From Myxococcota bacterium (GTDB lineage: Bacteria; Myxococcota_A; UBA796; GCA-2862545), in assembly GCA_039208735.1 (NCBI GenBank), contig JBCCQY010000079.1:1-38642 (forward strand): DNA of 38,642 nt. Reading direction: 5' to 3'. Positions 1 to 38,642 of this stretch are shown piece after piece (position 1 is the stretch's first letter; every line of letters starts with the position of its first letter). A program made the translations under genes and the position numbers. The notes below the pieces were generated by a model, which was given only the letters and a program-made list of their open reading frames with translations, was not told the DNA's origin and searched no databases.

Positions 1-540
1 CACGATGATGAACAAGACCTGATCTTCGTTGCGCTCTTGGGTGCGGAGGTTCTGCAGGCGCGCCTGCTGAGTCTCGGGATCCGCTGAAATCTGATCGATG
101 ATCGCGCGTGCACCCGCTCGAACGCCCCCATCGAAGTCTCCCTGACGGAACAAGGGGACGATGGAGCGCCGGATCGTATGGCTCGACCAGGCGTCGGTGA
201 GGATCCCTTCGAGGCCGTAGCCCACTTCGATGCGGACCTTACGCTCGGCTTTCGCCACGATGAGCAGCACGCCGTCGTCTTGCTCCGCGCGGCCAATGCC
301 CCATTCACGACCCATGCGGTAGCCGAACTCGTCGATGGGGTAGCCCTGAAGATCGGGCAGCGTCACGACCACGAATTGCGCGCCGGTCGACGACTCCAAG
401 TCGGCCAGGTCTTGGCCCAGCTCCCGCTCGGTGGCAGGACTCAGCAGATTGGCCTGATCGACGACCCGTCCAGTGAGGGCGGGAACGTTGGGCGCAGCCT
501 GCACGGTAAGAGCCAGTGAGGCCCAAGCAAAGGCGATCAT
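1..540 (-). CDS. TPM domain (YgcG-like) protein, 3' end runs off the window
   Basis: Not in the ORF track. Manual translation from ATG at 540: [34 protein letters not shown]...[36 protein letters not shown], a TPM signature. The start overlaps the lemA stop (TGATG); LemA+TPM is a common pair. Confidence 0.9.
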   Translation of the reverse strand, partial: [180 protein letters not shown]

Positions 541-1121
541 CAGTTGCCGCCGAAGTCGACCTTGGGTGCCTCATCTGCGCCCGGCTTGGCCGAGAAGTAG
601 GCGAAGGGCTCGCCACTGTGCACCGTGCTGGCCCAGATGACTTGGGGGAACGTTCGGCGCAGCGTATTCACCTGGGTTGCCGCCGTATTGTAGTCCCGAC
701 GCGCAATCGCAATGCGATTTTCGGTTCCTTCGAGCTGGCTTTGAAGGTTGAGAAAGTTCTCGCTGGAGCGCAGGTCCGGGTAGCGCTCACTCACGACGAG
801 CAAGCGGCCCAATGCTCCGCCGAGCTGCGACTGCGACGCTTCAAAGGCCTGGAACGCCGCCGGGTCGGTGATCGTTGAGGCATCGATCGACACCGAGCTT
901 GCCTTCGCGCGAGCCTCGGTCACCGCGGTGAGCACCTGCTCTTCCTGCTCGGCGAACCCTTTTACCGTCGCCACCAAGTTCGGCACGAGGTCTGCCCGAC
1001 GCTGGTACTGGTTCTCGACCTCGGCGAGCGCTGCCTTAGCCTGCTCTTCTGCAATGGGAATGTCGTTGTAGCCACAGCCCACCGCCGTCGCTGCCACCAA
1101 GAAAACTCCAAGACCACGCAT
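540..1121 (-). CDS. lemA: LemA family protein (lipoprotein-like N-terminus)
   Basis: Motifs GCGYN, VENQYQRRADLVPNLVATVKG, ERYPDLRSSENFLNLQSQLEGTENRIAIARRDYN. Start moved to ATG 1121 because GGGAGG lies just upstream. Confidence 0.95.
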   Translation of the reverse strand: MRGLGVFLVAATAVGCGYNDIPIAEEQAKAALAEVENQYQRRADLVPNLVATVKGFAEQEEQVLTAVTEARAKASSVSIDASTITDPAAFQAFEASQSQLGGALGRLLVVSERYPDLRSSENFLNLQSQLEGTENRIAIARRDYNTAATQVNTLRRTFPQVIWASTVHSGEPFAYFSAKPGADEAPKVDFGGN

Positions 1122-1194
1122 CCGTACCTCCCGCGCATGCTGCATACCGAGCCGTACGGCTGCGCGCACGATACCGCGCCCCAGTGGAGGATGG

Positions 1195-1530
1195 GTGGAC
1201 AGCTACTACAAGCCCGAGCATCTCCCGCAGTTCGGGAACATCGCAGAGGGAAACCCCGAACTCGCGAAGAAGTTCTTCGATTGGTACGGCAGTGTGTTCG
1301 AAGAGGGAGCACTGACCGGACGTGAGAAAGCCCTCATCGCACTGGCCGTTTCTCACGCGGTGCAGTGTCCTTACTGCATCGATGCCTACACGGCGGAGTC
1401 CCTAAAGAAGGGGTCGGACCTCGAAGAGATGACCGAGGCGATTCATGTCGCCGCGGCCATTCGCGGCGGTGCAAGCCTGGTGCACGGTGTACAGATGCTC
1501 GAACACGCGAAGAAGCAGGGGATGGGATGA
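1195..1530 (+). CDS. AhpD/carboxymuconolactone decarboxylase-family protein (ArsS-associated peroxidase-like type)
   Basis: GALTGREKALIALAVSHAVQCPYCIDAY with CxxC; GGAGG at 1186-1190; ATGA overlap with the radical SAM gene. Confidence 0.9.
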   Translation: MDSYYKPEHLPQFGNIAEGNPELAKKFFDWYGSVFEEGALTGREKALIALAVSHAVQCPYCIDAYTAESLKKGSDLEEMTEAIHVAAAIRGGASLVHGVQMLEHAKKQGMG

Positions 1531-2609
1531 ACCTCGACAGCCCAAAGTCGACCACCTCGCTTCGGCAGCGAGGGTCTCCCTTGGTCGCGCCCCTCGCTCA
1601 GTTGGCCCGGCTGGAAGCCGCAGCCGCAACCCTCCCCGAAGCGGCCCGAGCCCCCTTCGACGCCATGCTTGCGGGAGCGGGCTGGACCACGTTCACCCCC
1701 GCCGACGTCGAAATTTTCCAGATCAACATCGGTCGGTTGTGCAACATGACCTGCCGCCACTGCCATGTGGATGCAGGGCCTGACCGTGTACGGGAGAACA
1801 TGGACCGTGAGATGGTCGATGCCTGTCTTCGGGCCATCGACCTCACCAATGCGCACACCGTCGACATTACCGGGGGTGCTCCAGAGCTGAACCCCTACTT
1901 CACCGAACTTGTCGAAGCCTGCCTCGACCGTGGCAAACACGTCATCGACCGGTGTAACCTCACGATTCTGCTCGTTCCGAAATACCGGCATTTGCCCCAG
2001 TGGTTTGCCGAACGAGGGGTCGAGATCGTCGCCTCGCTGCCCCACCCCCGCAAACGCAACACCGATGCTCAACGAGGGGACGGGACCCACGAGCGTTCGA
2101 TGCGAGCCATGAAGGCGCTGAACGACGCCGGATACGGCAAAGGCGACCCCCAGCGCGTTCTCACCCTGATGCACAACCCCGCAGGCGCCTATCTTCCGGG
2201 TGCCCAGGCGACGCTCGAGGCCAGCTACCGGCGTGGGCTCGAACGTGAAGGCGTGACCTTCGACCGGCTCATCGCGCTCAACAACATGCCGGTGGCCCGA
2301 TTCCTCGAGTGGCTCGACGAAACGGGCAACCTCGAAGGCTACCTCAAGCAGTTGGTCGATGCGTTCAATCCCGCCGCAGTGTCCGGCTTGATGTGCCGCA
2401 ACACGTTGTCCGTGTCGTGGGACGGCACCCTGTACGACTGTGACTTCAACCAAATGCTGGACCTGCCCATCACCGATGCCGATGGCCAACCGGTCAACAT
2501 TCGGAACTTCGATCCCGCAGCGATTGCAAACCGGACCATCGTGACCCGACGGCACTGCTTCGGATGCACGGCGGGAGCGGGCTCTTCTTGCGGCGGCGCC
2601 ACCGCCTGA
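1527..2609 (+). CDS. arsS: Radical SAM / Cys-rich (DUF3641) protein, ArsS-like
   Basis: CNMTCRHC (CxxxCxxC), DITGGAPELNP, LMCRNTLSVSWDGTLYDCDFNQML, C-terminal HCFGCTAGAGSSCGG. Start at ATG 1527 overlaps the upstream stop. Confidence 0.88.
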   Translation: MNLDSPKSTTSLRQRGSPLVAPLAQLARLEAAAATLPEAARAPFDAMLAGAGWTTFTPADVEIFQINIGRLCNMTCRHCHVDAGPDRVRENMDREMVDACLRAIDLTNAHTVDITGGAPELNPYFTELVEACLDRGKHVIDRCNLTILLVPKYRHLPQWFAERGVEIVASLPHPRKRNTDAQRGDGTHERSMRAMKALNDAGYGKGDPQRVLTLMHNPAGAYLPGAQATLEASYRRGLEREGVTFDRLIALNNMPVARFLEWLDETGNLEGYLKQLVDAFNPAAVSGLMCRNTLSVSWDGTLYDCDFNQMLDLPITDADGQPVNIRNFDPAAIANRTIVTRRHCFGCTAGAGSSCGGATA

Positions 2610-2642
2610 CAGACGGCGTGGGCAAGCGTTAGATGTCCGCGC

Positions 2643-3479
2643 ATGCCCAACGCGATCGATCACGTGGCCCGCTTCGTTTTGATGAGGCAGGGCTACCGTT
2701 CCGAGCAGGTCGACACAGGAAGTGCGGTGATGCGCGCCCTGGTCCACGACGGCGAAGGTGACCTGCCCCCCCTCACCGTGCTGCACGGATGGTCCTCCAT
2801 GGGGGTGCACCAAGGCATCGTGGTGCGAGGCCTAAGGCGGCGTGTCCGACGGGTGGTGTTGCCCGATCTTCCCGGTCACGGCTGGTCGACCTGCCCCTCC
2901 CCCCTCAACGGGGAAGAGGTCACGAACGCCATCCATACTGCCTTTCCGCAATGGCACCCCGAACCCGCGGTGTGGATGGGCAGTTCCTTCGGCGGCTATG
3001 TGGCTCTTCGGTATGCCCTGATGTTCCCCGAACACGTGCGATCCCTCATCCTGGTGTCCCCAGCGGGCGCACCGATGACCGACGACGAGCGGCACGATTT
3101 CATCACGCTGCTTCGAGCCCGAACCGAGGCGGATGTGCGGCGGTTCCTCGACCGGGTGTCGGCACGCCCCAAGCGCCGAAACTGGCTGTTCGCCAAAGAG
3201 ATGCGCAAGGTGCTTCGACGCCGTCCCCTGCAAGACATGCTTGACCACCAAGAGAACTTCCACCCGTTCACCGAGGCCGAACTCGACCGGGTGCGCGTGC
3301 CCGTGACGCTCGTGTGGGGCCGCAAAGAGTCCTTGTGGCCTCGCCACCACCTGGCGTTTTGGCGCAAGTTGCCCAACGTCGAGGTGTACGAACTTGAACA
3401 CAGCGGCCACAGCCCTTCGATCGATCAGCCCTTCAAGTTTGGCGCGATCGTCGAAGAGCACCTCAAGCGCGTGACCTGA
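2643..3479 (+). CDS. Alpha/beta fold hydrolase
   Basis: VLHGW, PDLPGHG, nucleophile elbow GSSFGG, C-terminal SGH. Confidence 0.85.
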
Positions 3480-4107
3480 CCGAAGCGCGCCGACGACGCA
3501 GGCCCAACGCCAGGGTGATGAGCCCGATGAATCCGGCTCCGGCGCCGGTGGTCATCGAGCAGCTACCGGAGGGAACGTTGGGCGGGCATGCATCCCCTTG
3601 ACCATCGCCATCCGCGTCGGCCTGGGCTGGATTGGCCACGCGGGGGCAGTTGTCACAGGCGTCACCAACCCCGTCGCCATCGTTATCGGCTTGGTCGGCA
3701 TCCGCGGTTGACGGACAGACGTCACACACGTCCCCGGCGCCATCGAGATCCGTGTCCGCTTGGTCAGCATTGGAGACAAAGAGACAATTGTCACAGACAT
3801 CGCCAAAGCGATCCGCGTCACTGTTGACCTGGTTGGGATCGGGGCTCGCGACGCAATCGTCGCATTCGTCTCCCACGCCGTCGAAATCTTGATCGGCCTG
3901 ATCGGGATTCACGACGTCAGGGCATACGTCACAGGCGTTTCCGACCAAGTCGGAGTCTTGGTCCTCCTGATCAGGATTGACGACCGTCGGGCACACGTCG
4001 CACGCATCGCCCACGCCATCGGAATCGGACTCTTCCTGCAGGGGATTGGGCTCGAAGGAGCAGTTGTCTGCATCATCTGCCCTCCGGTTTGCCACAAAGG
4101 CTACCAC
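3463..4107 (-). CDS. Thrombospondin type-3 repeat protein with MYXO-CTERM-like tail (possibly 5'-truncated)
   Basis: Repeated [22 protein letters not shown] units; C-terminus [28 protein letters not shown]. No signal peptide visible. Confidence 0.8.
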
Positions 4108-4153
4108 CGGATTTGGTCACTGGCAGACCGATGCGTGAGGTACGCTGCCGCCT

Positions 4154-5335
4154 GTGTGTTGTGTCGGAGTGGTCGTGGTCCTGCATGCCCTGCTCACCAG
4201 CTGGCTTCCCCCAGCGCTGGCGAGCGAAGCGGAGGTGGTGCGACGACACCGGTTCCTTCCCGTCCCTGTCATCAAGGTCGAACCAGGTGCGGGATTCACG
4301 ACGGGCGTTCGCGGGCGCTACGTCTACCGGGAACCGGAAGACCGATTGAACCGGATCAACCTCGATGTGGTCTCGCGAGTGTCGGTTCGCCGCGTCCAAC
4401 AACACGACATCCGGCTGCGCATGCGCGACCTTTGGCATCGCGACGAAGTGGTGGATGTCAACTTCCGCTTCGACGATGACCCGGTGTTTACCTACGTGGG
4501 CATTGCCAATGAGGACCGGCTCGACAATGCCGCGATCGTCGACGAGACCTTCGAAGCCCATCGGTTCTCGATCAGTCCCGACGTGAACGTCCAGTTCGTC
4601 TTGGCCCGCAAGGCCCGGCCGGCCGAGATGGGTCCCACGGCTTTTCTGCGGGGATTCGTAGGATGGACGTGGAGCCTCGACCGGTTCACCGCCGAGCCCG
4701 GTACCCAATTCGCCCAAGACCAGCCCCAACCCACCGGCACGACCAAGCGCGGCACGTGGTACGGCGGCGTGGCGTGGGACAGCCGCGACAATGACTGGCA
4801 CCCTACCCGAGGCGGATTTCACGACGTCTCGGTCGCGGCGGGGGGGCCGTGGGCGCTTGGCGACACGTATTGGAGCCGTTTTAACGCCTCATTCCGACAT
4901 TATGCGCCCCTGGGGTCCAAACGGCTCGTATTGGCGCAACAGGTGCTCGCGGAATTCCAGGGCGGCAATGTGCCGTTGATTCCCCTTGGCGAATTCAGCG
5001 GACTGGTGTTTCGCGATGGCGTAGGGGGCGTCGACATCGGCCGTGGCTTCTTTCGTCGACGGTTCATCGGGCGCCGGAAGGCCGCCGGGAGCACCGAACT
5101 GCGGATTCAAGCGGGGCGCTTCAACCTCGGGCCATTCACCTTCGAGCCAGGCATTAAGCCCTTCATCGATGCCGCCTGGGTTCAGGACACCCCCGCACCG
5201 TTGCCCTCGGGCCTGCACCTCTCTGGTGGCGCCGGCATCTACGTGGTGTGGGATGACTTCGAAGTGATCCGGGCCGACCTTGCGGTGAGTCCTGAGGGCA
5301 TGGTTTTCCTACTCGCGGCTGACCACGCCTTCTGA
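4154..5335 (+). CDS. Omp85/BamA-TamA family outer-membrane beta-barrel protein (start uncertain)
   Basis: Signal-like N-terminus, amphipathic strands, WDSRDNDWHPTRG, RGFFRRRFIG (RGY/F-like loop motif), terminal Phe. Confidence 0.75.
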   Translation: MCCVGVVVVLHALLTSWLPPALASEAEVVRRHRFLPVPVIKVEPGAGFTTGVRGRYVYREPEDRLNRINLDVVSRVSVRRVQQHDIRLRMRDLWHRDEVVDVNFRFDDDPVFTYVGIANEDRLDNAAIVDETFEAHRFSISPDVNVQFVLARKARPAEMGPTAFLRGFVGWTWSLDRFTAEPGTQFAQDQPQPTGTTKRGTWYGGVAWDSRDNDWHPTRGGFHDVSVAAGGPWALGDTYWSRFNASFRHYAPLGSKRLVLAQQVLAEFQGGNVPLIPLGEFSGLVFRDGVGGVDIGRGFFRRRFIGRRKAAGSTELRIQAGRFNLGPFTFEPGIKPFIDAAWVQDTPAPLPSGLHLSGGAGIYVVWDDFEVIRADLAVSPEGMVFLLAADHAF

Positions 5336-5560
5336 TGCTTCCTGGCGGCTCAGGATCGTCGCCAGTTCTGCCTTCACACAGTCCTCACAGATGCAAACGA
5401 TGCCCTTCAAGGCATCGGGGACCCGCTCGATCAGCTGTTTGGGGACCTCGGTGCGCATGCACCAGCAGCTCGGCGCGCCGCTCGTGACCCCGCATTGGTT
5501 TGGCTTGCCACACAGCGGGCAGGAAGGCCCGACCGCTCTTTTCTTCTGGACCATCAACAT
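5309..5560 (-). CDS. Cysteine-rich CWC family small protein
   Basis: CPLCGKPNQC...CWC...CICEDC. Only the 3' part of the 186-aa track ORF looks coding; ATG at 5560 or 5554. Confidence 0.8.
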   Translation of the reverse strand: MLMVQKKRAVGPSCPLCGKPNQCGVTSGAPSCWCMRTEVPKQLIERVPDALKGIVCICEDCVKAELATILSRQEASEGVVSRE

Positions 5561-5652
5561 GTGCCTCGTTTGGCGTCGGGCCGTAACGATCCCGACGTTG
5601 GGCAGCACGCAGCGCCCAAGATACGGCCATCGCCTTGCGCAGGAGATGAGGG

Positions 5653-6621
5653 ATGAAGCTGGCCACCCGCGACGATGAAACCCGTGATGGGCAACTTCGG
5701 GTCGTGTCGCGCGATGGCACCCGGTGGGCGGCCGTGAGCGCGGTCGCCCCAACCCTCCAGGCCGCCTTGGACAACTGGGCGGACGTGGAGCCTGGCTTGC
5801 AAGCCGCGTTCGACGCCCTCGAGGCGGGTGGCGGGGAGCCCTTCGACCCCACCGCGGCCCGCTCGCCATTGCCCCGGGCCTACGAGTGGGTAGACGGTTC
5901 CGCCTACCTCAACCACGTTCGACTGGTCCGGCGTGCCCGAAACGCCGAGCCCCCACCCACGCTGGAAACCGACCCGCTCGTCTACCAGGGTGGAAGTGGT
6001 ATTTTCCTAAACCCCACCCAAGCCATCCCGTTGCCCGACGAAGCCTGGGGGCTGGATTTCGAAGCTGAAGTCTGTGTGATTCTGGGCGACGTGCCCCAAG
6101 GCACGACCGCCGAGCAGGCTCTCGACCATGTGCGGCTCCTCGTCATCTGCAACGACGTGACGTTGCGCAACCTCATCCCGGCCGAACTCAAGAAGGGGTT
6201 TGGATTCTTCAATGGTAAGCCTGCCACAGCGTTCTCGCCTATCGCGTTGACCCCCGACGAACTGGGGGAAGCATGGCGCGACGGACGGGTTCATTTGCCG
6301 CTTGTGACCCACCTCAACGGCGAACGCTTCGGTCATCCCGAAGCGGGGCCCGAAATGCACTTTTCGTTTGCCGATCTCATTGAGCACATCGCGAAGACCC
6401 GAGCCTTCACGGCCGGAACGATCCTCGGCTCGGGCACGGTGAGCAACGAAGGCCAGCAGCGCGGATCGAGCTGCCTATCCGAAGCCCGCATGGTCGAGAT
6501 CATCGAGCAGGGCGAGGCCAAGACGCCCTACCTGAAGCCCGGGGACCGGGTCCGCATCGAGATGATGGGCGCAGACGGCGTCAGCCTCTTTGGCGCGATC
6601 GACCAGGTCGTCGAGGGATGA
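5653..6621 (+). CDS. Fumarylacetoacetate hydrolase family protein
   Basis: RDGQLRVVSRD, SPLPRAYEWVDGSAYLNHV, LDFEAE, NDVTLRNL, GTILGSGTVSN; first gene of the tyrosine catabolism operon. Confidence 0.92.
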   Translation: MKLATRDDETRDGQLRVVSRDGTRWAAVSAVAPTLQAALDNWADVEPGLQAAFDALEAGGGEPFDPTAARSPLPRAYEWVDGSAYLNHVRLVRRARNAEPPPTLETDPLVYQGGSGIFLNPTQAIPLPDEAWGLDFEAEVCVILGDVPQGTTAEQALDHVRLLVICNDVTLRNLIPAELKKGFGFFNGKPATAFSPIALTPDELGEAWRDGRVHLPLVTHLNGERFGHPEAGPEMHFSFADLIEHIAKTRAFTAGTILGSGTVSNEGQQRGSSCLSEARMVEIIEQGEAKTPYLKPGDRVRIEMMGADGVSLFGAIDQVVEG

Positions 6622-7253
6622 GGCTGTACGGGTACTGGCGGTCGAGCGCGTCGTGGCGCGTTCGCATCGGACTCGCCCTGAAGGGCGTGGCCTACGACAA
6701 CGTGCCCGTCAACCTCCGGACTGGAGAGCAGAACGAAGCCGCCCACGAAGCGCGAAATCCTCTGCACAAGGTCCCGGTGCTCGAATGGACCGACGACGAC
6801 GGTACCCATCGCATGACCCAATCGATGGCCATCTTGATGTGGCTCGATGCGCAGGTGCCCACGCCCCCGCTGTTCCCCTCCGACCCATTGCTACGGGCCC
6901 GGGTCATCGAACTGGCCGAAGTCGTGAACACGGCCATGCAGCCACTACAGAACTCGAGCGTCCTCGCGGCGGTCGAGGACCTCGGCGGAGACCGCACGCC
7001 CTGGGCGCATCGTTGGGTCGAGGCCGGACTCCGTGCGCTCGATCAGCTGTCCGCGCCCTTACGAGGGCGGTACCTTTGCGGCGACGAAATCACCGTCGCC
7101 GATCTCTTCTTCGTTCCCCAGATGTACGGAGCCCGGCGTTTCGGCGTCGACCTCGCGCCGTTCGACGCACTGACCGCCATCGAGTCGCGGTTGGCAGCCC
7201 ACGAGGCTTTCGTCGCGGCCGATGCCTCGAACCAGCCCGACGCCGTCCCGTGA
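6618..7253 (+). CDS. maiA: Maleylacetoacetate isomerase (zeta GST)
   Basis: LYGYWRSSASWRVRIGLALKG, QSMAI, QPLQN; ATGA overlap with the upstream gene. Confidence 0.93.
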   Translation: MRLYGYWRSSASWRVRIGLALKGVAYDNVPVNLRTGEQNEAAHEARNPLHKVPVLEWTDDDGTHRMTQSMAILMWLDAQVPTPPLFPSDPLLRARVIELAEVVNTAMQPLQNSSVLAAVEDLGGDRTPWAHRWVEAGLRALDQLSAPLRGRYLCGDEITVADLFFVPQMYGARRFGVDLAPFDALTAIESRLAAHEAFVAADASNQPDAVP

Positions 7254-7263
7254 AGGAGTTGTC

Positions 7264-8409
7264 GTGGAGTCCTTGGGCATTCAGCGCGTAGAGGCGCTGA
7301 ACTACTACGTCAAGAACCTGGAGCGGTTCCGCCGGTTCTTTACGGATCGACTTGGATTCGCCGAGGTGGGCCGTTCGAGCAAAGCGATGGACGACCAAGG
7401 CGGCCAGATGAGTGCGGTCTTCCAGGCGGGCAACGTCACGATCGTGGCCTCGCAGCCGCTCACCGATACGTGCCGTGCGGCACGGTGGTTCCGCAAGCAC
7501 CCTGAGGGCGTCGGCACCATCAACTTCGCAGTGCACGACATCGATCGGGTCTGGAACACCCTGGCCAAGCGTGGTGCGACGTTCATCCAATCGAGCGTCC
7601 AGGCGTTCGAGGTCGACGGCGGAACGATCCGCATGTTCTCGATCACGACGCCGTTTGGCGACACCACGTTCCGGTTTACCGAGCGCAAGGGCACGGACCT
7701 GCTCTTCCCCGGCATGGAACGCTTCGAAACGCCGGCCGGAGGTCACAACCCCTACGGCTTTTCGCACATCGACCACATCACGTCGAACTTCCAAACCATG
7801 CAGCCCATGTTGCTGTGGATGGAGCACGTGATGGGATTCCGTCGGTATTGGGACGTGGAGTTCCACACCGCCGACATCGCCGAGCAGATCAACCATGGAT
7901 CGGGCCTCAAATCGGTGGTCATGTGGGATGACGACAGCAAAACCAAGTTTGCGAACAACGAGCCTGCGCCACCCAACTTCACGGCGAGCCAGATCAACTT
8001 GTTCGGCGACGACCATCGCGGCGACGGCGTTCAGCATGTGGCCTTGGTGGTCGAGGACATCCTTTCGACGGTGAAGAGCCTCCGCGCCCAGGGCGTCGAG
8101 TTCATGCCTACGCCAGGAAGCTACTACGATCTGCTCCCAGAGCGTCTCGTGAAGCTCGGGGTGAACCAGATCGACGAGAACATCGACGAACTCCGGGAAC
8201 TCGAGATCCTCGTCGACGGCGACCGTGACCACTCCTACCTGCTGCAAATCTTCCTCAAGGAGCAGGCGGGCTTGTTTGGCGACAAAGAGGCGGGTCCCTT
8301 CTTCATCGAGATCATCCAGCGCAAGGGCGATGAGGGCTTTGGGGCCGGCAACTTCCGGGCGCTCTTCGAGTCGATCGAGCGCGAGCAACAGGCGTCCGGG
8401 AGGCAGTGA
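7264..8409 (+). CDS. hppD: 4-hydroxyphenylpyruvate dioxygenase
   Basis: HIDHI, GVQHVAL, LLQIF, FFIEIIQRKGDEGFGAGNFRALFESIEREQ. GTG 7264 follows AAGGAG. Confidence 0.95.
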   Translation: MESLGIQRVEALNYYVKNLERFRRFFTDRLGFAEVGRSSKAMDDQGGQMSAVFQAGNVTIVASQPLTDTCRAARWFRKHPEGVGTINFAVHDIDRVWNTLAKRGATFIQSSVQAFEVDGGTIRMFSITTPFGDTTFRFTERKGTDLLFPGMERFETPAGGHNPYGFSHIDHITSNFQTMQPMLLWMEHVMGFRRYWDVEFHTADIAEQINHGSGLKSVVMWDDDSKTKFANNEPAPPNFTASQINLFGDDHRGDGVQHVALVVEDILSTVKSLRAQGVEFMPTPGSYYDLLPERLVKLGVNQIDENIDELRELEILVDGDRDHSYLLQIFLKEQAGLFGDKEAGPFFIEIIQRKGDEGFGAGNFRALFESIEREQQASGRQ

Positions 8410-9563
8410 TGCAGCGGTTGGCGTTCGGGAAATTCCCTGCCAAGCACCACATCGCGTTCCGCGACGCCGATGGCGTGCTGCAGTACGAGGAGTGCCTCAC
8501 GCGTGACGGGTTCGAAGGCGCCTACACCATCGCCTACCACCAACACCGTCCGCACGAGCAACTGCCCATCGAAGGCCCATTCGGGTGGGAAAAGCCGGTT
8601 GCGGTGCCGATGTCGCTGCGCAAACGGCACTTCAAGACCCCCGAATTGCCAACCGCGACGGGCTCCCCGCTTCAGACCACGACGCCCTTGCTCTTCAACC
8701 CCGACCTCACCGTGGGGATGGTGCGCCCCACCGCCTCGGATGAGGTGTACCGGGTGAATGTCGATGGCGACGACCTGTACTTCATCTTCTCGGGTTCTGG
8801 GACCCTGCGCACGCCGCTCGGTGACGTCCGATTCGAGACCGATGACTATGTCTACGTGCCCAAGGGCCTCCAGCATCGTTTCATCGTCGATGACGTTGAC
8901 CAGGACTGGCTCTGGATGGAGTGCCGAGGGGGCATGCACCTCCTTAAGCAGTGGCTCAACGACGCCGGTCAGCTCCGCATGGATGCCCCCTACTGCCACC
9001 GCGACTTCCGCCTGCCGGAGTTCACGGGTCCCCAGGACGAGGGAATTCGGCAGCAGGTCGTCAAGCGCGACGACGCGTTCTATGCGTTCGCCCTTCGCCA
9101 CACGCCGCTCGACGTCGTGGGGTGGGATGGCGCAGTCTACCCTTGGGCTTTCCCCATCTTGAACTTTCAGCCACGCGCCGGACTCGTGCACCTGCCACCG
9201 ACGTGGCACGGCACGTTTGGGACCCGTGGCGCGCTCATCTGCAGTTTTGTGCCGCGGGTCGTCGATTTCCACGAGCACGCCATTCCCTGCCCCTACCCCC
9301 ACAGCTCGGTCGACGTGGACGAGTTCCTCTTCTACGTGCGCGGCAATTTCACTTCGCGACGTGGCGTCGGGCCAGGCAGCGTGAGCCTTCACCCGAAGGG
9401 ACTGCCCCACGGGCCGCATCCGGGGGCCTATGAGGGGTCCATCGGGCATCGAAAGACCAACGAACTCGCCGTCATGATCGACGCGATCGCGCCGCTTCAG
9501 ATGACGGTTCAGGCCGCGGGAATCGAAGACCCCGGCTACATGGACTCCTTCATCGAGGAGTGA
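8406..9563 (+). CDS. hmgA: Homogentisate 1,2-dioxygenase
   Basis: NVDGDDLYF, PYCHRDFRLP, PLDVVGWDG, VHLPPTWH, PYPHSSVDVDE, SLHPKGLPHGPHPG, ELAVMID; start overlaps the hppD stop. Confidence 0.93.
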   Translation: MMQRLAFGKFPAKHHIAFRDADGVLQYEECLTRDGFEGAYTIAYHQHRPHEQLPIEGPFGWEKPVAVPMSLRKRHFKTPELPTATGSPLQTTTPLLFNPDLTVGMVRPTASDEVYRVNVDGDDLYFIFSGSGTLRTPLGDVRFETDDYVYVPKGLQHRFIVDDVDQDWLWMECRGGMHLLKQWLNDAGQLRMDAPYCHRDFRLPEFTGPQDEGIRQQVVKRDDAFYAFALRHTPLDVVGWDGAVYPWAFPILNFQPRAGLVHLPPTWHGTFGTRGALICSFVPRVVDFHEHAIPCPYPHSSVDVDEFLFYVRGNFTSRRGVGPGSVSLHPKGLPHGPHPGAYEGSIGHRKTNELAVMIDAIAPLQMTVQAAGIEDPGYMDSFIEE

Positions 9564-10201
9564 GCATGCTCGAGTGGCGGCCCTACCTCGCTCAGCGCGC
9601 GGGGTGGCCGCGCACCGGGCGACACATCCTGGCGCAGTACGACGACGAAAGCGTGATCGTGTACCAAGCCTACCGGGCGGCCATCGCCGATTGGGCGATC
9701 GCGCACCAGCAGTTCGGGGGCCCATGGAAGTTCGACCGCATGAGCTGGATCAAGCCGAACTTCCTCTGGATGATGTACCGCTGCGGATGGGCGACCAAAC
9801 GCGATCAAGAACGCGTGCTCGCGATTCGAATGGCCCGGGACGGCTTCGAGACCATCCTGGCCCAGGCCGTCGAGACCCGACACCGTCCCGATGCCACGGG
9901 ATGGTCGGTCCAGGAGTACGAAACCGCAGGAAAGCGAACCGAGGTGCGGATGCAGTGGGACCCCGACCACAATCCGACGGGAGCCCCCACGGAACGGCGG
10001 GCGATTCAGCTCGGTCTTCGGCGTGCCACCCTACGGCAGTTCGCTACGGACTGGATCCACGAGATCTTCGACATCACCCCCGAGGTTCAAGCGCATCACG
10101 CAAACGCCACGCCCTCTCGCTACGAAGCGCTGCAGACCCCATTCGAGCGGCCCTACACCCCTCGATACCCCGCCGTCCGGACCCGCCTTCGACTGGCTTA
10201 G
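9560..10201 (+). CDS. DUF4291 domain protein
   Basis: ILAQYDDESVIVYQAY, RMSWIKPNFLWMMYRCGWATK..QERVLAI, VRMQWDPDH, RRAIQLGLR. Confidence 0.88.
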   Translation: MSMLEWRPYLAQRAGWPRTGRHILAQYDDESVIVYQAYRAAIADWAIAHQQFGGPWKFDRMSWIKPNFLWMMYRCGWATKRDQERVLAIRMARDGFETILAQAVETRHRPDATGWSVQEYETAGKRTEVRMQWDPDHNPTGAPTERRAIQLGLRRATLRQFATDWIHEIFDITPEVQAHHANATPSRYEALQTPFERPYTPRYPAVRTRLRLA

Positions 10202-10998
10202 TGAGAGCGTCGCCGATCCGCGATTCGGCGGACCTTCACCGCTCGGGACTTGAGACGCGACAGCCCTTCCTTGTCGGCTTTCGCTTTCACGACTTCGCAC
10301 AGCCCCAACGCCGTGATGTAGTGCCCGTCTGCGCGGTGCTGCAGCTTCATCGCATAGAACTCTCGCTGATTCTTCGCGAGGTAGGTGGGAATGCTGGAGT
10401 CAGCCAGCGAGTCGCCCAGCCCGATGTACGCCTCCGCCAGTGACAATTGAGCTTCGGCCTTCCATCGCTTCTCGATCTGATCGTCAGCAACGATGTCCTC
10501 CACGGTTTGCTTGAGAAGCTCAAAGGTCTCGGTCTTTTCCTGGAGCAACGTACGCAACAATCCGTCTTGGGCCTGAACGTCGAGTCCTTCGAGGTCTGGA
10601 TCCATCTGCACCGCGTCGAATGCATCGTGCTGTTGTTCCAGCTCTTCGATGACCAACGGCACGGGCGCCGCGGGATGGGGGGTCTCGGGTCCGGGAAGCG
10701 GATTCGGCCACAGAGCCAACACCACGACACACACCGTCACCAACGCGAGCAATCCCGTGGCCAGGCTCCGCCAGGGGTGAGCCTCTTCGCCTTGCTCTAG
10801 GGCCAATGCCCACTGGGCATCCAACGTGGCAGTTTGATTCACGAAGTCCTCCTGTTGTTGGTCAAGCGCAAACTCCGCGGCTCGAAAGGCTTCCACCAAG
10901 GCGGCGCATTCCGGGCAGCAGGCCAAATGAGGGCGCAGCGACTCGAGGTCATCGAGATCGATCTCGAGCAGACGCTGCCGAACCTCGCGACAGTTCAT
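10198..10998 (-). CDS. Putative zinc-binding (zf-HC2) transmembrane anti-sigma factor
   Basis: N-terminal C...HLACCPEC, one TM helix (LATGLLALVTVCVVVLALW), Pro-rich linker, helical outer domain; ATGA-coupled to the ECF sigma. Confidence 0.8.
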   Translation of the reverse strand: MNCREVRQRLLEIDLDDLESLRPHLACCPECAALVEAFRAAEFALDQQQEDFVNQTATLDAQWALALEQGEEAHPWRSLATGLLALVTVCVVVLALWPNPLPGPETPHPAAPVPLVIEELEQQHDAFDAVQMDPDLEGLDVQAQDGLLRTLLQEKTETFELLKQTVEDIVADDQIEKRWKAEAQLSLAEAYIGLGDSLADSSIPTYLAKNQREFYAMKLQHRADGHYITALGLCEVVKAKADKEGLSRLKSRAVKVRRIADRRRSH

Positions 10999-11552
10999 GC
11001 TTCCCTCACCAAAGCCACGTGTTCGTCCGTGAGATGTTGGCGGATGGCTCGGCGAGCCGCATGCAGTTGGGCACGCACCGCCCCCGGCGTAAGGCCGAGT
11101 TCCCGAGCCACATCCGCCGCGGCACGACCCTGAAGGTCCACCTGATCGAAGATCTCGCGCTGCCGCGGCGACAGTTCGCGGAAGGCGACGTTCACCAATT
11201 CGGCGGCCATCGTGAGATCAAGCGCCCGGTCAGGCCGATCGCTCGTCTTCGACTCGGTGAGGGGGTCGTGAACCTCTCGCTCCTCGGTCCGCCGTCGCCG
11301 CGCCAACTCGCTGATGGACGCGTTGCGCACCAGTGTTTTGAGCCAGGGTCCAAAAGGACGGTCGGGATCCGCCTTGCCGATGAACCGCACGAGGCGGATG
11401 AGAGACTCCTGAACCGCATCCTCCGCGACCCCAGCTTCTCCGCAGAAGACCCACGCCCATCGCCGAATCTTGGGAATCCACCGGTCGACGATGCGCCGCA
11501 GCGCATCACGATCCCCGCGGGTTTCCCGTTTCAGCTCGGCCTGAACATCCAT
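10995..11552 (-). CDS. ECF sigma-70 factor
   Basis: GDRDALRRIV, AEDAVQE, FGPWLKTLVRN, LSPRQREIF, region-4 HTH VARELGLTPGAVRAQLHAAR; start taken at ATG 11552. Confidence 0.9.
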   Translation of the reverse strand: MDVQAELKRETRGDRDALRRIVDRWIPKIRRWAWVFCGEAGVAEDAVQESLIRLVRFIGKADPDRPFGPWLKTLVRNASISELARRRRTEEREVHDPLTESKTSDRPDRALDLTMAAELVNVAFRELSPRQREIFDQVDLQGRAAADVARELGLTPGAVRAQLHAARRAIRQHLTDEHVALVREA

Positions 11553-11615
11553 CGTCTCGGGTACTCCGGCCCTCCTCAAAGCGTTTGGTCTCGAGGGTCA
11601 TTTCAAACCAACGCC

Positions 11616-13061
11616 TCAGCTACGAAGCTGGTAGCGGGCCAGCTTTCGCTTGAGGGTGTTGCGATCGATCTCGAGCAGCCGCGCAGCTTGCGAAAGGTTC
11701 CCTGCGGTGTGGGCCAGCGCCGCCTCAAGGCTCGCCCGTTCGACCTCGGCAACCGCTTCGGCCAGCGGTCGAGGAACTCCGTGAGACCGAGAGGGTCCTC
11801 GCACCGGCTCAAGTTCGAGGTCCCCGGGCCCCACCACGTCATCGACAAACACCGTCCAGCGAACCACCTCCGCCCGAAGCTGGCGAACGTTGCCTGGCCA
11901 TGGAGCCCGCATCAACCGCTGCATCGCCCCAGGTGCGACCGAAAGGGTCGACCCTCGCTCCGTCAAGAAATGGGCCACCAGCAAAGGCACATCGTCGGGT
12001 CGGTCGCGCAGGGGAGGCACGTGCAACCCTGCCCCTCGGAGCCGGTACAACAGATCCTCGCGGAAGGCCCCCTCGGCCACCATCGCATCGAGGTCCCGGT
12101 GGGTGGCGGAAAGCAGGCGCACGTCGGCATGGCGCGTCCGCTCCGCTCCCACCGGCCGGTACCGACCGTCCTGGAGCACCCGCAACAGGTGCGCTTGGAC
12201 CCGCATCGGCAGCTCGGCCACCTCATCGAGAAACAAGGTGCCGCCATGAGCCAGCGCAAACAACCCCTTACGGTCCCCTTGGGCGCCGGTAAACGCACCT
12301 CGAACATGCCCAAACAGCTCGCTCGCCAAGGTGCCCTCGGGAAACGCCCCTGCATTCTCCGCCACGAACGGCCCTTCACGCCGCGGACTGGCCTCGTGAA
12401 CCGCCCGCGCCACCAGATCTTTGCCTGTCCCGGTCTCACCAGTGATCAACACGGGCAAATCTGGACTGGCCGCCACCCGTTCGAGCCGGCGGGCCAGCTG
12501 CTGCATCGGCGCACTTTCACCGATGATCCCACTGGCCGACCGCCGGTGGGCGGCTCGAAGCCTCGCCACCTCCGATCGAAGGGCAACGATTCGCGGGAAT
12601 CCTTCGATATCGAGCGTGACTTCACGCACCGGATGCGGATGCGGATCGGGAACGAACGCGGGTGGAATCACCTGCAGCATGCGGGCATCGATCAAGCCCG
12701 CCTGCACCAAGATCACCCAGATGGTTTGGGCCTGAGGGGTGCCCGCGGAAAGCACCACATCGCTCCTTCCGGATCCGGCCACCGCATCGGCCACTGCGCC
12801 GAAGAGTTGGCGATGGTCCGACGGATCGGTCACCTGGAGCACGCGGCACCGCACCGGCCCCCCTAGCGCCTCCGTCAGGTCGCCCACCAAGTCCTGCGCA
12901 CGCTCCTCGCCCTGCGGCGTAGTGAGCACCGTGGCCCGATCGTACTCGACGTCTCGATGGGCCACGAGCCGCATCACCGGCCCTCGATCGTCGCCTCGGG
13001 GGCGAAGATGTGCGACCGACTTGCTGGACACCCCTCGATCCGACCACGTCCACAGCTCCAT
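11616..13061 (-). CDS. rtcR: RtcR-like sigma54-dependent activator (CARF-like N-terminus, AAA+, Fis-type HTH)
   Basis: Walker A GETGTGKD, SELFGHVRGAFTGA, LFLDEV, FREDLLYRL, WPGNVRQL, HTH QAARLLEIDRNTLKRKL. N-terminal LSAGTPQAQTIW resembles the RtcR CARF motif. AGGAGG precedes ATG 13061; divergent from rtcB. Confidence 0.82.
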   Translation of the reverse strand: MELWTWSDRGVSSKSVAHLRPRGDDRGPVMRLVAHRDVEYDRATVLTTPQGEERAQDLVGDLTEALGGPVRCRVLQVTDPSDHRQLFGAVADAVAGSGRSDVVLSAGTPQAQTIWVILVQAGLIDARMLQVIPPAFVPDPHPHPVREVTLDIEGFPRIVALRSEVARLRAAHRRSASGIIGESAPMQQLARRLERVAASPDLPVLITGETGTGKDLVARAVHEASPRREGPFVAENAGAFPEGTLASELFGHVRGAFTGAQGDRKGLFALAHGGTLFLDEVAELPMRVQAHLLRVLQDGRYRPVGAERTRHADVRLLSATHRDLDAMVAEGAFREDLLYRLRGAGLHVPPLRDRPDDVPLLVAHFLTERGSTLSVAPGAMQRLMRAPWPGNVRQLRAEVVRWTVFVDDVVGPGDLELEPVRGPSRSHGVPRPLAEAVAEVERASLEAALAHTAGNLSQAARLLEIDRNTLKRKLARYQLRS

Positions 13062-13062
13062 C

Positions 13063-13119
13063 GGCCGCCTCCTGGTGCAATCTGCACCACTCTGGTGCAG
13101 CGTACCCCACACCGGGGCG
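13063..13119. promoter_or_regulatory. Enhancer-binding-protein sites (UAS): perfect TGCACCA-N3-TGGTGCA plus two weaker copies at 20-bp spacing
   Basis: TGCACCACTCTGGTGCA at 13083-13099; perfect half-site TGGTGCA at 13073-13079; degenerate TACCCCACACCGGGGCG at 13103-13119. Confidence 0.7.
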
Positions 13120-13150
13120 GCTGGAGCCTGACGGCCACGCGCTGCAGAAC

Positions 13151-13165
13151 TGGCACGACGCTTGA
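13151..13165 (+). promoter_or_regulatory. Sigma54 -24/-12 promoter of the rtcB2-like gene
   Basis: TGGCAC-GACGC-TTGA versus consensus TGGCAC-N5-TTGC: correct spacing, one mismatch at -12, 30 nt upstream of the GTG start. Confidence 0.8.
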
Positions 13166-13195
13166 ACTACGCTTGGCGAGAACTTTGGAGTCTGC

Positions 13196-14380
13196 GTGCA
13201 CGACAAGGCCCGCCTGGTGACCAACGAACGCGTCTGGATGGATGGCAATGCACTGTCCCAGCTCGATGGGGTGGCCCGCGACCCCCACTGTGTGCAGGCG
13301 GTGGGGATGCCGGACCTCCACGGCGGCGCGGTAACGCCCATCGGAGCCGTGTTCGCCACCACTCACATCAGTCCTTCCCTCATTGGTGGCGACATCGGGT
13401 GCGGCGCGTGCTTCGTGCCCACCACGAAAAAACCTCCGTCCATCGACAAAGCCGACCGCAGGGTGCGATCTGCGTTCAGCCATACCGAAGAGACCGTCAT
13501 CGATCTCGGACGCGTCTGGGAGCACGGACTCACCGCACTGCCCGAGGACCTACACGACATCGTCGACGCGATGGGCTTCGATCGGTCTCCGGAGTCGGGC
13601 ATCGCGCTTCCGGAGGACCTCGCAAGTGACGGTTTTCGCAAGCAGATCGGAAGCATCGGGGGAGGCAACCACTTCGCAGAACTCGTCAAGGTCCACCGCA
13701 TCCACGACCGGGAGGTTGCTGCCGAACAGGGCATTGTGAGGGATCGCCTTGGCGTCCTGGTCCACTCGGGCTCGCGAGGCCTCGGCAAGGCGGTCGGTCG
13801 CCAATGGCCAGAGCGCTACCTCGACCCCGAACAAGAACTCGCCTACCTGGCCCAGATGCACGGAGCGATTCGGTTCGCCAAGGTGAATCGTTTGGTGCTC
13901 GTCGCTCGCATGCTTGAGGCCATCGGTGCATTTCGGCCCGACAAGCTCGGCCGGGGCATCGATGTGGTGCACAACGATGTTCAACGCGTGGAACTCGACG
14001 ATGCGCCGGTGTGGCTCCACCGCAAGGGCGCGGCTCCGGCCCGATCCGGCCAGCTCACCGTGGTGCTGGGCAGTCGAGGCGCCACCTCGTGGATTCTGCG
14101 CGGTACCGGCAGCGCCCACGGCTTGTGGTCCGTCGCCCACGGGGCCGGTCGTCGCATGACCCGCACCGAAGCCATGCAAAAGCTCAAGCACCGCTACAGT
14201 CGCTCCGAGGCGTCACGAAGCAAACTAGGCAGTCGCGTGGTCTGCCAGCGCAGCGAGGTGCTGTTCGAAGAGCATCCCGATGCCTACAAACCCGTCGAAC
14301 CCGTCGTCCAAGCCCTAATCGAGGCGGGCCTCGCCACCCCCGTCGCCGAGTTGACGCCCCTCATCACCGTGAAGACTTGA
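13196..14380 (+). CDS. rtcB: RNA ligase RtcB family, RtcB2 (PrfH-associated-type) clade
   Basis: MPDLH, GGDIGCG, GGGNHFAE, HSGSRG, VHN, HRKGA, AHGAGR, EEHPDAYK. N-terminal VWMDGNALSQL and SRSKLGSRVVC resemble RtcB2 rather than RtcB1, from memory of the family. Confidence 0.88.
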   Translation: MHDKARLVTNERVWMDGNALSQLDGVARDPHCVQAVGMPDLHGGAVTPIGAVFATTHISPSLIGGDIGCGACFVPTTKKPPSIDKADRRVRSAFSHTEETVIDLGRVWEHGLTALPEDLHDIVDAMGFDRSPESGIALPEDLASDGFRKQIGSIGGGNHFAELVKVHRIHDREVAAEQGIVRDRLGVLVHSGSRGLGKAVGRQWPERYLDPEQELAYLAQMHGAIRFAKVNRLVLVARMLEAIGAFRPDKLGRGIDVVHNDVQRVELDDAPVWLHRKGAAPARSGQLTVVLGSRGATSWILRGTGSAHGLWSVAHGAGRRMTRTEAMQKLKHRYSRSEASRSKLGSRVVCQRSEVLFEEHPDAYKPVEPVVQALIEAGLATPVAELTPLITVKT

Positions 14381-15598
14381 CGCCTCTTCGCGAGGGTCGC
14401 GGGGCAACCGAACCACAAAGCAGGTTCCCTGTCCCACCTGGCTTTCAACCTCGACCGTACCGCCGAGCAGCTGGACAAACTCCCGTACGATGGTGAGGCC
14501 GAGGCCTGTGCCATCGAAGCGCCGCGTGTGTGAACCGTCGACCTGCACGAAAGGTTCGAACAACGAAGGAAGGTCGGCCTCGGGGATTCCAATCCCCTCG
14601 TCCTTCACCGCAAGTGCAACGCCACTTCCATCGGCCTCGGCGGTCAGCGCGACCACGCCTCCCTCGGTGAACTTGTTGGCGTTCGTGATGAGGTTTCGGA
14701 GGATCTGCCCCAGTTTGCCACGATCCGAGATGATCCGAAGCGACTCGTCACCGCGCACCACCAAGGCGTTGCCGTGCTTCTCGGCTAACGGCCGGTGGTC
14801 CAGAGCCAGCTGCCGCAACATCACGGCGATCCGGATTGGCTCGAGGTGAATCTCCATTTGGCCTGCTTCGATCTTAGAGAGATCCAATACGGCGTTGATT
14901 TGCCCCAATAGCAGCGTTCCCGCACGATGAATCCGATCGAGATCGGGCTGGGCGTCCGGATACTCCTCGATGAGCAGCTCGGCGTACCCCAAGATGACGT
15001 TCAGCGGCGTCCGAAGTTCGTGACTCATCACCGCCATGAACCGCTCCTGCGTTCGCAAGGCTTCGGTCGCCCGAGCCTCGGCCGCAGCGACCCGATGCAG
15101 TCGCCTTCGAAAGTCCCTCGCGATGACAGAAAGCACCAAAAACGCAGTGGGCACGAACACAATCGCGACGACCATTCCCTGCCCCAAGTCAGGGGGAAGC
15201 AGGTGAAAGGTGCGCAGACTGACGAACCCAATGCCCCAGGTACAGGCCACGCCGAGCAATGTCATCTCGAACGTACTGAGCAAGATGGAGCCGAAAATCC
15301 CCAACAACACCCAGCTTAGCGCGGCGGCCCCTGGTGACTCGAGCGTGGGCTGCGCACTAGACGCCCATCCCACCCCCATCGCGCACATCATGAGGTAGAG
15401 CCGGTCGGCCACCCATGGCCAGCGCAAGCCCCGCAGGGTGAGGCTCGCGATGCAGCCGGTGAGCCCCAGCACCACCCCGGGTACCGCCGGATGGCCTGGT
15501 TCCGTCAGCGTAATACCCACGGCAACCATCAACGAAGCCACTGCGCCGGCACTCATCGTGATCCAGGCAAACCGGTCTTCGAAACGGTCCTCCGGCAT
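14315..15598 (-). CDS. Membrane-bound sensor histidine kinase
   Basis: About six TM segments; H box MSHELRTPLN, N box NLITNANKFT, DEGIGI, FEPFVQ, GTGLGL. Confidence 0.92.
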   Translation of the reverse strand: MPEDRFEDRFAWITMSAGAVASLMVAVGITLTEPGHPAVPGVVLGLTGCIASLTLRGLRWPWVADRLYLMMCAMGVGWASSAQPTLESPGAAALSWVLLGIFGSILLSTFEMTLLGVACTWGIGFVSLRTFHLLPPDLGQGMVVAIVFVPTAFLVLSVIARDFRRRLHRVAAAEARATEALRTQERFMAVMSHELRTPLNVILGYAELLIEEYPDAQPDLDRIHRAGTLLLGQINAVLDLSKIEAGQMEIHLEPIRIAVMLRQLALDHRPLAEKHGNALVVRGDESLRIISDRGKLGQILRNLITNANKFTEGGVVALTAEADGSGVALAVKDEGIGIPEADLPSLFEPFVQVDGSHTRRFDGTGLGLTIVREFVQLLGGTVEVESQVGQGTCFVVRLPRDPREEASSLHGDEGRQLGDGGGEARLD

Positions 15599-15605
15599 GG
15601 TGACC

Positions 15606-16907
15606 CTAAACCGCGGGAGGAACGGGTTTCGTCACATGGACGGTGGCATGAGCGAGCGAAGCCGACGTGGTAAGCGCCCGCTTCGCCTCGATGCCAAAAT
15701 CGTTGTAGCCCAGGTGGATCCATTCAAGAGCGGACCATCCCGGACTCGCCGCGATCGCCAGGGCTGCGCGATCCCGAAGGTTCGTGGCGCGCAGGTCTAC
15801 CCGTCGCAGCCGCGGAGCCAACGGACCATTCGCCAGCGCCACGGCCGCCTCCGACCCGACTGCATTTCGCGACAACGAGAGTCGTTCGACCCCAAGTCCA
15901 ATGCCTTCCGCAAGCACTCGACCACCCCGAGGGCCGATTCCGTTCGCACCGAGATTGATGTGCTTCAAGGTCGTGGCAGAACGGTTGTCCGCGAGAGCAA
16001 GAGCCCCATCGTCGAGCAGGCCGCTCCGCTCGAGTTCGAGTCGGTTCAACCCTGAAATCCCCGCGAGGGCACGGGCCCCGCCAGGCCCCAATGGGTTGCC
16101 CCCCAGATCGAGCGAGCGCAACGCGGGGAGCGCCGCATCTCGAATCGCCACCGCTCCAGCCTCGTGGATCCCATCCGCAGTCAGGGCCAACGTCTCGAGC
16201 CGGCTAAGGTCGGCCGTGGTGAGAAGGGCGCGCAGCGTCGGAATCGACAGGGACATGCCCTGGACGTGAAGCGACTGGAGCCCCTCCACGAGGCGAGAGC
16301 CCACGATGGGGGCCAGCTCTTCGTCACCGGTGCGAGCCGAGAAGGGCACGTCGAGCCGAAAGTGCCGAACCGAAGCTAGATCTGCGTTGCCGGCCAGCGC
16401 GGCCAGCCCCTCGGTGCCGAACGCAGCATTGGACAGGTCGAGCTGAACGATTCCGTCAAGCCCCTGACACCGCGAGAGGGCCCGCAGGTCGCCCCGCCAC
16501 CCCAACCGCGAAAAGAGCACGCCCGTCGGATGCGCCGCCAAGGCGTCGAGAAACTGCACCTCGACCGCCTCGTTGCCCCACGAGCCCAGGTTGGCCCCGA
16601 GCACGAATCCGTGAACCCAGGACAGCTCGGCCCGCGGAGGGACCACGATGCCGTCTAGCCAACGCTGGGCGGGATCTCGCGCCGTTTCGAATGCCCGCAG
16701 CTCGGCCCGCCACGCGCGCTGTTCATCGACCGAGCCGCGCCCCGACTCAATGGCGTGGGCCAAGGCGATGCCCTGTCCGCGAGCGTCCCCACGTTCCGAG
16801 AGCCAGTCGGCAAACACCAACCAGGGCGACCAGTCGGCCTCGGTGCGATCGAGCGGATTGACGGGCTTGTGGCGCAAGGTGTGTCGCAACGTCGACACTG
16901 CGTCCAT
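15606..16907 (-). CDS. TIGR02996-like domain + leucine-rich-repeat protein
   Basis: WLVFADWLSERGDARG motif, then RNI-like LRRs (LRSLDLGGNPLGPGGARALA, LKHINLGANGIGPRGG); GGAGG before ATG 16907. Confidence 0.82.
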   Translation of the reverse strand: MDAVSTLRHTLRHKPVNPLDRTEADWSPWLVFADWLSERGDARGQGIALAHAIESGRGSVDEQRAWRAELRAFETARDPAQRWLDGIVVPPRAELSWVHGFVLGANLGSWGNEAVEVQFLDALAAHPTGVLFSRLGWRGDLRALSRCQGLDGIVQLDLSNAAFGTEGLAALAGNADLASVRHFRLDVPFSARTGDEELAPIVGSRLVEGLQSLHVQGMSLSIPTLRALLTTADLSRLETLALTADGIHEAGAVAIRDAALPALRSLDLGGNPLGPGGARALAGISGLNRLELERSGLLDDGALALADNRSATTLKHINLGANGIGPRGGRVLAEGIGLGVERLSLSRNAVGSEAAVALANGPLAPRLRRVDLRATNLRDRAALAIAASPGWSALEWIHLGYNDFGIEAKRALTTSASLAHATVHVTKPVPPAV

Positions 16908-16956
16908 GTTCCGCCTCCGACCCACTCCATTCCTTAACGCCACGTCCCCACCATGC

Positions 16957-17970
16957 TCAGGAGTTCGTGACCTGAACCAGCGTGCTCTCGCACACGTGCT
17001 TGGCCAGCTTGTCGACGGTGCGCTGCGTCAGCACGGTTCCCACCCCTGCGATCAATCGCCCGTTGATGCCAAGCACTCGTTGCACGAGGACCATCCCTTC
17101 CCGCAGGGCTCCGACGGCGAGCCGTCGCGGCCGGGCCCCCACGACCTTGGCCCAGGCAAACAACGAGAACGTGTCGTGCTGAAGCCACCCAGACCAATCG
17201 ACCGCAGCGGGCGGGGCCTTGGCCTCGCGGGGCAATCCCATGGCGAAGGTCATCCCGTGGCGCAGGGACTGCCGTTTGAGCGCACCGCCAACGGTGTTGG
17301 CCATTTCTTTGAGGGCATCGATGCGCAGCTCATGCGTTTCCGGCTCACCAAATACCGCCGTTCCGAACGGTCGACTCATCGAGTCCGCAACGAACAACCC
17401 AAATCGCAAAGCGAGATGCTGATCGGGAAGCGACAAGAGGACTTCGGCCGCCATCCCTTCGTCTCCAAGGGCTTGCGCACCTGCGGGCTGTGCTTTCATC
17501 TCGCCGGCCAACGCGGAGAGTTCGTGTGCAACCGACTCGGCAAGCTCGGCCTCACTGCCCAACATGGACAGACTGAAGGGCTGCCGATCCAAGACATCGC
17601 CAAGGGTGTATGCCCAACGGCGAATTCGGGTGATCGCCTCGATCCGCCCCACCACTTCTTCTGGGCTGGCCCCCCAAGCGAACAGGTCGTCCATGCCGCA
17701 ATCCCACGCCCGAGCCACCGCGTCACCGTGCATCATACGCAACGCCGCAATTCGGTAGACGTGGGATTCGACCCCGTCGAGCCACGGCAACCACTCTTCA
17801 ATGTAGGGGTCGGGAAGCACCGCAATGACGACATCTGGCGCGTCCGGCGTCAGCGACTGGACCAACGCATCTTCGTCGTCCACGCGCTGCACGTGGTGCC
17901 CGAGGGCCGTGAGAATTCGCCCAAGTCTGGGGCCTTCGCTGCTCTGGCGATCGATCAGTACGAGTTTCAT
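16957..17970 (-). CDS. Hybrid protein: atypical receiver domain + CheC/CheX-like domain + small C-terminal domain
   Basis: MKLVLIDRQ...PDVVIAV...AWDCGMDDLF (receiver-like, phospho-Asp not evident); DALKEMANTVGG (ExxN); LREGMVL...GRLI...GTVLT. ATGA-coupled to the CheY-like gene. Confidence 0.65.
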   Translation of the reverse strand: MKLVLIDRQSSEGPRLGRILTALGHHVQRVDDEDALVQSLTPDAPDVVIAVLPDPYIEEWLPWLDGVESHVYRIAALRMMHGDAVARAWDCGMDDLFAWGASPEEVVGRIEAITRIRRWAYTLGDVLDRQPFSLSMLGSEAELAESVAHELSALAGEMKAQPAGAQALGDEGMAAEVLLSLPDQHLALRFGLFVADSMSRPFGTAVFGEPETHELRIDALKEMANTVGGALKRQSLRHGMTFAMGLPREAKAPPAAVDWSGWLQHDTFSLFAWAKVVGARPRRLAVGALREGMVLVQRVLGINGRLIAGVGTVLTQRTVDKLAKHVCESTLVQVTNS

Positions 17971-18347
17971 GATGCCACGGCCCCGCAGAGTTGACGCACC
18001 ACATCGAGCAACAACGGGGGGCGGCAGGGCTTCACCAACCACCCTTTGGCGCCGAGCTTCCGGGCGTACTTCACCACCTTGGGGTCCCCCTCGGTGGTCA
18101 GCATGACCACGGGGAGGTCCGACCACGACGGCGTCTCGGCGATCTGCTCCAGCAACTCGATCCCGTTCATGTTCGGCATGTTCACGTCCGAGATCAGGAC
18201 GTCGGGCAGTGGTCCATCGCGCAGCTTTTCAAGGGCATCCTCGCCGTCCTCCGCTTCGATGACCTCGAAGCCCTCCTTGGTCAGCGCGCGACCGAGTTGG
18301 CGCCGAATCGTTCGTGAATCGTCGACCACCATGACGCGGATGTCCAT
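17967..18347 (-). CDS. Single-domain response regulator (CheY-like)
   Basis: VMVVDDS, LISDVNMPNMNG, MLTTE, GAKGWLVKP; GGAGG before ATG 18347. Confidence 0.92.
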   Translation of the reverse strand: MDIRVMVVDDSRTIRRQLGRALTKEGFEVIEAEDGEDALEKLRDGPLPDVLISDVNMPNMNGIELLEQIAETPSWSDLPVVMLTTEGDPKVVKYARKLGAKGWLVKPCRPPLLLDVVRQLCGAVAS

Positions 18348-18436
18348 GCGGCGTCCTCCGCAGAGGTCGTCGGTCCATCCAAGCATGTCGCGAAGTCCGT
18401 GGGGGTCACAAGCCCGTGATCAACTCGTTGCCCACA

Positions 18437-19849
18437 TCACTTGCCACGAGCGAGTCGCATGAGCAGTGAGGGCTGCTTGGACAGCCCGAGCAGTGCGGCG
18501 ACTCGAATCGTCGGGTCGAGTGCGAAGGGCGCGGATCGGACCCCCCCATGGATCGATTGGCCGACCACGCCGCGCGCCCGCTCCAGCGGGTCCGGCAACG
18601 CAGAGGCGGCCTGCGGGTTGGCGATGTCGTGCAGCAGCAACAGTGCCATGAGGACGCGGGTTTGGTCGGGATTGAAGATCTGGATGCCAAAGGACGGGGC
18701 TCCCAGGAATCCCGCGAGGAACAATGGATGTTCCAACGAGCGCGTTTGCGTAATGCCCGCCACGTTGGCGGAGATGCGCATTGGAGCGCGGTCTGCCGCC
18801 CACGCCTCCGCCACCATCATCTTTCCGAGGTACTGCGCTGCTTGGTAGGTCGGCCCTTGCAAACCTACGATCGACCGGGCGATTTGCACCTCGTCATGTT
18901 CGTGATGGGGAATGCCGCCAAGCGCGCCTAGTCCTCGCAATGCACGCTGCCAACCGGGCACCCTTGCGGTGCGACTCGCGCGGTCCGCGCGGCATCCCGC
19001 CGAGACTTCACCTGGAGTCGTTGGAGAAACCAGGAGAATGACCGAAGCGGGGTCGGTATGGGCCGCCACTTCGTTCATCGCGGCGGTGAGTCGTAGTTCG
19101 CGTCCTCGGCCGGGCGCGTAGGCATACAGCCCGAGGTGTAGCGGGCCCGCGGACGCCTCTCGTGCGACTGCGGCTTGAATGACTGGCGTGTCCGTCAGCA
19201 GGTCATCGGCGCCCGGAACCTGCACCAGCGTGCCTGAAAAGGTGCTTGGATCAAGGTTGGGAGCTTGCCGATCCACCCACAGGACCCGGGCCCCGGCCTG
19301 CAGCAGCAGCGACGTCGGCGCGAGTTCGGCACCGGCTCCGAGCAAGGCAAATCGGAGGTCCGAAAGCACCAGAGGTTCCTGCAGCCGTTCCTCCGCCACC
19401 CATTGCAGAGCTGCGGTTCCTGCTTCGGTGATCTGGCAGGCTTCGCGTAGGCGATCGGCCAGTTCGCCAATCTGGGAGCCTGCGAACGTCTGGCCCCGCC
19501 ACGTCAGTTCCGGCACCCACCCGGGAGGGCGCGTCCCCTTGACTTCGACGGCGTCGGGGGCGGTCGTGTCATCGAACCGCTCCGCGAGGGTGGCCGAGCC
19601 GTAGTGGGTCTGTCCCGGCAGGAATGCGGCGAGGTGTCGCGCAATGGCCAGCCGATCCGGCGAAGCCGTACGGCGTGCCTCGAACGCGCCAACCACCTCG
19701 GCCCACTGGCGCTTGAAGGCCGTTCCCGAGTCGGGGATCGACAACCCTTCAAACGCCGTGGGGAACTCAGCAGCCGCATTGGCAAGAGCCGCACGAAGCA
19801 GCGTGGAACCGGTTTCCCCATCGGGAAAGGTGACAACGTCATTGGTCAT
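18437..19849 (-). CDS. Uncharacterised protein with Rossmann/SDR-like motifs
   Basis: FALLGAGAELAP...GARVLWVD, QGPTYQAAQYLGK, ISANVAGITQTRS. Start taken at ATG 19849; the longer track ORF reads through repeat DNA. Confidence 0.7.
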   Translation of the reverse strand: MTNDVVTFPDGETGSTLLRAALANAAAEFPTAFEGLSIPDSGTAFKRQWAEVVGAFEARRTASPDRLAIARHLAAFLPGQTHYGSATLAERFDDTTAPDAVEVKGTRPPGWVPELTWRGQTFAGSQIGELADRLREACQITEAGTAALQWVAEERLQEPLVLSDLRFALLGAGAELAPTSLLLQAGARVLWVDRQAPNLDPSTFSGTLVQVPGADDLLTDTPVIQAAVAREASAGPLHLGLYAYAPGRGRELRLTAAMNEVAAHTDPASVILLVSPTTPGEVSAGCRADRASRTARVPGWQRALRGLGALGGIPHHEHDEVQIARSIVGLQGPTYQAAQYLGKMMVAEAWAADRAPMRISANVAGITQTRSLEHPLFLAGFLGAPSFGIQIFNPDQTRVLMALLLLHDIANPQAASALPDPLERARGVVGQSIHGGVRSAPFALDPTIRVAALLGLSKQPSLLMRLARGK

Positions 19850-19867
19850 GGCGTCGGACGCTAGCCT

Positions 19868-20071
19868 GCACTCTGCAGGAGCGCCAGCGACGAAGAGTGC
19901 AACCGTGCGTAGCCCCTGCAGGCGCGAAGCGCCGCGCACTCTGCAGGAGCGCCAGCGACGAAGAGTGCAACCGTGCGTAGCCCCTGCAGGCGCGAAGCGC
20001 CGAAGGGCAGCACGGCAACCAATTCCCAGAAGCGCACAACCCTGCAACGGAGCGCCGAAGGGCAGCACGGC
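19868..20071. repeat. Cluster of REP-like palindromic units with a 67-bp exact tandem duplication
   Basis: GCACTCTGCAGGAGCGCCAGCGACGAAGAGTGCAACCGTGCGTAGCCCCTGCAGGCGCGAAGCGCCG at 19868-19934 and 19936-20002; AGCGCCGAAGGGCAGCACGGC at 19996-20016 and 20051-20071. Confidence 0.9.
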
Positions 20072-20124
20072 GCCGCAATCTCCCCAGTGCGCGGCCCCAC
20101 GTACCTCGCTACGCTCGTCGGACG

Positions 20125-20574
20125 ATGGATCCTCTCGACCAACGCCGTACCCACATCGTGGCCCGGCTCGTGACCCGCCTGAGTCGTGCACTACAGGCCG
20201 ACACCATCCAATTTCTAAGACAACGAGGCTACCCCGTGACGTTGGCCCACAACCAGGTGCTCATCCCGCTTGATCAGCGGGGCACCCGGATTTCGGAGCT
20301 CGCCCGTCGCGCGTCCATCTCAGCCCAGGCCATCGGTAAGTTGGTGGATGAACTCACCACGTTGGGCCTGGTGCGTCGGGAGGTGGATCCGGAGGACCGC
20401 CGAGCCCGAATTGTCACCTTCACCGACGAAGGGCGCACCCTCCTCACCACCGCGCTGGCTCACCTCGAAGGGCAACACGACCGCATTGCCGAGTTGATCG
20501 GGGCAGAACGGTTCGATCGCTTTGCTGAAGATCTGGCCCGCGTCGCGAGCGCCTTCGACCCTGAGGGGTTCTGA
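20125..20574 (+). CDS. MarR family transcriptional regulator
   Basis: GTRISELARRASISAQAIGKLVDELTTLGLVRREVDPEDRRARIVTFTDEG. Confidence 0.92.
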   Translation: MDPLDQRRTHIVARLVTRLSRALQADTIQFLRQRGYPVTLAHNQVLIPLDQRGTRISELARRASISAQAIGKLVDELTTLGLVRREVDPEDRRARIVTFTDEGRTLLTTALAHLEGQHDRIAELIGAERFDRFAEDLARVASAFDPEGF

Positions 20575-21209
20575 TGGCCTCCGTCGTCTTCCTGTTTGCA
20601 CCGGGCGCGGGCCTTCCGAGCGATTCACCGTGGATGACCCGGTGGGCGGGCTACTTGGAACCGTTCGGCTCCGTCGTGCGGTTCGACTATCCCTACCGCC
20701 TCGCCGGCAAGCAACGCCCCGATCGACTCCCCGTGCTCATCGAACACCATCAGCGGATGCTCGACGACGTCCGATCCACGTATTCAGACCGTTCCATCGT
20801 CCTGGTCGGAAAATCCATGGGGTCGAGGGTGGGGTGTCACGTGGCCACCCAGACCGAGGTTCACGCTGTGGTCTGTCTCGGGTATCCGCTTCTCGGAGGG
20901 GGGCGTCCCGACAAGCGAAGAGACCAGGTTCTTCGAGAACTTCGAACACCGATTCAATTCATCCAAGGCACCCGTGACCGGCTCTGTCCCCTCGAAGACC
21001 TGGAAATTTTGCGGGGGGAACTGCAAGCGCCAAGCGCCCTTCACATCGTCGAAACCGGCGATCATTCCCTGATGATGACCAAGACCTACCAGAAACAGAC
21101 CGGAATGACACAGGCAGCGGCTGAGGCGATGGCTGTCGACCAAATCTTTGGTTTTATCAACCGTTTACCAACGCCTGCTGAGGGAGCCCGCGCCGCAACG
21201 ACCCATTAG
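20574..21209 (+). CDS. Alpha/beta hydrolase (KANL3/Tex30-like)
   Basis: LFAPGAG, RFDYPY, GKSMGSR, LGYPL, QGTRD, GDHS. Confidence 0.88.
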   Translation: MASVVFLFAPGAGLPSDSPWMTRWAGYLEPFGSVVRFDYPYRLAGKQRPDRLPVLIEHHQRMLDDVRSTYSDRSIVLVGKSMGSRVGCHVATQTEVHAVVCLGYPLLGGGRPDKRRDQVLRELRTPIQFIQGTRDRLCPLEDLEILRGELQAPSALHIVETGDHSLMMTKTYQKQTGMTQAAAEAMAVDQIFGFINRLPTPAEGARAATTH

Positions 21210-21230
21210 GTTCTCGGGCGGAGGTTCTCG

Positions 21231-21953
21231 ATGAGTTCAGCATACGGCGACCCCTACGACGTCATTCCCGTCGTCGAGGCCGAAGAATCGGCCCGAATTG
21301 CCTACATGCGGCAGCTTGGTATCTACACGTTCGGTTCGTTGGTCATCACAGGCATCGCGGCCGTGTTGATGATGGGCGCGCTCGACTCCATTCCGGCGCT
21401 TCGCGGGCGCATCCCGAGCCTCGTCATCATGCTCGGGGGCATCTACGGCGCCCAATTTGTCGGCAACTCGCTGACGTTGTCACCCAACGCAGGCACCCGT
21501 TGGATGGGCTACCTCGTGGCGCCCGCTCTCGCGGGGGCGGCCTTGTCCTACCTGCTCTACATCGCGGTGGCGGTCGGCGCGCAGTCCGGCAACCCCCTTG
21601 AAATCATTGGCCAGGCGGGTGCATTGACCGGCCTTACGGTCTTCGGCATGGTGGCTTACTTGCTCTCCGGGCCCCGGCAGCTCAACTTCCTCGCCGCTGG
21701 CCTTTCCATGCTCTTCCTGCCTATGCTCGGGCTCATGGCGCTGACGGTCGTATTCCCTGTCGGCGGCGTATTCGGCATGATCATTTCGGCCGTGTTCGTC
21801 GTGGTGTCAGCCGCAGGCCTGCTCTACACGCTCAACCAGGTCCTGCATGAGTACAGCACCGACATGGTTTTGCCTGGCGCGACCCGCGTGGCCATCGGCA
21901 TTGTCGTGGTGTTCTGGAACATCCTGTCGCTCATCTTGAGCAGCCGGGACTGA
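21231..21953 (+). CDS. Bax inhibitor-1/YccA family membrane protein
   Basis: About seven TM helices, RIAYMRQLGIYTF, LLYTLNQVLH, VFWNILSLILSSRD; GGAGG RBS. Confidence 0.8.
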   Translation: MSSAYGDPYDVIPVVEAEESARIAYMRQLGIYTFGSLVITGIAAVLMMGALDSIPALRGRIPSLVIMLGGIYGAQFVGNSLTLSPNAGTRWMGYLVAPALAGAALSYLLYIAVAVGAQSGNPLEIIGQAGALTGLTVFGMVAYLLSGPRQLNFLAAGLSMLFLPMLGLMALTVVFPVGGVFGMIISAVFVVVSAAGLLYTLNQVLHEYSTDMVLPGATRVAIGIVVVFWNILSLILSSRD

Positions 21954-21967
21954 CAAGCCCCCTCGGG

Positions 21968-23008
21968 TCACGCAGCCTTCGCCCCGGCGTCGGCCTGCGC
22001 GACCCGCGGGTTCATGAGCGCAAAGAACAACGGCGGCACGAAGCTGATGAGCACCATCGTGGCGTAGCCGAGCGGCAACTGAGGCGAGTCGTCCACAAAG
22101 GCCCGCAGCTGATGGTAGGGCCGGCTTGCCCAGGCGTGATGGTCTGAGTGCCGCTGCAGATTGAACAGGTACCAGTTCGTGACCCGAAACGTGCTGTTCC
22201 ACGAGTGTCGCGGCTGCACGCGGACCGGCCGGCCATCAGGCCCCGTCTCTCGCACGAGCCCGTAGTGCTCGACGTAGTTGATGGTCTCAAGCAGGGCCGA
22301 GGCGACCAAGCCTTGCAGCGCAAAGAACACCATGCCGAGCCACCCAAAGACAGCTCCCACCAGCGCGTACGCCACGATCAGCAGCAACGCATGCCGCACC
22401 CGGCGGTCGGCCAACGTCCAGGCCACCCCGCGGCGCTCCACGCGCTCGGTTTCTAGCCGCCACGCAGAGGCCAAGCCTCCGAGCATCGACCGAGGCACGA
22501 ACGCATAGAGGCTCTCGCCATACCTTGAGGTGGCAGGGTCCGCGGCCGTGGCGACGTTGCGATGGTGCCCCAGCACGTGTTCGACACAGAACCACGTGTA
22601 CGAGACACTGGTCATGAGTACCTCGGCAAGGCCCTGCTCGAGCCGGGGCTTGCGATGCATCATCTCGTGCGCCACGTTGATGCCCCCGCTCCCCGTGATC
22701 AGAGCAAGGGAAAACACAAGGCCCACGCCCTCAACCAGCGTGCCCCCCTGTGTCAATCGCCACAGCCCCAGTGCGATCGAACCGAGCTGCACGGGGACCC
22801 AAAGCCACAAGGCCAGATCGTAGGCGAATTGACGACCGTCCTTCACCGCCGGCGGGTCGTCCACATCGTGGCCCAGTAGGAGGTCGAACAGGGGAATCGC
22901 AATGAACACCACGGCGGGAACCAGCCAGGTGAATGCCCCCCCGTAGGCGACGGCGAGCCCGAAACACGCCGGGACCACGAACGACAGGTAGAAGGGCAAC
23001 GCCCTCAT
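21968..23008 (-). CDS. alkB: Alkane 1-monooxygenase (AlkB-type membrane di-iron hydroxylase)
   Basis: His boxes HEMMHR, EHVLGHH, NYVEHYG, LQRHSDHHA; ATG 23008 overlaps the TetR stop, with GAGGAGG upstream. Confidence 0.93.
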   Translation of the reverse strand: MRALPFYLSFVVPACFGLAVAYGGAFTWLVPAVVFIAIPLFDLLLGHDVDDPPAVKDGRQFAYDLALWLWVPVQLGSIALGLWRLTQGGTLVEGVGLVFSLALITGSGGINVAHEMMHRKPRLEQGLAEVLMTSVSYTWFCVEHVLGHHRNVATAADPATSRYGESLYAFVPRSMLGGLASAWRLETERVERRGVAWTLADRRVRHALLLIVAYALVGAVFGWLGMVFFALQGLVASALLETINYVEHYGLVRETGPDGRPVRVQPRHSWNSTFRVTNWYLFNLQRHSDHHAWASRPYHQLRAFVDDSPQLPLGYATMVLISFVPPLFFALMNPRVAQADAGAKAA

Positions 23009-23613
23009 GAGACCTCCTCGGTCAAGAACAGGGTTGTGGCCAACGTTGCCGTACGTGACGGGTCCGCGGGCCCCCAAAGCGCCGCTCGCACGTCATCGGA
23101 CGCGGCATGCGCAATCAGTTCACTCGCCGCCACCTGGAGCACCGCGTGGCGCACCAACAGACCCGGCCGCAATGCACCGTCACCCTCACGCTCGATGAAC
23201 CGCACGACGGCATCGAGAAGCGGCGTGACCTGATCGATGAGAATGGCCTGCCCAGGACCAGTGTTCCCCGTCATCTCTTGCACGACGATGCGCGCATCGG
23301 ACGGGTGACCCGCGATGTAGCTGGCGTAGGTCAATGCGACGCCTCGCAAACGCTCGGCGAAGGCTCCCTCACGAGCCATCACCTCGCCAAGTGCATCCCC
23401 CAGGCGGGAAAAGGTCCGTCGCACCACGGCTTCGTAAAGGACTTGCTTGGTCGCAAAGTGGTAGAGCAGGCTCGGCCGTTTGACCTCCGCCCCTGCGGCA
23501 ATCTCGGCCAGACGTGCCCCTACAAACCCATCCCGCGCAAACACCTCGGTGGCCGCATCGAGGATGCGTTCTGGCGTCGCGGGACGACTGGGGTCAACGG
23601 GAGGACGTGCCAT
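23005..23613 (-). CDS. TetR/AcrR family regulator
   Basis: ERILDAATEVFARDGFVGARLAEIAAGAEVKRPSLLYHFATKQVLY. Confidence 0.93.
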   Translation of the reverse strand: MARPPVDPSRPATPERILDAATEVFARDGFVGARLAEIAAGAEVKRPSLLYHFATKQVLYEAVVRRTFSRLGDALGEVMAREGAFAERLRGVALTYASYIAGHPSDARIVVQEMTGNTGPGQAILIDQVTPLLDAVVRFIEREGDGALRPGLLVRHAVLQVAASELIAHAASDDVRAALWGPADPSRTATLATTLFLTEEVS

Positions 23614-23619
23614 GCCCGA

Positions 23620-23649
23620 AGGTTATCTACTCGTGAGTAGATTTGTCCA
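23620..23649 (-). promoter_or_regulatory. Sigma70-type promoter of tetR-alkB with palindromic operator
   Basis: Minus strand TGGACA-18nt-TAACCT-6nt-ATG; inverted repeat ATCTACTC-GT-GAGTAGAT at 23625-23642 fills the spacer. Confidence 0.7.
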
Positions 23650-23731
23650 GCCATCATCCGACAACAGCCAGAACGGCGCACCAAACCTTGCTGATGCACC
23701 TTCAAGCACGGATCGTAGCGAACCGAAAGGC

Positions 23732-25114
23732 CTACGCCTTGAGGCGCTCTTCGAACTCGGCGAGCGCCACCAATCGCTCAATAATCAGCGTTTCCTGGTG
23801 GCGATAGCTCATTTCCTGGCCCATCGGCACAAGCCACGACAGGGAATGCTGGCGACAGGTGACCCGCAAGGCCTCGAAGTCCTCGATGAGGTGGTCGAGA
23901 TCGGTGCGTTCTTCGGCAGAAAACCCCTCCACAGGGTGTTCCTTCACCTTCTCGGACACGGCCGTACCAAACAGGGCCTGCAGGCGGTTTTCGAGGCCTA
24001 CCCGCAAGGCATCGATGCGCCACAGGCGAAACTTGTGGCCCAGGGTCATGAGGTTCAGCAGCACACTGACGGCCAGCGACAGCTGAATGAGGTTGGCCAT
24101 CGGAATCACGTTGGCCAGCCACGGCACATAACGGTCGAGAAGCTCGGGCCCCCCGTTGGCAAAGTAGACCTGTGCGGGCTCACTTTCGGGGAGACCCGAC
24201 TGGTTGGGCGTCCGATTGTTGTGCGCGACAAGGTCCGGGTACACCGACTCGAGCAGGGTCAGCACCCCCATCGTCTCCGCGCGAGAGGCACAGCCGTTGC
24301 CAACCAGCAAGGTGTCGACGACCAGCACGTTGCGGGGCTCTTGTGGCAACACCAAGAAGGGGTCGTAGAACCCCGCCGGCATCACCTCAGAGCGAACGAT
24401 GGGCAAATGCTCTGCGATGGAGCGCGCATGCTTGAAGCTCGCGATGGTAAGCCCTTCTTCGCGGACCGCGCGATCGATCGCCTGGGCGTTGGCCATGATG
24501 ACGAAAACGCCCAGATCGAGCGTGCCCGCCTTGAGCTGGCTCAGCTGGTCCGCGATGGGCATGTTGACCAGCGTCACATCAAGGTTCTGCAACCCCCGGG
24601 AAGCGAACAGCTGGCGGGCGAGAGAGTCGGTTCCGCTACCCTCTGGACCGATGCCGATGCGACGCCCGGTGAGGTCCGCAACCACTTCGATCGTGTTGGC
24701 CTGTTGGCCCAAGAAAAGGACCGTCTCAGGCCGGGGCAATCGGGCCACCAAATCGAGCCCCGCATCATCGGGCCAGGGAAGCCCATCCTGGGCCAGGCCA
24801 AACTTGACGTCGCACGAGGCTTGAGCCGCAGCGAGCTGCTGGACGTTGTCGATGGAACCCCGGGTCGACACGTTATCGACCATGCCGTCGTGGTCTTCGG
24901 CCTCTTGAGCCATTCGGTCGACCACCGCGTGGTAGTTGCCCTGCTCCGAGCCCGACAGCACGCGCACGTCGACGTGAGCCAGGTCCGGATCGAGATCTAC
25001 CACCGCAAAACCAACCGCTAACGCAGCAAATGCGGCTAAAACAAGCACACCACGCACCCAGGGATTGTCCAGGGGGCTCCGCTCACGCGCGGATGCACGG
25101 GACTTCGCAGCCAT
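23732..25114 (-). CDS. TAXI family TRAP solute-binding protein with C-terminal extension (start uncertain)
   Basis: SGSEQGNYH, STRGSIDNV, GLAQDG, DLTGRRIGIGPEGSGT; N-terminal TM and a further hydrophobic segment near the C-terminus. Confidence 0.8.
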   Translation of the reverse strand: MAAKSRASARERSPLDNPWVRGVLVLAAFAALAVGFAVVDLDPDLAHVDVRVLSGSEQGNYHAVVDRMAQEAEDHDGMVDNVSTRGSIDNVQQLAAAQASCDVKFGLAQDGLPWPDDAGLDLVARLPRPETVLFLGQQANTIEVVADLTGRRIGIGPEGSGTDSLARQLFASRGLQNLDVTLVNMPIADQLSQLKAGTLDLGVFVIMANAQAIDRAVREEGLTIASFKHARSIAEHLPIVRSEVMPAGFYDPFLVLPQEPRNVLVVDTLLVGNGCASRAETMGVLTLLESVYPDLVAHNNRTPNQSGLPESEPAQVYFANGGPELLDRYVPWLANVIPMANLIQLSLAVSVLLNLMTLGHKFRLWRIDALRVGLENRLQALFGTAVSEKVKEHPVEGFSAEERTDLDHLIEDFEALRVTCRQHSLSWLVPMGQEMSYRHQETLIIERLVALAEFEERLKA

Positions 25115-25203
25115 CGAGCCAGACCTCCTCGCGACCACCATGCGGCCAGGTCCGACCGTTCCTACCACGGACAGCTCGCTCGAGGTGAGGTAAGCGCCCT
25201 CGC

Positions 25204-25941
25204 ATGGATCGCACGCCCTACACCCCTACCGGTCGGGTCGACGACCTGAAATGCCCCCGTTGTAGCGCTGTAATTTCGGCGAACGATGTCAATGTGGACC
25301 TGATGGTAGCGCTCTGCCGTAGCTGCAATGGCACCGTCGAGCTCGCAAGGGCCCAACCACGGGCGTCTCAACGCGAGCGGCCGCCCGACGCACTGCTGGA
25401 ACTCATGGCACCCCCAAGGGGTCTCATGGTGCGAGAAGAAGGGGAGACCCTAATCATTCGCTGGCGTTGGTTCGAGTGGAGTGCCTCGCTGCTCTTCGTC
25501 GGTTTCTTCACGGTGTTTTGGAACGGCTTCCTTGTCTTCTGGTACGCCATCGCACTGTCGAACCTTGGGCAGGGGGGCCTTTGCATGGCGGTGTTCCCGG
25601 TCCTTCATGTCGCAACGGGCATCGGCCTTGCCTACTGGCTGATCGCACGTTTGGTCAACGTCACCCAGGTCTCGGTCACTCCCACCCATCTGACGGTGGC
25701 CCACGGTCCCCTTTGGTGGCCATCACCTGAACCGGTTCCCGTACGCTCGATCGACCAGCTCTTCGTGATTCAGGAAGACGGATCGCCTGCGACCTACAGC
25801 GTCGCGGCACGGCGTCCCAACCGTACTCAGCTAGTGCTCTTCGGTGTCTCAAACGACCTGTGGGCACGCTTCTTGGAACAACGTCTCGAGGCCCATCTCG
25901 GGTTCACCGACGAGCCCGTACAAGGGGAGTACGCGCCTTAA
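25204..25941 (+). CDS. Hypothetical membrane protein with N-terminal zinc ribbon
   Basis: CPRC...CRSC, two TM helices (FFTVFWNGFLVFWY; FPVLHVATGIGLAYW), beta-rich C-terminus. Confidence 0.7.
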   Translation: MDRTPYTPTGRVDDLKCPRCSAVISANDVNVDLMVALCRSCNGTVELARAQPRASQRERPPDALLELMAPPRGLMVREEGETLIIRWRWFEWSASLLFVGFFTVFWNGFLVFWYAIALSNLGQGGLCMAVFPVLHVATGIGLAYWLIARLVNVTQVSVTPTHLTVAHGPLWWPSPEPVPVRSIDQLFVIQEDGSPATYSVAARRPNRTQLVLFGVSNDLWARFLEQRLEAHLGFTDEPVQGEYAP

Positions 25942-26441
25942 TCGTCAGCATCCGCCGGTCGGGCAAGCGCGCGCCACTCCGGGGGCAACGCACGTCCGAT
26001 GATGCGCTCAGCGGTCTCGGCCGGAGGCGACACGTAGGTTGCCGTCGCCGACATCAACCGTTTACCGTCCTGCATCAGGTCAATCCGGACGATCGTTTGT
26101 GCCCCGTTCGTCTCGGTGATGCGGCCCCGAGCCTCGATGGGCTCAGCCATCCGAGCCGGTCGCAAGTACCGCAGCTGCATGGAGCTGGTAAAGCCGAAGT
26201 AGCCCCGAAGCCCCACCACGGTCCATGCGCCAACCTCATCGGCCAAGGTCGCTTGCAATCCGCCGTGCAGAATGCCCGGAGGACCATCCCAGCCGTCGCG
26301 AGCGGTAAACGTTGTCGTCACGGTGTCTCCCACGCGCTCAAACCGCAACTGCATGCCCACGCCATTGCGCGGACCACAGCCGAAGCACGCTTGGTCTTCA
26401 CCAAAAATCAGGGGATCGATGGGAATCGCTTCGTCGGGCAT
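25938..26441 (-). CDS. PaaI family thioesterase
   Basis: CFGCGPRNGVGMQL, GPPGILHGGLQATLADE, LRYLRP. Confidence 0.88.
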   Translation of the reverse strand: MPDEAIPIDPLIFGEDQACFGCGPRNGVGMQLRFERVGDTVTTTFTARDGWDGPPGILHGGLQATLADEVGAWTVVGLRGYFGFTSSMQLRYLRPARMAEPIEARGRITETNGAQTIVRIDLMQDGKRLMSATATYVSPPAETAERIIGRALPPEWRALARPADADD

Positions 26442-26528
26442 GGCATCTCCAGCTCCGCAGAGTGCATGGGCACCGACGACAGATCAATCCAATTCAATAG
26501 AAAGAGCTTGTGAAGAGGAGGAGGGAAC

Positions 26529-26927
26529 ATGATCACGCTGCTCATGGGCTCAGCTTTGGCGTTCGACGTCATCGTGACGGACATTGAAGGTCCAGGCACC
26601 ATCGGATGCGCGGCGTTCCGCGTCGAAAATGGTTTTCCCGGCGACCCCACCCAAGCCATCGCGCTGGATCAGGTCAAGGCAAGTGCCGCCGTCGATGGCA
26701 AAGTCACCTGCCGCTTTCCAAAGCTCACGGAAGGCAAGATCGGGGTGGCCGTCCGTCATGACCGCAACGAAAACGGAAAGCTCGACAGCAATCTCGTCGG
26801 CTTTCCAAAGGAACCCTTCGGCTTTTCCCGAAATGCACCCCTGCGCACGTTCGGTCCGCCAAAGTTCGAAGACGTCCTGGTTGACGTCACCGCAAGCCCC
26901 ATCACCATCCGCCTGGTGAAGCCCTGA
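26529..26927 (+). CDS. DUF2141 domain secreted protein
   Basis: VAVRHDRNENGKLDSNLVGFPKEPFGFSRN, FGPPKFED; strong RBS GAGGAGG. Confidence 0.88.
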   Translation: MITLLMGSALAFDVIVTDIEGPGTIGCAAFRVENGFPGDPTQAIALDQVKASAAVDGKVTCRFPKLTEGKIGVAVRHDRNENGKLDSNLVGFPKEPFGFSRNAPLRTFGPPKFEDVLVDVTASPITIRLVKP

Positions 26928-27433
26928 TGGCGACGTTCGACCCGGTGACCCACCGTGATGACGTGACCCCCGAAGGCCATGACGACGCCGGGCCCTGGTC
27001 GTCGACGTGGCGGGTGCTCACGCCCCACATGCGGGAGGCGGGAGGCACCCTTGGCGTGGTTGAAAACACCCTCCCGCCTGGTTCCGTGGGCTGTCCGTTC
27101 CACTGGCACCTGCGCGAGGACGAAGTGTTTTACGTGCTTTCAGGTCGAGGCGTCCTGCGCTACGGCAACGAGACCCGGCCCATCGGTGCCGGCGATTGCA
27201 TTTCGTGCCCTGCCGGCACCCAGACGGCTCACCAGATCGCAAACCCCTTCGACGAAAATCTTGTCTACCTCGCCATCGGCCCCTACGACCCACATGAAGT
27301 CTGTGGCTACCCCGACAACGGCAAGGTGATGGTCCGAGGCCTCCGCACGGTCGGGCAGCTCGAATCCAAGCCATACATGGACGGTGAACCCGATCCACCG
27401 CGGATCTTCGAACTCTTCAAACCCGGTTCCTGA
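26927..27433 (+). CDS. Cupin domain protein
   Basis: LPPG..CPFHWHLREDEVFYVLSG...GDCISCPAG..AHQIAN, YPDNGK. Confidence 0.9.
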   Translation: MATFDPVTHRDDVTPEGHDDAGPWSSTWRVLTPHMREAGGTLGVVENTLPPGSVGCPFHWHLREDEVFYVLSGRGVLRYGNETRPIGAGDCISCPAGTQTAHQIANPFDENLVYLAIGPYDPHEVCGYPDNGKVMVRGLRTVGQLESKPYMDGEPDPPRIFELFKPGS

Positions 27434-27847
27434 CTATCGTTTCGGATGCAATCCGGGTGGCAAGTCAAGCAACACAGGGATGACCAGCGCTTCCTCTCGA
27501 TCGAGGTGGCCGATGAGGACCGGTTGTAAGCGAGCCAATCCGTCGACCGGATCACCGCGGGCAAACCCATCGGCGGCTTGAGCAATCGCCTCGTCGAGGG
27601 CCTGGTGGTCTGCCACAAGTTCATCGAGGGTCCGTCCTAGGCGGGCCTCGACCAATGGAAACAGTCCGATTTCCTCGGCATGGTGATGGTGCCGCAACAC
27701 CGAGACGAGACGGCGAAACAAGTAGCGTTGATCGGGCTCAACCACGAGACGATCCAGGGCCGAGCGAAATCCGTCATGAACCTGGAGCAACATGGCCGCC
27801 TGGCCATGGAAACGAGGATGGCGCTCCCATCTGGAGCGTTTAGGCAT
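27434..27847 (-). CDS. Hemerythrin/HHE domain protein
   Basis: VHDGFR, HHHHAEE..LFP, ADH, HLDREE; GGAGGT before ATG 27847. Confidence 0.82.
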   Translation of the reverse strand: MPKRSRWERHPRFHGQAAMLLQVHDGFRSALDRLVVEPDQRYLFRRLVSVLRHHHHAEEIGLFPLVEARLGRTLDELVADHQALDEAIAQAADGFARGDPVDGLARLQPVLIGHLDREEALVIPVLLDLPPGLHPKR

Positions 27848-27887
27848 CCAAATACCTCCGAACCTCCACAATACATGACCACATCGC

Positions 27888-27911
27888 AAAAGGGAAATCC
27901 GATCCCCTTTT
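27888..27911 (-). terminator. Possible intrinsic terminator after the AAA ATPase gene
   Basis: Minus strand AAAAGGGGATCGGATTTCCCTTTT: short hairpin with only four U residues, 17 nt after the stop. Confidence 0.35.
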
Positions 27912-27928
27912 CGTTCAGCGCCGGGGGG

Positions 27929-29149
27929 TCATGACGAAGGTGTGGGCGCCGGTGAAGCCCAGCGAACCTGATCAAGCTCGACTTCCCAATTCTCGATGCC
28001 GTGCGTGCCAATCCGTTCGACGAGCGCGGAAAGGTACGCTCCCGACATCCCGGATGTCTTGTCGATCAAGGCAGGAATAATCCCGTGGAAGGCCTCGGGA
28101 ATCCCATCTGGCCACTGTTGCTCGGCATAAAACAGGAGCAACTCGCGTCGCCCTTTTTCGTCCGGCAAGCGCAGATGGTGCACTTCGTCGATTCGCCCCG
28201 GGCGCATTCCCGAAAGGTAGAAACTGCCCGGCTTGGGTTCGTCATCGGGGTCGTCGGTCATCATCGTCACAAAGATGAGCGAACGCGCCACCCGAAGCGT
28301 CTCGAACAAGGCGAGGTGCTGGTCGAGCTGCTCGCCCTGGAACTCGATGTCGTCCAGCAGGAGCATCGTGGGCCGCAAAATGAGCACGAGTTCAAGCACC
28401 TCGTCCGCACGACAGAACGGCAGGACGGACGAAGGCACCTTGAGCAAACGGTAATGGTCGCCGCCGACAATCCGGCACACATGGCGGGCGAGGACCGACT
28501 TGCCGACCCCACTGCGGCCTCGCAACAAGATGGTTCGCGGACCCGCAGGGTAGCGGGACAGCCGCTCGGCGTACCACTGGGGCCCTCGAGCGCCGACATA
28601 GGGTCCGGGTTCGGCCATCGGAACCACGTTGATATCGGCCATGCCTCCTTGGTTGTTGGAGCGCACCAAGGTCAGTTCTCGGCCCGTTTCCCACACATCG
28701 ACCAACAGTTGGGCGAGCAATTCGATGCCACCTTCGGCATGCAGGTAAAGCTCGTTCTGACTCGACGCACTGACAAGCATGCCCACCTTGATGCGTTGCT
28801 GGTCGTCACGCCAAACCAACGCACGGTCATTATCTTCGTCCTTCGCGATTTCTTCGGCCCCTCCCACCCGCATGAGCATGCGCGACAGGAACCCCGACAG
28901 CGCCGAATGCCGGAGGCGCAGGCCAAGTCGATACAATGCCTCCCAAGGTTCTTCTGGGGGAAAGGCGTGTTCGGCGACCGCCCCGATGGCCGATGCCGCC
29001 GCCAGTCCGTACGCCAACGGACCACCGCCACGGGCCTGCCACAGCACCTCGAGCGCGTTCTTCGCGAGTCGCAGAACCTTCTGCTGGCTTCGAATCGCGT
29101 GGGCCACCTGGGCTGCGATTTCGGCCTCTTTGGATGGACGTCGGGCCAT
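27929..29149 (-). CDS. AAA+ ATPase with unknown N-terminal domain
   Basis: Walker A GRSGVGKS, Walker B LLLDDIE, SRH-like MRPGRID, GMSGAYL; start taken at ATG 29149. Confidence 0.85.
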   Translation of the reverse strand: MARRPSKEAEIAAQVAHAIRSQQKVLRLAKNALEVLWQARGGGPLAYGLAAASAIGAVAEHAFPPEEPWEALYRLGLRLRHSALSGFLSRMLMRVGGAEEIAKDEDNDRALVWRDDQQRIKVGMLVSASSQNELYLHAEGGIELLAQLLVDVWETGRELTLVRSNNQGGMADINVVPMAEPGPYVGARGPQWYAERLSRYPAGPRTILLRGRSGVGKSVLARHVCRIVGGDHYRLLKVPSSVLPFCRADEVLELVLILRPTMLLLDDIEFQGEQLDQHLALFETLRVARSLIFVTMMTDDPDDEPKPGSFYLSGMRPGRIDEVHHLRLPDEKGRRELLLFYAEQQWPDGIPEAFHGIIPALIDKTSGMSGAYLSALVERIGTHGIENWEVELDQVRWASPAPTPSS

Positions 29150-29247
29150 GAAGGTGGGGACCTCAGGGGCTTTCACGCCTCGGCATGGGGCGCGTCGGAA
29201 CCCGGGGGTCACTGCACAATAGCGTGTCTCGGTAGGCGAGCAAGCGT

Positions 29248-30690
<1,443 letters not shown>

Positions 30691-30704
30691 TCAGGGAGGA
30701 TGGC

Positions 30705-31862
30705 ATGGGCATTGCCAGCTTGATCAGACTTGTTGCGTGCTCGGAACCTGCGGCAAGCTCGTTCCAACTGGTCGTTGATGGAGGGTACGGCGGTGGCCAC
30801 TTCGCCCCCGGCGACGTCGTGACCATCTGGTCGGGTCATGATCCGAACACCTCGGTGGTGACCGGCTGGGAGGGCGATGTCGATTGGCTCGACGACCCCT
30901 CCGAGTGGACGACAACCCTCACCATGCCGAGCGCCGACATTGCCGTCACGCCCCGCGTGGTCGAGGTGAGCTGGAACCCCGATGAAACCACCTACGTCGG
31001 CGTCAATGGCGATCGCCGGCTCATCCGTCAGATTCCCGCCACCCCGACAGGCTTGTTGATCGCCCTTCACGGCACCGGAGGGTCGGCTCTCTTTCCCGTC
31101 AACAACCTGCCCATGACGACCCTCGCTCGAGCCGCCCTCGACCGGGGCATGGGAGTCGTGGCGCCGGAAGCCGAAGAAGTGGCCGTGGGCGACCTGGATG
31201 CCAACGAGAAAATCCGGTGGGATGCCACGCCAAGCGCCCAAACCGTCGATGCGCAAAACGTGGCCCGCATGCTCGATGGCCTGCTCGACGAAGGGGTCAT
31301 CGACGAAGCCACGCCGCTATACACCGTGGGCATGTCCAATGGAGGGGCGATGGCGTTCACCCTCGCCACCCTTTTGGGGGGAGATGCAGCGGCGGTCTAT
31401 TGCGCCTCGGGCCGCGAAGGCCTCGGCGACGTCAGCGAGACGCCCACGTCCTGGTGGCTCTGCGAAAACGACAACAACGAGAACGTCGACAACACCAAGG
31501 CCGTCGCACTGCACGAACGACTGATGGCCCGCGGGGTCCGGACCCGCCTGCGCAGCCATCCCGCCACCCCGCTGCACGACGAGCGGTTCGCCCGCATCGA
31601 CGGAATCAACGAAACGCAATCCCGAACCATCGCCCAGGCCATTCGGCAGGCGGAGCTGGTGGATGATGACGGGCTGTTCACCCAGGAACTCATTGGCCCA
31701 GACCTTGCTTCCGCGTTGCTAAAGCTCGAGCCCATCGCGGAGCTGGCCGAGACGCCAGGTCTGGCGGGCGCGGTGTTTGGTGAGATCCAGCAGATGCAGG
31801 CAGATCACAAGATGTTCGACGACTTTGCACAGCAGACACTGGATTTCCTTCAGGATCGCTGA
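30705..31862 (+). CDS. Secreted/lipoprotein alpha/beta hydrolase with small N-terminal beta-repeat domain
   Basis: LVAC lipobox-like motif, GDVVTI..WEGD..TTTLTMP domain, ALHGTGG, GMSNGG; GGAGG before ATG 30705. Confidence 0.75.
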   Translation: MGIASLIRLVACSEPAASSFQLVVDGGYGGGHFAPGDVVTIWSGHDPNTSVVTGWEGDVDWLDDPSEWTTTLTMPSADIAVTPRVVEVSWNPDETTYVGVNGDRRLIRQIPATPTGLLIALHGTGGSALFPVNNLPMTTLARAALDRGMGVVAPEAEEVAVGDLDANEKIRWDATPSAQTVDAQNVARMLDGLLDEGVIDEATPLYTVGMSNGGAMAFTLATLLGGDAAAVYCASGREGLGDVSETPTSWWLCENDNNENVDNTKAVALHERLMARGVRTRLRSHPATPLHDERFARIDGINETQSRTIAQAIRQAELVDDDGLFTQELIGPDLASALLKLEPIAELAETPGLAGAVFGEIQQMQADHKMFDDFAQQTLDFLQDR

Positions 31863-31908
31863 ATGCGAGTCTCCCGTTGGCTATGTTCGGTCGCTACGAG
31901 GGAGACCG

Positions 31909-32901
31909 ATGAGTCGGATCGCCATCGACGTGGCCTACCCCACAGAGGGACGCCGCATTGCGCTTCGCACCCAGCTCGATTGGGATCGGGATGTCGAACC
32001 TGTGTTGGTCGAAGGCGCCCATGCCCACTTTGTGATCGAGACCAATCGCCGGTCGCTTCGCTACAAACCCGTACTCTTCGATGAGCAGGCGATGCACTGG
32101 GCCCTCGGCGCCAACCGGGTCGCCTTTGCTTCAGAGCCCGAATTCATCGAATACCCTCGCTTTTTCGAAGAGGCCTGTACCGCGTGCGACATCGTGGGCT
32201 TCGAGACCCACCATGGCGACCACAGCCATGAAGTTCGCGTCTTCCTGCCTCCGGGCTACGACGAAAACCCGCTTCAACGCTACCCTGTGGTCTACATGCA
32301 AGATGGCCACAACGTCTTCTTTGCCGAAGAGTCGGCCTTTGGCGCGCATTGGCGCGTGGTCGAGACGTTGTCGACCCTCAACGCGATGAATGCCTTAAGT
32401 CCGGTGATTGTGGTGGGCATCTACCCTCATGACCGGATGGTCGAGTACACCGTGCCCGGCGTGGAGCACTACGGCGCATTCCTCGTACAGACGCTCAAGC
32501 CCCGCATCGACGCAGAGTACCGAACACTCCCCGGCCGAGAGCACACCGCCATCATGGGGTCTTCGTTAGGGGGCGTGGCCGCCTTCTGGGTCGGCTGGAC
32601 GCATCCCGCCACCTTTGGGCAAGCGGCGAGCCTGTCCGCCACGTTCGGCTACCGCGATGATCTTGCCGAGCGTGTCGACAGGGAGCCCGTGCCGCCGACG
32701 CGGTTCTACCTCGACAGTGGTTGGCCGGGCGACAATTACGAGGCGGTACGCGACCTGCGCGCCCGGCTGGTGCGGCGGGGGTTAGTTCCCGGTTCTGAAA
32801 TGTTGTACCTGGCTTTTCCGCGAGCCACTCATTCAGAGTCCTCCTGGGCCGCCCGTTTGCACATCCCGTTTCAGTTCCTCTTCGACGAAGCCCGCCAGTA
32901 G
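31909..32901 (+). CDS. Putative esterase (PF00756-type alpha/beta hydrolase)
   Basis: VFLPPGY, YPVVYMQDGHN, LKPRIDAEYRT, GSSLGG, YLDSG, HSESSWAARL. Confidence 0.88.
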   Translation: MSRIAIDVAYPTEGRRIALRTQLDWDRDVEPVLVEGAHAHFVIETNRRSLRYKPVLFDEQAMHWALGANRVAFASEPEFIEYPRFFEEACTACDIVGFETHHGDHSHEVRVFLPPGYDENPLQRYPVVYMQDGHNVFFAEESAFGAHWRVVETLSTLNAMNALSPVIVVGIYPHDRMVEYTVPGVEHYGAFLVQTLKPRIDAEYRTLPGREHTAIMGSSLGGVAAFWVGWTHPATFGQAASLSATFGYRDDLAERVDREPVPPTRFYLDSGWPGDNYEAVRDLRARLVRRGLVPGSEMLYLAFPRATHSESSWAARLHIPFQFLFDEARQ

Positions 32902-32987
32902 GCCCCAACGGCCGTCGCGGGATGGTCACAGGCCTCCATGCGACGATCGGCTTACATCACCGGGCGATCCCCCGAGAGGCAAAGCCG

Positions 32988-33482
32988 ATGGTCCTCCTTG
33001 CGATGGTCGCCTGTTCTGAGTTTGGCATCGGGTCGGCGCCCGACCCTGTCGATCTGCCGCCGCCCACCGGCGACACCGCTCCAATCGAGCCTAAGCCCGA
33101 ACCGGATCTCCCCCCTGGAGCGGCCGAAGACCCAGTGTATGCCTGCACCGCGACCGACCTGTTTGCCATCGATCCCGACACGGGCGCGTACGACACCTCA
33201 GGCGATTTGGTGGGGCTCCCCGACGGCTTTCTGTACTGGACGGTACGCGGTGAACCGAACGACCAACTCGTGAAGGTCGATCCGTTGACCGGCGCGACGT
33301 TCCTTGTGGGACCCATCGATGAGGCCAAGTTGTTTGGCCTCGGCTACGCCGAAGGCGCACTGTTTGGATTTGGAGAGGAGGGTCCCATCGTGCGCATCGA
33401 CCCCAAAACCGCAGAGACGACCGAACTACGGCGGGACGGTACCGCCTGGTGGGGAGCCACGACCAACCCCGTCAAGTGGTGA
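32988..33482 (+). CDS. Putative lipoprotein with beta-propeller-like blades
   Basis: MVLLAMVAC, Pro-rich linker, repeated (L/V)xx(I/V)DPxTG units, C-terminal WWGAT; GAGAGG upstream of ATG 32988. Confidence 0.65.
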   Translation: MVLLAMVACSEFGIGSAPDPVDLPPPTGDTAPIEPKPEPDLPPGAAEDPVYACTATDLFAIDPDTGAYDTSGDLVGLPDGFLYWTVRGEPNDQLVKVDPLTGATFLVGPIDEAKLFGLGYAEGALFGFGEEGPIVRIDPKTAETTELRRDGTAWWGATTNPVKW

Positions 33483-33487
33483 GTTTG

Positions 33488-34666
33488 ATGGCGAAAGTGC
33501 TGGTCACGGTCACGGGGCGCGATGCCCCGGGCATCACCGCTGCGCTCACCCAGGTGGTGGCCGAACAAGGCGTCATTTTGCGCGACGTCGAGCAAGTCGT
33601 GGTGCATGGTCAACTCACGCTGTGCTTGCTCCTCGAAACCTCAAGCGATGCCTTCGTCCTCAAGGAGTTGCTGTTTGCAGCTAGCCAACGGGGGCTCACC
33701 CTCCAGCTCGCCGAAATGCGCGATGAAGCGCCCAGTCGGTCGCAGCGACGCGTGGCCGTAACCGCGTTGGGGAATCCCCTCGAAGCGCGCCACCTCTCGG
33801 CCCTCGCCAAGGTGCTCGCGGAACATGGCGCCAACATCGTCGCCATGGACCGATTGTCGGGCGAAGCCCTCGATGCCCTCGAGGTGCGCGCGGACGTGAC
33901 CGGCGATGGCGATGTGGCCGCTCTGTCGTCGGCGCTGCTTGGCCTCGCCCTCACCGACGATCTCGATCTCGCGGTGCAGCCTTGGGGACTCGTGCGGCGG
34001 GGCATGCGCCTGTGCGCAATGGACATGGACTCGACGCTCGTCCAGGTCGAGGTCATCGATGAGCTTGCACGCCACCACGGCGTGGGAGAGCAAGTCGCGC
34101 GCATCACGGCCGACGCCATGGCGGGGGGCCTCGACTACGAAGCGAGCCTTCGACGGCGGGTCGCGCTGCTCGAAGGCTTGCGCGCCGATGCGGTCGATCA
34201 GGTCGCGGATCAGCTCCCGCTCACCGACGGCGCCGAGGTTCTCGTCTCGACCCTGAAGCACCTTGGCTACAAGACCGCCGTGATCAGTGGGGGCTTCGAC
34301 GTCGCCGCTCGACGCGTGCAGGCCCGCCTTGGGCTCGACCACGCCTGCTCGAATACGCTCGAAGTCAAGGACGGGGTGCTCACCGGCCGGGTGCTTGAAC
34401 CCATCGTGACGCCGGAGCGCAAGGTCCAGTTGCTGGAGCGCATCGCCCGCGACGAAGGCGTGGACCTCTCCCAGACGATCGCCATTGGCGATGGGGCGAA
34501 CGACCTCAAGATGATCGAGCGGGCCGGCCTAGGCATCGCCTTTCACGCCAAGGCGACGTTGCGCGACGCAGCCGACACCGCCCTGACCGCCGGGGGCCTC
34601 GATCGCGTCTTGTACCTGCTGGGGATTCGTGCCCGCGACCTAGCCGAATGGGGCATCCCGAGCTGA
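33488..34666 (+). CDS. serB: Phosphoserine phosphatase with two ACT domains
   Basis: [12 protein letters not shown] (ACT), HAD motif DMDST, ISGGF, GDGANDL. Confidence 0.95.
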
Positions 34667-34707
34667 GCGTCGATCGTTGTGACATCGTGGGAGACCTTGG
34701 AGGTCTC

Positions 34708-35484
34708 GTGTCAGTGATCGACGTAACCGGCAAGGTCGTGGTGGTGACAGGTGCAAGCCGAGGAATCGGTGAAGCCATGGCTACCGCGCTCGCCAAGGGA
34801 GGGGCGCGCGTCGCCATCGCCTCTCGCAAACAGGAGGGCATCGAGGCAGCCGCCGCACGCATCCGAGAGGCGGTTCCGGGCGCGTCGGTGGTGCCTTACG
34901 TGGCGCACATGGGCGAACCCGACCAGATCGAAGCCCTCATCGCAAGTACGGAGTCCGAGCTGGGCCCGTTGGACGCGGTGATCAGCAACGCGGCGACGAA
35001 CCCCTACTTCGGACCGATGATCGGGATCGACCGGGGCGCGTGGGCGAAGACGTTCCAGGTGAACCTCGAAGGCACCTTCGAACTCGCTCGCATCGCCGCC
35101 AAGCGCTTCATCGATGCCGGCCGTCCGGGCAGCATCGTCAGCACTTCTAGCATCGCGGGGATCCGCGGCGCTCCCCTGCAGGGGGTCTACGGGATGACCA
35201 AGGCCTCGCTTGTGTCGATGACCCAGACGTTGGCCATCGAACTTGGGGCGAGCAACATCCGCGTCAACGCGATCGCGCCAGGTCTCATCGATACCAAGCT
35301 GTCTTCCGCCATCACTCAGAGTGACACGCTCTCTGAACGCGTCGTGAGCGCGACCCCCCTGGGACGCATCGGGCGCCCCGAGGAGATCGCCGGACTTGCG
35401 GTCTTCCTGGTGAGCGACGCCTCGAGTTTCGTCACCGGTCAGACCATCGTGGTCGACGGCGGACTGACCATCACGGGGATCTGA
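34708..35484 (+). CDS. Short-chain dehydrogenase/reductase
   Basis: [45 protein letters not shown] before GTG 34708 or 34714. Confidence 0.92.
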
Positions 35485-35557
35485 CGCGCTTCCGCGAACC
35501 CCATGAGCAGGTAGTTGCGAGCCTTTGGAGGATCCTGGACCGATGTCCGACCGGGAC

Positions 35558-36442
35558 ATGAACCTCGATGACCTGGCCGTCTTCGTTCAAGTGGTCGACT
35601 CAGGCGGTTTTTCGGCCGCCGGACGAGCACTGGGCCGAACCACCAAGCAGGTGTCCCGGCAGGTGCGCCGTCTCGAGGACCACCTCGAACTTGCGCTGCT
35701 GCATCGGACCACTCGGGCCGTCAGCCTCACCGACGCGGGAACCCGCTTCTACCCACATGTCTTGCGCATCCTCGAGGACGTGCAAGCGGCCCATGAGGAC
35801 CTTCGTGGGCCTACGAGTCCGCTTCGGGGACGCCTACGGGTCGCCGTTCCCTCACTCACGACGGTGGCGGGCCTTGCCGGTTGGCTGAAGGTCTTGCACA
35901 ACCGGCACCCTGAGTTGGCGTTCGACGTTCGCATCGCCGACCGCCCTGTCGACGTCGTTGCGGAGGGCATCGATATTCAGATCAGCCCCGCTCCGCCCAG
36001 CCAAACCTCGGTCGTCCTCAAACGACTGGTCACCCTCGGCGTGCCGCTCGCCGCCCACCCCGATTACCTGGCCATCCACGGAACGCCCACGCAGCCGAGC
36101 GACCTGGAACACCACGACTGCCTTCGCTTCGTTAGCGATCAGCCCCAGCACACCTGGGACCTCATGGACACCCATGGGAACGAGGTCACCGTGGCCGTGC
36201 GGGGCTCGATCGTGAGCAGCAGCAGCGAAGTGCTCTACACCGCGATGCAGGCCGGGATCGGAATTGGCGTTTGTGGTGCCTCGATCCTCCGCCAACCCGA
36301 AAACGAGCTTATGCAAGTCCTGCCGGGCTGGACGTTCACCCCCATGCCACTGTTCGCGGTGTTTCCTCGTGCCAACCGAAAATCGCGACTCATCGAGGCC
36401 TTCCTCGACGTCGTGATGGAGGGTTTCGAAGCGTGGATTTGA
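35558..36442 (+). CDS. LysR family regulator (CrgA/DmlR-like); start at 35543 or 35558
   Basis: DLAVFVQVVDSGGFSAAGRALG..VSRQVRRLEDHL..LLHRTTRAVSLTDAG; YLAIHGTPTQPSDLEHHDC. Confidence 0.93.
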   Translation: MNLDDLAVFVQVVDSGGFSAAGRALGRTTKQVSRQVRRLEDHLELALLHRTTRAVSLTDAGTRFYPHVLRILEDVQAAHEDLRGPTSPLRGRLRVAVPSLTTVAGLAGWLKVLHNRHPELAFDVRIADRPVDVVAEGIDIQISPAPPSQTSVVLKRLVTLGVPLAAHPDYLAIHGTPTQPSDLEHHDCLRFVSDQPQHTWDLMDTHGNEVTVAVRGSIVSSSSEVLYTAMQAGIGIGVCGASILRQPENELMQVLPGWTFTPMPLFAVFPRANRKSRLIEAFLDVVMEGFEAWI

Positions 36443-36533
36443 GCGTCAAACGGGCGAGATCGGGGGCCGAGGCGTGGGCCACCACCGCAGCCTTACCGCC
36501 ACCGACCTGGTCAGAGGCAGGCCACGTTGCCGG

Positions 36534-37208
36534 TCATCGCTCCGCCTCCGTCCCGACCTCCGCGGCCAGGACCACGTCTTGCTCAAAACCCCGACGGACC
36601 AACTCGCGCCCCGATGCCGTGCGCCGAAGAGCGGCTTCCAAGTCGGGAACATGCGCATCAAATGCGGCCTGTGCGGCCACCACCTCAGGAGAGAACGAAC
36701 CGGTCAACAACGCCGCGATGGCTCCGACCCCAAGCCAGTCCTCGAGGGCGAAGCGAACGGTGTCATCGGTCCAGCGCTCTCCGGCTGCGATCAACGCGAC
36801 CCGATCAAGACGAGCCACCGCCCGTGCCACCTGATGGCGATCCCGCAAACAACCCGTGATCGCGGTCACCCCAAGGTTCCGAGCTAACGCCAGCAGTCGC
36901 GATCCGTTTAGCGAAGGGATCACGATCCGTGTACCTGGCGCGAGGCGACGCAAACTGGAGGGTGAAAGCGAAGGTTGTTCCAAGGAGCGCGGCCCCGCCA
37001 CGAGTACGCCATCCGGCACCGAACGGTCAGGATCGTGAGGGAGCACGACGGCGCCCGCTTCTCGGGCGACCGCGCAGCTCGTGCTGAACGACAACACATC
37101 CACGACGACCACGCAGTCGACGGAAGGCGCCAAGGCGCGCAGCCCGTTGGCGCCCCAGCCACAGCAGACGCGGGCATCGGGCTGCCGCCAGTCTTCGTCC
37201 ACGAGCAC
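36534..37208 (-). CDS. 2-phosphosulfolactate phosphatase (ComB) family protein
   Basis: VVVVDVLSFST, SLSPSS, PSLNGS, LIAAGERW, RFALEDWLG, SGREL..GF..DV; GGAGG before GTG 37208. Confidence 0.88.
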   Translation of the reverse strand: MLVDEDWRQPDARVCCGWGANGLRALAPSVDCVVVVDVLSFSTSCAVAREAGAVVLPHDPDRSVPDGVLVAGPRSLEQPSLSPSSLRRLAPGTRIVIPSLNGSRLLALARNLGVTAITGCLRDRHQVARAVARLDRVALIAAGERWTDDTVRFALEDWLGVGAIAALLTGSFSPEVVAAQAAFDAHVPDLEAALRRTASGRELVRRGFEQDVVLAAEVGTEAER

Positions 37209-37254
37209 GAAACCCTCCGCAGCTCGCGCTGTGCGCGAACGGCAAGGGTCCTAA

Positions 37255-38340
37255 CTATCCTTTGTGTACAATTCGAGGACGAAGCCTTCGAACGATTCGA
37301 GTCAGTTCACGCTGAGCTCGCATCACCTTGCCGATGTCGCGATAGGCCCCCGGCGACTCCTCGAGAAGCGCGGGGCCATCATGGTACGCCACCTGCGCGA
37401 GCCGACGGCGTTCATCGGGGCCAGAGAGTCGCTGCCGAGCCGCGGTGCGCGACATCGCCCGTCCAGCACCGTGCGAGGAGGACGCAAGAGCGCCCGGGTG
37501 GCCTCGTCCTTCGACATGGAAGGACGCCGTACCCATGGAGCCAGGAATCAACCCTGGCTCGCCGGCCCGTGCCGAGATTGCGCCCTTCCGATGCACCCAG
37601 AGGGGCTGATCGAAATGGCACTCGCAGCGCACGGTGTTGTGGGCACAGTCCAAGTACTGTTCGGGATCCGGCCTAAGCGCAGGCCAGATGCGTCGAAGAG
37701 CGCCAATGGCGGCCCCCAGAACCCGCTGACGATTGTGCACGGCGTAGGCTTCGGCCCACTTCAGATCATGGAGGTAGGTCTGGCCCGCTGGCGAATCGGC
37801 GAGAGGGGCCATCCCATCACGAAGCGCTTGGATCGCACGACCCAGTGCCCGCGATCCGGTATGGGCCATGAGCCAAACCCCGCCGGTGTCATCGACCTGG
37901 ACTTCCAGGAAGTGATTGCCTCTGCCGATCGTGCCCAACTGGACGTGGCCTTCCCGTCGAGCAAGCCGACGCAACCCAGGTCGAGAGAGCGCATCGGGCT
38001 CAAGATCATTGGGCCACGCAGGCTTGCGGGAATGCCGATGAATCGGCACCGCAGACGCAAGGACTTCAAGTCCGTCGGAGGCCCGCGGCAAAAGCGTAGC
38101 TTCGTCGATTCCCCGCAACGGCAGGGTCGCAACTCCGCATCCCACGTCCGACCCAATCGCCTTGGGCCGGAGGGTTTGGGACGTGGCGAGCACCGTGCCA
38201 ATGCACACGTCATGGGCAAGGTGGACGTCGGGCATGACGGCGATATGGACCGCATCATCAAGCTGAGCCAGCCGTTCGAGGCTCGTGCGAACCGCACTGT
38301 CAAGGGGCTCGGCGAGCCAAGTTTGGATGGGGGCGCTCAT
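37255..38340 (-). CDS. rtcB: RNA ligase RtcB family protein (second paralog)
   Basis: MPDVH, GSDVGCG, GRGNHFLE, HTGSR, CAHN, HRKGA, IPGSMG, SSHGAGR, EESPGAYRDI, terminal HKG; the expected metal/guanylation motifs are present. Confidence 0.92.
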   Translation of the reverse strand: MSAPIQTWLAEPLDSAVRTSLERLAQLDDAVHIAVMPDVHLAHDVCIGTVLATSQTLRPKAIGSDVGCGVATLPLRGIDEATLLPRASDGLEVLASAVPIHRHSRKPAWPNDLEPDALSRPGLRRLARREGHVQLGTIGRGNHFLEVQVDDTGGVWLMAHTGSRALGRAIQALRDGMAPLADSPAGQTYLHDLKWAEAYAVHNRQRVLGAAIGALRRIWPALRPDPEQYLDCAHNTVRCECHFDQPLWVHRKGAISARAGEPGLIPGSMGTASFHVEGRGHPGALASSSHGAGRAMSRTAARQRLSGPDERRRLAQVAYHDGPALLEESPGAYRDIGKVMRAQRELTRIVRRLRPRIVHKG

Positions 38341-38642
38341 GTGGACTCCTCGGGAGCGCGCACGAAACGCAGGTCAGGGACTCGTTTGCGATGAATCGCG
38401 TGAGCGACTTCCATGCGCAACCAGGACCGGGCCGCCTCTAGGCGGTCCAGGACCGTGTCATCCTCATCTTCAGGACGAATGACAACCCGAAACCGCGAGG
38501 CATCGGGGTCAGGCTCACAACGAACGATCCAGACGCCATGAAGGGAGACGTCCGAGGCGGCCCCCAGGGCAAGCTCGAGCGCGCGTTTGATTTGTCCACC
38601 GAGACGGCGGTGGGTGTGAGTGGTTCGAGACTTGCGGTCTCG
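38337..38642 (-). CDS. Ribosome-binding factor A (RbfA)-like protein, 5' end outside the window
   Basis: Not in the ORF track. Open frame from 38642: RDRKSRTTHTHRRLGGQIKRALELALGAASDVSLHGVWIVRCEPDPDASRFRVVIRPEDEDDTVLDRLEAARSWLRMEVAHAIHRKRVPDLRFVRAPEEST*. It follows the RbfA pattern (helix, D..L..V.I..., SPD-like turn, L..A..WLR..., R..P.L.F). The stop overlaps the rtcB ATG. Confidence 0.72.
   Translation of the reverse strand, partial: RDRKSRTTHTHRRLGGQIKRALELALGAASDVSLHGVWIVRCEPDPDASRFRVVIRPEDEDDTVLDRLEAARSWLRMEVAHAIHRKRVPDLRFVRAPEEST

Follow-up and report, generated by a model that had tools for sequence, protein, structure and literature searches.

To our knowledge, PrfH-RtcB2 is the sole dedicated ribosome-repair module known, and we know of no substrate assigned to most bacterial RtcB paralogues. 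Another small partner dedicated to RtcB is archease (Pfam PF01951). The region of 16S rRNA that is held by RbfA is also the cleavage region of ribotoxins and MazF-type nucleases. In the PrfH-RtcB2 system of E. coli ATCC 25922, RtcB2 is reported to reseal the 16S rRNA cut in the 30S decoding centre, mending damage of the colicin E3 type with the help of the release-factor paralogue PrfH (PMC9304027; see also PMC9223846 and PMC13166195). E. coli RtcB itself is described as religating the 16S 3′ end cut by MazF (PMC5416887). RtcB also acts as a stress-induced RNA repair enzyme in the RtcR-regulated Rtc system, which comprises RtcR, RtcB and sometimes RtcA. Here, we analysed a window of 38,642 nucleotides representing a whole contig of a Myxococcota bacterium, at the end of which an RbfA-like gene is joined to an rtcB gene. 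The pair is likely to be an undescribed system that would mend broken small-subunit rRNA; text searches of the literature returned no published account of an RbfA-like/RtcB pair.

The original prediction had pointed to an unlisted ORF on the minus strand ending in a TGA that overlaps the ATG of an RtcB with intact catalytic motifs, and both points were confirmed when the sequence was read and aligned. The ORF, an open frame of 101 aa at the window end (38340..38642, minus strand; stop TGA at 38337-38339), belongs to a 5′-cut gene for an RbfA-like protein and contains LDRLEAARSWLRMEVAHAIHRKRVPDLRF, followed by VRAPEEST. Its TGA (38339-38337) shares two bases with the ATG of rtcB (38340-38338), forming an ATGA overlap (38337..38340, minus strand). 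A putative Shine-Dalgarno sequence of rtcB, GAGGAG (38346..38351, minus strand), lies 5 nt before this ATG, within the acidic-tail codons of the RbfA-like gene, and may well serve the ribosome as a Shine-Dalgarno-like site; comparable GGAG/GAGG runs precede the junction in two related loci (L057 and L059). The N-terminus of the RbfA-like protein cannot be read in the window, which spans contig G000:C79 from end to end. It was recovered by extension, as the first 31 codons were traced to contig C59 of the same assembly (210-118, minus strand); of some 132 codons, the window thus has the last 101.

By its profile match and predicted structure, the window-end ORF encodes an RbfA-domain protein with a type-II KH-like fold. 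The protein matches Pfam RBFA (PF02033) above the cut-off (40.5 vs. 34.7 bits, profile positions 2-91 of 105) and scored 39.8 bits in the genome-wide search for this family. A profile search of the PDB found T. thermophilus RbfA (2dyj) matching the RbfA-like domain throughout (E 8.5e-6). The AlphaFold2 model of the window fragment (pLDDT 87.8) is built of H5-27, E37-44, E50-57, H64-70, H72-83 and E90-95, and this alpha-beta-beta-alpha-alpha-beta order is the same as the alpha1-beta1-beta2-alpha2-alpha3-beta3 order reported for RbfA (PMC9917171). When the model was compared with the PDB by Foldseek, the top 23 matches were all RbfA, the best being again 2dyj (TM 0.77/0.85, rmsd 1.9); RbfA was likewise the top match for the predicted fold of one relative's RbfA-like protein. 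The RbfA identity put forward in the original prediction thus stood, and the separate canonical rbfA that it asked to be looked for is present: the housekeeping gene (80.1 bits) resides on contig C14, where it adjoins truB and rpsO. Canonical RbfA was also present in 5/5 other module genomes checked (83-102 bits).

The RbfA-like gene is, judging from sequence comparisons, an extra, divergent RbfA paralogue. It shares with housekeeping RbfA the fold, the order of elements, the Pfam match above the cut-off and most signature columns, but it falls into its own clade, lies in another genomic context and scores far under the cut-offs of the NCBIfam rbfA equivalogs TIGR00082 (20.8 vs. 51.15 bits) and NF001802 (30 vs. 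142 bits). In the tree, nine canonical RbfA rows were separated from 25 paralogue rows, the window copy among them, with split support of 97/99. The RbfA-like proteins of five relatives gave 27-33 bits on Pfam RBFA, i.e., under the cut-off, and the divergence from RbfA is therefore large. Unlike housekeeping RbfA, the RbfA-like proteins are extended at the N-terminus by about 35 residues, among which is a conserved Cys...Asp-Gly motif that has no RbfA counterpart (Cys in 77/82 family members, Asp and Gly in 80/82 and 81/82). The AXG helix-kink-helix of RbfA, together with the alpha1/beta1 linker, is described as holding the 16S 3′ end, and the beta1/beta2 loop as facing h28 and the linker between h44 and h45 (PMC9917171). 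Among the same 82 members, the AXG motif retains Ala in 70 and Gly in 57, and the next residue is Arg in all 82. The window copy has Ala-Arg-Ser in place of AXG at the predicted kink, and its alpha1/beta1 linker has D-V instead of the family's D-P. The family is large, with 258 cluster representatives at E <=1e-30 and 1743 at <=1e-10, the matches being full-length. Annotation pipelines label its members ‘ribosome-binding factor A’ or ‘hypothetical’.

The second gene (37255..38340, minus strand) encodes an RtcB RNA ligase of 361 aa, recognised by Pfam RtcB (PF01139; 252.9 bits), motifs and tree. The blocks GSDVGCG, GRGNHF, HTGSR, AHN and SSHGAGR are all present in the alignment to Pyrococcus horikoshii RtcB (1uc2); these are the active-site blocks in which the metal ligands and the histidine that becomes guanylylated reside, and they are intact. 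In the RtcB tree, the window's RtcB and seven other RbfA-like-linked RtcBs formed one clade (SH-aLRT 98-100), with the PrfH-linked RtcB2 on a separate long branch. A profile of the linked clade gave 445-541 bits for its members, 181-188 bits for RtcB2 and 319 bits for the genome's own long RtcB, one of two further RtcBs that the genome carries. With an E-value limit of 1e-40, the clade comprises 6932 proteins; for such a large and widespread group of RtcBs, the partner offers a clue to the substrate.

When compared with the described systems, the locus resembles PrfH-RtcB2 in having two genes, one for a short RtcB of its own and one for a paralogue of a translation factor that binds the ribosome (for PrfH-RtcB2, as reported in PMC9304027). 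It differs in that the partner has the RbfA fold rather than that of a release factor, the partner gene comes first, and the pair is known from sequence alone. The RtcB also belongs to a different clade and falls under the cut-offs of NCBIfam release_rtcB (TIGR03073; 126.5 vs. 271.8) and PRK09588 (166.3 vs. 407). PrfH (TIGR03072) was not found above the cut-off in the module's genome, and 5 of the 401 genomes that made up our phylum sample have one. The likeness is one of architecture, not of descent. Unlike RtcB of the Rtc system, the RbfA-like-linked RtcB has no adjacent RtcR or sigma-54 element, belongs to another clade and has a leader ORF instead. Archease and the RbfA-like protein are both small ligase partners, but their folds differ.

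The two genes form a conserved unit across myxobacteria and beyond. The RbfA-like gene lies directly upstream of all ten closest RtcBs in the 401 genomes (47-54% identity), in one case across two contig ends, which bears out the conserved pairing expected from the original prediction. The junction is NTGA in 14/14 modules (8 ATGA, 5 GTGA and 1 CTGA); because of this and the pairing in 10/10 closest RtcBs, the arrangement is not due to chance. The pair was also present in G002, G011 and G027. A search for related loci with one alignment yielded only six Myxococcota MAG loci. Metagenome loci with upstream DNA around a Phycisphaerae-labelled relative bore the pair in 6/6 cases, their GC content ranging from 0.43 to 0.72. 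A match in G014 (E 2.1e-6, within an open frame of 779 aa) was too weak to be counted as a member. The all-against-all comparison of neighbours, made with a crude gene caller and including some antisense shadow frames, revealed no further conserved gene.

In 10 of the 14 modules, the upstream DNA contains an ATG-initiated ORF, 5-30 codons in length, that has a GGAGG-type site; 500 dinucleotide shuffles averaged 0.22, with never more than 2. The leader ORF of the window's module is located on the neighbouring contig C59. By predicted folding, the leaders of those ten loci exceed shuffles in stability (mean z −2.3); for the leader of the window's module there was no such excess (z −0.9 and 0.03). 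In sequence, the ten loci have leader peptides that are unlike one another. A comparable arrangement exists in Pseudomonas aeruginosa, where the short leader ORF PA5471.1 stands ahead of the operon of armZ (RtcB-like) and PA5470; a Pseudomonas RtcB-like/prfH operon is reported to be under the control of a leader peptide, which is proposed to respond to stalled or impaired ribosomes (PMC12057347). In the window's leader, GGGAGGG pairs with a CU-rich stretch. An anti-Shine-Dalgarno switch was considered and rejected, as over the ten loci the pairing was equalled by 22/200 shuffles. No Rfam family was detected in C59:1-8000 or in the window at 35758-38642.

We tentatively propose, with somewhat less than even confidence, that this RbfA paralogue, joined by ATGA to its dedicated RtcB, works together with it on the small ribosomal subunit. 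Repair of 16S rRNA in the 30S subunit is suggested because of the analogy with PrfH-RtcB2 and the place where RbfA binds. Like RbfA, the paralogue would dock on 16S rRNA at the neck and 3′ minor domain, where h44/h45 and the 3′ tail lie, and the damaged 30S subunit to which it is bound would be kept from translation; RbfA is reported to prevent 50S joining by immature 30S subunits (PMC8201178). RtcB, possibly in contact with the bound protein, would next join the broken ends, a 2′,3′-cyclic-phosphate or 3′-phosphate on one side and a 5′-OH on the other. The ATGA overlap may provide for a fixed ratio of the two proteins, and the leader ORF with its strong Shine-Dalgarno sequence may tie expression of the module to the state of the ribosome. 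Against this proposal count the solo RbfA-like genes described below, the lack of kinship between the linked RtcBs and RtcB2, the departures of the window copy from AXG and D-P, the large divergence from RbfA, the N-terminal motif that RbfA lacks, and the ordinary folding stability of the window's own leader. A fuller version, which we consider possible though rather doubtful, is that of an independently evolved second ribosome-repair system, in which the RbfA paralogue seizes the broken 16S 3′ minor domain and passes it to its RtcB for resealing, and the leader ORF turns the operon on, its very strong Shine-Dalgarno sequence letting its translation report whether a functional anti-Shine-Dalgarno end is left on the ribosomes. 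If the proposed 16S repair by the pair holds, small-subunit repair would have evolved on two or more occasions, guided by paralogues of different ribosome factors; myxobacteria and planctomycetes would gain a defence against rRNA-cleaving toxins, and proteins now carrying an RbfA name or none would acquire a role. The complex prediction for the full-length pair from G027 gave a score of 0.00 but, its controls not having been run, speaks neither for nor against a complex. The search for the colicin-E3 domain (PF09000) gave no match in the genome and is uninformative, the control search being equally silent.

A different reading, fairly unlikely in our view, is that the RbfA-like protein plays an archease-like part as a KH-type RNA-binding specificity or activating subunit, which aims RtcB at non-ribosomal RNA such as nuclease-cut tRNA or mRNA. 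The tight coupling and conservation of the pair would suit such a subunit, as would its own N-terminal motif and its distance from canonical RbfA, seen both in the equivalog score and in the relatives falling under the Pfam cut-off. A search of the module's genome (92.7% complete) for archease found none, and the control search found it in six named genomes. Most bacterial RtcBs are, moreover, assumed to act on tRNA (PMC9304027). However, the RbfA-like protein retains the full predicted RbfA fold and most of the elements that hold the 16S 3′ end, and all solved matches to this fold are ribosome-bound assembly factors. Furthermore, solo copies are found in genomes with no RtcB of the linked clade, which is unexpected of an obligatory ligase subunit.

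These solo copies bear on a further alternative, which we regard as unlikely, namely that the two genes are induced together from one operon while their products have separate targets, RtcB being a general RNA repair enzyme and the RbfA-like protein a stress variant of RbfA for the re-maturation, parking or checking of 30S subunits once translation has been stressed. Of 21 further sampled genomes of the phylum that gave a strong match, ten have an RbfA-like gene with no adjacent RtcB (one more is ambiguous because of a contig end), and those ten lack an RtcB of the linked clade anywhere at E 1e-60 or better. In the RbfA-like tree, linked and unlinked copies are intermingled, with seven label changes. 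Going by the solo genomes and the intermingled tree, the RbfA-like protein therefore has a role that is independent of the linked RtcB, in agreement with separate targets. Of 11 solo genes, seven likewise have an ORF with a strong Shine-Dalgarno sequence ahead of them; the stretch counted was 330 nt, taken from the domain start, and the figure is thus not strictly comparable with the 10/14 of the modules; the ability of RbfA to hold immature 30S subunits away from 50S (PMC8201178) would also fit. Against mere co-regulation speak the four-base stop/start overlap in every module and the linked RtcB clade, which in the samples searched (10/10 and 6/6) always occurs with its partner; joint action is therefore favoured.

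That a decaying rbfA duplicate came by chance to lie before an rtcB paralogue is highly improbable: the RbfA-like gene is indeed cut by the contig end, and rtcB is frameshifted in 4/13 relatives, but the frameshift positions differ, as from sequencing or assembly errors, and this reading is already contradicted by conservation, namely by the large family with full-length matches and many strongly conserved columns, and by a junction and pairing that hold across the phylum's families and in metagenome loci differing widely in GC.

Downstream of rtcB, at a distance of 46 nt, lies a gene of the ComB family (2-phosphosulfolactate phosphatase-like; 36534..37208, minus strand), which matches Pfam 2-ph_phosp (64.1 vs. 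26.4 bits) and falls far under the equivalog cut-offs (e.g., 37.1 vs. 175). As a third member of the module it was rejected, since tblastn found it in 0/15 extended loci, 13 of them with the relatives' module genes. A scan of 36200-38642 for promoters and terminators gave nothing above shuffles. In this genome, the ComB-like gene is probably co-transcribed with the module. The other RtcB of the window forms a pair with the sigma-54 activator RtcR at 11616-14380.

Three minus-strand genes fill the final 2.1 kb of the window. The outermost, at 38340-38642, is an RbfA-like open frame of 101 codons that is cut at its 5′ end by the window border and closes with a TGA at 38337-38339 (Pfam RBFA 40.5 bits, cut-off 34.7). 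It is followed by an RtcB gene (37255-38340, 361 codons; Pfam RtcB 252.9 bits), whose ATG has three bases in common with the RbfA-like TGA, giving ATGA, and is preceded by GAGGAG 5 nt upstream. The third, a ComB-family phosphatase-like gene (36534-37208, 224 codons; Pfam 2-phosphosulfolactate phosphatase 64.1 bits), starts 46 nt 3′ of rtcB with its own GGAGGG; no relative of it was found in any of the 15 extended loci.

The RbfA-RtcB coupling proposed in the original prediction recurs in other genomes. Five of 40 close relatives carry a clear RbfA-like gene, which in three (G002, G011, G027) ends as ATGA over the RtcB start. A wider sample comprised 401 genomes spread over the phylum, with homologues called Myxococcota by their sources; here, 21 other genomes gave a strong family-profile match (69 bits or more, the next-best being 52 bits), and 13 matches to the window's RtcB outside its own genome reached E 1e-60 or better. 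All ten RtcB matches at 47-54% identity have an RbfA-like gene directly upstream, and the three at 41-42% identity have none in front; in G231, the pair straddles two contigs, running off one and resuming at the beginning of the other (C70/C399). The junctions of 14 such modules, the window's included, comprise eight ATGA, five GTGA and one CTGA; GTG or CTG would presumably serve as the rtcB start codon at the latter two types. Comparison of module neighbours revealed no further conserved gene besides the pair. Furthermore, 13 metagenome loci were collected around a Phycisphaerae-labelled member of the RtcB clade, and in all six that include the RtcB start and upstream DNA (GC 0.43 to 0.72) an RbfA-like frame lies immediately upstream, overlapping the RtcB start in four and ending ~100-115 nt short of the RtcB match in two.

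The RbfA-like protein matches the NCBIfam housekeeping rbfA models weakly (20.8 vs. a cut-off of 51.15 bits, and 30 vs. 142), and its predicted fold is that of RbfA. A profile built from six family members matched T. thermophilus RbfA (2dyj) over the whole domain at E 8.5e-6. In the AlphaFold2 model of the full-length G027 relative (pLDDT 87.5), a helix at the N-terminus is joined by a disordered linker to an RbfA domain, and the best six PDB matches of this model are RbfA. The model of the window's 101-residue fragment (pLDDT 87.8; alpha-beta-beta-alpha-alpha-beta) has RbfA as its first 23 PDB matches, 2dyj being the best (TM 0.77/0.85, rmsd 1.9 Å). The AXG kink of RbfA reads A-R-S in the window's copy, which has D-V where most RbfA-like members have D-P. 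A canonical rbfA (80.1 bits) is present on contig C14 of the same genome, followed by truB and rpsO, with no infB within 1.5 kb 5′ of it. Likewise, all five other module genomes checked encode a canonical RbfA at 83-102 bits, and their RbfA-like copies score 27-33 bits, under the Pfam cut-off. A 34-row tree separates 25 RbfA-like proteins from nine canonical RbfAs with split support of 97/99; truB adjoins seven of the eight canonical rows from relatives. At a threshold of E 1e-30, the RbfA-like family counts 258 representatives at 50% identity; relaxing the threshold to 1e-10 raises the count to 1743.

The window is contig C79 in full, and the missing N-terminus is probably encoded on another contig, C59, of the same assembly (9.4 Mb, 288 contigs, 92.7% complete). 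The last 117 bases of the window (38526-38642) align with C59:1-117 with 108 identities and nine differences, one of which makes an in-frame TAA in C59. Contigs of three public sequencing runs were compared along C59:1-700. A 303-base contig of run X2 and a 192-base contig of run X3 lead from the window's sequence type into C59 positions 105-245 and 105-169, respectively, and all three runs carry the window's letters at the seven covered differing sites, including the TAA-making one. The TAA thus looks like an assembly error, and C59 very probably continues the window. The N-terminus adds 31 codons (C59:210-118, minus strand), making a protein of ~132 residues; farther upstream, C59 encodes a zinc metallopeptidase and an RlpA-like protein. 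The added part includes LCAELGPDDG, in line with the family consensus RLRxLCAExGPDDG ahead of a disordered basic linker (alignment A3). Cys (77/82), Asp (80/82) and Gly (81/82) are near-invariant in this extension, and the pattern C-x(4-8)-DG occurs in 76 of 82 members, whereas canonical RbfA has no counterpart. A subgroup (G368, G258, G263, G393) carries a Lys/Arg-rich N-terminus instead.

Aligned to Pyrococcus horikoshii RtcB, the linked RtcB retains GSDVGCG, GRGNHF, HTGSR, AHN and SSHGAGR, blocks that have catalytic roles. It falls under both short-RtcB NCBIfam cut-offs (release_rtcB, 126.5 vs. 271.8; PRK09588, 166.3 vs. 407). The linked RtcBs form a single clade (SH-aLRT 98-100), far from three PrfH-linked RtcB2 examples that also come from this phylum; judged by profile scores, the clade is closer to the genome's own long RtcB than to RtcB2. 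The RtcB clade is large outside the phylum, with 6932 of the proteins scored matching at E 1e-40 or better, many labelled Planctomycetota by their sources. In four of 13 relatives (L050, L051, L053, L054, in G310, G139, G263 and G393), the linked rtcB is spread over two reading frames; the site differs each time, and errors of sequencing or assembly are the most likely cause.

In ten of the 21 genomes, the RbfA-like gene has no adjoining RtcB, nor was a clade RtcB found at the threshold used (L016-L018, L022, L026, L031, L032, L034, L035, L037); in one more it sits at a contig end, where pairing cannot be judged. Solo and linked copies are intermixed in a poorly resolved tree. The solo gene of G265 and that of G226 are followed by a gene with a cupin domain (Pfam Cupin_2, 57 and 52 bits) in place of RtcB.

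Within 260 nt before the RbfA-like start, ten of 14 modules bear an ATG ORF of 5-30 codons with a GGAGG-type site 3-10 nt ahead, against a mean of 0.22 and a maximum of 2 in 500 dinucleotide-shuffle sets. The window's own ORF (C59:300-267, minus strand, 10 codons; 267-312 with its GGGAGGG site, L060) is one of these ten and occupies the stretch 57-90 nt ahead of the RbfA-like start codon. The ten peptides share no sequence likeness. The leaders of these ten modules are on average more stable than shuffles (mean z -2.3); the window's own is not (z 0.03). Its upstream Shine-Dalgarno site can pair with a later CU-rich stretch, a feature unsupported across loci. Over a slightly different search span, seven of 11 solo genes are also preceded by such an ORF. 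As a precedent, the P. aeruginosa leader peptide PA5471.1 is proposed to govern the RtcB-like armZ and PA5470 upon ribosome stalling (PMC12057347).

The AXG motif and the alpha1/beta1 linker of RbfA grip the 16S 3′ end, and its beta1/beta2 loop is directed at the neck and at the linker between h44 and h45 (PMC9917171). Once bound, RbfA pushes h44/h45 aside and keeps the 50S subunit from joining (PMC8201178). RtcB enzymes reseal both colicin-E3-type cuts at A1493/G1494 (PMC9304027) and the MazF-cut 16S 3′ end (PMC5416887). The part of the 30S contacted by RbfA is the region cut by these toxins, which allows the RbfA-like protein to be read as a putative guide or holder of damaged 30S subunits, with the coupled RtcB sealing the break and the leader perhaps tying module expression to the state of the ribosome. 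This combined reading goes beyond the published facts, and we favour it tentatively. The solo copies, their mixing in the tree, the distance from RtcB2, the A-R-S and D-V variants and the N-terminal extension all count against a simple story. A non-ribosomal substrate of the pair is rather improbable; that the two proteins are co-regulated yet act separately is unlikely, too. As a guide-and-sealer pair, the module may belong to a known kind, i.e., RtcB repair modules whose partner is a ribosome-factor paralogue. No description of RtcB paired with RbfA or "ribosome-binding factor A" was found in the full-text literature searched, nor is the pair mentioned in the bioinformatic section of the PrfH-RtcB2 paper (PMC9304027).

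PrfH itself scored above cut-off in five of the 401 genomes (L061-L068), with RtcB2 adjoining it in three (G379, G254, G374); the carriers G166 and G183 also have a solo RbfA-like gene on a separate contig. Sub-cut-off PrfH-like matches in two further genomes (G148:C495, G174:C43) adjoin an RtcB. The window's genome encodes two more RtcBs: a long one (456 aa) on its contig C70, and one of 394 aa in the window itself (13196-14380, plus strand), which forms a classical Rtc pair with a divergently oriented sigma-54 activator on the minus strand (11616-13112), whose RtcR domain matches PF06956 at 23.9 bits vs. a cut-off of 23.1.
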